A stretch of 64,000 bases of DNA from Chiloscyllium plagiosum. Its lineage: Eukaryota. The position numbers were made by a program, and so were the translations under genes. The DNA lies in the NCBI RefSeq assembly GCF_004010195.1, contig NC_057718.1, positions 82,400,458 to 82,464,457 on the forward strand. The letters run 5' to 3'. A model generated the notes under the pieces. It worked only from the letters and a program-made list of their open reading frames with translations, did not search any database and was not told the origin of the DNA. How positions within the stretch are numbered: the first letter of the stretch is position 1; each line of letters starts with the position of its first letter. This document shows, in pieces, positions 1 through 64,000 of the stretch.

Positions 1-525
1 GTTCCATGATGTGGAACTCTGAGCTCAACAGTCTGTTCCCCTGGACAAACTCTGAGACAAACATCAACTGCGCCTGTAGGACCATCAACTCAGTGAATCT
101 GCCCAAAACTTGTTGGTCTTCCAGAACAAGAAGTTCACCTCGAACGAGTATGGCAGACTGGCACATTCCAAGATCCGGGACGACGTGCTGAGGGACGCAC
201 TGAAGCTTGGGGCAGCTGACAGCAAAGCTCAGTGGGGAAAGACTGCTGTCTGACAGCTTCCTGCCGAAGGTAGGTGGGGATCCATTCAGTTATCAGACTC
301 CCCAATATCTCAATGTGTATAAATATAATCTTGTAAATATGCCTCAATGTATGTAAATATAACCTTGTATGCGTAAGAGATGCTTTAGGTTTGTTGGGAT
401 AGAGTCAAACTCAAATGGTTGATTGTTTACTTGACATACTCCACAGACCCAACAGCATTGGTGACAATGTATATATATACAATAAGAGATTTTTTATGAA
501 TAAAGTATATTTTGAAATTTTAATA
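1..525 (+). mobile_element. Tx1-clade LINE, 3' end (ORF2 C-terminus and 3' UTR), decayed
   Basis: Frameshifted ...RLAHSKIRDDVLRDALKLGAADSKAQWGKTAV* (stop 251-253); tail ttatgaataaagtatatttt is shared with the copy at 19.3-19.7 kb. Confidence 0.8.
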
Positions 526-579
526 AAATGCAATTGAACCAGTAGGTTTCTCATTTTCTTTCTCCATGCTCCATCAATA

Positions 580-1040
580 TCATAGAATTATAGAATGAAA
601 CAGCAAGGGCAGATGCAGTTATGCCCATTTTGCTTGTGCTAGCTTTTTGGTAGAGTGCCCCAGTTAGTCCCACTCCTGTTCTTGATATGTAGCCCTGTCA
701 ATACTTGTTTCCACTCTGCGTCTGAAGTATTACGACTGAAACTGCTTTCACCACCATTTCAGGCAGCGAATTCCAGCTCACTGTAGAAACGAAAGAATGT
801 TTCTTCATATCGTTTCTCTTCCTTTTGGCAATCACCTTACATCTGTGTCTTCCGTTTACTGCCACTGAAAATAGTGTTTTCTTATCTACTGTGTCAAAAC
901 CATTCATTACTTTGAACACTTCTATCAAATCTCTTAATCATCACCTCTCTAAGGAGATTAACACCCAGCTTTCTCTATTTCTCCACACCTCTCATCTCCG
1001 GTACCATTCTCGGACACCTCTCCTACAGACTCTCTAAGGC
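580..1040 (-). mobile_element. Old CR1 LINE 3' end
   Basis: ORF 698-928 IEVFKVMNGFDTVD...WNSLPEMVVKA is a CR1 ORF2 C-terminus. Confidence 0.8.
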
Positions 1041-1149
1041 TTCAATTCGACCTGACATCTGCTTTCCAGAATGGGGAACAAATTCAGCAGCTTTGCTAAA
1101 AAAAAAATCAAGTGTAACCAAATTTGTTTTGCATTTGTTGGGAGAACAG

Positions 1150-1650
1150 TGTGTCAATCAGGACAATGTGGTTGATTTGGCACTCAGAAACTTCCGGAAA
1201 AATATTTAATAAAATACCAGACAAAAGAAGTTAAGACTCTCAAAATAAAAAGGGATAGCACGGATTGGATGTTGGCTGAGTGGCATGGAGTTGAGAGAAG
1301 TGATGAATGGTTGTTTTGGATTGGAGGATATTATGTAGTAGTGCTCCCCAGAGGTCTTTACTAAAACCATTTCCTCTCTTGGTGTGTATTTATGACTTAG
1401 ACTTGTACGTAGGGTTAAGAGTACTGTTTGTCTTGTTCGGTTCCGAACTCTGCTGGTTTAAGGGTGGTCCGGAGCCCGTGTGGGATGAGTTGGTAACGGA
1501 GGCAGGCTTGTATGTGCAGTACACAATTTCAAACTTTTCAGGTGACGCAAAACTTGGGAGTAATGTCAAATAGACAATGGTAGATTTCAAGAGACATATA
1601 CAGGCTGGTGAAATGAAAGATGGAATTAATGTGAAGAAGTGTGAAATAAT
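1150..1650 (+). mobile_element. Old CR1 reverse-transcriptase fragment, interrupted at 1411-1506
   Basis: Degenerate motifs SSAPQRSLLKP (VPQGSVLGP), IYDLD and ISNFSGDAKLG (ISKFADDTKLG). Confidence 0.7.
1411..1506 (-). mobile_element. Penelope-like element, N-terminal ORF fragment
   Basis: Minus strand reads ACLRYQLIPHGLRTTLKPAEFG (CxxxxLIPxG motif of PLE N-terminal domains); CpG-rich; flanked by cttgtacgt and cttgtatgt. Confidence 0.6.
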
Positions 1651-1654
1651 CTTG

Positions 1655-2001
1655 GAACTGCTACAGTGAGGAAGTAGGCTACTCAGCCCCTGGAGTGCAT
1701 ACCAACCTTCCAAAAAGCATTCCACCCAGACCCACCCTACCACCTACCCTCTCCCTGTAACTCTGCATTTCCCATGGCTAATCCACCTAGCCTACACATT
1801 CCTGGATGTTATGGACAATTTAGCATGGCCAATCCACTTAACCTGCGTATCTTTGGATTGTGGGAGGAAAACAGAGCATCCAGAGGAAACCCACGCAGAC
1901 GTGGGGAGAATGTGCAAACTCCACACAGATAGTCACCCAAGGGTGGAATCAAACCCAGGTCACTGGCGTTGTGAAGTGGCAGTTTTAACCACTAAGCCAC
2001 G
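1655..2001 (-). mobile_element. HE1 SINE (V-SINE)
   Basis: tRNA-derived head, V-domain (ggaaacccacgcagacgtggggagaatgtgcaaac on +) and CR1-type tail. Confidence 0.9.
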
Positions 2002-2449
2002 TAATGGCCCAGATTATCTAACTGGAAACCATCATCTCAGCAGCGTAGATAGAAGTTGCACCTTAGGACTGTCATGAAGTCCTGATGCATGTCTCTGTGG
2101 GAATTGCCTGGGAAGTTAATGAGCAATTGCCCTCTGAAACACTCCCCATCCCTGAATCACTTGGAATTCTTAAATAACCATGCTATTCATTTTATTAAAA
2201 GATTACTTGACATAAATCAATAAAAGGAACATCAAATGTTCAAAAGGAATAGAAAAATAATAAAAAGCTATATAATTTCCACAAAAGTTTCATTATACTT
2301 AGCTTTCTGTATCAGTCTGTTTTCTGTTTTCTGCTGACCTTAAAAGGTATTGCCTGCACCCGGTAGCAGTCAGATTCCACAATGTGGCTGCAAAAAGCAC
2401 AGAAAATAGTTGTTTTTGGATCCAACTAGGATGATTCGAAACTCTGCTT

Positions 2450-3040
2450 TGGAAGGAAGAATGGGAATATAAAAAAAAGAGTATAATCCTTTAAAGAATA
2501 AAGGTGTATTCGTGCAAAGGTTTTGCCACAGAAGGACAAGTTGAGCAAGTACTTGGTAAGACATATGGAATTCTGTGCTTTATGAGTAGAGGCATGCAGT
2601 ACAAAAGCAGGCAAGTTATGGTGGATTTTCATAAAATGCTATTTTTTTTGCCAGCTGGAATATTGCATCCAGTTTTGATTGTTTTACTTGCAAAGGTATT
2701 ATAGAGAGTACAGAAATGATTTACTCGAATGATTCCAGGGATGACGATCCAACTGAAATCTTTGGAAAAGAGAATGTTGAATGGAGATTTGATAAAGGTA
2801 TTCAAGGACATGAGGGGTCCGGACAGAGTAGATAGGGAGGAACTGTTCCCACTGATGGAAGTGAAGTAGAGGACACAAGTTAAAAGTATATGGCAAAAGA
2901 ACCAAGGATGAAATAAGGACATAGGCTTTTTTATGCAATGTGGAGTTTGGGTTTGGAATATTCTCCCTGAGGATATGACCAATGTCAAGTCAATCATGGC
3001 TTACAGAAGAGATTTGGATACCTATCTGATAAAAGAAAAC
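2450..3040 (+). mobile_element. Old CR1 LINE 3' part
   Basis: GILCFMSRGMQYKSRQVM and GDLIKVFK-like motifs. Confidence 0.75.
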
Positions 3041-3149
3041 ATTTTGGGGACGGGGCTCACTTTGTGATGGAACTGTTCTACTATTGTACAAGTGATATCA
3101 TTTTTGGCATAATTGTAGTTTATAAAAGTGTTCCCACCACCTTTGTTCA

Positions 3150-3900
3150 ACTGATTGACTTGTAATCACTTGATTTAGCATGCCATCATTTTTTTAACAG
3201 ATATGCAATATTTTCAAATCTCTACCACCGTCCCTATATCTAAGAAAGGTTAGCTTAATACTCTGCAATTTCCACCCTTGTTTCCATCACCATCCTCTGA
3301 TCATTCCGTCTGGTTCTGGTGACTTTTCCAGTTAAATTGCAGCTGCCTTTCTAATAATCTAGAAATACTTAGTTTCTAGTCATGCCCATTTTTCAGTCGG
3401 GTCTGACACCATTACAATATCAGGTAGTCCCCTGCAATGCAGCTTGTTACTGTTATTTGCTACATTCTATACATTTACGTCAATGTATTGTAAACTTAAT
3501 TTAAACTCAAATGAATTTTCTCTCTATCTGATCCCAGCTAATGCCTTGCATTTATTAGTTGCCTTCTATCTATGTTTGTCCCAATTCTTTATGCACTTCA
3601 TTTCTCATTTCCATTGACGCATCCTAGTTTGCACTCTGACCAATTTAGTTTAAACTTCTCCTGCAGCACCAGAAATGCTTCTGTGCAGGTTTCATCTGCC
3701 CCAGAACAGGCCTCAATGTCCCAGAATCTTGAAGTCTCCCTCTTGCACCCTCTCTAGCAGACATTATTGGCTGTATCTTCCAATATATCTGCTCACTAGT
3801 AAATGGTACCCGTTAGTAACTTTGAGATTCTGCTTGCTAGACTCCTTTCTAGCACCTAAAAATCTGAGCCTGTAGAAATGTCTGTCTGTTCCTCAAACTA
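3150..3900 (-). mobile_element. Very old CR1 internal fragments
   Basis: KSPEPDG-like motif near 3300-3330 and similarity to the CR1 ORF1/ORF2 junction at 12.0 and 14.7 kb. Confidence 0.5.
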
Positions 3901-4684
3901 TTAAATCCTTCATTACTATTGCAAAGATAAATAAATCACAGCAATAAGCCACAACCCATGTATCCCCTGTTGTCTTGGTAACAGACCTGAGGTTAACTAT
4001 AACCTCAATCCAGAACCAAATTTACCTGAGGGGAAGATTTATTATAAATTCTTATAAATATTATAAATGATAAAGAAGTGGTTTATAATTTTCCTACAAA
4101 TGAAAAGAAACAAATCATTCCCTTCTAGTGCCAATCTCAAATGCATCCAAGTATTGCACCCTTAAGAAAACATAGGTGACGTTCTGCACTTGGTTTCCAA
4201 TTGAATGAAGCTACAAAGTTTACTCTGGCACTTTTAATGTAGTGTAAACAAGACCATTGTTTCCAAGCAACCAGGGATTTCAGGATGGTGAATGTGCAAC
4301 AGGGTTAACGGAGATATGTTGGTGTGTGTTTTTGTCACAGGGGTGGTGGCTGTTGTAAAACACAGATCAGCAATGATATAAAATGAGGTCAGCTCATCTC
4401 CTCTGCACTTGCGTAACCATAGTTACACATTCTTTATCATAAAAAGTAAATGTTCCGGTTGCTGGCAGACTTTATTCAGATTCGCAAAGAATATGCAGTG
4501 GTGATTTACTGCCCCAATAAAGAACTTAAATTCAACAGAAATAAATTTGGGAAAGCAAACAAGTTCTCTTGATCTCGTTCACAGAGATTGCAGGAATAGC
4601 GATAGTTAATCGTTTTAGATAAGATGTATTCATCATATCTAAAACTAATGCTCCTCTCAGTCTCTCGGTCTTTTTGAAAGATTG

Positions 4685-4900
4685 TCTTGCATTTATGTGT
4701 GCCTTTCAGAACTTCCAGAATGTTCCAATATGGTTTACAGCCACTGAAGTACTTTACAAGTGCAGTCACTGTTTATAATGCAGGGATTACAGTAACCAAT
4801 GTGTGCACAGCTACCTCCCACAACAATGGTGTGATAGATAATGATCAAATAATCCACTTTTTGTGCTATTGATTGAGGAATAAAAATTGGCTCAAGCACT
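4685..4900 (-). mobile_element. Deu-domain SINE (SacSINE1/AmnSINE-like), 3' half
   Basis: Minus strand gtgggaggtagctgtgcacacattgg...aaagtacttcagtggctgtaaa...ataaatgcaag matches the Deu domain plus L2-type tail; also matches 22.1-22.5 kb. Confidence 0.75.
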
Positions 4901-5390
4901 AGAGATATAGAGTCATAGAGCTGTACAACATGGAAACAGACCCTTTGATCCAACTCCATGCCAACCAGAAATCCTAGATTAATCCACACCTAATTGCCAG
5001 CATTTGGCCCATATTCCTCCAAACCTTTCCTATTCGTGTAGCCATCCAGGTGCCTTTTAAATGTTGTAATTGTACCAGTCTCCACTACTTCTTCTGGCAG
5101 CTCATTCCATACACACACAGTCCACTGTGTGAAAACGTTGCCACTTAGGCCTTTTAGATCTTTCCCCTCTCACCTTAAACTCTGCTACCCTGGGAAAAAG
5201 ACCTTGTCTATTCACTCTATCTATACCCCTCACGATTTTGTAAACCTCTGTAAGGTCACCCCACAGCCTCTGACTGTCCTTGGGAAACTGCCCCAGCCTA
5301 TTCGTGTAGCTCAAATCCTCCAACCCTGGCAACATCCTTGTGAATCTTTTCTCAAGTTCCACAACATCCTTCCGATAGCAGGGACTAGAT
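4900..5390 (-). mobile_element. HER1/CR1 LINE 3' end
   Basis: RFTRMLPGLEDLSY...GDLTEVYKIVRGIDRVN in ORF 5102-5515; tagagtcatagag tail. Confidence 0.9.
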
Positions 5391-6114
5391 GTAACTCTCT
5401 CTACTTCATCTTTGCAATACCTGTAGTGCCTTAGGATCTTGTACATATCCAGAGACCTCAGTTTAATATATTCCATCCGAAGAAATAACACCTGTAATGG
5501 TGCAGCAATTCTCATATTTTCTTTAATGATGGTTAAGTTTTCTTTCCCTCCTTTAAGATTTATTTCATTTTGCGTTCATCTAATTGTTGAACATGGGTTT
5601 GTATCTTTGGTGCCCCACAGGATGTTGGGACATGGGCTTATCCTCAGGATGTGTTGCAGAATGGTCACAATTAGAGTTTCCATAGGTACTAGTTTACATG
5701 CAGCAATTTATTTACTTTTGGTTTTATATATTGTTCAGACCATTGTTGCAGTCCATTTCTGATTTTGTTTGTTCACTGATGCCACAATTGGACCCCTAAC
5801 ATGACTGAACTTGTCCCTATCTGGAATAAAATACAAGCACACGCTGCTGTGATGAACTGTTAAGTCCCTGTTTCCATTTCCACTACAGGGGAATAGCCTG
5901 CTTCTTACAATGGTGTCAATGAGTTCTCGCCAACATAACCTTGAGATCAGTAGGTTTTAATGGAATGTGACAGCAACTTGTCCCAGGCTGCAAGAAAATG
6001 CTAATTTTGATTGCAAATATCCTTGGAGGTTTCACCTCATGACCAGCCCAATCAACAGCCATTTTCCCATCTCTGATATCTTTATATTAAATAATTTAAA
6101 CGTTCTAAACATTT

Positions 6115-6240
6115 AAAGTTCTGAAGTCAAATTGGATTCAGTGTTACCTTTCTTTTGCTCCCCATGATTGACCCACTGAGTTTCTCCAGCACTTTGTTTT
6201 TATTTCAGATTTCCAGCATCTGCAGCATTTTGTTTTTAAT
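6115..6240 (+). mobile_element. Old PLE terminal-repeat fragment
   Basis: ccagcactttg...gatttccagcatctgcagcatttt resembles the PLE ends elsewhere in the window. Confidence 0.5.
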
Positions 6241-6309
6241 TTTATAAATGTATAAAATTTCATAAAATTTTACACTTCTCCTTATTGCTAGTTGAACTCA
6301 GCACTGTCC

Positions 6310-6580
6310 TATTTAAGACTGTGATAAGGAGAATCATTTTTCTCTAAGAAGGTAATGAACCTTTGGAATTCTCTTGCCCTGAGAGTGTTGGAAGTGAGGC
6401 TATTGAATATATTTAAGGCAGTGGTAGGTTGATTTCCGCATTAGTTAGGAATCTAAAATTATCAAGATAGGCAGCGTGTGGAGATGAGGGCACAATGAGA
6501 TCAGCCATAATCTTGCTGATTGGAGGAATTGACCAGAGGAGGTAAACAGCCCACTCGTGATCCTAATTCATACTTATTAT
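6310..6580 (+). mobile_element. Old CR1 3' end
   Basis: NLWNSLA...LNIFKA motif and gatcagccataatctt 3' UTR. Confidence 0.7.
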
Positions 6581-6794
6581 GTTCATTGAAACCTAAGTCT
6601 TGACCAAGTGTGCCCCAGTATTTCTTTATATTGTAAAGGCCTAACTGTCCTATTCAGAATGGTATTGAGGTACTCAGCTCTACAAGTGCCAATCTGAATG
6701 CCTGTTTTGGGACGAGTTAGCAGATGGAATAAGTGTTCCAGTTGGGTCAAGGAGTTTTTAAAAATGTAATCGTTTGAGAGAAATAACTGGATGT

Positions 6795-7127
6795 AGAATC
6801 ACAGAATCCCTACAGCATGCAAGTAGGCCATTTGGCCCATCAGGTCCACACCAACCCTCCAAACAGCATCCCACCTCATCCCTGAAACCCTGCATTTCCC
6901 ATAGCTAATCTACCTAACATACAGATCCCTAGACACTATGGGCAATTTAGCAAGACCAATCCACCTAACCTGCACATCTTTGGAATTCAGGAGGAAACCG
7001 GACACCCGGGGGAAATACACGCGGACACAGAGGGAATGTTCAATCACCACACGGACAGTCGGCCGAGGGTGGATTCAAACCCAGGTCCCTGGTGTTGTGA
7101 GGCAGGAGCACTAACTACTGAACCTCC
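6795..7127 (-). mobile_element. HE1 SINE
   Basis: Same head, V-domain and tail as the other copies. Confidence 0.9.
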
Positions 7128-7209
7128 AGATGTGACAAGGTTAGGATGTTCGGATCTCCCTGGACAGATAAATTATAATAGGCCAAATGATTGCCTTAAT
7201 CCCTGCGTG

Positions 7210-7530
7210 CATTTTTCTTTATTTTCCCATGGGTTGTACATGTTGGGTGGCAGGGCCAGCATTTGTTGCCAAACCGCCCTTGAACAGAGTTGACATGCTG
7301 GGACATTTCATAAGGTAAGTAAGAATCAATCAATCCATTGCCATGCATCCACAATAACATGTAAACCAGACTAAATAAGGATGGTAGGTTTCCCTCCCTC
7401 AATAGGGATCAGTGAGACAGGGGGGTGTTTGCAATAATGAATTATAGTTTCATGGTCACTATTACTGCAACTAATCCAGATTTATTAATTGAATCTGAAT
7501 CCCACCATTTGGGATTTGAACTTGGTTTGC
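7210..7530 (-). mobile_element. tRNA-derived SINE with Meta-domain-like core
   Basis: Minus strand catccttatttagtctggtttacatg core and gcaacaaatgctggccctgcca tail; similar to 15210-15565 and 59295-59630. Confidence 0.55.
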
Positions 7531-7554
7531 AGAACAAACTTGTGAATAAGTAAT

Positions 7555-7710
7555 ACTCACTGTCTGAGGCCATGCAGAATATGGATAGGAAAGTTTTAGT
7601 GGGATATGGTCTAAACGCAGGTAAGTGGGACTAGTTCGGTTTAGGAGACCTGGTCAGCATGGATGAGTTGGGCCGAAGAGCCTGTTTGTTCTGTGCTGTA
7701 TGACTCTATG
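7555..7710 (+). mobile_element. HER1 3' UTR fragment
   Basis: gggatatgg...gtgctgtatgactctatg tail. Confidence 0.75.
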
Positions 7711-8619
7711 GTAGTGTGGGTAGTGTACTGTCGTATACAAAAGTATAGGAACACAGGAACAAGAATAGTCCATTCAGCCCATCAGACCTGTTTTGAAAGT
7801 AAGAATGACTGATTGAACACTTCAATGCCCTTTACTGACACAATCCCCTTAACCCTTTCTGTCAATTGCAATCAGAAACCTATGAATTTCTACCTTAAAC
7901 ATATTTAAAGTCTGAGCCTAAAATTTTAAAAATTTGCAATCACCCGAGTAAAAAACGATTCTCCTCTCAGCCTTAGTCGGCATATCCCCTATTTTTAAAT
8001 TGTGCCCCCAGTTCTAGACTCCCCAAATGGAAAAAGAAATGTCTTCCCTGAATCTGTCCTGTCTATCCCTTTAAGTATTTTGTAGACTTCAATGAGATTA
8101 CTTCCCATTCTTTGAAACTCTAGAGAATATAGGCACAATTTGTCCAATCACTCTTCATAGGACAGTCCCACCTTCCAGGAACAAGGCTGGTGAACCTCTG
8201 TTGCACACCCTCTATAACAATAATATCTTCCCTAAGGTTAGGAGACCAAAACCGCACACAATGCTTCAGGTGCAGTCAAACTGACCTTCAATGCCATTGA
8301 AGCAAGACCGCATTACTCCTGTACTTATATTTAGTGCTAAATGTGAAAATTCCATTTGCTTTTTTAACAGCTTGCTGTACCTACCTACATGTTAGCTTCA
8401 GTGGCTTATTGACAAGGACACCTAGGTCCCTTTAAAACATCTCCACTTTCCACCCACTTACCTTTTGAGAAATGCTATGCACATCTGTTCCTCCCATTAA
8501 AGTGGATAACTTCATTTTTCCACATATTATTCCATCAGGCATGCTTTCGTCCACTCCTTAAGTCTGTCCAAATCCTCCTTTATGTCTTCCTCAGAGAACT
8601 CATTCCTATTTAGCTTTAC

Positions 8620-9072
8620 ATAGAATCCCTATAGTACAGAAGCAGGCCATTCAGCCCATCAAGTCAGAACCGACCTTCCGAATAGCATCCCACCCCAGGC
8701 CCACCCCATCCCTGTAACCCTGCATTTCCCATGGCTAATCTACCTTGTCTGCACCTCCCTAGGCATTATGGGCAATTTAGATTAGATTAGATTACTTACA
8801 ATGTGGAAACAGGCCCTTCGGCCCAACAAATCCACAACGACCCGCCAAAGCGCAACTCACCCAAATCCATTCCCCTACACCTAACACTACGGGCAATTTT
8901 GCATGGCCAATTCAGCTAGGCTGCACATTTTTGGACTGTGGGAGGAAACTGGAGCACTTAGAAGAAACCCATGCAGACACGGGAGAAGGTGCAAATTCCA
9001 GACAGTCAACCAAGGCTGGAATCATACCTGGGTCCCTGGCAGCAATGCTAACCACTGAGCCACCACGCCACC
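8620..9072 (-). mobile_element. Two nested HE1 SINEs
   Basis: A second tail (tagattagattagattac, 8778) begins inside the first copy. Confidence 0.85.
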
Positions 9073-9821
9073 CATATATGATCTGAAATTTGTAAATATT
9101 ACATTTGCTCCTCATATCCACATCATTGATGTATATTATGAATAGCTGATCCTACAGTAGCGCACAAGTCACGGTCTGCCCTCGTGAAAAAGCCTCAGTT
9201 GTTCCTATTCTCTGTTTTCTGTCTTCTTCTCAATCCAACGTCTATGCCAGTACATTACCATGCAGCCTGCTACTTTAACCTTTCTAAACAACCTCTTTCG
9301 GGGGTCGTTACCAAAAGTTTTCTGAAAATTCAAGTATACAACATCTATTAACTCCCTTTTTAGCGATTTTGTTGGTAACATCATCAAAAAAGCTCCAACA
9401 ATTCCAACAGGCATTATTTCCCAGGCACAAATCCATGGTGACTGTGTCCAATTAGATCATAATCAACCAGCTATCAATTATCCCACCGTTTATAATCGAT
9501 TCGTAAAATTTATTTTCCCTGCTACAGGTGTAAGGCTAATGATCTGCAGTTCCCTTTTTTCTATCGTTCCCTTCTTAAATAATGGGGTGACATTTACTAT
9601 GTTCCAGTTGTAGGAATTATTCCAGAAACTACAATTTTGAAAAATGCATTGAATATCTCTACCGTCATGTCCTTTATCACTCTGTAATCTACAAGTTCAG
9701 CTCAGAGGGACTTACCAATTTTCAGGAAGTATAAACAATGACTGCAGATGCTGGAAACCAGATTCTGGATCAGTGGTGCTGGAAGAGCACAGCAATTCAG
9801 ACAGCATCCAAGGACAGGCAA

Positions 9822-9856
9822 AATCGACGTTTCAGGCAAAAGCCCTTCATCAGGAA
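9822..9856 (-). ncRNA. Minimal hammerhead ribozyme motif (PLE type)
   Basis: Minus strand ttcCTGATGAagggcttttgcctGAAACGTCga: core intact, predicted GUC cleavage triplet. Confidence 0.65.
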
Positions 9857-9909
9857 TAAAGGCAGAGAGCCTGAAGCGTGGAGAGATAAGCTAGAGGAGG
9901 GTGGGGGTG

Positions 9910-9930
9910 NNNNNNNNNNNNNNNNNNNNN
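9910..9930. other. Assembly gap (21 N)
   Basis: Run of N. Confidence 1.
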
Positions 9931-11703
9931 TAGCGGGTTTGTTTCAGGACATGGTTGAAGAGCTTCAGGGATGAGGAATTGACCTGGGAGTTGCAGTGGG
10001 AGAGAGACTCCCTGAGATTCTTGTAGAGAGAGGAGGAAAACTTCTTCAAGGCAGGCATCCTTGCAAGAGGATTCGCAGTAGGGTTAAAATCACGAGGTAA
10101 AAACAATGACTGCAGATGCTGGAAACCAGATTCTTGCAAGGATGCCTGCCTTGAAGAAGTTTTCCTCCTCTCTCTACAAGAATCTCAGGGAGTCTCTCTC
10201 CCACTGCAACTCCCAGGTCATTTCCTCAGCCCTGAAGCTCTTCAACCATGTCCTGAAAAACCTCCAGCAACTCGATCCCCTGACTTGTCCGGACTTGTCC
10301 GACCTGCCCAGCTCCTTTTCCACCTATCCACTCCACCCTCTCCTCCCTGACCTATCACCTTCATCTCCTTCCCCACTGACCTATTGTACTCTATGCTACT
10401 CTCTCCCCACCCCCACCCTCCTCTAGCTTATCTCTCCACGCTTCAGGCTCTCTGCCTTTATTCCTGATGAAGGGCTTTTGCCCAAAACGTCGATTTTGCC
10501 TGTCCTCGGATGCTGTCTGAATTGCTGTGCTCTTCCAGCACCACCTTACCAATTTTCAGCCCATTCATTTCTCCATTAGAATTTTCTTACTATTTTCTTT
10601 CATCTCCTCATTTTCCCTGGCCTCTTGGATCTCTGGTTCTGGGAGGTTTCTTGTGTCTTCCTCAGTGAAACCAGAAATGAGGTAATCATGCAGCTTCTCT
10701 GATATTTATCTATTCCTCATTATAAATTCTCCTCATGCTGTCTTTAATGGAATCATATTTGTCTTAACTAAATGTTTCCTATTCATACATCTAGAGAATT
10801 TTTTACAGTCCATTTTATGTTTTCTTCTTAGATTGGGTTCATGTTCTATTTTCTCATTACTTATAGGTTTCTAAGTCCTCTTGTGCTGCATTCTGAAAAT
10901 CTCCCTGTCTTCAGACTTATTTATAGCAACTTTAGAGGCCTTTTATTTTCATTTTATGCAAATCGTTTGCCAGCCATGGTTGACTGACATTTCTGAGTTT
11001 TTGCATCTTGAAGGAATAGTTTTAGAAGGAATATAGTTGCTGTAAGCCATATAATATATTTTAAAGACTATCCATTTCCTATGTACAGTCATGTTTAATG
11101 TATTTTCCTCAATCCAGTTCAAAGAATTTGTGCCACGTGCCTTCCTATTTTCCCTAGTCCAAATTTAACACCCTTGCTTCTGATTAAGCTACCTCACTTT
11201 CAAACATAATTTAAAATTCTATCATATTGTGGTCGCTCACCTCTAAATTTTTTTTATAACAAGATAGTTAATTAGGTCTTTCTCACAACATTTTACTGGA
11301 TCTAAAGTAATCTGTTCTCTAGTCAGCCCCTCAACATACTGCTCTAGAAAACCACCCCCTAGACAATTCAGAAACACATTCTTCACAGCTTCAGTGCTCA
11401 GTTGGTTTCCCCAGTCTATATGCAGGTTGAAGTCAGCCATGATAACTGTGTTGCGCCCATGCGATATGTTTCTCTCATCTCCTGATTAATCCCATGCTTC
11501 ACACTATTGCTACTAATCAGTGGCCTATAAATAACCAAAGTCTGCTGCATCTTACTGTACCTTATCTCCACTTAAACAGAATCCACACATTGTTCTTCTT
11601 ATCTGAGATCCCCTGTTGTTAATGTACTGGTCCTTCTCCTTATTATTACCATAACTTAATGTATTCCTTCGTTTCTATTCTTCCTAAATATCAACTGTCT
11701 TTG

Positions 11704-11780
11704 AATATTCAGTTTCCAGTCTTGGTGAACATTGCAGCCAACATGGCTGCAATGTTCACCAGGACTGGAAACTGAATATT
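11704..11780. repeat. 37-bp inverted repeat (hairpin, 3-nt loop)
   Basis: aatattcagtttccagtcttggtgaacattgcagcca-aca-tggctgcaatgttcaccaggactggaaactgaatatt; one mismatch (a G-U pair in RNA). Confidence 0.95.
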
Positions 11781-13086
11781 GGCTGCAATGAGTAATGGCA
11801 ATTAGCTCATACCTATTTACCTTTATTTGTGCTTTCAGATCATCAAATGCTGCATGCGTTCAGGTAGATGACATGAGCTTTGTCTTTTTGACATCATTCA
11901 GCGTTTGAAGCATACGCGGTGCCTCACTTTGTTTCTCTGTCATCTAGCCTCCATAGATACTTTTCTACTTCCTGTTACCACTTTACTTCCTTCCAAAGCC
12001 TTGGCTTCCCATTTCCCTCACAATCCAGTTTTAGCACACCCCAACAGCACCATGAATTCTCCCTGTGAGGTTACCAGTCCTGTTAAGATATAACCAATTC
12101 ACCTTCTACAGGTCTCACCTGCTCCAGAACTGGTCTCAAAGCCTCAGAAACCTGATGCCCATAGCTATGCCAGTTCTCCAGCATGCATTCAATCAATCCA
12201 ATGCTCCTGTCCTTATGCTCACTGGGATTAATATTGTGAGTACTGGTTGAGTTATTTTTCTTTTTTTTTCCTAATTCACTGAGATCTGCTTTCAGGACCT
12301 TTCTGTCTTCCTACTATGTCATTGGTACCAATGTGGACTATGACGTCTTGCTAATTCCCTCCCCCAGAAGGAGATCCTGCAACTACTCTGTGATATCCTT
12401 GATCTTGGCATCATCTGCCTACTATGGAATCTCCTTTTACTATTGCCCTTCCATTCTTCTTCCTCCCCCACTGTACAGTGGAGCTACCCGTGGTACCACG
12501 GACTTGGATCCAGCTGCATCTCCCTGAGGAATCATTGCCCTCACCAGTTTCCAAAATGGAATTTTGATTAATAAACATGATAAACTTAAGCAGGCAGTTC
12601 AGGCATCCCCTGGTTCTCCTAGACATCCTGGAGGTCACTCACTCTCTCTCTGCCTGCACAATTCTAACCTGCTGTGTGACCGTATACAGGCTAGTCATGC
12701 AATCCTATGGCTTGTGGAGAGACTCCAGCCATGGCTCAAGTTCCAAATGTTGGAGCTCAAGCTATCCAGCTAGTAAATGTGAATGTGTATATCTGGGGCA
12801 CATGGCACGTCTATGACCTCACACATACTGCAGGATATACACTCTCACTTGGCCCAGCTGATCTGCCTTCCTTAATGTTCAAAACTATTGGTTATTCATA
12901 GAATAAAGTCAAAACACCTACAAATAAATTAACTTTGTTTCAATTATGTAAACTTCATTTTCCCTCTTGTTCTTTAAAGTCATAGACCATTGGTACAGAA
13001 GTGGGCCATCCAGTGAGACTATGGCTGCTTTGATAATCTTCAACTCCATTTTCCTGTCTTTTCCCCATAACCTTTAATTCCCTTAT

Positions 13087-13285
13087 TGATTGGTTTAGTT
13101 GGCTAAATGGTTGGTTTGCGATGCAGAGTGATGCCAACAGCATGGGTTCAATTCCTGCACTGGCTGCAATTATCATTAAGGCCTCACCTGAGACATGGTG
13201 AGTCTGAGGTTCAACTCACCACCTATCATCTCTCTCTCTCACATGAGTCAGGAGTTCTTTGGGACTATGGTAACTTTACCTTACT
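13087..13285 (+). mobile_element. tRNA-derived SINE (unassigned family)
   Basis: A-box-like ggtttagttgg, B-box gggttcaattcc, actttaccttac tail; related copies at about 51090-51250 (+) and 29330-29425 (-). Confidence 0.6.
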
Positions 13286-13319
13286 GATTCAAAATCTATC
13301 TCACCCTTGAATATATAAC

Positions 13320-13657
13320 CCCTTCAGTGTGGAAACTGACCATTTGGCCCAACAGTCCATACTGACGCTCTGAAGAGTAACCCACCCAGACCCATTCCCT
13401 GACCCTATTACTCGACACTTACCCCTGACTAATGCACCTAACCTACACATCCCTGAACACTATGAGCAAATTAGTATGGCCAATTCACTTAACCTGCACA
13501 TCTTTAGATTGTGGGAAGAAAGTGGACCACCTGGAGGAAACTCATATTTCACGGGGAGAATGTGCAAACTCCACACTGCCAGTGGCCCAAGGCTGGAATT
13601 GAACCTGGATTCCTGGCGCTATGAGGCAGCATGCTCCCAATTGCCACCGTGCTGCCA
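13320..13657 (-). mobile_element. HE1 SINE
   Basis: Family motifs. Confidence 0.9.
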
Positions 13658-15209
13658 TACTTAATGACCCAGCCTCAAAAGCACATGTGGTGAAGGATTC
13701 CATAGATTCACAACCCTCTTTGCTCTGAGCCATGAACTATTTTCTTAAATATCTGCCATTGAACATCAATCAATTTTTGCTGCTAAACTCCTCTCCCAGT
13801 CAAACCACCCATATCTGCCTTCATTATTCTAATGTAACACAGTTGTTTCCAACTCAAGTTCATTCCTCTCAAACTGAATTCTAAATTCTACCATTATATT
13901 GGGATCTTCTCCTCTAAACATAATTTATTAAACCTAAATCATTACACATCAAATTGGCCTGATCTCTGACTGGATCACAACATATTGTTATGGAAAACTG
14001 TCCCTGACACGCTCTATGAATTCTTCCTCATGGTTCCCTCAGCCAATCTGACTATCCCATCTACAGGAAGGTGAAAATCACCTGTGATTAATATAATTCC
14101 TTTGTTACATATCATTACCTCCTGATTTATTCCTGTGACACTCTATAGCTAGGTTACCTATAGATTACTCCTTTACCATAGGGTCTTGTTGTCCCTTTTT
14201 GTTTCCTACTTCCACCCATATGGATTCTACATCTTCTGATTCAAAATCATTTCATGCTATTTCATCCTCCACCACCATTTCCTTCCTGCCTATCCTTTTG
14301 GGAAGTCACAGTCCTGAATATTTAATTCCCAGATTAGATCTCCTTGTAACCATGTCTCTGTCATAGGATTATATGCATTAACTTGTATTTGTGCAATTAA
14401 CTCATTTACTTTGTTGCAAACACTGCATGCATTCAACTAAAGAGTCAGCAATTTTGTCTTGTTGCCATTATTTCCCAAATTTGCTGCTGCTTTTCTGTGA
14501 TTGTATCATCTGTCCCCTTCCTGTCCCATTCTGAGTATCTTTATCCAAACAGCTACCCTGCAATTCTGCCATATCCTCTTGCTTTGCATCCCCCTCTCCC
14601 AATTGCCCTCCCTCTAATTAGGCTAAAGCCCTCTCTACAGTCCTAATTATTTGATTTGCCGGAACATAGGTCCCAATATAGCTCAAGTGAAGCCCATCCC
14701 AGTGAAGCAACTCCCTTTTCACCCAATACTGGTGCCAGTGGCCCATGAACTGAAAGCCAATCCACCCACATTGATCTTTTTGAACCGCGCATTTTCCTCC
14801 TTGACTTTATTTACCCAATGCCAGTTTGCCTATGGCTCAGGTAGTAATCCAGAGATTATTCCCTGGCTGTTCTCCTTTCTAATTTAGTTCCCAACTGTTC
14901 AAACATTTCAACAAAGCCTCCTTTCTAGTCTTGTAGCAATGTGGTCGCTACCAATGCGGATGATAACCACTGGATCCCTCCAATCTCTCTCCATGTTTCT
15001 CTTCAATCCGAAGCAGATGTCCTTAACCTTGGAAATCCAAGTAGCTACTTCAAATATATCCCAGCAAAAGCCAAGTTCTCTGGGAGACAATGTGGGTGAT
15101 AGGGAGGAGTAATAGTTGAGAGGTAAGCCTTTGGCCTGGTGCTGATAAACTCAAACTATTCCATCATCTAACCAGAGGTAAGCAAGACTTTACTGCAGTT
15201 CTGTACTGA

Positions 15210-15565
15210 ACCAGTGATATAAGCTCATGATCCAGCAAATCACGAGATCAAATCCCATTGCCTTTGGTGGTTTGACAATTGGAATTTAGGTTATTAAAGT
15301 AAAAGCCAACATCAGTTAAAGTGAACACAAAGCCTTAAAAAAAAACTGTAGTCATTTAAGGATGATTAAGGCTGTCTTTACCTGGCCTAGTCTGAGTCCA
15401 TCTCACATGAATTTGTGTGACTTTTACATGTCACTCAGTTGCAGCAGTTTGATACAAAGAAACCGTGCTCCATGAAGAATGTCCACCACCATTTTCTCAG
15501 AAAGCTCAGGGGCAGGCAAGAATGCTAGTGTTGACAGCAATGCCCCCATCCTGAGAATGAATTTA
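15210..15565 (+). mobile_element. Meta-domain-like SINE, old
   Basis: tctttacctggcctagtc core; ggcaagaatgctagtgttgacagcaatgccc tail. Confidence 0.5.
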
Positions 15566-16834
15566 ATGAGAAATGATAGGAGGGGGTTAAAAGGAAGAAA
15601 ATATAAGAAGTCATGCAACATCTGAATGAAAGCACAAGCATGTAGCAATTTGATAAAGTTGAGTGAATCTTGTCTTACACCCGAGCTTCTCTTATCAAGT
15701 TAACATGAGCAATCCAAATGCTTATGGGAGCATTGTCTGTTGCAAGTGCAGGAACGGTGCCAAAGAGTGCAATAACTAGCATTCTGTTCACATATGGAAT
15801 TCAACACTCCTAGGCCGCCAGGGACCTCCTCAAGAGACTACATTCTAGGAATCTCTCTTCCTTGTGGCAGAACACTTGGAAAGGCCTCTGCTCTGTGAAA
15901 ACAATCTGAGATCACTCAGCCGGCAGTGGGCTGACCTGTCAGACACAGGCAGCCTTTGTATCCCCAAGTAAAATGCAGCGCTCAGACTCAAAACAGAGAC
16001 AGGCACTGACTGGATATTCTGTGAACACTAACTACACACATACAAAGTATGGGTGGATGAATTTCCAGAGTACGGGAACTTGTAACATATCACCATGACA
16101 TACATTTTTGTTTTGTTTGTTTAGGATGTTGTTTTTAAAAAATGTATAATTGAATGAAGTATATTAGTTTTCAATCTATACCCCTCGTCTGCAAAGCCTT
16201 GTCCTGACTAGTCAATGTTCTAAATATTGACAGCTAAGGATTGACAGACATCACCCTGAGTACCTCAGCAATGTGGCTATTCTCATGTGAACCTAGAGAG
16301 GGAGTGTTGGTAGCTTACCCAAGCTTGCAGTCATCACAATTACCCTGATCTTATGCTAATGTCTTTAGGATTTGAGCATAAAATTACCCATGACCTAGCG
16401 TTGGAGAAGAGCAGGGGAGTTGTCCCCAGAATTGATCCCTGATCATTTTGTCAATTATCATAATATTAACTTCTGCTAACAGATCTTTTCACGACCACAT
16501 TCACAGATTTGACATCAAGAAAATTGTAATTAAGTAAACGTACTGATTCCACTCTGAACCTCAGTGTAGCTACCAGGCAACTTCAGTAATGACTATAGAA
16601 AAATAGCGGAAGTAAACTCTTCAGGCTACAAGATGACCTTGCTCTCATCACTATTCGCAATCTAAGTGCATCCGAAATTGCTTTAACCAAAGAATTGGAA
16701 AAATGGCCAATTTGAGTATAGCAAGGTCACACATTGAGCAATAAGCTAGTGACTGGATAGCTTGATATTTAGTGCATTGATTGATGTACAAGTATTGGCC
16801 AGGGGAGACCATGAAGGACTTCCATACTCTTAAG

Positions 16835-17750
16835 GACATAGAACATAAAACATGCAGCACAGGAACAGACCCTTGTCTGTGCCGATTATGATACCATTAT
16901 AAAATAATCCCTTCAGCCTGCACATGGTCTATATCCCTGTATTCCCTGCCTGTTCATGTGTCTGTCTGAATACCATTTAAACTTTGTTAACATACCTGTT
17001 TCTACAATCTTCCCTTGCTGTGAGTCCCAGGAACCCCATCATCATCGATGTAAAAACCTTTCCTCACCCATCTCCTTTAAACTTTTCACTTCTCTCCCTA
17101 CTATTAAATCACTAAAGAGCATCTCTATCAGACCTAACTTGCTACCCTATCCCTGTAATCCTCATTGTCTGTGGCTAATCCACCCAGCCTGCGTACTCCT
17201 AGACACTATGGGCGACTTAGCATGGCCTATCCATCTAACCTGCATGTCTTTGGACTGTGGGAGGAAACCGGAGCACCCAAAGGAAACCCACACAGACACA
17301 GGGAAAACGTATTTGATATTTTCACCCTGGGAAAAGACTCTGAGTATCCATCCTACCCATGCCTCTTGTAATTCCACACACCTCCACTAGGTTGCCCCTC
17401 AGCCTCTGACACTCCAGCGAAAACAATCCAAGTTTGTACATCCTCTCCTTATTGCAAATATACTTCAATCCAGGCAACACACTGACAAACCTCCCCTGCA
17501 CCTTCTCCAAAGCCTTCATGTACTTCCTGCAGTGTGGTGACCAAATCTGCGCACAATACTCCAAACGTGGCCCAATCAAAGTCCTATACAGCTGCAACGT
17601 GACTTGCCAATTTTTATACTCAGTGTCCTGACTGATGAAGACAAACACACCGCACGCCCATTGCACCCCACCCCACCCACCCATCCACCCACCCGCGTTC
17701 CTACTTTCTGGGACCATTGGACCTCTTCTTGGAAAAGTGGGATCTTCGTA
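16835..17750 (-). mobile_element. CR1 3' end with an internal HE1 fragment (17110-17310)
   Basis: LQLYRTLIGPRLEYCAQIWSPH in ORF 17322-17717; HE1 V-domain at 17.25 kb. Confidence 0.85.
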
Positions 17751-18789
17751 GCCACCAGGGAGGGCAGACAGGGCCTAGAGTTACAGTCTCACCCCAAAGG
17801 GGGCTGCTCTGACAAAGCAGTGTCCCTCAGTTCAAAGGAGAATACACAGATAAAAAGTGCAGAAGTTCCTGTTTCAGGAACAGCCCAGAATATGCATGTA
17901 GTCATTGCGACGATAAACGGAGCCAAGTGTTGAATTGGAAATAAGGGTAGGAAATGACACCACAGAACTGGCCGTAAAAGCCGTGACAGAACAGCATGAG
18001 CATTCTTCAGCAGAGCGCAGCAAGGCAAAATGATAAAAACGAGGGATAAAAGCCAGGCCAAACAGCTGTCAGACAGCAGGAAATGATTCCAACCGAGAGA
18101 AAGACTTTGATGGTGCCTGAGAATGGTTTGAACATCTTGTACTTATTTTCTGAAGTAAAGTAAACAATCTTTGAAGTCCTAATTTGATCTTGTTCAGTTG
18201 ACACACAGGCCTCGTGATAAAGTGAGGTGAAGGGGCTATGCTAAAAAATGGTGCCGTTTTCACTCAGACACTTTTTTGTACCTTGAGCCCTCACTTCCAA
18301 GTTCCCCACACTAGATTTATGCCCCAGAGAGGACACATTTAATGGATAGATGTTACAATGTAAAAACCACCAGAACTACAAATAGTACCTTGCGAGCATG
18401 TAAGTCTCATTTATCAAGCAGCATGATGATTAGCACTCAAGCACCAGGGACCTGGGTTTGATTCCAACCTCAGGCAACTGTCGAGTTTGTACATTCTCCC
18501 TGTGTGTTTCCTCCAGGTTCCTCCCACAGGGAGTGGGGAGGAGTCTAGGGTGAAGTGAATAAATGTTCAACTGGGTTTAGAGATGGTGTCCAGGTGGAAG
18601 GTGTACACTTGCCCTGCAGGGCTGCTCCCTCCAGGCCTCATAAAGATTGAATTAAAACCTGGCTTTCATTCTCGTTGCACCCCTCAACATGAATAGTCAG
18701 GGTCAGTGAGATAGGGGAGGTGGGCAGCTGGGAAGTGGGTGCCTGGGGAGAGTGGTGACTAACTAGTTAAGTGGAGTGAATGGGAAGGT

Positions 18790-19685
18790 GCTGCAGTCAC
18801 CCGGGCCATCTTCCAGTTTTTATGGAGGTCAAAGATGGACCGGGTCCGAAGGGACTCACTGTATAAAGATCTGGGCAACGGGGGAAAAAAATACACCCAA
18901 TGCCACCCTCACCCTGATGGCCACCTTTGTGTGTGGCTGCATCAAGCTGTGCGTGGATCCCCGGTACGCAAACACCAAGTGTCACTACGTACTGAGGTTC
19001 TACCTGTCCCCGGTGTTGCGAAGGATGGGCCTGGCCTCGCTGCCACGGAACGCTCCAAGTAGTTGGANNNNNNNNNNNNNNNNNNNNNNNNNNNNNNNNN
19101 NNNNNNNNNNNNNNNNNNNNNNNNNNNNNNNNNNNNNNNNNNNNNNNNNNNNNNNNNNNNNNNNNNNNNNNNNNNNNNNNNNNNNNNNNNNNNNNNNNNN
19201 NNNNNNNNNNNNNNNNNNNNNNNNNNNNNNNNNNNNNNNNNNNNNNNNNNNNNNNNNNNNNNNNNNNNNNNNNNNNNNNNNNNNNNNNNNNNNGACGCTC
19301 TCTGGGCGGTCTGAAACCTGTTGATCTTCCAGCTGAAGGAGTTGACCCCGACTGAGTTTTGCAGACTGGCACATTCCAAGGTCCAGGACTATGTGCTGAG
19401 GGACGCGCTGAAGATTGGGGCAGCTGCCGCCAAGGCGCGGTGGGGAAAGACCAACGTGTAACATCTGCCTGCCTAACGAAGAACAGGGGGCTCACGCAGT
19501 CATTTGGGCTCTGCTGACGCCTCAGCTAAATATATGGGCACATGATTAAAAAACATACAGACCTGTATATAAAAATGATAAATTCTGATCTCTGTATGTA
19601 AATGTTTACGTATGTATGGCATGACCAACTGTACAGACCATCAAATTATTTTATGAATAAAGTATATTTTTGAAATAAAAAAAAA
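18790..19685 (+). mobile_element. Tx1-clade LINE, young 5'-truncated copy with A tail
   Basis: AIFQFLWRSKMDRVRRD, CGCIKLCVDPRYANTKCHYVLRFYLSP, RLAHSKVQDYVLRDALK; CpG retained; aataaa and oligo-A at 19.66-19.685 kb. Confidence 0.85.
19068..19293. other. Assembly gap (226 N)
   Basis: Run of N. Confidence 1.
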
Positions 19686-19689
19686 GGCT

Positions 19690-19830
19690 AGCTCAGGGAG
19701 GTGGATAGCTGGAGGAAGTGGGTGAGATGGGTAGTTGGGGTAGATGAGTGAGATGGGTCACTTGGGGAGGTGGGTGTGATGGGTAGCTGAGTTTGATGGG
19801 TATTTGGGGGAGGTGGGTGAGCTGGATTTT
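19690..19830 (+). repeat. Degenerate G-rich minisatellite (unit about 27 bp, gggaggtgggtgagatgggtagttgg)
   Basis: Recurring units; similar units at 18705-18790. Confidence 0.6.
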
Positions 19831-20449
19831 GGGTCAGGTTTGCAATTGGAATGGTTTGGGGTATTCAGGTCACATTAAAGTTGTGGTGAGGCCAGGAGCC
19901 ATTTGGAACAGCTCAGACAATGGGGCAATGGGCTTAGGTCAGCGTTAGTCTGGTGGCTGAGTGTTAGTCAGCATGGACCAGCTGGAAGTCAGATTGGTAG
20001 TTGGGGATTCAGGGCAGTGATGGTTGGGGATTCGTTGTGTGCTGAACCGTTTGACTAGGTTTTCGTCTGTCAACTTTTAACTAGCCAAGCAAGTACGGCA
20101 GATCTATTTTGAAGTTCTCTGACTCGAACTTAGAATCTGGGAGGTAGAGGGTTTGCCCAGTTGAAGTTTAAGTTAAGTTGGCAAATACCATGTGGGTCTG
20201 TGCATCTGGACTTCCACAGGATCTTCAGTTGTATGATTTGCTCTCTGGAGACCAGAAGATCTGGCTTTTGAATATGGCTCCTATGGCAGCACCTGACCAG
20301 CTGAAAATCTGGCCTAGTTAAACTTTGGAAGTCAGATGGACCTTGCTTTACTATCTCATACAAAAGGTGGACCCTCAGTGCAGCACTCCATCAGTGGTAA
20401 TGTATTATAATATCTTATAAGCCAGAGGCCAGTTTTTGCGTCCCTATGT

Positions 20450-20748
20450 AGGGTGGCACGGGGGCTCAGTGGTTAGCACTGCTGCCTCACAGTGCCAGGG
20501 ACCCGGGTTCGATTCCAGCCTCGAGTGACTGTCTGCGTGGAGTTTGTACATTCTCCCAGTGTCTGCATGGGTTTCCTCCGGGTGCTCTGGTGCATTGGCC
20601 ATGTTAAATTGATCATAGTGTTCAGGGATGTGCATTAGTCAGGGGTAAATATAGGGTGGAGGCAATGGGTCTAGGTGGGTTGCTGTTCGGATGGTTGGTG
20701 TGGATTTGTTGGGCCGAAGGGCCTGTTTCCACACTGTAGGGATTCTCT
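20450..20748 (+). mobile_element. HE1 SINE
   Basis: gggtggcacgggggctcagtggttagcactg head with gggttcgattcc B-box. Confidence 0.9.
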
Positions 20749-21048
20749 GTATGTGGCATTTACTTAGTGAAAACACATTGCTACTAAAATTGAATGTGCC
20801 TGATTTGTGGTTTCCTCCGGGTGCTCCGGTGCATTGGCCATGCTAAATTGATCATAGTGTTCCGGGATGTGCATTAGTCAGGGGTAAATATAGGGTGGAG
20901 ACAATGGGTCTGGGTGGGTTGCTGTTCGGATGATCGGCGTGGATTTGTTGGGCCGAAGGGCCTGTTTCCACACTGTAGGGATTCTCTGTATGTGGCATTT
21001 ACTTAGTGAAAACACATTGCTACTAAAATTGAATGTGCCTGATTTGTG
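20571..21048 (+). repeat. 239-bp tandem duplication (2 units)
   Basis: 20571-20809 versus 20810-21048, 8 substitutions counted. Confidence 0.95.
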
Positions 21049-21329
21049 TGTAGTTATCACATTCTAACAGAAAGCAACCTACAGCTTTCTAAATTCGTCT
21101 GATGGAATGGATACAAAACTACATGGTACAGGGCAAAGAGTTTTCCAGAGGCTCATACAGATCTCATTGAAATAGCTAGATAAACACATGTCTATTCTGG
21201 GGTACTTGTGAGTCAATCTTTAGGGCAAAAACTTCAGGGCATGCAGGATGGAAAAACAAAAGAGCATGAATCACTTAATAGCATAGTTTATAAATGCCAG
21301 TAAAAGAGAACGTCTTCAGCCCACTTATA

Positions 21330-21700
21330 AAATGGTACTTTATCAGTGGGCTAACTTATACAAACAAGTTTCACCAACTTGGAAACATGGAAAGATTTAC
21401 ATTACAAGTGGCCTTGAAATCCCCTGGATGCTTAAAATGATCGGGAATGTACTTAAAAATAGAGTTCTGCCATTTAGGACAGAAATCAGAGAGCACCTTT
21501 CTGCAGTAAAAGTGAATTCCCTCCCACAAAAGATTGGGAAAATGGAACTTTTTGGACTGAAGTTGATGAATTATTAAGTTTATTTCAGGATACTGATCGA
21601 AGATGGGTTAATGGAGTTCAGGTACATATCAGCGATGATCTAATTAAATGACAGAACAGGCTGAAAAAGCTGAGTAACCTCCTTCAGTTCTCATGTTCAA
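21330..21700 (+). mobile_element. Old CR1 3' end
   Basis: FRTEIR...VNSLPQK motif and CR1-type 3' UTR. Confidence 0.6.
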
Positions 21701-22139
21701 TTAATTCACCTCAATAGCCAGAGCTTTTCTTTTCCAAACCTTCCACCAACATGTATTTTTTCTACCCAGGCCCACCAACATTTAACTCTGTGTTGGTAAC
21801 TCAACCTGTTTACTCCTTAACTGCAGCACTGCAAGCTTAAAGCGGAAGCCTAGTTCTGTTAAGTTTATGTAAAACATGTAGACCATGCATTTTTAAGTCT
21901 GCTTAAATAATAGGATGTATGTAATTATCTAATAGAGGGTTAATGACTGGGTGGGATAAATGAGTCGGTGAAATTCTGAGCTTGACAGTGGGAGCAAATC
22001 TTTTGTCAATTTAATTTAAATGATGAGATCTATCTATTTTAATCCAGTGGTTTGATACTGACATCCATATTGGATTATACTTCTGGATATTATACATATT
22101 TCAGTTATGCATTTATCCAAATACTAGCAACTACAATGT

Positions 22140-22555
22140 TTGGGTGTCAACCCTGGCTCAGTTGGAAGATCTCTCACCTCAGAGAGATGCTTCGAGTCCA
22201 CTTTCAAGTCCACTTTGCACATAATCTGGGCTAACTCACCAGTGTTTAATATTGAAAGAGTGTTGCCCAGTCATCTCTCAAACAGGGCATTAAACTGAAG
22301 CTCTTTCTGCCCTCCCAAGTGGATGTAAAACATGCCATGGCATTACTTTGAAGAAGATTGGAGAGTTCTCTCCATATCCTGGCTAATATTTTACCTTATA
22401 TTGACACCTAAAATATAAATGACCTGGACTTTATCAGAGTGTGGGAGTTTGTGTGCAAATGGGCTGCTTTATTTCATAACAAAAGGATTACACTTCAGAA
22501 GTAATTCATTGACTGTCAAGTGCTTTGGGATGAGCTGACACTCTAGAAGATATAA
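22140..22555 (+). mobile_element. Full-length Deu-domain SINE (SacSINE1-like)
   Basis: tRNA head ggctcagttgg, gagttctctccatatcctggctaatattt, gtgggagtttgtgtgcaaatgg and L2-type tail. Confidence 0.8.
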
Positions 22556-22819
22556 CACATTGTCCAGAAATCTACTGTTTAGAACCACCAGTTGTCCAGA
22601 CTTTTTTTACACAGACCCAAGCAACACATGGCGTTATTTGAAACAATACTTTGGGTGTGGAACATGTAAGGTAAAATATTTGGATAAATCAAAAGAAACC
22701 TTTGTTACAGTTTCATAACATTTAATGCTGTTATGCTTCAGATAAATATTTGTGTCCACAATTATTCATGTCCACAGGTTTTCTGGTTCACATACCTGTG
22801 GGTAGGTATTCTAATATTA

Positions 22820-22892
22820 TTCTACAATCCAGAAAAATCTGAAATCCAGAAATGAGTTGGTCCCAAGCATTTCAGACTGTAGAAGCTGTTGT
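22820..22892 (+). mobile_element. Tigger/pogo-like MITE end fragment
   Basis: tctgaaatcc...ggtcccaagcattt...tgta resembles Tigger4/MER46-type ends. Confidence 0.45.
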
Positions 22893-23145
22893 ATATAAAT
22901 ACAAGTTCTGTGCACTGACTTGAATGAGGGCAATGTCCCCTTGACTTTACTGTGATGTGGTACAAGGTGTGCTAACTCACTCCCTTCTGGTCCACAGTGA
23001 ATGTGTAATATCCTTAAGGCCATGACTAAATTCCACTGTAATGATGACAGTATGTCATTGATGTTAAAGAGATAGTTTCTGTCTCTTAGTACATGGTTAA
23101 AAATCACACAACAGCAAGTTAAAGTCCAACAGGTTTATTTGGAGG

Positions 23146-23180
23146 CACTAGCTTTCGGAGCGCTGCTCCTTCATCAGATG
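23146..23180 (-). ncRNA. Minimal hammerhead motif (antisense arm)
   Basis: Minus strand cat-CTGATGA-a-ggagc-agc-gctcc-GAAAGCTA-gtg. Confidence 0.7.
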
Positions 23181-23204
23181 GTTATGAAACAACTGTTTCA
23201 CAAC

Positions 23205-23239
23205 CACCTGATGAAGGAGCAGCGCTCCGAAAGCTAGTG
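23205..23239 (+). ncRNA. Minimal type I hammerhead ribozyme motif
   Basis: cac-CTGATGA-a-ggagc-agc-gctcc-GAAA-GCTA-gtg: stem I cac/gtg, 5-bp stem II, palindromic AGCT stem III, CUA triplet. Confidence 0.75.
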
Positions 23240-24003
23240 CTTCCAAATTAACCTGTTGGACTATAACCTGGCGTTGTGTGATTTTTAATTTTTTCCATCC
23301 TAGTCCAACACCAGCTCCTCCAAATCTTAGTACATTATTATTTCTATGGTGCTTTGTTCTAAGATTATATTCAGGTACTGACTGAAAATCTTGTCATTCA
23401 CGTGTCCGGACTTTGATGAATTGTTATAAGCACATTTACAGTCTTCTCAGTCTTCCAGTCATCTGGAACTTTCTTTATCATATTTAGTAAATTGTTGCCA
23501 TCTGTGAGCTTGCAAATTGATGTCTCCTTGTTTTGAATTTCAATAGTGTTTTTAGGTGGATTGCTCGTTTATGCAAAATTTGAAGGTGAGGAGATAACTG
23601 TGTTGCAGATGTGGGGTTGGTTGAGTCGAAACTCTCAAAGGCACAATGATTTGGTGGAAATATTCCCTTGCCTAGGGCACTATGCAACAGACACAAGTGA
23701 CAAATGGGTTCCTGTCTCAAATGAGGATGCCTTCATTACAACCTTGTTAAATGCTAAGCATCGATAGCTATAATGACTGCTTTTAAAGTTAAACATAATT
23801 ACTATCCTTGTACACTCTTTATATGACACAGTTCATCACACATCAGTCAGCTAGATTTGAGGGTCTTTCAATTCTGCAGCTATCAAATATAAAGTCTTAT
23901 AATGCTGAAGTAGGAGTTATGGGCCTATTTCTCATTGTGGCATGTCATTTCCTCCCTTGTGTGCAACATTTCACAGATATTACAAGATATCTACCTTCTT
24001 TGA

Positions 24004-24212
24004 TTTGGAGATGCTGCTATTGGACTGGGGTGTGCAAAGTTAAAAATCACACAACACCAGGTTATAGTCCAACAGGTTTATTTGGAAGCACTAGCTTTTG
24101 GAGTGCCTCTCCCTCATCACAACCACCTGATGAAGGAGCAGCACTCCGAAAGCTAGTGCTTCCAATTAAACCTGTTGGACTATAACCTGGTGTTGTGTGA
24201 TTTTTAACTTTG
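24004..24212. mobile_element. PLE family B fold-back mini-element, second copy
   Basis: Inverted arms; intact hammerhead motif at 24124-24158 (+); approximate TSD taccttc(c)tttga. Confidence 0.85.
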
Positions 24213-24499
24213 TACCTTCCTTTGAATTATTATGTGCCTGACATTAAATAGCAATGCGGACAAAACTTCATTAACAGTCATTCTTGTGCTCTGTAACTAG
24301 TCTAATAAATGTTACTGGTCATTCTTTGGATCATTCAGTAAGTCTTCTCTTCATCTTCAGTTTTTCACAATTGAGTTACTGAACAATTTGCTCTTCTTTA
24401 GTTGTATGTCCACACCACAGCATTGATGCTGTTCCTTGAAAAGATGAGTGTTATCCTAACAGTCTTACCTTTCAAGTCCTCAGTCATGAGATAAGGGTG

Positions 24500-24701
24500 C
24501 TGAAAAATGTGTTGCTGGAAAAGTGCAGCAGGTCAGGCAACATCCAAGGAGTAGGAGAATCGATGTTTCGGGCATAAGCCCTTCTTCAGGAACCCGAAAT
24601 GCGATTCTCCTGCTCCTTGGATGCTGCCTGACCTGCTGCGCTTTTCCAGCAACACATTTGTCAACTCTGATCTCCAGCATCTGCAGTCCTCACTTTCTCC
24701 T
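24500..24701. mobile_element. PLE family A fold-back mini-element
   Basis: Inverted arms; CTGAAGA...GAAACATC on the minus strand (24557-24592); 14-bp TSD atg(a/g)gataagggtg. Confidence 0.85.
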
Positions 24702-24709
24702 ATGGGATA

Positions 24710-25015
24710 AGGGTGGCACAGCAGCTTGGTGGTTAGTACTGCTGCCTCACAGCGCCAGGGACCTGGGACCCCAGAATTCCGGGACCTTCAGATGACTGTC
24801 TGTGTGGAGTTTGCACGTTTCTGCGTGGGTTTCCTTTAGGTGCTGTGGTTTCCTCCCACAGTCCAAAGATGTGCAGGCTAGGTGGATTAGCCAGTGGAAA
24901 TGCAGGGTTATAGGGTAGGGAGGTGTGGGTCTGGGTGCAAACCCTTTTGGAGGGTTGGTGTGGAGCAGATGGCCCGAATGGTTTGCTTCCACACTATAGG
25001 GATTCTATGATGATT
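24710..25015 (+). mobile_element. HE1 SINE
   Basis: Family motifs. Confidence 0.9.
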
Positions 25016-25599
25016 CTATTATCAGGCAGAACTTTCTCAGCCTGCTGGATGCAGGTTCTTCAACATGTCGAGTCAGAATTCCAGGATCACCGTACCCTCT
25101 TCTGGCTTTCCGTGTCCTGAGTCCTATGTCAAATCTTCATGGGTCTAGTGGGAAAAGCAATTGAGGTCATGAAAAGAGAAATTTTTAATCTCAAATTCCT
25201 CTTTTTACCTCCAACAGCACACAGCTTCTATACTTATGTCATCACCTCACCAGGGTCACCTAAGTGAGTGTACAGTGGGAAGTGCTTCTTGATTGGCATT
25301 GACCAGGTCTGAACACTTCCATCAGTTCCACTGAAGAGCTCCAGCCCTTTACCAGGTAAGAGGCTGCTGATCAAAGCATTTCTATTAGATCTCTGATTTG
25401 CCTCACAATCTTCTTGGAAGTCACTTAAATTACTTAGATCCAGAAAGCTGCAAATGCATAAACATACATTTATATGTGTATGTGTATATGCGAATGTACA
25501 AGTATGTCGGAAAAGGGCAAAGCCATTTGGCCCCTCAGACACTTCTGCTGTTGAATTAGATCATGGGTGATTTATTCCTTACCTACCTGTCATAATAAA

Positions 25600-25940
25600 T
25601 GGAGAAACACAGTGGCTCAACAGTTAGCATTGCTGTCTCATAGCACCAGGGACCTTGCGTTTGATTCCACCCATTGGTGACATTCTGCGTTGAGTTTGTA
25701 CATTCTCCCTGTGTCTGTGTGGGTTACCTCCGGGTGCTCCAGCTTCCTCCCACGGTCCAGGTTAGGTGGATTGGCCATGCTAAATTGTCCATAGTTTCAA
25801 GGGATGTGTAGGTTAGATGGATTAGCCATGGGAAATGCAGGATTACAGAGATAGGGTGTGTCTGGGTGGGATGCTCTTTGGATGGTCAGTGCGGACTCGA
25901 TGGGCTGAATGGCCTGCTTCCATACTGTGGAGGTTCTATG
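25600..25940 (+). mobile_element. HE1 SINE
   Basis: Family motifs. Confidence 0.9.
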
Positions 25941-26619
25941 ATATAAAATAGATTTGGGTGATGCAATGAATTATAGATCAATCGTACAAATATTTATATG
26001 TGTTTGGTTAAAATATGCATCTATGTATATAGATGCTTTAAAACATTTGGATGTGCATTATTGCAGTGTGTATTATGCAACACCCAATGGTATTTCCTGA
26101 GGCAGTTTTCTATTAAGGTGTCAGGATATTTTCATTTTGTGCACTGGAATGTTTTTATTACCATGTTAATGATTTGGTGATGCTCTGAGAGTAAAGCAGT
26201 CACAGTGCAGGTATCACATCGCAGCCATTTTGTATGTAGCAAAAATCATTAACATCCTCCTAAAGGTTTTAAAAGCAAAATACTACAAATGCTGGAGATG
26301 TGAAACAATGAGGCTGAAACAAAATACCTAGGCTGAGCACTATCTATGGAGAGAAACAATGTTTCAGATCAATGATCTTTCATCTGAGCTTTGCCTTACT
26401 TGAGATATAGGAAGTTGATTTTGTGCAGCTCTTCAGCATACCATTTGGAAGAGTGAATCGGAGAGGACATGTAAATCTTCCCAAGGAGTGAGTAAGGGAT
26501 CAGAGTCTCCAAAGAGCATGGGCATTTCCTTCATTAGAGAGGCACAATTGGTTAGGTATAATTTTGAGAGAAAAGTGATGGAAGGTGTCATCAACGATGC
26601 TATCAAGCAGTAACTACTC

Positions 26620-28935
26620 GCTGATTGATTGATTGATTGTTGTCACGTGTACTGGGATACAGTGAAATGTCTTGTTTTGCATGCTATACAGGCAGATCGT
26701 ACCATAGAAAGTGCATCAGGGTAGCAGAACAGAGTATAGAATGTAGTGTTACAGCCACAGAGAAGGTACAGAGAGAGAAAGATCAAAATTAACATTTGAG
26801 AGGTCTGTTCAAAAGTCTGACAAAAGGGGGGAGGAAGCTGTTCTTGAATCTGTTTGTATGCATATTCAAAGTTTTATATCTTCTGCCCAACAGAAAAGGC
26901 TGGAAGAGAGTATTAATGGGATGGGACGGGTCTTTGATTATGTTGGTTGATTTCCCAAGGTATCAGGAAGTATAGGTGGAGTCAGTGGATGGAAGGTTGG
27001 TTTGCTTAAAGGACTGGGCTGTGTTGACAACTCTCTGTGGTTTATTGTGGTCTTGGGCAGAGCAGTTGCCATGCCACATTAGGATACTTTCTATGGTGCA
27101 TCTATAAAAATTAGTATGAGTTCTTGTGGACATGCGAAATTTCCTTACTCTCCTATGGAAGTAGAGATGTAGTGCTGCTTTCTTGATCCTAGCATTGACG
27201 TAGGTGGACCAGGACAGACTGTTAATGATCATCACTCTGAGGAACTTGACACTCTCAGCCATTTTTAGTTCAGCACCATTGATACAGACAGGGGCGTACC
27301 TTCCATTCTGCTTCCTGAAGCTCCTTCATTTTGGGACATTGATGGAGAGATGCAACCTTTACACTATACCAGTACAAGCACTCAATCTCTTTCCTGTATT
27401 CTGCCTCATCATTGTTTGAGTTCTGACCTACGACAGTATTGTTGTCAGCAAACTTGTAATTGAAGTTGGGCCGGAATTTGGCTACACAGTCATTGGTGCA
27501 TAAGGATGAGCAGCATAGTTGCTCAGTGGTTAGCACTGCTGCCTCCCGGTGCCAGAGACCCGGGTTCGATTCCCACCTCAAATGACTGTGTGGAATTTGC
27601 ACATTCTTTCTGTCTGCCCCAGAGGGCAGTGGAGGCCCAGTCTCTAGATTCATTTAAGAAAGAGTTGGATAGAGCTCTCAAGGATAGTGGAATCAAGGGT
27701 TATGGAGATAAGGCAGGAACAGGATACTGATTAAGGATGATCAGCCATGATCATATTGAATGGTGGTGCAGGCTTGAAGGGCACCTATTGTCTATTGTCT
27801 ATTGTCTGCGTGGATTTCCTCTGAATGCTCTAGTTTCCTCCCATAATCCAAAGATGTGCAGGTAAGGTGAATTGGCTGTGCTAAATTGCCCATAGGGTTC
27901 AGGGATGTGTAGGTTAGGTGCATTAGTCAGGGGTTAGGGTAGGAGAATGGGTGTGAGAGGGTTACTCGCATGGACTTGTTGAGCCAAATGGCCTGTTTCC
28001 ACACTGTAGGGATTCTATGATTATAGTAGGATATTGAGTAACATCTTTGCAGAGCACTGGTGTTGAAAATTATGATGGAGGAGGTGTGTCAACTATTCTT
28101 TCTGATTACCGTCTATGGGTCAGAAGTTTGAGGATCCAGTTACAGAGAAGGGGGCTGAGACCTAGGTCTCAGAGTTTAGAGATGAGTTTGTTTGGAACTA
28201 TGGGTGTTGAAGGCGGAGCTGTAGTCAATATGTAGGAGTCTGATGTAGGCATCCTTGTTATCCAGATGTTCCATGGATGAGAATAGGGCCAGGGAGCTGG
28301 CTTCTGCTGTGGACCTATTGTGCTAGAAAGCAAATTGCAAAGGATCAAGGCACATTAGGAGGCTGAAGTTGATGTGAGCTATGACTAACCTCTTGAAGCA
28401 CTTCATAATTATGACGGTCAGAGTCACTGGGCAGTAGTCATTGAGGCACGCTGCAAGATGTTTCTTTGGCACTGGGATAATGGTGGCCTTCTTGAAAGAG
28501 ATGGAGACGTTGGATCGTTGTAAGGAGAGGTTAAAGATGTCTGTGAATACTCCCACCAGCTGGTCCGCACAGGACTGAGTGCACGGCTTTCCATGGGTTC
28601 ACTCTCAAAAAGGCCGATCTAACAACTGCAGCAGTGACAGTGGGTACAGGTGCATCCGAGGCTGGTGGGACAGGTGACATAATTTCACTGCCTTTCTGTT
28701 CAAAGTGAGCATAGAATGCATCGAGAGCTCGTCGGGTAGGGATGTACTGTTGTGCACAATTCTGTTCGAAATCACTGGGCAATAGTCATTGAGGCAAGGC
28801 TTATGTCGTGTAAGCCTTGCCACAAATGGTAGCGTCCATGTGGTTGGTCTGGGTCTCAAGCTTAGTTTGGTATTGCCTCTTGGTACCTCTGATGGCTGGA
28901 TGAAGGTTGTACCTGGATTTCCTGTATAAGTCACC
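26620..28935 (-). mobile_element. Rex1/Babar-type LINE, decayed
   Basis: [70 protein letters not shown]; (gatt)n tail at 26623. Confidence 0.9.
27510..28020 (+). mobile_element. HE1 SINE nested in Rex1, itself split by a young CR1 3' end (about 27612-27806)
   Basis: HE1 V-domain broken by LPQRAVEAQSLDSFKKELDRAL and a (ctattgt)n tail. Confidence 0.85.
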
Positions 28936-28939
28936 AATG

Positions 28940-29300
28940 CTCAGTAGCAGAGTATGTACTATCTACAAGATGCTCTGCAGAAATTCACCCAAGATCCTTA
29001 GACTATCATTCAGAAGGACAAGGGCAGCAAACACATGGAAACACCAACATTTGCAAGTTCCCCTCAAAGCTACTCACCATCCAGACTTGGCAATATATTG
29101 CTGTTCCTTCAGTGTTGTTAGGTCAAAGTTCTGGTGTTCCTTTCCTACTGGTGTTGTGGGTCTACCTACAGCACATGGACCACAGCGATTGAAGAAGGCA
29201 GCTCACCACTATATTGTCAAGAGCAGCTAGGGGTGGGCAATAAATGCTGGCACAGCCATCGATGCCCACATCCCATGTCCCACAGGTGAATAAACAAAAA
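28940..29300 (+). mobile_element. Non-LTR retrotransposon 3' end (clade not assigned)
   Basis: VCTIYKML..RRTRAANTWKHQHLQVP..RLKKAAHHY*, gggcaataaatgctgg tail; similar pieces at 31330-31590 and 36780-36840. Confidence 0.75.
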
Positions 29301-29929
29301 ACCTCAAGCATTGGGTAAGGTGAGAAGGCAGGCATCCAGGCACCAGCATAGCCAGAATGGGATTGAACACACATTGTTGGCTGTATTCGACACCACACTT
29401 TAATCATCCAGCTAACTGAACTGACAGTGCAGGGAAGCGGCTAGTTTCAGAAACCACATATTGATAATTGTGCGCAGAACTCAGGCTGGAAGGCCGACAG
29501 CAGCTGAGTCACTGAATCCTGTGCCATTTCTAGATTTTCAGTAACTCCATCAGCAGATGAAGCGCCAAGGCATTTCCTTTACTCTCACAACCAGTGCTTT
29601 GAACCCAGCATCTTTTTGAACTTTATATCAGTTCTGACCACATTTCGTTATTGAGTTGAAGAACCCTCACAGTTCACTTAAAAGAAAGAAACATTAGGCC
29701 AGCTTTATTTTGTTGGTATTCAGGCTACAGATGTTAAAGCTTCTCATTTGGAGGTCACTTGATAGCATGAGGAAACCTGACCACAGGTTATTCAATCACA
29801 CTGTTTGCACCATTAACTTGTTTAGATTGAGAACGATTCCTGTATTTCAAGAGGCAGGAGGTAAACAAAGCACATGCTTATTGCCACTTAATTTTTCTTG
29901 AACAGGTTAATGACAGATCAGAAGTCTCT

Positions 29930-30085
29930 TCTGCTCTTGTCATTTGCCATTGGCATATGTTGGTAGGGTTTACTCAACCTGTTTGGTTGCACCTTCACAC
30001 ACCTTCCATTGCCATCAAGTCCTGGAGTGCAACTTGAACCCAGAGCTCCTGCCTCTGAAGCAGGGTCGCTAGCAACTGTGTCATA
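29930..30085 (-). mobile_element. tRNA-derived SINE fragment
   Basis: Minus-strand head gacacagttgctagc...gggttcaagt. Confidence 0.5.
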
Positions 30086-30869
30086 TGACTTCCATATCTT
30101 TGGCTGCATTTACTTAAAATGCCATAAATCAAGATTAATTTCCAATACTTGCCCGTAACTCAAACTATTAGCCACCCGCACTTGTTTGGGCCATCCCATA
30201 CACTGTAACTCCCTACCAGTTCACAAGGGGATGAGTCATTGGGAGGGGGTGATAGGTACAAGGGGTTGTGGGGAGAGGCTGGAAGCATTCAGAGAGAGCC
30301 ATGGTCATGGTGGGGATGATATGGAGAGGCCAGAGCAGGAGCTGATAAGAATCTCTGTCTCTACACTGGAACTAGGAGGAAGAATCCTACTCTGATCGAC
30401 TCCACATTCAAGTTAGGTTTTTTAGCAAAGTAATATTTTCAATGGCAGTAACTCTTGTTTCATCTGTGGGTTCTGACTGGCTCTTTCTCAGCCTTTACCA
30501 GTGTGAGGGGGGTAGAATGTACACATGTATATCATGTTGGATGCTCTGACATCTATCCTCTGCCTCCAAAGGTAACAGAGTGTCAGTCAGTTTCTAGTTC
30601 TCAACACTGTACATGAAAGACATATCAATGTGCTGTTCACTGATGAATGTTCTGGAACTAGTGGAAAGATTCCTTATTGATGCGTGCTCAGAACAACCCC
30701 CAAATGGGTATGATAGGAAGTGTGGAGTTACATTTTTAAAAATGTTCTGTGGTCACAAGAAAAGGGCCCTCTTAATGATGCTTGTCAGTGCATGCTCGTC
30801 CCTCCCTTACACAGAAATCTAAGACAGAACTGGATACTTTCAGGAGTTAAGTTTCAAGGGAGATGGTTC

Positions 30870-31105
30870 TGAAATAACTCCCCAGAGGTCAGTATCCCTT
30901 CACCAAGTCCTTCTTTATTGAGACGTGGAGAGTCCTTGACACTGATCCAGTTCCCTCAGAGCCAGCCTTCAAAGTGGACAGAACCTCTGACTCTCCGATT
31001 TATACTTGTCAGCCAGGGCTCCCCGATTTGATCAGATTAACAGCCCCAATCAGGGAGCTCATATTCTATGATGTCCACCTGGCTGACCTTGGTCCACTCA
31101 CTTTC
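30870..31105 (-). mobile_element. Gypsy solo LTR
   Basis: Reverse complement matches the LTR at 63613 and the solo LTR at 35381 (ccctggctgaca, ggatcagtgtcaaggact). Confidence 0.8.
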
Positions 31106-31667
31106 TGTTTATAGTTATTTGAATTGTGTTGCTGTGGCAACAGGGTTGCTGAGCAGCTGTGGATGTAACACTTTGAGTCACCCAGTTTGAGCACAGCCTT
31201 TAAGTAAAGCACAAGAGTGGTTTCTGTTTCACAAAAACACTTTGATTAATCCTGACTGTGTTGGCCAATTCATGAACTGTGCTGATATCATGTGGTTGAG
31301 GCCTATGTCTCAGTGGGTTTTCAGGTTTTCATTGTTTAAGGACAAGGGTGGCGGCCACATGGGAACATTGCCACCCACAGTTAGCCCTCCAGGCCACACA
31401 CCTTCTGGATTTGAAACCATCCTCAGTGTCGTTATGTCAAAATCCTGAATCCTGGATCTCGCTTCCTAACAGTATCGTGCACTTGCATGGCCTGGACTGC
31501 AGTGGCTCAATAAGGCAGATCACCATCACCTCCTGAAGGGCATTTGTGGGTGACCAACAAATGCTGCTTTCCCCCAGCAATGTCCACAATTTTCAAAAAA
31601 TGTCCTCTCTGGCACTGGGAAGATTTACAACCTATGACACCTTTACATGTTCAAACCTAATTGATAA

Positions 31668-31770
31668 GGTAAAAACAACGACTGCAGATGCTGGAAACCA
31701 GGTTCTGGATTAGTGGTGCTGGAAGAGCACAGCAGTTCAGGCAGCATCCAGCAAAAGCCCTTCATTTATT
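31668..31770 (-). mobile_element. PLE family A terminal fragment
   Basis: gactgcagatgctggaaacc end; 12-bp TSD cctaattgataa. Confidence 0.8.
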
Positions 31771-31879
31771 CCTAATTGATAATCATACCATGTCAAATTG
31801 ACAAAACCGACCCGAACCCACGACACCATTGCCAATTTTACACTGGCAGATTTACTTAACATATTTGCATCAGGCTTCC

Positions 31880-32360
31880 ATGGCATCATTTCCACTTGTA
31901 GGAGAAGCTAGAACTAAGGGGTGCAGTTTAAAAAATAAGGTTTCCCATTTAAAATGGAGAGGAGGAAAAATACTCTTTCCAAGCAGCATAAGCCTTTGGA
32001 ACTCTTACCCCCTGAGAATGGTGGAGGCAGAGTCATTGAATATTTTTAAGACAGAACTATATAGGACCTTGTCAAGATTCCTGATGAAGGGCTTTTGCGC
32101 GAAATGTCGATTTTTCCTGCTCCTCGGATGCTGCCTAACCTGCTGTGCTTTTCCAGCACCACTCTAATCTTGACTCTAATCTCCAGCATCTACAGTCCCC
32201 ACTTCTGCCGATGTAGAACCTTGACCAGTGAGAGTCAAAGACTATCGAGGGTATGCAGGAAACTGGATTGAGTTTGCAAACATGATCTTGTCAAATGGTG
32301 GTGTAAGTTCAAGAGGCCGCATGGCCTACCCGTGTTGCCAACTCATGTGTCTTATGTGCT
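31880..32360 (+). mobile_element. CR1 3' end interrupted by a PLE family A fragment (about 32077-32210) carrying a hammerhead motif
   Basis: LWNSYPLRMVEAESLNIFKTEL; attcCTGATGAagggcttttgcgcGAAATGTC at 32077-32108. Confidence 0.8.
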
Positions 32361-33036
32361 GTCTCATCCTATGTATAACAGGGAAACTGATTTCAGTTGA
32401 TTTTACTGCGTGGGTTTCCCAGGAGTTGGGAAAGCCAGCAATGAATTGGCACTGTGAATTTAACCAAAGTTTAAACTATGGTACAGATCAACTGTGATCA
32501 AATTGTACAGTGGAATGTATTCGAGTGACTGAGCGATCATTTTGTCCATAAAACCTCACCAGTCTGGAGAAGACTGGGTCAGTAATATGAGAATCCTGAA
32601 TAACTGCTGAACTGCCTTGTTCACCTTTTGGTGACTAAGTGTGAAACAAAACACTTTATCAAATCCGACTCATGTGTGGGCCTGGATTCCAGACTACATT
32701 TGTCTGCATTTCTGTTCCGAGATACTTGGCTGACACTTCACCTTCACAAAGCTCTCCTCAGTGTTGCCAATCCCTACTGAGTGTTCTGGGGAGCAAACGT
32801 CTTGGCAGAAGACAGTTCTATCTCCCAATCAAAACCAGGGAGGACTGACAAAAGCAATGGAAACCTTTTTAAATCAGATAGATGTAATTCATAATTGAAA
32901 AGATGCCTTTAAGACAATGAGGCCAACATCTATTATCAAAGGCTAGTTATGAGGAAAGTCATTAACCTGCAAGATTAACTCTGCCTCCCTCTCAATGCTA
33001 ATGCTGCCTTATCTGCAGATTTGCTTTTCTGGCATT

Positions 33037-35100
33037 AGAGTCATAGAGTCATAGAGATGTACAACAAGGAAACAGACCCTTTGGTCCAACCCGTCCATGC
33101 CGACCAGATATCCCAACCCAATCTAGTCCCAGCTGCCAGCACCTGGCTCATATCTCTCCAAACCCTTCCTATTCATATACCCATCCAAATGCCTCTTAAA
33201 TGTTGCAATTGTACCAGCCTCCACCACATCCTCTGGCAGCTCATTCCATATACGTACCACCCTCTGCGTGAAAAAGTTGCCCCTTAGGTCTCTTTTATAT
33301 CTTTCCCCTCTCACCCTAAACCTATGCCCTCCAGTTCTGGACTCCCCAACCCCAGGGAAAAGACTTTGCCTATTTACCCTATCCATGCCCCTCATAATTT
33401 TGTAAACCTCTATAAGGTCGCCCCTCAGCCTCTGGCGCTCCAGGGAAAACAGCCCCAGCCTGTTCAGCCTCTCCCTATAGCCCAAATCCTCCAACCCTGG
33501 CAACATCCTTGTGTATCCACGTTTATGTGTTTCAAGACATCCAGCACTTCCTCCTCTGTAATCTGGACATTTTGCAAGATGTCACCAACTATTTCCCTAT
33601 TCCCTATCTTCCATATCCTTTTCCACAGTAAATACTGATACAAAATACTCATTTAGTATCTCCCCCATTTTCTGTGGCTCCACACAAAGGCCGCCTTGCT
33701 GATCTTTGACAGGCCCCATTCTCTACCTAGTTACCCTTTTTGTCTTTAATGTATTTGTTAAAACTCTTTGGATTCTCCTTAACTGTATTTGCCAAAGCTA
33801 TCTCATGTTCCCCTTTTGCCCTCCTGATTTCCCTCTTAAGTATACTCCTACTTCCTTTATACTCTTCTTAGGATTCAGTTGATCTATCCTGTCTATACCT
33901 GACAAATGCTTCCTTCTTTTTCTTAACCAAACCCTCAATTTCTTTAGTCATCCACCATTCCCTGCACCTGCCAGCCTTTCCTTTCACCCTGACAGGAATA
34001 TACTTTCTCTGGATTCTCGTTACCTCATTCCTGAAGGCTTCCCATTTTCCAGCCGTCCCTTTACCTGTGAACATCTGCCCCTAATCAGCTTTCGAAAGTT
34101 CTTGCCTAATACCATCAAAATTAGCCTTTGTCCAATTTAGAACTTCAACTTTTAGATCCGGTCTATCCTTTTCCATGATTATTTTAAAATGAATAGAATT
34201 ATGGTCGCTGGCCCCAAAGTGCTTCCCCCACTGACACCTCAGTCACCTGCCCTGCCTTATTTCCCAAGAGTAAGTCAAGTTTTGCACCTTCTCTAGTAGG
34301 TACATCCACCTACTGAATCAGAAAATTGTCTTGTACGCACTTAAGAAATTTCTCTCCATCTAAACTTTTAACACTATGGCAGTCCCAGTCGATGTTTGGA
34401 AAGTTAAAATCCCCTACCGTCACTACCCTATTATTCTTACAGATAGCTGAGATCTCCTTACAAGTTTGTTTCTCAGTTTCCCTCTGAGTATTGGGGGTGT
34501 CTATAATACAATCCCAATAAGGTGATCATCCCTTTCTTATTCCTCAGTTCCACCCAAATAACTTCCCTGGATGTATTTCCGGGAATATCCTCCCTCAGTA
34601 CAGCTGTAATGCTATCCCTTATCAAAAACACCACTCCCCCTCCTGTCTTGCCTCCCTTTCTATCCTTCCTGTAGCATTTGTATCCTGGATCATTAAGCTG
34701 CCAGTCCTGCCCATCCCTGAGCCACGTTTCTGTAATTGCTATGAATCCCAGTCCCATGTTCCTAACCATGCCCTGAGTTCATCTGCCTTCCCTGTTAGGC
34801 CCCTTGCATTGAAACAAATGCAGTTTAATTTATTAGTCCTACCTTGTCCCTGCCTGCCCTGACTGTTTGACTCACTTCTGTTCTCAACTGTACCCGTCTC
34901 AGATTGATCTCTTTCCTCACTATCTCCCTGGGTCCCACCCCCCCACCTTACTAATTTAAATCCTCCCAAGCAGTTCTAGCAAATTTCCCTGCCAGTATAT
35001 TAGTCCCCTTCCAATTTAGATGCAATCCGTCCTTCTTGTACAGGTCACTTCTACCCCAAAAGAGATTCCAATGATCCAAAAATGTGAATCCTTCTCCCAG
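33037..35100 (-). mobile_element. Young HER1/CR1 LINE with the RT core deleted
   Basis: ORF2 start ICFNARGLTGKADEL, IAITETWL, intact C-terminus 33123-33506; junction near 33511 jumps over the RT motifs. Confidence 0.9.
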
Positions 35101-35151
35101 ACCACAATATTCATTTTCTATTTTCTATTCATAGTCAACCATCTCCCATTA

Positions 35152-35309
35152 CTGAACCACTTCGAATATCTGAACGAGACGGGTGGGGAGTATTTTGTTC
35201 ACTTAACTGATTGTTCAGATCGCGCATAATATTTTTATGGGGCCTTGAGATCTTGTTCAGATAATCTGAAATTTGGATAATTGATGTTTGGATAACCAAG
35301 GTTGTTCTG
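35152..35309. mobile_element. pogo/Tigger-type MITE
   Basis: TA-flanked imperfect TIRs; reverse complement of the MITE at 60832-61005 (shared ggtggggagtattttgttc). Confidence 0.7.
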
Positions 35310-35380
35310 TAAATGTAATTTAATGGTGCTGTAATTGTTAATATTTTGTGCAAATAGCTAACCAGCAAATCTTTGACTGT

Positions 35381-36534
35381 TGTAGTGATCGTGACAAGAT
35401 CGGCCAAGTGGACCTCAAAGAATATGTGTTCCCTAACTGGGGTTGTTAATCTATTCTAATCAGGGAGCCCTGGCTGACAGATATAAAGAGGGGTAAGTGA
35501 GGACTGCAGATGCTGGAGATCAGAGTTGGTAGTGTGGTACTGGAAAAGCACAACAGGTCAGGCAGCATCCGAGGAGCAGGAGAATCAACGTTTCGGCCAT
35601 AAACCCATCTTCAAGAATGAGGCTTGTGGGCCGGGGCTGAGAAATAAATGGGAGGGGTGGGTGGGGTGGGGGTGGTTAGCTGGCAAAGTGATAGGTGGAT
35701 GAAGGTGAGGGAGAAGGTGATAGGTCAGAGGGGTGTGATGGACAGTTACCGCAGGCAGTGCAGGCTTGGGACTGGGATAATGTGGGGGGAGGGGAAATGA
35801 GGAAGCTGTTGAAATCCACATTTATCCCGTGAGGTTGCAGGGTCCCAAGTCAGAAATTTACCTGTAGCTCTACCAATGTCATTTACTGCATCCGTTGCAC
35901 TCGGTGTGATCTCCTCTACATCGGATCAATTCAGAGAACATCTCTGGGACATCCGCACCCACCAACCCCACCACCCCGTGGCTGAACACTTCAATTCCAC
36001 CTCCCACTCCATCAAGGACATGCAGGTCCTGGGCCTCCTCCACTGCCAAACCGTTACCACCTGAAGCCTGGAGGAGGAACGCCTCATATTCCACCTTGGA
36101 ACCCTGCAACCACACGGGATAAATGTGGATTTCAACAGCTTTCTCATTTCCCCCCCCCCCCCCCACATTATCCCAGCCCAAGCCTCCAACTCGGCACTAC
36201 CCTTGGGACCTGTCATTCACTCCCTCCTCTGACCTATCACCTTCTCTCACACCTTCATCCACCTATTGCTTTGTCACCAACCACCCCAACCCCCTCCCAT
36301 TTATCTCTCAGCCCCGACCCACAAGCCTCATTCCTGATGAAGGGTAATGCCCGAAACATCAATTCTCCTGCTCCTCAGATGCTGCCCGACCTCCTGTGCT
36401 TTCCCAGATATAAACAGGAGTTTTGCTCACTCTGAGAGCTAATTCTGAGGCAGCTGGATCAGTGTCAAGGACTTTCCATTGGTAAATAAAAAGTGACCTG
36501 GTGACAGGAAATCGGACTCTGTGGAGTTAGTGTA
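35381..36534 (+). mobile_element. Gypsy solo LTR split by a PLE
   Basis: Starts tgtagt, has aataaa, 5-bp TSD actgt (35376-35380 and 36535-36539); matches the LTR at 63613. Confidence 0.8.
35495..36404 (+). mobile_element. Penelope-like element 3' end with GIY-YIG endonuclease remnant and 5' inversion
   Basis: FTCSSTNVIYCIRCTRCDLLYIG...HPVAEHFN...LGTLQPHGINVDF at 35850-36140; inverted copy 35495-35849; hammerhead motif 36331-36360; TSD cagatataaa(g/c)agg(g/a)gt. Confidence 0.9.
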
Positions 36535-36989
36535 ACTGTGACCACTAAGCAGGAAAAAAGCCTTGATTAATGAAATGCGAGCCCTTCAAGCTCCCTTCTG
36601 AGCAATGCTCCTACTAAGCTGTATGTGTCACTGTGCACGTCTTGTCCTATGTTAAATATCACATCTGAGCGGTCATGCAAAAAGAATTAAACGTAAGTGC
36701 TTCAAAACACTGGCTCCACTCACTAATAAAAGCTTACAGGGAACAGTGCCTCCAAGTTGCACAGCATCCTGTGACTAATTGGACATACGTCATTGATCCT
36801 TCATTGTCACTGGTTCAATATCCTGGAACTCCCTACAAAAAATGCCTATAACAAGCCTTTCAATCAATTACTTTTGTGTGGAGCCCTTAATGATAATCTA
36901 TCTGAACAGCGAAAGCAAGTCACTTGCATCCACATTATTGAAAAGACCCAAACATATTTTTGAATTATGCAGATTGATGACAATTAGTT

Positions 36990-38385
36990 TACATAAGAAC
37001 TCGGAGCAGGAGTAGGCCGCCTGGCCCTTCGAGCCTGCTCCGCCTTTCAATAAGGTCGTGGCTGATCTTTTCATGGACTCAGATCCACTTACCCGCACTC
37101 TCACCATATCCCTTAATTCCTTTATTGTTCAAAAAAATCTACCTTAGCTTTTAAAACATTTACTGAAGCAGAGTCAACTACTTTATTTGACAAGGAATTC
37201 CATGGATTACAACCCTCTGGATGAAGAGGTTCCTTCTCAATTCAGTCCTAAATCTTGAGGCTATGCCCTCTTGCCCTAGTTTCACCTGCCAGTGGAAACA
37301 TCCTCTCTACTTCTATCTATCCATTCCCTTCATAATTTTATATGTTTCTATAAGGTCCACCCCCGCTCAATTCTAAGAATATAAACCCAGTTTACTGAGT
37401 CTCTCCTCATAAGCCAACTCTTTCAACTCTGGAATCAACCTAGAGAACCCCCTCTGTACCCCCTCTAGTGCCAGTATCCTATCTTAAGTAAGGAGACCAA
37501 AACTACACACAGTACTCCAGATGTCGCTTCACCAGCACCTTGTACTGCTGCAACATAATCTTTCTGCTTTTAAACTCAATCCCTTTAGCAATGAAGGACA
37601 AAATTCCATTTGCCCTCCTAATTACTTGTTGTACCTGCAGACCAACCTTCTGTGATTTATGCACAAGGATACCCAGGTCCCTCTGCACAGCAGTGTGCTG
37701 CAACTTTTTACCATTCAAGGAATAATCCTTTTCACTGTTACTCATACCAAAATGGATGACTTCACATTTATTAACATTGTATTCTATCTGCCAGACCTTT
37801 GTCCACTCACTCAAAGTATCTGTGTTCCTCTGCAAAGTTTCACAATCCCCTGCACACTTTGCTTTGCCACTCATCTTAGTGTCATCTGCAAACCTTGACA
37901 CTCTACACATGGTCCCCAACTCCAAATCATCTATATAAATTGTGAAAAATTATGGTCCTAACACCGATCCCTGAGGCACTGATTGCCGATCAGAATAGCA
38001 CTTATTTATCCCCACTGTTTGCTTCCTGTTAGTCAACCAATCCTCTATCCATGCTAATACCTTACCCGTAACGCCATGCATCTTTATCTTATGTAGCAGC
38101 CTCTTGTGCAGCACCTTGTCAAAGGTCTTTTGGAAATCTAGATATACTACATCCACTGGCTGCCCGTTGTCCACATTGTTCATAATGTCTTTATAGAATT
38201 CCAAAAGATTTGTTAAGCATGCCCTACCCTTCATGCTGCATCTACCCAATGGGACAATTTTTATCAAAATGCCTTGCTATTTCTTCCTTGCTAATAGACT
38301 CAAGCATCTTCCCCACTACAGAGGTTAAGTTAGCCGGTCTATAATTTCCCCATTTTGTCTACCTCCCTTTTTAAACAGTGGTGTG
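36990..38385 (-). mobile_element. CR1 LINE RT and 3' end
   Basis: CLTNLLEF, DVVYLDFQKTFDKV, VPQGSVLGP, SRFADDTKMSG. Confidence 0.92.
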
Positions 38386-38597
38386 ATAAACATTGACAGT
38401 CAATATGTGGCAACCTCTAATAACCCTCATGCCAATCCACTTACAAGGCATTTCAATAGCTCACCTTGGCCTGGCCTGGTAACTCGCACTGTAATACTGC
38501 AGCAAATATGCTATGCACTCCCGGCCATTCGTCCAGCTCATTGGCTGAACCAGGCTGTATGTCCGTTATGTCCACTTGCAAATGATAGCACTCGCTG

Positions 38598-39221
38598 TGT
38601 AATAAGTCTGCTCCTTTAACAAGATTATGTTGTCCTTTTTTTCAGAGGGTTTGTAAACACAGAGACTCTGGGAGGTTGAGGTTTGAAGGGTTTTTGGGCC
38701 AGTTTGATTATAGCTAACAGATACTGCCTCAGGCAAAAGGCTTTCAAGTTTGAAAAAAAACACACTTGTACAATGAGAGAGGAGTAGCCAGTTCTTCCAG
38801 CTCAGCAATTCTCTGGCTTGGTTTGGTTTGGTTTTCGCAGGCAGGAATTTGTTAGCTACTGGAATGAAAGAAGCAGGTCAATGCTGACCCTCCCGCTCTC
38901 TGACATCTCTCCTAAAGAACTTGCGTTGGATTTTTCTTTTTTTTTGCAAAGAGGTGTTTATGGGGATTGTTGCAAGTATTTGGAACAGCATCATTAAGTT
39001 GGGATAATCTGTTGGGTTTTCAGATAGGTTGTTATTTTACATTCTGTTCTGTTTGTTTCATTTGGTAATCTTGTAAATAAATTCTGCTTCGGTTAAAACT
39101 AAGTGGTTGGGCCAGCTGTATCACTCCTGAAATATCCATTTTACATGTGCTTGAAACAACTAGCAAAGTTAGGGCTAGTTTCTCAAAATGTTAAGAGGGT
39201 GTCTGGCCTGGTTCCATAACA
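38598..39221 (+). mobile_element. Solo LTR of the Gmr1-like family
   Basis: TG...CA ends (tgtaat...ccataaca), aataaa; the 3' end matches the reverse complement of 47747-47830. The 5' boundary is tentative. Confidence 0.7.
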
Positions 39222-39314
39222 ACTGACGCTGAGCCAACTCGGATGGTCACAGTATCCCTGCCTTGCATTGCCTTCCAGGCTTATGGTAATTCCATCTCAC
39301 CAATGCTGTTTAGC

Positions 39315-41655
39315 ATAGACACATAGAAACATAGATGATATGAGCAGAAGTATGATGCCATTTGACCTCATGGCTCTTCTCTGCCATTCAATAGGATCAT
39401 AGCTGACCATTGAGCTTAATATCCTACTCCTATATGCCCATTTAGCCACACGAACTATATCCACCTCCTTCTTCAAAACACAATGTGTTGAACTCGATCA
39501 CTTTCTGTGGTAGTGAATTCTACAGGCTCGTGACTGTCTGGGTGAAGACATTTCTCCTCCTCAATCCTAAAATGTTTATCCCTTATTCGTAAAATATGAC
39601 CAGCGGTTATGGAGCTCCCCCACATTGGAAACATCCTTCCTGAATCAAACTTGTCAAGATCTGTTGGAATTTTATAGGTTTCTATGAGATTCATTCTTCT
39701 AAACTCCAGTAAATAAATCCAAACTGACTCCATCTCTCCTCATGTGTCAATCCTGGGTTAGGCAGGAATCAATTTGGTAAACCACTGCTGCACTTCCTGT
39801 ACAACAAGAACATCCTTCCTCAGAAAAGGAGACCAATATTCCAAGTGTGGCCTCACCAATGCCCTGTTTGATTGAACCAAGTCATCCTTGTTCCTGTAAT
39901 CCTCTCACTATGAAGGCCAACATACAATTTGCCTTCCTTACTGCCTGCTGCACCTGTGTGCATACTTTCAGTGACTAATACACAAGGACTGACGCACAAC
40001 CACATCCACTGACTTCCCTAGGTCTCATTGAACATTCCCCCTCTCAATTTACAGCTATTCACACAATAATCGCCCTTTGTGTTTTTGATAGAAAACTAGG
40101 TACTTCACATTTATCCATATTAAACTGCTTCTGCCTTGCATTCATCCATTCACTCAGCCTGTCTAAATCACAGTGCAACATCTCTGCATCCTCCTCATAG
40201 CTCGCTATCCCACCCAGCTTTTTGTCATCTGCAAATTTGGAGTTATTCCATTTAGCTTTCTCATCCAAATCATTGATATATATTGTGAATAGCTGGGGTC
40301 CTTGCACTGATCCCTGCAGTATTCCACTAGTCACTGTTTGCTGTCCAGAAAAAGACCCATTTATTCCTAGTCTTTGTTTTCTCTCTGCTAATCAATCCAG
40401 CTAGCTTTAATTTTACATATTAATCTGTCAACAGCTTTCTGAAAGTCCAGATAAATCATATCCACTGGCTTCCCCAATCAAGTCAATAGTTACATCTTTG
40501 AAGAACTCCAGTAGATTTGTCAAGCATGATTTCCCTATCGTAAATCCATCTGCTTCTGCCACTGTTTTCTAAGTGCTCTGCTATAAAGCCTTAATAATGG
40601 ACTCTAGCATCTTCCTTATGAATGATGTCAGAGTAACTGGTCTATAATTCCCTGTTTTCTCTCTACTTCCCTTTTTAAATAGTGGAGTTACATTACCTAT
40701 CCTCCGATCTGTAGGAACTGTTCCAGAGTCTAAAGAATAGAACATAGAACATAGAGCAGTACAGCACAGAACAGGCCCTTCAGCCCACGATGTTGTGCCA
40801 ACCACTGATCCTCATGTATGCACCCTCAAATTTCTGTGACCATATGCATGTCCAGTAGTCTCTTAAATGTCCCCAATGACCTTGCTTCCACAACTGCTGC
40901 TGGCAACGCATTCCATGTTCTCACAACTCTCTGTGTAAAGAACCCGCCTCTGCATCCCCTCTATACTTTCCTCCAACCAGCTTAAAACTATGACCCCTCG
41001 TATTAGTCTTGGAAGATGACCACCAATGCATCTAATATTTTGTGGGCCACTTCCTTCTGTTCTCTGAGATATAGATTATCAGGCTCTGAGGTTTTATCAG
41101 CCTTCAGTCCCACCAGTTTCTCTAACTTGATTTCTCTACTAATATAGATTTGTTTCAGTTCCCTGTGTTCCCCATCATTTCTGGTTATTTGTGTTCTCCC
41201 TTCCGAACACAGAAGTGATGTATGAATTTAGTTTGTCAGCCAGTTCTTCATTACCCATTATAATTGCCCCTGTTACTGACTGTAAGGGACCTACATTAGT
41301 TTTCACCAATCTTCTTCTCTTCACATACCTCCAGAAACCTTTATGGTCATTTCTTATGGTCCCCACAAGCTTTGTTTTCCCCTTCTTAATCCATCCCATG
41401 GTCCTCCTTTACTGATGTCTAAACTGTTCCCATTTTTCAGGTCTTTTGCTTTTTCTTGACATTTTGTATGCCCCTTTTTTGCATCTAATACTACCTCTAA
41501 TGTCCCTCATAAACCATGGTTTGGCCACTATTTTCTTTGTACTCTTTTATCATACAGGGATAAACAAATCTTGTAGTTCACCCACTCGCTTGTTGAATGT
41601 TTGACACTGTCACTCCTTTCAGTAACATCTCCCAATCCATCATAGCCAAATCCCA
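39315..41655 (-). mobile_element. CR1 LINE ORF2 and 3' end, with a nested CR1 tail (40735-41005)
   Basis: GILQGSVQGPQLFTIYINDLD, SKFADDKKLGG, PLFKKG..GNYRPVTLTS. Confidence 0.9.
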
Positions 41656-42069
41656 AAAATCAGGACGCTTAACATGATTGTCAGCAGTCCTCAGTCAAAT
41701 CAAGGGAGTCCCTTCACACAGGGGCTCCTAGCACAATGGGTCAAGGGGAGCTTCTAATACCAGTCCAGATACCTGGCCACAGTCAATCAGTCAAGTGCTC
41801 AGGGTGATTTAAATCAGGTTGCTCTCCAAATAAGAGTTGAGGAGCTGAATCCCAGGCAGCCCACCTGGTTTATCTGCCCTATTGTATTCTCTTTTCCTCC
41901 CAGAATGAAAGAGGCAGGTATTAAGGGAGATGAAAGTGAGTTGCACAGCTGTTACTATTGCAGTTGGGAAAGGTCATCTAGTGCCCCAGATAAGTGAGTG
42001 GGCAGCACACAGGATATGCAAGTCTAAAGGTATGAGAGGTTCAGGTGGGTATAACAAAAGACCTATTCT

Positions 42070-42575
42070 TATAAATTCTGTGTCCTCTGATCCAGCCCCA
42101 CTAGTTACCTGACCAAAGAGCAGCTCTCTGAAAGCTTGTACTTCCAAATAAACCTGTTGGACCATAACCTGAATCATAGAATCCCTCCAGTGTGGAAACA
42201 GGCCCTTTGACCCAACGAGTCCACACTGACCCTCCGAAGAGTAACCCACCCAGACTCATTCCCCTACCCTATTACTCTACATTTCCCCTGACTAATGCAC
42301 CTAACCTACACATCCTGGAACACTATGGGCAATTTAGCACGGCCAATTCACCAAATCTGCACATCTTTGGATTGTGGGAGGATACCAGAGCACCCGGAGG
42401 AAACCCACGCAGACACGGGGAGAACGTGCAAACTCCACACAGAGGTGGGAATCAAACTCGGGTCCCTGGTGCTGTGAGGCTGCAGCGCTAACCACTGAGC
42501 CACCGTGCTGCCCCTGGTGTTGTGTGATTTTTTTTACTTTGTCCACCCCAGTCCAACACTGGCACTTTCACATCC
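42070..42575 (+). mobile_element. PLE family B terminal fragment split by an HE1 SINE (42171-42512, minus strand)
   Basis: Degenerate hammerhead at about 42108-42137; ataacctg...cctggtgttgtgtgattttt flank the SINE. Confidence 0.75.
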
Positions 42576-42589
42576 CAGGTTAACAACAC

Positions 42590-44000
42590 AAATCAAGAAC
42601 CTCGCAGTCAATGAGGTCCATCTGGTTCCAATCGCTGCATCCCTCCTCCCTCCAAACCAGGGATATAGGCCTGATCTTTAGCTTTCAGCCTCTCTTGGGA
42701 TGTTTCCATCCCGGATCGGTTCCTCCAACTTGGACTCAGACACGGGCGGGTGTACCTGACCATGGCCTGTCTTGTCTCCAGAATGTATCAGGAGAGCTTC
42801 CTTCTCCCATTCTGGCAGTAAGGTATCAAAGCTGCATGCATCTCAGACTGAGGTTTACTCGACACAGGATGGAGGTGGAGAACTGACAGTTTCTGACAGG
42901 CCTTCTGGCTATTCTGAGGGGCCAGGTATGTTCTGCTCCTGCCCCGTTTGTGAGGTAACAGCTTTCAGGTGATCTACATGTATCACCTTCCTGTACTCTA
43001 AGTCACAGAACCTGACCTCGTAACTATACAGGGTCATTCCCATGGTTCCAGCATCAAACTTCATCCTCTGAATTAAATTGTCTCTCTCGCTTAGAGGGGG
43101 CATGTGTCTGGCATTGGTGTTCCTGCTGCCGTTTCACCCTCCCTCCCCCCATCAGGTTGGGAATATCAAGTTTAACCTGATGCAGAGTCTTCTCCCCATC
43201 AGCAACTCTGCTGGAGCTATCCCTGTTGTTGTGTGTGGCATGGCGCTTTAAGCGAACAGGAACTGGGTCAGTTTGGTATCAAGTGATGATGTAGGCTGCT
43301 TCTTAAGACTGCCTTCAGTGGTTGGACTGCTCTTTCCGTGAAACCATTGGACGATGGATAGTATGGAGCTGTTCTTATTTTGCGATCAAAAAATGTTGAG
43401 CCAATCCAGGTGCATCTTTCTTAACCAGTTACACCCCAATAGGCCTGGGCCTGAGCCTTTAACTACCATCAGTGGTTACCGCACCAACTACTTCTCATAA
43501 GAGACCAGAACTGAAGTCGTACTCTTCATCAGCAATGTTTCTCCAGTGTACGTTGTCAGCCTGGCTGAGGACTTGTGTAAATTTAAAGGTTGGAGTCCCA
43601 AACAAATCTTGTTAAAGACAGATTCTGCAACCACAGATATAACTGTGCCAGTATCAATCTCCATGGCAACTGTGTGACCATTTCACCAAATACTAATTTT
43701 AATCTAGATTAGAGTGGTGCTGGAAAAGCACAGCAGTTCAGGCAGCATCCGAGGAGCAGTAAAATCGACGTTTTGGGCAAAAGCCCTTCATCAGGAATAC
43801 AAGCAGAGCTCCTGAAGGGTGGAGAGATAATTTTAATCTGTTCTGATTTGGGTGTCACAAAGCAATTTAATTGTTCCAACCCACAGGTAAGGGAACTTTC
43901 CAGGGTGTGCACTCTCCTGCACTCTCCTATGAGTTTTCTTACTCAGGTCAGGCCTTGTAGGACTCCTTTGCTGTCTTGAGTCCACATACCAGCAGCAACA
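42590..44000 (-). mobile_element. Gypsy internal remnant (protease and post-integrase region), same family as 61.2-63.7 kb
   Basis: HTLES..GLEQLNC, MEIDTG protease motif and HVDHLKA are paralleled in the 61-63 kb copy. Confidence 0.8.
43706..43827 (-). mobile_element. PLE family A fragment
   Basis: 12-bp TSD taattttaatct; hammerhead motif with GAAA mutated to AAAA. Confidence 0.85.
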
Positions 44001-44814
44001 ACCCCTTAACAAAAATTTGTTAGTACTCTAAAACACACATATGCATTACATTGACTATAAACACGCAAGCATGCACAGCTGCATTCTATTTCAGTCTGTT
44101 GTACTCCTGCCACCTTACACCTCCATTTCTCATTTGAGTCTCGACAATGCGTTTCTCGTCCTACCACATGCACAATTTTCAAATTCAATGGCTGTTACAA
44201 CAAGCTGTATCTAAACAGTCTGGCACTTTTGTCCTTAAATTTCTCCACAAACTTCAATGGGTTATGACCAGTGTATATGATTGTCTCAGATACGTTACTG
44301 GTAATATAAACACTGAAATGTTGCAATGCCAACACCAAGCTCAAAGTCTCCTCAACTGTTGAATATTTCTGATGATGAATGTTCAACTTCCTGAAGAAAT
44401 ACCCAATAGGTCTTTCTAACTTCTCATTGTCTTCTTGCAAGAGCACAGCACTGACACTCACTACTGTGATAGTAACAACTCTTTCAGGCATTTCAATTTT
44501 TCTCAGGAAGGTAACACAATTTTTGACAACTTCCTCATTGTCCAATTCAATTTGAGGAATGTGTTATTCAGAACCCTCTGAACTTGGTTCTTCTCTCTGT
44601 GTTATAATCAATAACCCATTCTCCTCTTGCTTTTCTTCCCTGACAAAATATCTTTTGAGCATATTCACATGGCACACTCTGTGAGATTTCTTTCTGTCTG
44701 GAGTCCCTATCGAGGTGATAAAATCCACTAAAACCGTGCTTTTAAAGGTTCACCTATTACTGCAAGTAACACTAGTACCTTATCCCCAATAGAAAAATTG
44801 CAAATTTTGGGAGT

Positions 44815-45163
44815 TAGAATCCCTAAAGTGTGGAAAAAGGCCATTTGGCCCAACATGTCCATGCTAACACTCAGAAGAGCATTCCCACCAGACTCATTCC
44901 CCTATCCTACTATTTTATATTTCCCCTGACTAATGCACCTAACTTACACATCCCCAAACACCATGGGCAATTTAACATGACCATTTCATCTGACCTGCAC
45001 ATCTTTGGACTGTGGGAGGACATCAGAGCACTTGGAGGAAACCGATGCAGACACGGGAAGAATGTGCAAACTCCACATAGACAGTTGCCTGAGGCTGGAA
45101 TCGAGCCTGGGTCCCTGGCGCTGTGAGGCAGCAGTGCTAACCACTGAGCCACCGTGCTGCCCC
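44815..45163 (-). mobile_element. HE1 SINE nested in the Gmr1-like element
   Basis: Family motifs. Confidence 0.9.
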
Positions 45164-46307
45164 ACAGTTTCTTGTCTGCTTCGTGTTTCATTGTATGCTG
45201 TGATACTTCTAAATACTGTCTAGCTAACTCCCCAGTTCTATTGAATCGTTCCCTAAAATTTGACACATAGTCAAAATACGTGGTCTCTGAATTGTGATTT
45301 ACCAATTTCTCCTTAATCAATTTTAATAGTCCTTTGACTTCATGCCTAAAACTAATTCAAGTGGATTCTTTTTAGCTGTGATATTATGTAATGGAACGGC
45401 CTCTGGAAATCAAGTCGACACATTCATTATTGTGAACAAATATGGATTCCAACTCTTTGTTTGAGGTAGGGGACCTATGCTATCAATTAAGACTCTTGTA
45501 AAAGCTCCTCAAATGCAGGAAAATATATGAAAAGTGTGAGTTTTATTATTGCCTGTGGTTTTCCAATTACCTGACGTATGACATGTCTAGTAATTCAACT
45601 ACATCCTTGTGCAGTCCAGGCCAGTAAAAATGTTGTTGTATTTTAGCCTGTGTTTTCCTTCCTCCTAAATGACCCCCAAGTGGTAGCTCATGTACCACTC
45701 ACAACAATTCCTTTTCATAACCCACAGGAAATACAACTTGATGAACTTCTGTCCATATCTCATCCACCTGAATATGTGTTGTTCTCCATTTCCTCATTAA
45801 GACATCATTTTTAAGATAATAACATTTAGGGATACATTCGGATTCCTTTTCTATGTATGCCTTTTGATACAATTGCTTTAAATTTTCATTTTTCTGCTGT
45901 ACCTCAGTTAATTTATCTGAGCCAAAGATGTCTGCTTTGTCATTTATCTGCTCATAGTTTGTCTCCATGATCTGATCAAACAGGGTCTCTGCTAATTCCA
46001 CTTCAACCTTCTTATCTGTACTCTTTGACCTCTCCTGTTTCAGCTAGTGACTTTTTGGCCTCGTTACCACACAGTCGGAAAAAACTCCCAGGATACGTGT
46101 CCTGCATTATTTCAGTTGCCTGAATTTCTACTGGCTTTTCAACCATAGTAGGCAGCACTCCTACCTGTGAACCAGCTATATCATTAGCAAGGTCAGGTGA
46201 GAGTTTGTCCAGTACCCTTGCCATGACTTCTCCACTCCTCACTGGACACTCTAACCTCACTTTACGTAGTTGAGATCATTTTGTCTGACCATGAATTACT
46301 GTTTCTT

Positions 46308-46640
46308 TTAGATTAGATTCCCTCCAGTATGGGGACAGGCCATTTGGCCCAACAAGTCCACACTATCCCTCTGAAGAGTAACCCACCCAGACCCATTCTC
46401 CTACCCTATATTTACCCCTGACTAATGCACCTAACACGATGGGCAATTTAGCATGGCCAATTCACCTAACGCGCACATCTTTAGATTGCGGGAGGAAACT
46501 GGAGTACCTTGAGGAAACCCACGCAGACACAGGGAGAATGTGCAAACTCCACACGGACAGTCACCCAAGTGGGAATTGAACCCGGGTCTCTGGCCCTGTG
46601 GGGGCAGCAGTGCTAACCAGTGATCCACTGTGCCACCCTA
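46308..46640 (-). mobile_element. HE1 SINE nested in the Gmr1-like element
   Basis: Family motifs. Confidence 0.9.
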
Positions 46641-47725
46641 GTACTCTTTCTAGCAAAAGTCCTTCAGAAGTGCATATCTCTTTATCTTTTGGCATTGCAG
46701 ACTGAGAGGATCCTGTGTCTCTTACTATTGTAGCCTCTTTACCTACTGCTGCTGTGCGAATAAACTTTACCTTCACAGGTATATGGTTTAAGAAGATCAT
46801 GCATTTCCTTCTTAACCAACCTCCGACTAGGTTGTACATTCTGGTGCAGCTTTTTAGCCTCCACTGTGCTTTCTGTTGTCACTCCAACAAATTCACTGGC
46901 TTATTCTTTTTTCCTACATCTGGCTTCCCAGTGCTTCTCCTAACTCACCAACACCATGATTTCATGTGGCCTACTTTATTGCAGTGAAAACACTAGAGCT
47001 TCTTAACTTCTCTGTCCCCTCCAAGGGTTTCCTTTTTACCCTGTGATAAGTTATCCATTATGATCTTCATCGAGATCTATTTTTTCTTTTCCACATGAGG
47101 ATTTCTCTTTTTCCCAATTTCTGTCCCTCACGGATTCAAATTGATTCTGGAAGCCAAACTTTGCTGTATGGGCCAACTCATAATTGTCAGCCATTTTGGC
47201 TGCTAATCTTGCCATTTTAACTCTTTACTCTTTCACATGAGTTCTCCCTACTGCAGAAAGTAATTTTTTGAACTCCTGTCTAAATGCCAATTTCTGAAGT
47301 TTGAACTCTCTCTTTTTCTCTCTCTTCTGCTTTTAATTGTAATTCCTTTTCCTTTGCCTCTAACCCCAAGCTGCTACATTTTCAATTGAATTTTAGCCAT
47401 CTCTAAAGATTCTGATGGCATTTCCAGCATAATTAAATGCTGAGCTACTATTGTAATTATCTTTCCTTTCCTCACGGAAGGAGGCAGCTCTGACTCCAGC
47501 TCGTCTGCTAATTCTCACAGCTTGGCCTTAACCACTTTTTGTAAAACCCCTAAGGTCACTGCTTCCATCCCCCAGAAAACTCTTTGTAACTGAAAGAGCC
47601 ATTGCTATCCTGAGCACTGTTTAAAACCAACCGAATCAAAACCCGGAACAAAAGACACCAACACCTACCAGTCGCTGCCTTCGAGTCCAACAACTCTAAT
47701 CCCAATTTGGAACTACAGAAAAAAG

Positions 47726-47743
47726 TCCCACAATGAGCCTCCA
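47726..47743 (-). promoter_or_regulatory. Primer-binding site, tRNA-Pro-like (degenerate)
   Basis: tggaggctcattgtggga, 3 nt after the LTR end ...ccataaca, versus tRNA-Pro PBS TGGGGGCTCGTCCGGGA. Confidence 0.65.
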
Positions 47744-47901
47744 ATCTGTTATGGACCAGGCCAGACTCCCTCTAAACATTTAAAGAAGGCAGCCCAGACC
47801 CTAACTTTGCTAGTTGTTTTAAGCAGGAGAGATATTCATTCTTGATGTCATTTGGGTGATATAGATGTTGACATATGCTGCTTGGCATTTCCAGAGGAGT
47901 A

Positions 47902-48100
47902 AGTGAGGTCTGCAGATGCTGGAGATCAGAGCTGAAAATGTGTTGCTGGAAAAGCGCAGCAGGTCAGGCAGCATCCAGGGAACAGGAGAATCGATGTTTC
48001 GGGCATAAGCCTTCCTGAAGAAGGGCTTATGCCCAAAATGTCGATTCTCCTGTTCCCTGGATGCTGCCTGACCTGCTGCGCTTTTCCAGCAACACATTTT
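47902..48100. mobile_element. PLE family A fold-back mini-element
   Basis: Perfect 16-bp TSD catttccagaggagta (47886-47901 and 48101-48116); inverted arms meet inside the hammerhead motif. Confidence 0.9.
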
Positions 48101-48824
48101 CATTTCCAGAGGAGTATCAATGCATGTTCTCTCATCAGACAATAGTCAGTGGTATTCCCAAAGTGGAAGCTATTATTGACATGCTTCTGATCACTGTAGT
48201 ATTTATCAAGTTTTAGGAAACTGTTGTAACCAATCCCCTCATTTTAAATGGCAAGAACGTTGATGAAATATGATTTAATTATTAAATCCAACTTGAGTAG
48301 TTTAATGACAGATAGGAATGTCTTCACCTTCAAGGCACTATATCATTTTGAACACATTCAATTATTTCCAGTAATCTTGATAGCTCATTTCCACTATGTA
48401 AAGTTGAGTTAAACTCAAAAATGACTGAAGTGATTGAACTTGAATTCACTAAATTCATTTTTTTCTCTCCTTTCTTGTCTCTGAGCTTTTAGAAGTAAAT
48501 TGTTTTCTATTCTGGTTGTATTGTTTTCAGTTAATTCCATGAAATTACAAAGGATTGCAATACTAAACAATCATTTGGTTCAACCATACAACTTGGAAAG
48601 GAGATTGTATTTAATTTAAGATTGCATTTACAATGTCCCCATTTACTATGGTCATTTTGACAAATGGAAGCAGAACTCACTATCATAGAAATTTTATAAC
48701 ACAGGAGGAAGTTACTTAGCTTATTGTCTCTGCACTGAGTGACAGGGAGAAGCACAATTGAATTCAAACTCAGGATCTCCTGTTTTACTAGGCAAGAACT
48801 ATAACTCACCAAGGCGTGGCTCAG

Positions 48825-49720
48825 TAAGTTTGCAGATGACACCAAAATTGGAGGTGTAGTGGACAGCGAAGGAGGTTACCTCAGATTACAATGGGATCTG
48901 AACCAGATAGGCCGATGGGCTGAGGAGTGGCAGATGGAGGTTAATTTAGGTAAATGTGAGCTGTTGCATTTTGGGAAAGCAAACCTTAGCAGGACTTATA
49001 CACTTAATGGTAAGATCCTAGGGAGTGTTGCTGAACAAAGAGACCTTCGAGTGCAGGTTCATAGCTCCTTGAAGGTGGAGTCGCAGATAGATAGGATAGT
49101 GACGAAGGCGATTGGTATGCTTTCTTTTATTGGTCAGAGTATTGAGTACAGGAGTTGGTAGTATTGAGTACAGGACATTGGTTAGGCCACTTTTGGAATA
49201 TTGCATGCAATTCTGGTCTCCTTCCTATCAGAAAGATGTGAAACTTGAAAGGATTCAGAAAGGATTTACAAGGATGTTGCCAGGGCTGGAGGATTTGAGC
49301 TAAAGGGAGAGGTTTTCCCTGGAACGTCAGAGGCTTAGGGGTGACCTTGTAGAGATTTATAAAATCATGACGAGCATGGATAGGATAAATAGACAAAGGT
49401 TTTGCCCTGGGGTGGGAGAATCCAGAACTAGAGGGCATAGGTTTAAGGTGAGAGGGGAAAGATATAAAAGAGACCTAAGAGGCAACTTTTTCACGCAGAG
49501 ATTGATATATGTATGGAATGAGCTGCCAGAGGAAGTGGTGGAGGCTGGTACAATTGCAACATTTAAAAGGCATCTAGATGGATATATAAATAGGAAGGGT
49601 TTGGAGGGATATGGGCCAGGTGCTGGCAGGTGGGTCTAGATTGGATTGGGATATCTGGTTGGCATGGACTGAGTTGGACCGAATGGTCTGTTTTCATGCT
49701 GTACATCTCTATGACTCTAT
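48825..49720 (+). mobile_element. HER1/CR1 LINE 3' part
   Basis: SKFADDTKIGG, LVRPLLEYCMQFWSP, WNELPEEVVEAG, ctctatgactctat tail. Confidence 0.92.
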
Positions 49721-49786
49721 GGATGATCTGCGACTCTATGGAGACACACTGGAAGAAGCCATTGCAGACCATGATCAGGACTTATT

Positions 49787-50068
49787 GGGCAGAACAGTAA
49801 CTCAGTGGTTATCATTGTTGCCTTTCACTGCCAGGAACCCGAGTTCTATTCCACCCTCAGATGACTGTGTGGAGTGTGCATGTTCTCCCTGTGTCTGCAT
49901 GGATTTCCTCCGACAGTCTGAAGATATGCAAGTTAGATGGATTGGCCATGGGAAATGCAGGGTTACAGGGATTGGGTAGGGAAAATTGGTTTGAATGGGA
50001 TTTCTTCAGCGGGTCAGTGTGGACAGGATGGGCCAAATAGCCTGCTTCCACACTATAGGGACTGTATG
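49787..50068 (+). mobile_element. HE1 SINE
   Basis: Family motifs. Confidence 0.85.
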
Positions 50069-50179
50069 AAGTCAAGTACAGTTCAAAGGACTTTGTCCAG
50101 ATCCTAACAAGGTAAGGGCTGTACATATATTGCAGCAACTGACAGATGTGAAAGCCGTGCAACAACTGGATTTGTAAAC

Positions 50180-50700
50180 GGCTTTGTGAAGTTCTTGCTT
50201 AATTTATCATCAGAGTGTGAGCCTTTAAGCAAACCCAGCACTCAGGACATACAATGGTATGGGCGCTGAGCAAGAAGAAGCTTTCACTAGAATCAAGCAA
50301 CTAGTGATGAAAATGCTAGTGCTGAGGAATTAAGACGTCACTAATGAAGTTGCCTTGCAATGTGACACTGATGAGACAAGACTCAGAGAAATCCTTATGG
50401 ACAACCACATACATTTACAGTCAGTGTCAAATGAACATTGTTACACTCAGATAAAGCGCTTGTCTATTGTCTTTGCTTGTGAGCATGTTAATCAACATCT
50501 GGTTAGGAGAGACGGAGTCAAAGTTAAAACAAACCATTAGCCACTTCAAAGCATCTTACTCACATCTGCTCTATCTGTTTCAAAGCATCCACAAAGAATG
50601 TTACTTTGCTTGCAGAGATATCATCCGAACATGGCATATAGTAAAAAGAAATCCACATACGTGCAAATGTGCTGTTGAGAGCAGCACTCCCAAGGAAGAA
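50180..50700 (+). mobile_element. Gypsy RNase H remnant
   Basis: LQCDT, YTQI..SIVFACE, TNH*PL and QRMLLCLQRY-like motifs. Confidence 0.7.
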
Positions 50701-51254
50701 AGTTGAAGATGTGAAGATAGAGTCTGGAATCTTCCAAACAGAACCAGAAGTAAACACTTGACTTGCTTTGGAACCCCTTAACCCAGCAGAGACCTTGGGC
50801 TGAAATTTAGCAGAGATCAGCTAATTGTCAGTTTTGATGAGTTTCATGGAGGGTTCTTGGCTGTGAGCCCTGGAAGGTTTTCTCATGCTATCACCTGCAA
50901 CTCATGTCATTGTCAATGCACCATGTGTACACAATGCCTTGTTTATCCTATCGACCCTCTCTCTACAGGCAGAGGTACTGCCCACTACTGAAACCTCCCA
51001 GGATTTCCAACACATTTTTATAGCTCACCATGTACCCAGGTCAAGCATTGCCAGGCAGAACAATGACCTTCACTGTGCCCATTGTAGGAGTAGTCAGCTC
51101 AGTTGGCTGGACGTCAGAGTGACACCAACAGGGTGGGATCAATTCCCGCTGCAGCTGAGATTACCATAAAGGACTCTTCTCCTCAACCTTTCTCCTGAGT
51201 GGTGACCCTGTTGTTGAACCACCTCCAGTCAATTCTCTCTAATGAGCAGAGTAG

Positions 51255-51715
51255 AGTAGCTGTTTATTTGTCATTACTCCCATATACAACTGATACAGTA
51301 AAAATGAGACAGCACAGGACTGAGGGTGCTACATGGACAGCACAAACTACACACTCATACATGGCATAAAGTGCATAAGAAGTGCAAAATATGCAAGTTA
51401 TAGTGTAATGGAAGAATGATAAATAATCAACATTTTTCTAGCAGCAATTCAAAGTCATGCAAAGACTTTCAGATGGGAAAGAGTCCGATTATACAGTGTT
51501 AAGGAGCCGTATGGCTCAGGGGAAGAAACTGTTGCACACTGTGGCTGTGAGAAATTGTATGCTCCAGTATGTTCTGCCAGATGGCAGGAGGGAGAGGAGT
51601 TTGAGTGAGGGGTGTGTGGTGTCTTCCACTATGCTCTTAGCCTTTCAGATGCAGCTGTGTGGTGTAATGGAGGGAAGAGAGATCCCGATGATCTTCTCAG
51701 CTGTCCTCACTCTCC
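51255..51715 (-). mobile_element. Rex1/Babar-type 3' end
   Basis: Minus-strand LPSGRTY...NSFFP*AIRLLN-like C-terminus and ttttactgtatc...tgacaaataaa tail. Confidence 0.7.
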
Positions 51716-52384
51716 GAATGAGAGAACAACCCTATGGTCCAGTAGGACAATGGTGACTCTACCTTTTATAAGGGGTAGGGGATCAAAAAAAATGTATCTG
51801 AGGGCACATAGGTGGCACGACAGTCATTCCATTGCAAAGGCAAGTGCACATTTGTAAATGTATTGCTATTTAAGAACCAAGTGTAGAAAGGTTACCCAGC
51901 CTTAGCATTGTCCTATCTTAGAGCCCTGTTTAAAGGGACTGTTACTCTTACACACTCAGCGCACCCTAACCTTTTCTCACTGTTCAATGTGGGAGCATCA
52001 CATACTGGACATCTTTCAAATGGTTAAAACTATTCACTTTTATTTAGCAGCAGTAAAAGTGAAGGAAAGCTGCATTTGTTTCCGGGAACAAACAATAACT
52101 GCTTGCTTTTGACCAGCAACAAATTTATGGTCAATGAATGAACACTCCACCCAACTCACATCCTTTGGAAGTGGCTCTCAATTGGTCGCTTCTTGTGGCT
52201 GACAGTGCTGTGCTTTGTCATACAGAAGGTGTGTTCCTCCGGCTCAATGACTTCACATTCCTCTCAGAAGGAGACTGCTGCCACTCTCCCTCTGCTTCAG
52301 TATCCATCACATAACCTCCTTGCCTGGTTGAGTGATACAAAGCTCCTCCAGCAATCTGGAAGCGGTGGTGAGAGCAGACCTTAC

Positions 52385-52947
52385 AAAATGGCGGCGCCAG
52401 CAAGATGATATCTTGGAGGACAACAGCCAGAGCAGGACACTTGGCAACTCAGCAGTAACGGCCTGGTCTGGCAGAGAAACCATGGACACCTGGTTGCGGT
52501 AGGTCCCCAGGAGACTGGGGACTCCTTGTGTTGGCGAGGTTGCGGCTGCAATGGTGCGCCTGGAGCTGGGACTCCTGGCGTTATCGAGGCAGCAGGGGAG
52601 TCAGGGACTCCCGGTTACATGGCGAGCGTAAGTTCAGGATGGAACCTGGCATCGGCGGCAGCAACAAGGTGTGCCCAGTGGTGAAGAGATGGCATCTAAA
52701 GAGTGGCAGCTCCTAAATTGGTGGATCCAGTGCAGGCAGCGGCAAGGAGGGGGTGGCAAAGCAGGTGTCATTGGTGAGCTGGCTCAGAGCTCTCTTTTAG
52801 TTATATCTTTTATCCCTTTTATTCTTAAACTATTCAAACTGGTGCCAGGTCGTGCCAACTGCTGAAGCTTTTCACTGTATTTCATTGTGTAATTCACTGG
52901 AAAATGCAAGTGCCAATGAAATAAATCATTCACTCATTCATTCATTC
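52385..52947 (+). mobile_element. GC-rich non-autonomous retroposon with a Rex1-like tail
   Basis: Begins near aaaatggcggcgcc; ends cttttcactgtat...aataaa-(cattc/attc)n, like the Rex1 tails at 57940 and 26660. Confidence 0.55.
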
Positions 52948-54524
52948 TATGTACAACTAGGGAGGCTACAGGCAGCATATTAGAATGAAGTAATTGCACT
53001 ACCTACGCAGAATACAGAACAATCGTTGATCCTAGAGATTCACTGTACACTAGGAACAGCAGTTAACATGACAACAGCTGTCAAGACAAGTATAACGCTT
53101 CCAGAAAAGCAACACTACCCTAGGAACAAGCAGATGTCAAACAAACAGCCTACAACAATGTACGCACATTCCATTAGGAACTGTGTTTCATCTAAGCTGC
53201 ACAGACATGCAGCTGTTACACACGCATTGATCAACATACCAATGTCATTTTGGGCATCGACATCTGATTTTGGAAGCCATTGCAAAGTAGGGAACCTCGG
53301 AGATCTGCACAACTGAAAAAATGATCAGAGAGAGCATTGATTAGGCGACATGCTTGATTTAAGGACCAAATACGAAGTGCATCTGCAGAGACTGATGAAA
53401 GTGAAACTGATCAGAATTAATACACAGTTTTGTTAATGCACTTTTTTTGGACATACATGCAAAACTTTTAACAGCGTATAATAGCACATGCGAATTTTTC
53501 TTTTATGAAAAGTGAGGCATTTGGAGAAATGCATTTGTTTTCAGTGTAATGGCTAGCTTGCTGCAGTCACATGATCTCTCCTGCTGCTGCAAATGCCCAG
53601 TCTATGGGAGCCATTAAACACACATCACTTTTGTTTTTGCTATTTCCTTGCTTGCTCAGTAGTGTGCAATACATTTGTCTGCAGTTACAAACTAAAAGAA
53701 GAGATAGTGTTCTGCAACTTCTTTAAGGGCCATCTGGAGGTTCCATAAGCACATAATCAATCCATTGCTGAAGAAATCTGTCAGGTTTATTTTTTTTTGA
53801 TGATGTGTATGTTTGCAGGGTATGTGGAGACATTCTTGAGGACATAAGCTGTGAAGAGTCAGCTATTTTAGCAACATAAAGCTGCAAGGGGTAAAGCAGC
53901 AAGAATTTAAAGATTTTGAAATGTAACATTATCTACTTTTACTTATTCATTTTGTACTTTCAAAAGCTGGCTGAAACAATACCATCCATCACAGTACACT
54001 GAGACACATCCGTCACTCAAACAGCACTCAAGCAAATTACAGGCAATTCACTTACGTGATTCTCCACATGGAACACTTGAGGTCAAGGCTTTAAAAGTAA
54101 TTTCAAACTCAAAATCTATTCTGTCCATAAAAATCTTTAGTTAAAGACTTCTTTTGTTTCAAAAAAAACCTAATTCATTCTGTAAATTTGCGAAACATTA
54201 CAAAGTATTTCAACTTGAAAATTACAGAAGCCGTAACAATTTTCAACTTGTCTCCATGCAGTGTGACCCACTTTCAGGCACCTCAACACGATTGTCATAG
54301 TCTTAATATTTACAACATACATTTGATGTCAGGCATACCTTCCAAGTGTGAAATATTTCAAAATTAAAATTACTGGAAGTGAAAAAGAGGTAAACTTTAC
54401 TCACTGCACCATGTTCCTTTCTGAGATGTTTAATTACAACTTCAGTACTCTTTATGGCATTCCTTGTCAGGCACACAGCAAGATGGATTCTATAGTTTCC
54501 AACCCCTCTGTAGCTGAAAAGCCG

Positions 54525-55020
54525 TAGACTGCAGATCTGTTCCCTGTTGTTCCTCTGTGGTAGCTGCCTCAAGCTTTAGTATGTCCCTCAACATGTGGTC
54601 TAGGGCCTTGAAAAATGCCAGTCTGCAATAGTCTACTGAGGACAACACCTTACGCTGGAAGACCAGCAAGTTGCAAGCAGCTCAATGAGCGTCTTTCATA
54701 GTGTTAATGCTTCTCTAGCTATAGTTGCTGTTTGTCTCAGTGTGGGAACACAAGAGCCCAGAGTCCTGCATCATGAAGCTGCTCAGGCCGAACCGTGACA
54801 AAAATAAATACACCTCTCTCCAGATCATTTTTGCAAAGGCACATGATGGACACCAGTCTCTTTCCCAACCCCTTGACATCAGCATGTGTAGGGATTGAGA
54901 CACGAGGCATGTATGAGGAATAAATAGAGAAGGACCCTTTTCATCAACAGCCAAGCTATGTTTTGGTGCTTGTTGTAAATCCTGGTGAAGAGATATTCTT
55001 TGACAGTCTGTCTGGTGAAT
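54525..55020 (-). mobile_element. Old Tx1 LINE C-terminus
   Basis: CAFAKMIWRE..HTETN..INTMKDA..NLLVFQRK..CRLAF..LRDILKL, homologous to 1-253 and 19294-19460. Confidence 0.8.
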
Positions 55021-55059
55021 CAAATTTCTCTTTCACACAAGGTCTCTGGGGTGTTATGC

Positions 55060-56660
55060 GATGAATTAGGAGCAGGAGTAAATCACTTGGTCTTCTTGCC
55101 CACATCGCCATTGAACAGGATCATAGCTGATCTGATTGGGCTTCATTCTTGCCTATTCCTGATCACTTTTGATCCATTTTTTTTTCAAGAAGTAATTTTC
55201 CTCTGTCTGAAAAGTATTTAAGGACTCTTAACAGCCTTTTGAGGAAGAGAATTCGAAAGATTCACAACCTTATCTCTGTTTGGAATGAGCTACCTCTTAT
55301 TTTTACATAGTAACACCAAGTTCTAGATTCTCCCACATGAGGAACATCCTTCCCACATCCACTCTGTCTGAACAATTCAGGATTTTACATTTTTCAATCT
55401 AGTTGCCTCTTGCTACGTTGAACTCAGCTGATATAAACTTAGCATGTCCACCCTTTCCTCACAAGACAAATTAGTCTGAAAAACCTTCTCTGCTTTTAAT
55501 GCACTTAGATCCTTCCTTAGATAATGAAGACTCCAGATGGGGTCCCATTAAAGCCCTGTATAACTGAAATATAATCTCCCTAATTTTGTATTTTATTCCC
55601 CTCAGAATAAAACAAAACCTTCTATTTGTTTTCCTAATTAGTTTCTGCACCTGCACACTAGCCTTTTGTGTTCATGCATGAGATATTTAAGAGCTCTGAA
55701 ATCTCTCATCATTTAGTGCTTTCCCTATTTTCCTATTTTACACTCAATTTTCCAAACCTTTATCCTATTTATATCCCTTTGTAGCCTTCTTATATCCTCT
55801 TCATAACTTACTTTCCTACCTAACATTGTGTCATTAGCAAATGTAGCAACCATATCTTAGATCCCTTCAGCCAATTGACTTGTATGAATTGCAAAAGTCG
55901 GAGGCATATCTTTTCCAAACAGAAAATGGCCAACTATCTCTATTCTGTTTCTTGTTAGCTAACCTGTCTAGCTTTGCAGATATGATAGCCTCAGCACCTT
56001 AACATTTCATTTTCCACTATAACTTTTTATGTGGTAACTTACCTATACCTTCTGGAAATCCAAGACCAGTATATCCACCAATTCCCCCTTTATCATTGTT
56101 ACTTTTTCAAATGACTCCAATAAATTGGTGAAACATGATTTCCCTTCCATGTTGACTCTGCTTGATTACCTTGAACTTATCCAAGTGCTCTGCTGTAACA
56201 TCTTTCAGAGTTGTTTCTACGATCTTCTCCATGACAAATATTAAGCCTATAGCTTCCTGCTTTATTTTTCCTTCCCTATTTGAATAAAGGAGTTAACGCT
56301 CATTATTTTCCAAACTAATGGGAACCTTACCCAAATCTTGGAAAATTAAAATCAAAGCTTCAACTATTTCATTAGTCATTTCTTTTTTTTAAATTCGAGA
56401 CTGTGGTGCTGGAAAAGCACAGCAGGTCAGACAGCATCTGAGGAGCAGGACTATTGACATTTCGGGCAAAAGCCCTTCATCAGGAAAGGTTTCCATCTCC
56501 TTATTTTCTATTATTAATTGCCCAAATTCAATTTCTATGACACCAAAATTCAAAATCAATACCTTTTTAAAATATAGAACCATTTTCTATATTTTCTCTT
56601 CTACTTCAATTTCCCCTCCTTATTAATTTTCTCATCATTCTTTGTTAGGTTTTATACTCT
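55060..56660 (-). mobile_element. Old CR1 LINE with a PLE family A fragment (about 56395-56487)
   Basis: FILRGIKYK..QLYRALMGPHLE; minus strand CTGATGAagggcttttgcccGAAATGTC at 56455-56484. Confidence 0.8.
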
Positions 56661-56671
56661 GTATATTTTGA

Positions 56672-57185
56672 CTTAGCGCAGTTTTGGTCTCCTCACCTCA
56701 GGAAGGATATCATTGCCATCGAGGGAGTGCAGTGAAAGTTCACCAGACTTGATCCCAGAATGGCAGGACTGTCTGATGAAGAGAGATTGGGCAAACCTGG
56801 GCTGTATTCTCTGGAGTTTTGAAGAATGAGGGCAGATCTCATTGAAACTTACAAAATACTTCAAGGGATAGACAGATGCAAGTAATACATAACCCTGGGT
56901 CGGGGAGTCTAGAACCCGGAAGGGCTACAATTTAAAAGTAAGAGGGATGCCACTTAGATCCAAGATTAAGAGAAATGTTTTCCTCAAAGGGCTGTGAACT
57001 TTTGGAATGATCTACCACTGAGGACTGTGAAAGCTCAGTCTTTGATTATGTTTAAGGTAGAGGTTGATAGATTTCTGAGTTCCAATGGCATATGGGGTAA
57101 AGGGTGGTTAAGGCATTGAACTGTTCAGCTGTGATCCTGTTGAATGGTGATAGGCTCAACAGGCTGTATGGCCAATTCTTCTTCT
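56672..57185 (+). mobile_element. CR1 3' end
   Basis: QFWSPHLRKDI, DLIETYKIL motifs. Confidence 0.85.
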
Positions 57186-57187
57186 TT

Positions 57188-57499
57188 TTAGATTACTTAC
57201 AGTGTGGAAACAGGCCCTTCGGCCCAACAGGTCCACACGGACCCTCCGAAGAGTAACCCACCCAGACCCATCTCCCTCTGACTAATGCACCTAACACTAT
57301 ATGCAATTTAGCACAGTCAATTCACCTGACCTGCACATCTTTGTGACTGTGGGAGGAAAACAGAGCACCCGGAGGAAACCCACGCAGACACAGGGAGAAT
57401 GTGCAAACTCCACACAGACAGTCACCCGAGGCTGGGATTGAACCTGGGACCCTGGTGCTGTGAGGCAGCAGTGCTAACCACTGAGCCACCGTGCCACCC
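57188..57499 (-). mobile_element. HE1 SINE (young)
   Basis: Near-consensus copy, CpG retained. Confidence 0.95.
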
Positions 57500-57659
57500 A
57501 AAGTATGTTCAACACAAACCTCTCCATGAGCGTAGGTGGTATGGCATGACTCAGCTACTTGTAGCGTGCAATGTAGCCAGTCCCATGCTATGCAACACCA
57601 GGGACAGGTCGATTCACAACAGATAGTGAACCTAGGTGTTTGTGTTCCATGGTTCTATG

Positions 57660-58002
57660 TACAGCCCAAGACACTAACATAATCAAAGTCCCTTCCCACC
57701 CTGGTTATAATCTCATCCAACCTTGTCTGTCAAGGAGAAGTTACAAAAGCTTAAACACACAAACTAACAGATTCAAGAACAGTGTTTGCCCGCAGTTATT
57801 TGACTTCTCAAATCTTAAATTTAATGTTGACCTCGCACTGTGTGCACCCTCTCTGCAGCTGTAACATTGTATTCTTGGCTCTGTTCTATTACCCTATGCA
57901 TTTTATATATGATCTGCCTGTACTGCATGCAAAACAAAACTTTTCACTGTATCTAGGTACATGTAACAATAATAAATCAAATCAAATCAAATCAAATCAA
58001 AC
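57660..58002 (+). mobile_element. Rex1/Babar-type 3' end with (aatca)n tail
   Basis: PSHPGY..SRRSYKSL..TNRFKNS; cttttcactgtatc...(aaatc)5. Confidence 0.85.
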
Positions 58003-59129
58003 TAAGGTGGCAACCAGGATAAGCGTGGTGTTGGGTACATCTTTTTCTCCTTCTTGTAGAGATTAGTACATCGTGTGTCTGGAACTACAGCCCTTAGTAA
58101 CCTGCAGATAAAGAGGAAGATGGTGCGGGATGTCATCACAGTACAGAAGTGGGGAAGGGCCGATGCAGTGCCACATACAGCAACACTGTACTTTGCAGCT
58201 GATGCCCAAGCTCTAACCTGCAATGGAGAGGAAGTGGTCTCTCACATACCCGGCACTTTTTCTTTGACCATAGCTATTTATTCCTTCTGATTTAAAGACA
58301 TTCATACCTGCATCCCAACACCCCATTCCCAACCTGAATCATATACCCTGTATCTTCAAATAATTCGACTGGACAATGAAGAGAACAAAAAAATCAGTCC
58401 GCCTAGTTCCCAAATTATATGACTATCACTTACCTAAAAACTGGTGGGAAATGTTAGTCTGACAGTGCTTGGATCTGAGTAGGAGATAGTGACATTATCT
58501 ATACACAAGGAGGCTTTGACCTGAGCACCTCCACGAAGAGCATAAAACAAAGATTTCAATGTCCTGAAGTGTTTATTAACTAACAAGTATGATATTTGTG
58601 ACAAGCTGAAGAACCAACTCCTGAAACCATTGTGACAAACTAACAATTTGCTTTATAACTCAGAGTACAAAAAAGCAGCACTATTGAGGCCGTTCAATCA
58701 CTGAAAACTCACTTACAGATGGCAGAACATTGACTGGAAAAAGCAACAGTCCTTTCAGCTGTAAAACTTTCCATGTTTTGGAAATTCATATCCAGTCAAA
58801 TTCAGTCGACACTGCATTTGGGAAAACAGTTTTCTTTTCAGCACTCATCAGCTCTCTGTTGTAATTGTATATTAGGTTTGTGTGTTAAGATAATATTTTG
58901 GACAAGATTGTGTAATGATTTAAACATATGTTTATGTGAATTTATAAATCATGTTAGGAAGTGATGTAATGTCACATGCTTTAGTCCGCCTTGCAGTCAG
59001 TAGCATGAGCGAGAATCAAGAAGTCTCCCAATAAAGCTTTGTATCCAACCTGATGGCAATCTTTCAACTCTGTTTGTATAAATCGAAATCCCCAGATACT
59101 ACAACCATCCCAGTATATTTAAAAACGTT

Positions 59130-59870
59130 GGATTTATATTATCTTTTCCATGACTACCAGAAGTCTCAAAGCATTTTCCATCCACTGAAATTTGTTTGAA
59201 ATGTTGTCATTTTGCTGTAGAAAATGAGACAAACAATTTAAGCACAGCAGACTGCTACAAATAGCAATGTGTAAAGGAGGAGATAGTGTTTTCCTTTATT
59301 CATGTGGGCATCACTGTCTAGGCAGCATTTATTGCCCATTCAGAGGGCAGTTAGAAATCAACCACATTGCTGTGGGTCTGGAGTCACATGTAGGCCAGAC
59401 CAGGTAAGGATGGTCGCTTCCTCCCCTAATGAACATTAATGAACCAGATGGGCTTTTCCAACAATCAGCAATGGATTCATGGTCATCACTGGATTCTTAA
59501 TTATAGATTTTCTTTTATTCAATCCAAATTTTATCATCTGCAATGGAAGGATTTGTATTTGGGTTCCCAGAACATTATTTGGGTTTCTGGATTAACAGTC
59601 CAGCAACTACACTACTAAGCCATTGCCTCCCTTTTTGTAACATTGATTGTAGAGTGAATATTGGCCAAGGTAACAGGGAGAACTCATTTGGTCTTCTTCA
59701 GAAGATTAGCCTCTGACATCTTTGACATTCACAAGAATAGAGAGATGTAGTCTTGGGTTCATCCAAAAGCACTCCTCACTCATGTGTTAGTCTCTGCACT
59801 CAGTTGCTGAATGGGGAATTGAACTGATCTGTTGTGACTCCAAGACAGAAAGTGAGCTATAGCAGTCACC
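59130..59870 (-). mobile_element. Deu-domain SINE split by a Meta-domain-like SINE (59295-59630)
   Basis: gaatattggccaagg..gggagaactc (Deu) resumes after an insert carrying ccttacctggtctggcctacatgtgactccagacccacagcaatgtggttg on the minus strand. Confidence 0.7.
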
Positions 59871-60119
59871 CATGTTTTGCACAAATGCTAAAGCACAGAT
59901 ATGCCTTGTCTAAACTCTGTAACATTTGAGGCAAAATGTGAGATGCTTCTCTGACTTCATTCATTGTCAATAAGGAGCCCCTGAAGCAGCCTCCCTCACA
60001 AGTTATATCCTCACTGATTCAAACAAAATTTCAGCTTTAAAGTAACTTTCCTCAGCAGCTTCCTGGAGAGAGCAACAAAATCTCACAATTCAATAGAAAG
60101 TGTGCTGGATAATTAGTTT

Positions 60120-60765
60120 CAAAAGATGTTGTGAAACCTGAAGGTGTTCAGAAAAGATTTACAAGAATGTTGCTGGAGTTAGAGGATTTGAGCAATAGGA
60201 AGAGGCTGAATAGGCTGGGGCTGCTTTCCCTAGAGTCAAAATTGGAGTGGTGCTGGAAAAGTACAGCAGGTCAGGCAGCATCCGAGGAGCAGGAGCCCTC
60301 ATTCTTGACGAAAGGCTTTTGCCCGAAACGTCAATTTTCCTGCTCCTCGGAAGCTGCCTGACCTGCTGTGTTTTTCCAGCACCACTCTAATCTTGACTCT
60401 AATCTCCAACATCTGTAGTCCCCACTTCTGCCTGTTTTCCCTGGAACATAGGAACCTGAGGGAGGACCTTATAGAGATTTACAAAATCATGAAGGACATG
60501 GTCTTTTTCCCAAGGTAGGGTTGAGCATATTTTCAAAATAGTTAGATTTTGAAATTCTCTCTCTCAAGCAAACAGAGGAGACTATTTCACTGAATGTATT
60601 CAAGGCTGCATTGGGCATCTTTTTGATTGACAAGGGAGACAAGGATCAGCATAAAGTCAAGAAGGTGGACCTAAGGTCATGTCAGATCAGCCATGATCTT
60701 ATTGACGGGCACAGCAAGCTCAAAGGGCTGAATTGTCTACCTCTGTTTCTAATTGTTATGTTCCT
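60120..60765 (+). mobile_element. CR1 3' end split by a PLE family A fold-back (about 60232-60430)
   Basis: VQKRFTRML..RLGLLSLE, resuming at GDLIEIYKIM-like sequence; insert has inverted arms, a degenerate hammerhead and approximate TSD ctg(c/t)tttccct(a/g)ga. Confidence 0.85.
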
Positions 60766-60831
60766 GTGTAAGATGTCCCTCCTCCCATTGGCATGCTGAC
60801 AGATACACTCTCACTGTGTCTGTGTGTACTA

Positions 60832-61005
60832 CAGAGGAACTTTGATTATCCGGCATTCAATTATCCAAATATCGGATTATCCGGCAAGATCGCAAGGTCC
60901 TGATGCTCGGCTAAACTATGTTATCTGGCATTAAATCACCTGGAATTCCATTAACCGAACAAAATACTCCCCACCTGTGTCCTTTGGATAATTCAGGCTC
61001 CTCTG
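60832..61005. mobile_element. pogo/Tigger-type MITE
   Basis: ta|cagaggaac...gctcctctg|ta; internal ttatcc repeats. Confidence 0.8.
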
Positions 61006-61203
61006 TATTGGAAAGGGAACAGGTTCTAACCTAACCAATTGGATGATTGTTGATTCACAGTCAAATAATGTTTCCAAAACCCTATGTCTTAACTTCAATG
61101 ATTCTCAAACTGATAAAGAGTTAAAGACTTAAACAACAAGCCACAATTTCATTTTTAATGCCCCTATGATTTTACTTCTGGAGTTATTTGCACCCTTTAA
61201 TTT

Positions 61204-63725
61204 TTGGGGACCCTTACTGAGCTGCTGAGAGACCATTTGATATGTGGGATTAATTATGGAACTTCGCAAAAATGCCTACTAGCGGAAGTCCAACCAGACT
61301 TCAAACAGACATCACAATTGGCTTTATCATTGGAAAATTTGGCAAATGGAGCATATGAGTTACAGGGACTTGAGGAACGCCCCTTGAGTGTAGACAGTTG
61401 TGTAGCCTCACTCAGGACATATCCTGATCAGAGGGACTCTGGGTCAGCCCACAGCAAAACCCCAAAACCAAGCCAAGCCTCAGCCAAATGGTTCAAATTG
61501 TCTTGGGGATCCTGGCCAGCAAGTCATTGTAGTTGCTGCCAGAATACAGACTCGAGACAGCTAAAGAGTCCTACTAGACCTAAACTGAGTGAGATAATTC
61601 AGAGGCCAGCATCCAGGAGAGTTCATACCCTGGAAAGTCCACCTGCATCTGGTTTGGACCAGTTAAATTGCTTAGCAACATCCACATTAGAACCAATCAA
61701 AATAAATGTCTGGTTAAATGATCGTCTGGTTCTAATGGAGGTCAATACCCATGTGGCCGCATCAGTGATCGCAGAATCAGATTTTAACAAAATTCTCTTT
61801 GGACCCCCAACCTTAACTTTGCACAACATCTCAGCTAGGCCAAGAACCTATAACAGGGAACCTTTACAGATTAAGGCTAGAACTTCGGTTCTGGTCTCTT
61901 ATGAGAAGCAGCTGGTCCAGTTACCACTGATTGTAGTGAAGGCTTGGGCCCAAGCTTAATGGGGTGAAATTGGTTGTGAGAGATTCACTTAGATTGGCTC
62001 AATATTTTTCAATTAGAAAATGGCTGCCTAAGTGAAATTCTAAGTAAATACCCGGAAGTCTTCTTGCAAGGTCTAGGGATTATCAGAGGAGCCAAGGCCA
62101 CCTTGTATGTTGACCAGGAAGCAGTTCCTCGATTCTGCAAGGCCTGTCCAGTGCCATTTGCCTTATGGGCAAAAGCAGAGGCAGACATCAGGCGCTGCAA
62201 AGTGAAGAAGTCATCAAACCAGTCCAATTTATGGAATGGGCAGTACCGGTCATCGTGAAGCCCAATGCATCAGTTCATCTTTGTGGGGAATTGAAACAAA
62301 TGGTAAACTGTTTTTGCAGCTGGATAGATACCCAGTCACTGGGATAGAGGGTTTATATGTGATTGTCATGAGCAAAAGTCACTGCTAGATATGGCTGAAC
62401 TCCACCAGGGCCATCCAAGAGTCTCCAGAATGAAGACGTTGGCAAGGTGTGGGCGAGTTGCTGGCGGTAATCTTTGTTCTTGTTGGCACTCTGGGCACTG
62501 CCGCACCAATGTAGTTGTGGACCTGGTGGTCAGGCCTGGATGCAGACACAACTATCGCAGTGCCCAGAGTGCCAAAAAGAACAAAAGGTATTTCCAGTAA
62601 CTTCCCCACATCCGTGGGAATGGCCAGGTGAACCTTGGACTCAGTTGCATGTCAACTATGCAGGTCCTTTTATAGGTTCAGTATTCTTTCTCATTACAGA
62701 TGTCCACTCAAAGTGGTTGGACATCCATAGAGTCCATTCTTCAAACACAGGGATGACGATAGAAAAACTGCACGCATCTTTTTCAATACACAGAGTCCTG
62801 CAAGTGTTGGTCACAGATAATAGGCCATTGTTTATCAGCAGGGAATTTAGGTATTCCCGAAAATCAAATGGCATTTGACATATCAGAAGGGCTCCATACC
62901 ATCCATCGTCTTTTGGTCTTGCAGAAAACTCAGTCCTAACTTTGAAGACAGGCTTAAAGAAACAACCTTGCAAGATGCCAATCTGTCATGGTTCTTATTT
63001 GATTATAGAAGCACTCCACAACAAGGGATAGCACTGGCAGATTTGCTAATGGGTAGAACATCAGGTTAAGTCTGATCTTCCAGGACCTGGGGGTGGGATG
63101 GGTGAAACAGCTTCAGGAATGCCAGTGCCAGGCACAAGACTCCACCCAGTGAGAGGGGCAGTTGGATAAAGGGTGAGAAGTTTGGTGTAGGAATCACAGA
63201 AATGGCCTGCACGGGTAAGAGGCATGGACAATGCGAGATCAGGACCAGTGACGTATAAAGTTTGTGTAGGTGTGACAGTCCTGAACAAGCATGTGGACCA
63301 TATGAAAGCCACTCCTCGGAACAGTCAGAAAGGCTGCCAGAAACTGTGGGTTCACCGTCTCCATCGAATGTTATCGAGTCCTCAGAATCAGAGTTAGATA
63401 TAATGGATGTAGCCACCTTAACACCTTTGCTGCTGGAAGAAGAGACTGACATTCTACCGAGGTGATCCTGGTCCATGAGGCGAGCTCCCACACCTAACAT
63501 GCCACCCTGGATTGGACACCAAATCAGAGGCACCTGACCTGGTGCTAAATGCCCCAGGAGGCTCCCTATGAAAAAGAACCAACTTATGGCCTTGGACTCG
63601 GAGAGAGAGGGATGTAGTAATTGTAATGAGGTCAGCACTTGAAGATCATAGAATATGAGTTCTCTAATTGGTGCTGTTAGTCTGGCCCAATCAGCGATCC
63701 CTGGCTGACAGATATAAACAGGAAT
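61204..63725 (+). mobile_element. Gypsy LTR retrotransposon remnant (gag C-terminus, PR, RT start, IN, PPT, partial 3' LTR)
   Basis: LRDHLICGI, PVPFAL, EWAVPV, LHQGHP..CPECQ..PWEWP..HVNYAGPF..DVHSKW..VTDN; PPT gagagagaggga 63601-63612; LTR tgtagt at 63613. Confidence 0.9.
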
Positions 63726-64000
63726 GGTGTCCTCGGCGCTGTCACCCTGGGCAGGTACCGGGGCGGGCTGCCCCAGAGGTGGTCGAAAGGTGCTGAGGGT
63801 GGTTAGTGAAGCCGGAAGGTGGGTAGGCCGTTCTGACTGCTGTCACCCTGGGCGGGTACCGGGGCGGGCTGTCCTAGAGATGGTCGAAAGGTGTGTCAGG
63901 GCGGACCGAGGACTGGAAGGGGCATGGGGTGGACCGAGAACCGGAAGGTGGGTAGGGGCAGGCTGCCTTAGAGTGGTCGGAAGGTGGGAGGGGCGGGGGC
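63726..64000. repeat. CpG-rich repeat with a period of about 101 bp, running off the window
   Basis: gctgtcaccctgggc(a/g)ggtaccggggcgggctg at 63738 and 63839; ccggaaggtgggtagg recurs. Confidence 0.7.

Follow-up and report, generated by a model that had tools for sequence, protein, structure and literature searches.

The 230-nt insert at 23095–23324 of a 64,000-nt stretch of Chiloscyllium plagiosum DNA (the whole of which is called the window here) is real, and it is most likely explained by the known integration pattern of Penelope-like elements (PLEs), not by a new self-copying mobile unit. With high confidence we regard it as the by-product of one integration event by a PLE reverse transcriptase/endonuclease, a head-to-head stub that has likely been inert since. 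Both ingredients of this reading, opposite-strand pairs of minimal hammerheads and the PLE insertion signature, are already published, the pairs in 2014. The parts of the insert and its borders are as follows.

23084..23094, plus strand: left copy of the 11-bp TSD, an exact match to 23325–23335.
23097..23191, minus strand: short inverted arm, read on the minus strand as a 5′-truncated pseudo-LTR copy without the tail; 87/95 complementary to the right arm, its end coinciding with the positions, 23096 and 23288–23292, where contig ends accumulate across the family.
23149..23177, minus strand: minimal type-I hammerhead core of the left arm, predicted cut after 23149, a G-U pair closing stem I.
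23187..23198, no strand assigned: private 12-nt centre, the inversion junction, with a 5-bp inverted stem around AC; unlike the family's upstream consensus.
23194..23288, plus strand: long arm, a 5′-truncated pseudo-LTR copy in sense orientation, matching the family from 23199.
23208..23236, plus strand: minimal type-I hammerhead core of the right arm, predicted cut after 23236, with the features listed in PMC4209133.
23289..23324, plus strand: 36-nt one-sided tail, the 30–40-nt extension of PLEs; such tails are described in PMC8557442, PMC3846280 and PMC11167929.
23325..23335, plus strand: right copy of the TSD.

The exact 11-bp TSD, TCTTAGTACAT, found at 23084–23094 and again at 23325–23335, bounds the insert and has a chance probability of ~0.002 even when 60 × 60 offsets are allowed. 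Between its two copies, arms of 95 nt each (8 mismatches) face one another across a 2-nt centre, AC. Alignment of the repeats and of the arms thus confirms the layout of the original prediction, which had described an 11-bp TSD, a 230-bp insert, arms of about 95 bp and a 2-nt centre. Folded as RNA, the insert reaches −148.6 kcal/mol (z = −21.5), a stability equalled by none of 200 shuffles. A chance origin is rejected. The 36-nt stretch at 23289–23324, which the original prediction had passed over, is left unpaired on a single side of the insert only and turns out to be its diagnostic part. Similarity to the rest of the family begins at 23199, the central 12 nt being unlike the family's upstream sequence. 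Private letters occur on both arms and in the tail, as at 23144, 23249 and 23272, where more than 90% of contig depth differs from the insert.

Two details of the ends deserve description in their own right. At its end the short arm has a branch-point-like TTTTAA; in the tail, a pyrimidine-rich run and then an AG come after it (23283–23303), and together these have the look of an intron 3′ end; a second hammerhead family in the window has a similar TTTTAA-like motif ahead of its short end, and PLEs are known to keep a 5′-UTR intron (PMC2377424). Furthermore, the first 2–3 bases of the TSD (23325–23326, and 24213–24215 in a neighboring copy) coincide with the bases that come next in the family sequence at the element 3′ end. 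This identity may reflect microhomology at the priming site, and the TSDs may be 2–3 bases shorter than counted.

Each arm holds the core CTGATGA-A-GGAGC/AGC/GCTCC-GAAA-GCTA, at 23208–23236 on the plus strand and at 23177–23149 on the minus strand. In the right arm, C3 to A9 occupy 23208–23214, the extra A lies at 23215, stem II spans 23216–23228, and G12 to A14 (23229–23231) lead into the palindromic AGCT at 23232–23235, the CUA triplet, and a 3-bp stem I (23205–23207 with 23237–23239). Cleavage is predicted directly 3′ of the CUA triplet, after 23236 on the plus strand and after 23149 on the minus strand, so that the complete core in each arm and the cut position proposed originally are both borne out by the sequence. 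Stem I is merely 3 bp long and includes one G-U pair in the left arm. As read from the letters, the motif has the conserved core, the extra base after A9, the G10.1–C11.1 pair, a palindromic helix III and an NUH triplet.

These features place the insert next to the minimal hammerheads defined by Cervera and de la Pena (2014, PMC4209133). The metazoan PLE hammerheads described there share with it the core, the extra base between 9 and 10.1, G10.1–C11.1, the palindromic 15.2–16.2 and the absence of loop 3, whereas stems I and II are 3 and 5 bp in the insert versus 4–5 and 7–8 in the Schistosoma consensus. The same paper interprets opposite-strand pairs 100–700 bp apart as probable truncated PLEs, while the two core starts of the insert lie 31 nt apart; cartilaginous fish are not mentioned in the text covered. 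The original description of the ribozyme as intact holds for the core sequence, which is complete, but for the sequence only; single minimal hammerheads of this type are reported not to cleave, and dimers to cleave at a low level (PMC4209133). In structure prediction, stem I forms poorly in isolated arms (0–0.11), and a dimer modeled through the AGCU palindrome has an energy of −17.7 kcal/mol, ~10 kcal/mol above the best cofold (−27.9). A search with Rfam models, suggested with the original prediction as a check on the hammerhead, gives no hammerhead at gathering score in the 64-kb window and none among the 19 matches at E ≤ 10 in 22900–23500. The best Rfam matches near the insert are generic miRNA hairpins, and all miRNA matches fall far below the gathering score. 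Therefore, the motif call rests on the 2014 description of the minimal hammerhead (PMC4209133), not on an Rfam model. Among metagenome and prokaryote genome contigs, the 33-nt core has 0 exact matches.

Because the arms lie head to head, the complement of each ribozyme is transcribed before the ribozyme itself, in both directions. When read-through RNA with 100-nt flanks is modeled, stems I and II are given a probability of 0.0 on either strand, and the bases of the core are paired. Whichever strand is transcribed, such RNA is predicted to bury the ribozymes fully, and the fold prediction supports the earlier proposal that read-through transcripts would sequester them. The 29-nt core is free of the 8 inter-arm mismatches (P = 0.047 for a window picked post hoc, P = 0.13 including stem I), and all four CpGs survive in the insert, an outcome with a probability of ~0.13 at the family rates. 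That both cores are intact is a weak hint of constraint or of arm-to-arm repair, and it counts weakly against the reading of the insert as an inert by-product.

On its anatomy, the insert's family would belong to the PLEs. All four anatomical marks are found: a head-to-head inverted 5′-truncated copy, a one-sided tail of 30–40 nt, a short TSD, and a pseudo-LTR hammerhead. Typically, PLEs have an inverted 5′-truncated copy next to their 5′ end and a 30–40-bp tail on one end (PMC8557442, Craig et al. 2021). Rotifer examples show TSDs of 8–10 bp and a 31-bp tail, and self-priming has been proposed for their palindromic junctions (PMC3846280, Arkhipova et al. 2013). The inverted terminal repeats of Drosophila Penelope vary in size, and a 34-bp repeat is noted there as well (PMC2377424). 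The insert resembles the EN+ PLE units of PMC3846280 and PMC8557442 in its head-to-head inverted 5′-truncated pseudo-LTR, one-sided tail, short TSD and junction palindrome; in contrast to those units, its arms are cut to ~90–125 nt with no frame between them, the published figures showing mostly units with coding sequence. In Anolis carolinensis, the protein of the PLE Poseidon cuts and extends both target strands, with two start sites bounding the tail; its hammerhead needed protein, and insertion in vitro did not require the ribozyme or its cleavage (PMC11167929, Frangieh et al. 2024). As in the insert's family, the tail of Poseidon is bounded by two classes of 3′ ends, the hammerhead lies a short way upstream of them, and inserted copies retain an uncleaved ribozyme (PMC11167929); the biochemistry was demonstrated for Poseidon only. 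No publication on the insert's family in sharks was found in the open literature, which was the scope of the search, so the family may be catalogued in repeat databases such as Repbase or Dfam.

Further copies of the insert's family and of a second, sister hammerhead family lie elsewhere in the window.

24002..24212, no strand assigned: second fold-back of the insert's family, 211 nt, with a 10-bp TSD containing 1 mismatch (23992–24001 / 24213–24222).
42107..42570, plus strand: third copy, single-arm, of a related subfamily, split by a ~340-bp dispersed repeat; G8 of its hammerhead is mutated.
9726–10544, 24500–24701, 35492–36404, 47902–48100 and 60232–60431: five fold-backs of the second hammerhead family, each with a TSD of 11–16 bp, a one-sided tail and its own centre.
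43706–43827: single-arm copy of the second hammerhead family, with a 12-bp TSD.
~31669–31750, 32077–32204 and 56393–56486: further pieces of the second hammerhead family.

The catalogue comprises 8 TSD-bounded inserts, namely 7 fold-backs from the two hammerhead families and 1 single arm; 4 further candidates without a convincing TSD were left out. Every one of the 7 fold-backs has a TSD of 10–16 bp and an unpaired end of 31–53 nt on one side and of 0–2 nt on the other. Their centres all differ (7/7), with spacers of 2, 8, 12, 39, 43, 245 and 498 nt. The fold-back at 24002–24212, only 700 bp from the insert, has its tail on the left, on one arm, a different junction, and one hammerhead that is both truncated and mutated. 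In the third copy (42104–42138), stem I is altered on both sides relative to the focal insert, a compensatory change which, judged from the letters, supports a ribozyme fold in the parent elements, the G8 mutation notwithstanding. Within the 9726–10544 insert, a nested palindrome at 9942–10258 (127-nt arms, 98% complementary) appears to contain sequence running past the tail; it looks like a more complex single event and adjoins a run of N, so its assembly is uncertain.

A broken frame at 35833–36150, enclosed by the sister-family fold-back at 35492–36404, is similar to what we take to be the terminal part of a PLE GIY-YIG endonuclease, Cys and His motifs included; Pfam gives 0 matches for the three frames of this remnant. 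No reading frame adjoins any of the three copies of the insert's family within the 64-kb window. The window is repeat-rich, with 22% self-repeated, and its repeats are presumably shark-like. Of 273 low-repeat frames of at least 55 aa, 138 were scanned with Pfam and gave 7 matches, 6 to retroelements (RT, RNase H, endonuclease) and 1 to ALKBH8_N; no clear host exon appeared among these 138, a scan that short exons would escape. Decayed LINE-type endonuclease/RT frames and an LTR-type RNase H frame are recognized by Pfam at 34313–34778, 37506–38276, 40062–40391 and 44198–44563; a further frame, at 61201–61959, looks by eye like an LTR gag-protease region and has no Pfam match. A 37-bp perfect-type inverted repeat (97%) around 3 nt at 11704–11780 shows no resemblance to the hammerhead families, and no TSD was found for it. 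A 240-bp tandem duplication (97% identical) at 20570–21048 overlaps a dispersed repeat.

Public DNA contigs give a family-wide view of the insert. Three runs, two from studies of organism A and one of organism B, were aligned to 22900–23520 at 85% likeness, yielding 47,225, 44,868 and 42,478 records. Summed contig depth reaches 1e6–1e7 on the arms against 4–11 on the flanks where these are covered, which shows that the family is very large, summed depth not being a copy number. At the centre (23192) the depth drops to 88, 22 and 46, i.e. 2e-5, 5e-6 and 3e-5 of core depth, and 533 distinct joints are reported, of which 15 were inspected; palindromic centres assemble poorly and rare joints are hidden, so a few sister copies of the same junction may exist. 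None of the 15 inspected joints is an empty pre-insertion site. Contigs extending upstream of 23199 (416, 419 and 465 per run) share a consensus unlike the insert's centre (agreement ~0.45), so 23187–23198 looks private. Contig ends cluster at 23096 and 23288–23292, which mark the short end, and coverage declines along the tail, defining two 3′-end classes in the family. At the catalytic G12 (23229), itself part of a CpG, an A is read in 19.5, 17.7 and 17.8% of depth; the corresponding shares at 23224, the G of a non-catalytic CpG, are 17.5, 15.2 and 15.9%. Since G12 decays like a non-catalytic CpG, activity is not being maintained across the genomic copies taken as a class. In organism B, one contig crosses from the left flank and covers 25 letters of the arm, an overlap below the 31-letter rule that only suggests that the insert is shared and older than the organisms' split. 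In one contig depth class of organism B (9.37; 23188–23192, run X13) the centre differs by a substitution and a 2-base gap; this class may represent the orthologous copy, which would mean that the centre drifts freely.

The following account of the enzyme, its template and the sequence of steps is an inference. Staggered nicks ~11 nt apart in both target strands would generate the TSD. Reverse transcription of an uncleaved PLE RNA would then start at the tail end and stop ~9 nt upstream of the hammerhead core, giving the long arm with its tail. The short inverted arm would come from a second synthesis within the same event. This synthesis was probably primed at the opposite nick, from a second start site lying 36 nt farther inward; about as likely, the arm arose by snap-back of the first cDNA. 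Finally, the two ends would be joined through the private 12-nt centre, the hammerheads being cargo of the parent pseudo-LTR. Second-nick priming is favored for two reasons: the short arm ends at a family-wide 3′-end class, and the enzyme of the anole element, which cuts and extends each of the two strands, works from a pair of start sites on either side of the tail (PMC11167929). Snap-back, on the other hand, is equally compatible with the mirrored private 5 bp.

The centre bears on whether the hairpin itself could be the propagating unit. The original prediction had proposed a PLE-mobilised unit and held that a different inversion junction in every genomic copy would point to independent integration by-products, a pattern that largely applies here. 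The PLE origin is supported by the anatomy, but the hairpin as a propagating unit is not, for the public contigs barely cover the centre and reveal more than 500 joints, and no two centres agree among the 7 fold-backs of the window. A non-autonomous element transcribed and re-inserted whole, in the manner of a MITE or a retrozyme, would accord with the clean TSD, the two intact cores, the great abundance of the family, and the similar size (199–211 nt) of 4 of the 7 fold-backs besides the focal insert. Its centre, however, is covered at only ~1e-5 of the depth of its arms; the arms also differ from each other by 8%, with private changes on both, and RNA of the unit itself is predicted to bury the ribozymes. 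We consider such an element highly improbable. MITE and Foldback DNA transposons consist of a fixed inverted-repeat unit that is amplified whole, with both repeats abutting the TSD. They are rejected for the insert on its one-sided 36-nt tail, its unamplified centre and the seven differing centres. Non-LTR retrozymes, non-coding hammerhead-bearing derivatives of PLE pseudo-LTRs reported in one cartilaginous fish as well, are head-to-tail tandems with hammerheads in at least two consecutive units and so two ribozymes on one strand (Li, Clavereau and Pollet, bioRxiv 10.64898/2026.07.22.740005). The insert, unlike these, is arranged head to head, and each strand has a single ribozyme with its complement ahead of it; with inverted arms, one core per strand and no head-to-tail tandem, it is rejected as a retrozyme. 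The 5′ boundary of the arms raises a related question. Ribozyme cleavage is rejected as its source, because the arms hold an uncut site and start 37 nt upstream of the cut. It might instead mark the start of a dedicated short RNA of ~125 nt, a SINE-like non-autonomous PLE end beginning 9–10 nt upstream of the core and copied twice per event to give fold-backs, as the family match starts at −9 from C3 in both focal arms and at −10 in one arm of the second copy. Against this, hundreds of contigs continue upstream with common family sequence, the third copy and three sister-family copies reach well upstream of the core, and other arms begin within or after it. The pile-up at 23199 is, moreover, partly built in, as the reference departs from the family there, and the boundary is accounted for equally well by a strong stop of the reverse transcriptase or by the start site of the parent itself. 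A dedicated template of this kind seems to us unlikely, and it is in any case compatible with a by-product origin of the hairpin.

Whatever its origin, the locus could now act as a regulated ribozyme or supply hairpin RNA of the siRNA or miRNA kind. Both strands are predicted to form a near-perfect stem of 95 bp, the cores have no inter-arm mismatch (P = 0.047), the organism-B contig that crosses from the left flank into the arm by 25 letters, under the 31-letter rule, suggests an older insert, and PLE small RNAs are reported in a rotifer. Yet the 138 scanned frames include no host exon (short ones would escape), every Rfam miRNA match is far below the gathering score, and the insert has accumulated private mutations like the neighboring copies, all of which makes a present function very unlikely. 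Assembly of a collapsed repeat might likewise create a fold-back, and none of the listed contigs spans the whole stretch. Nevertheless, the arms differ at 8/95 positions with private changes on each, the TSD is exact, the left junction is bridged by 53 letters in run X1, and contigs reach 25–28 letters into the tail (X1, X5), so that the chance of an artefact is close to nil.

As the by-product of one integration, the insert is a single locus of little weight, one among very many decayed stubs. As a class, however, clean short fold-backs with TSDs are good material for studying how PLEs make their inverted ends. They also carry a warning, as hammerhead, MITE and miRNA-hairpin predictions in such genomes will be dominated by fold-back by-products. 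A more far-reaching idea, which we rate as distinctly doubtful, is that a dedicated short RNA whose start lies just upstream of the hammerhead is copied twice per integration often enough to yield very many perfect hairpins of 60–130 bp, whose read-through dsRNA silences the parent PLE and masks the ribozyme. If true, this would amount to a self-made brake on PLEs arising from the element's own integration mechanism, and small RNAs from such hairpins, if shown, would link that mechanism to host silencing.
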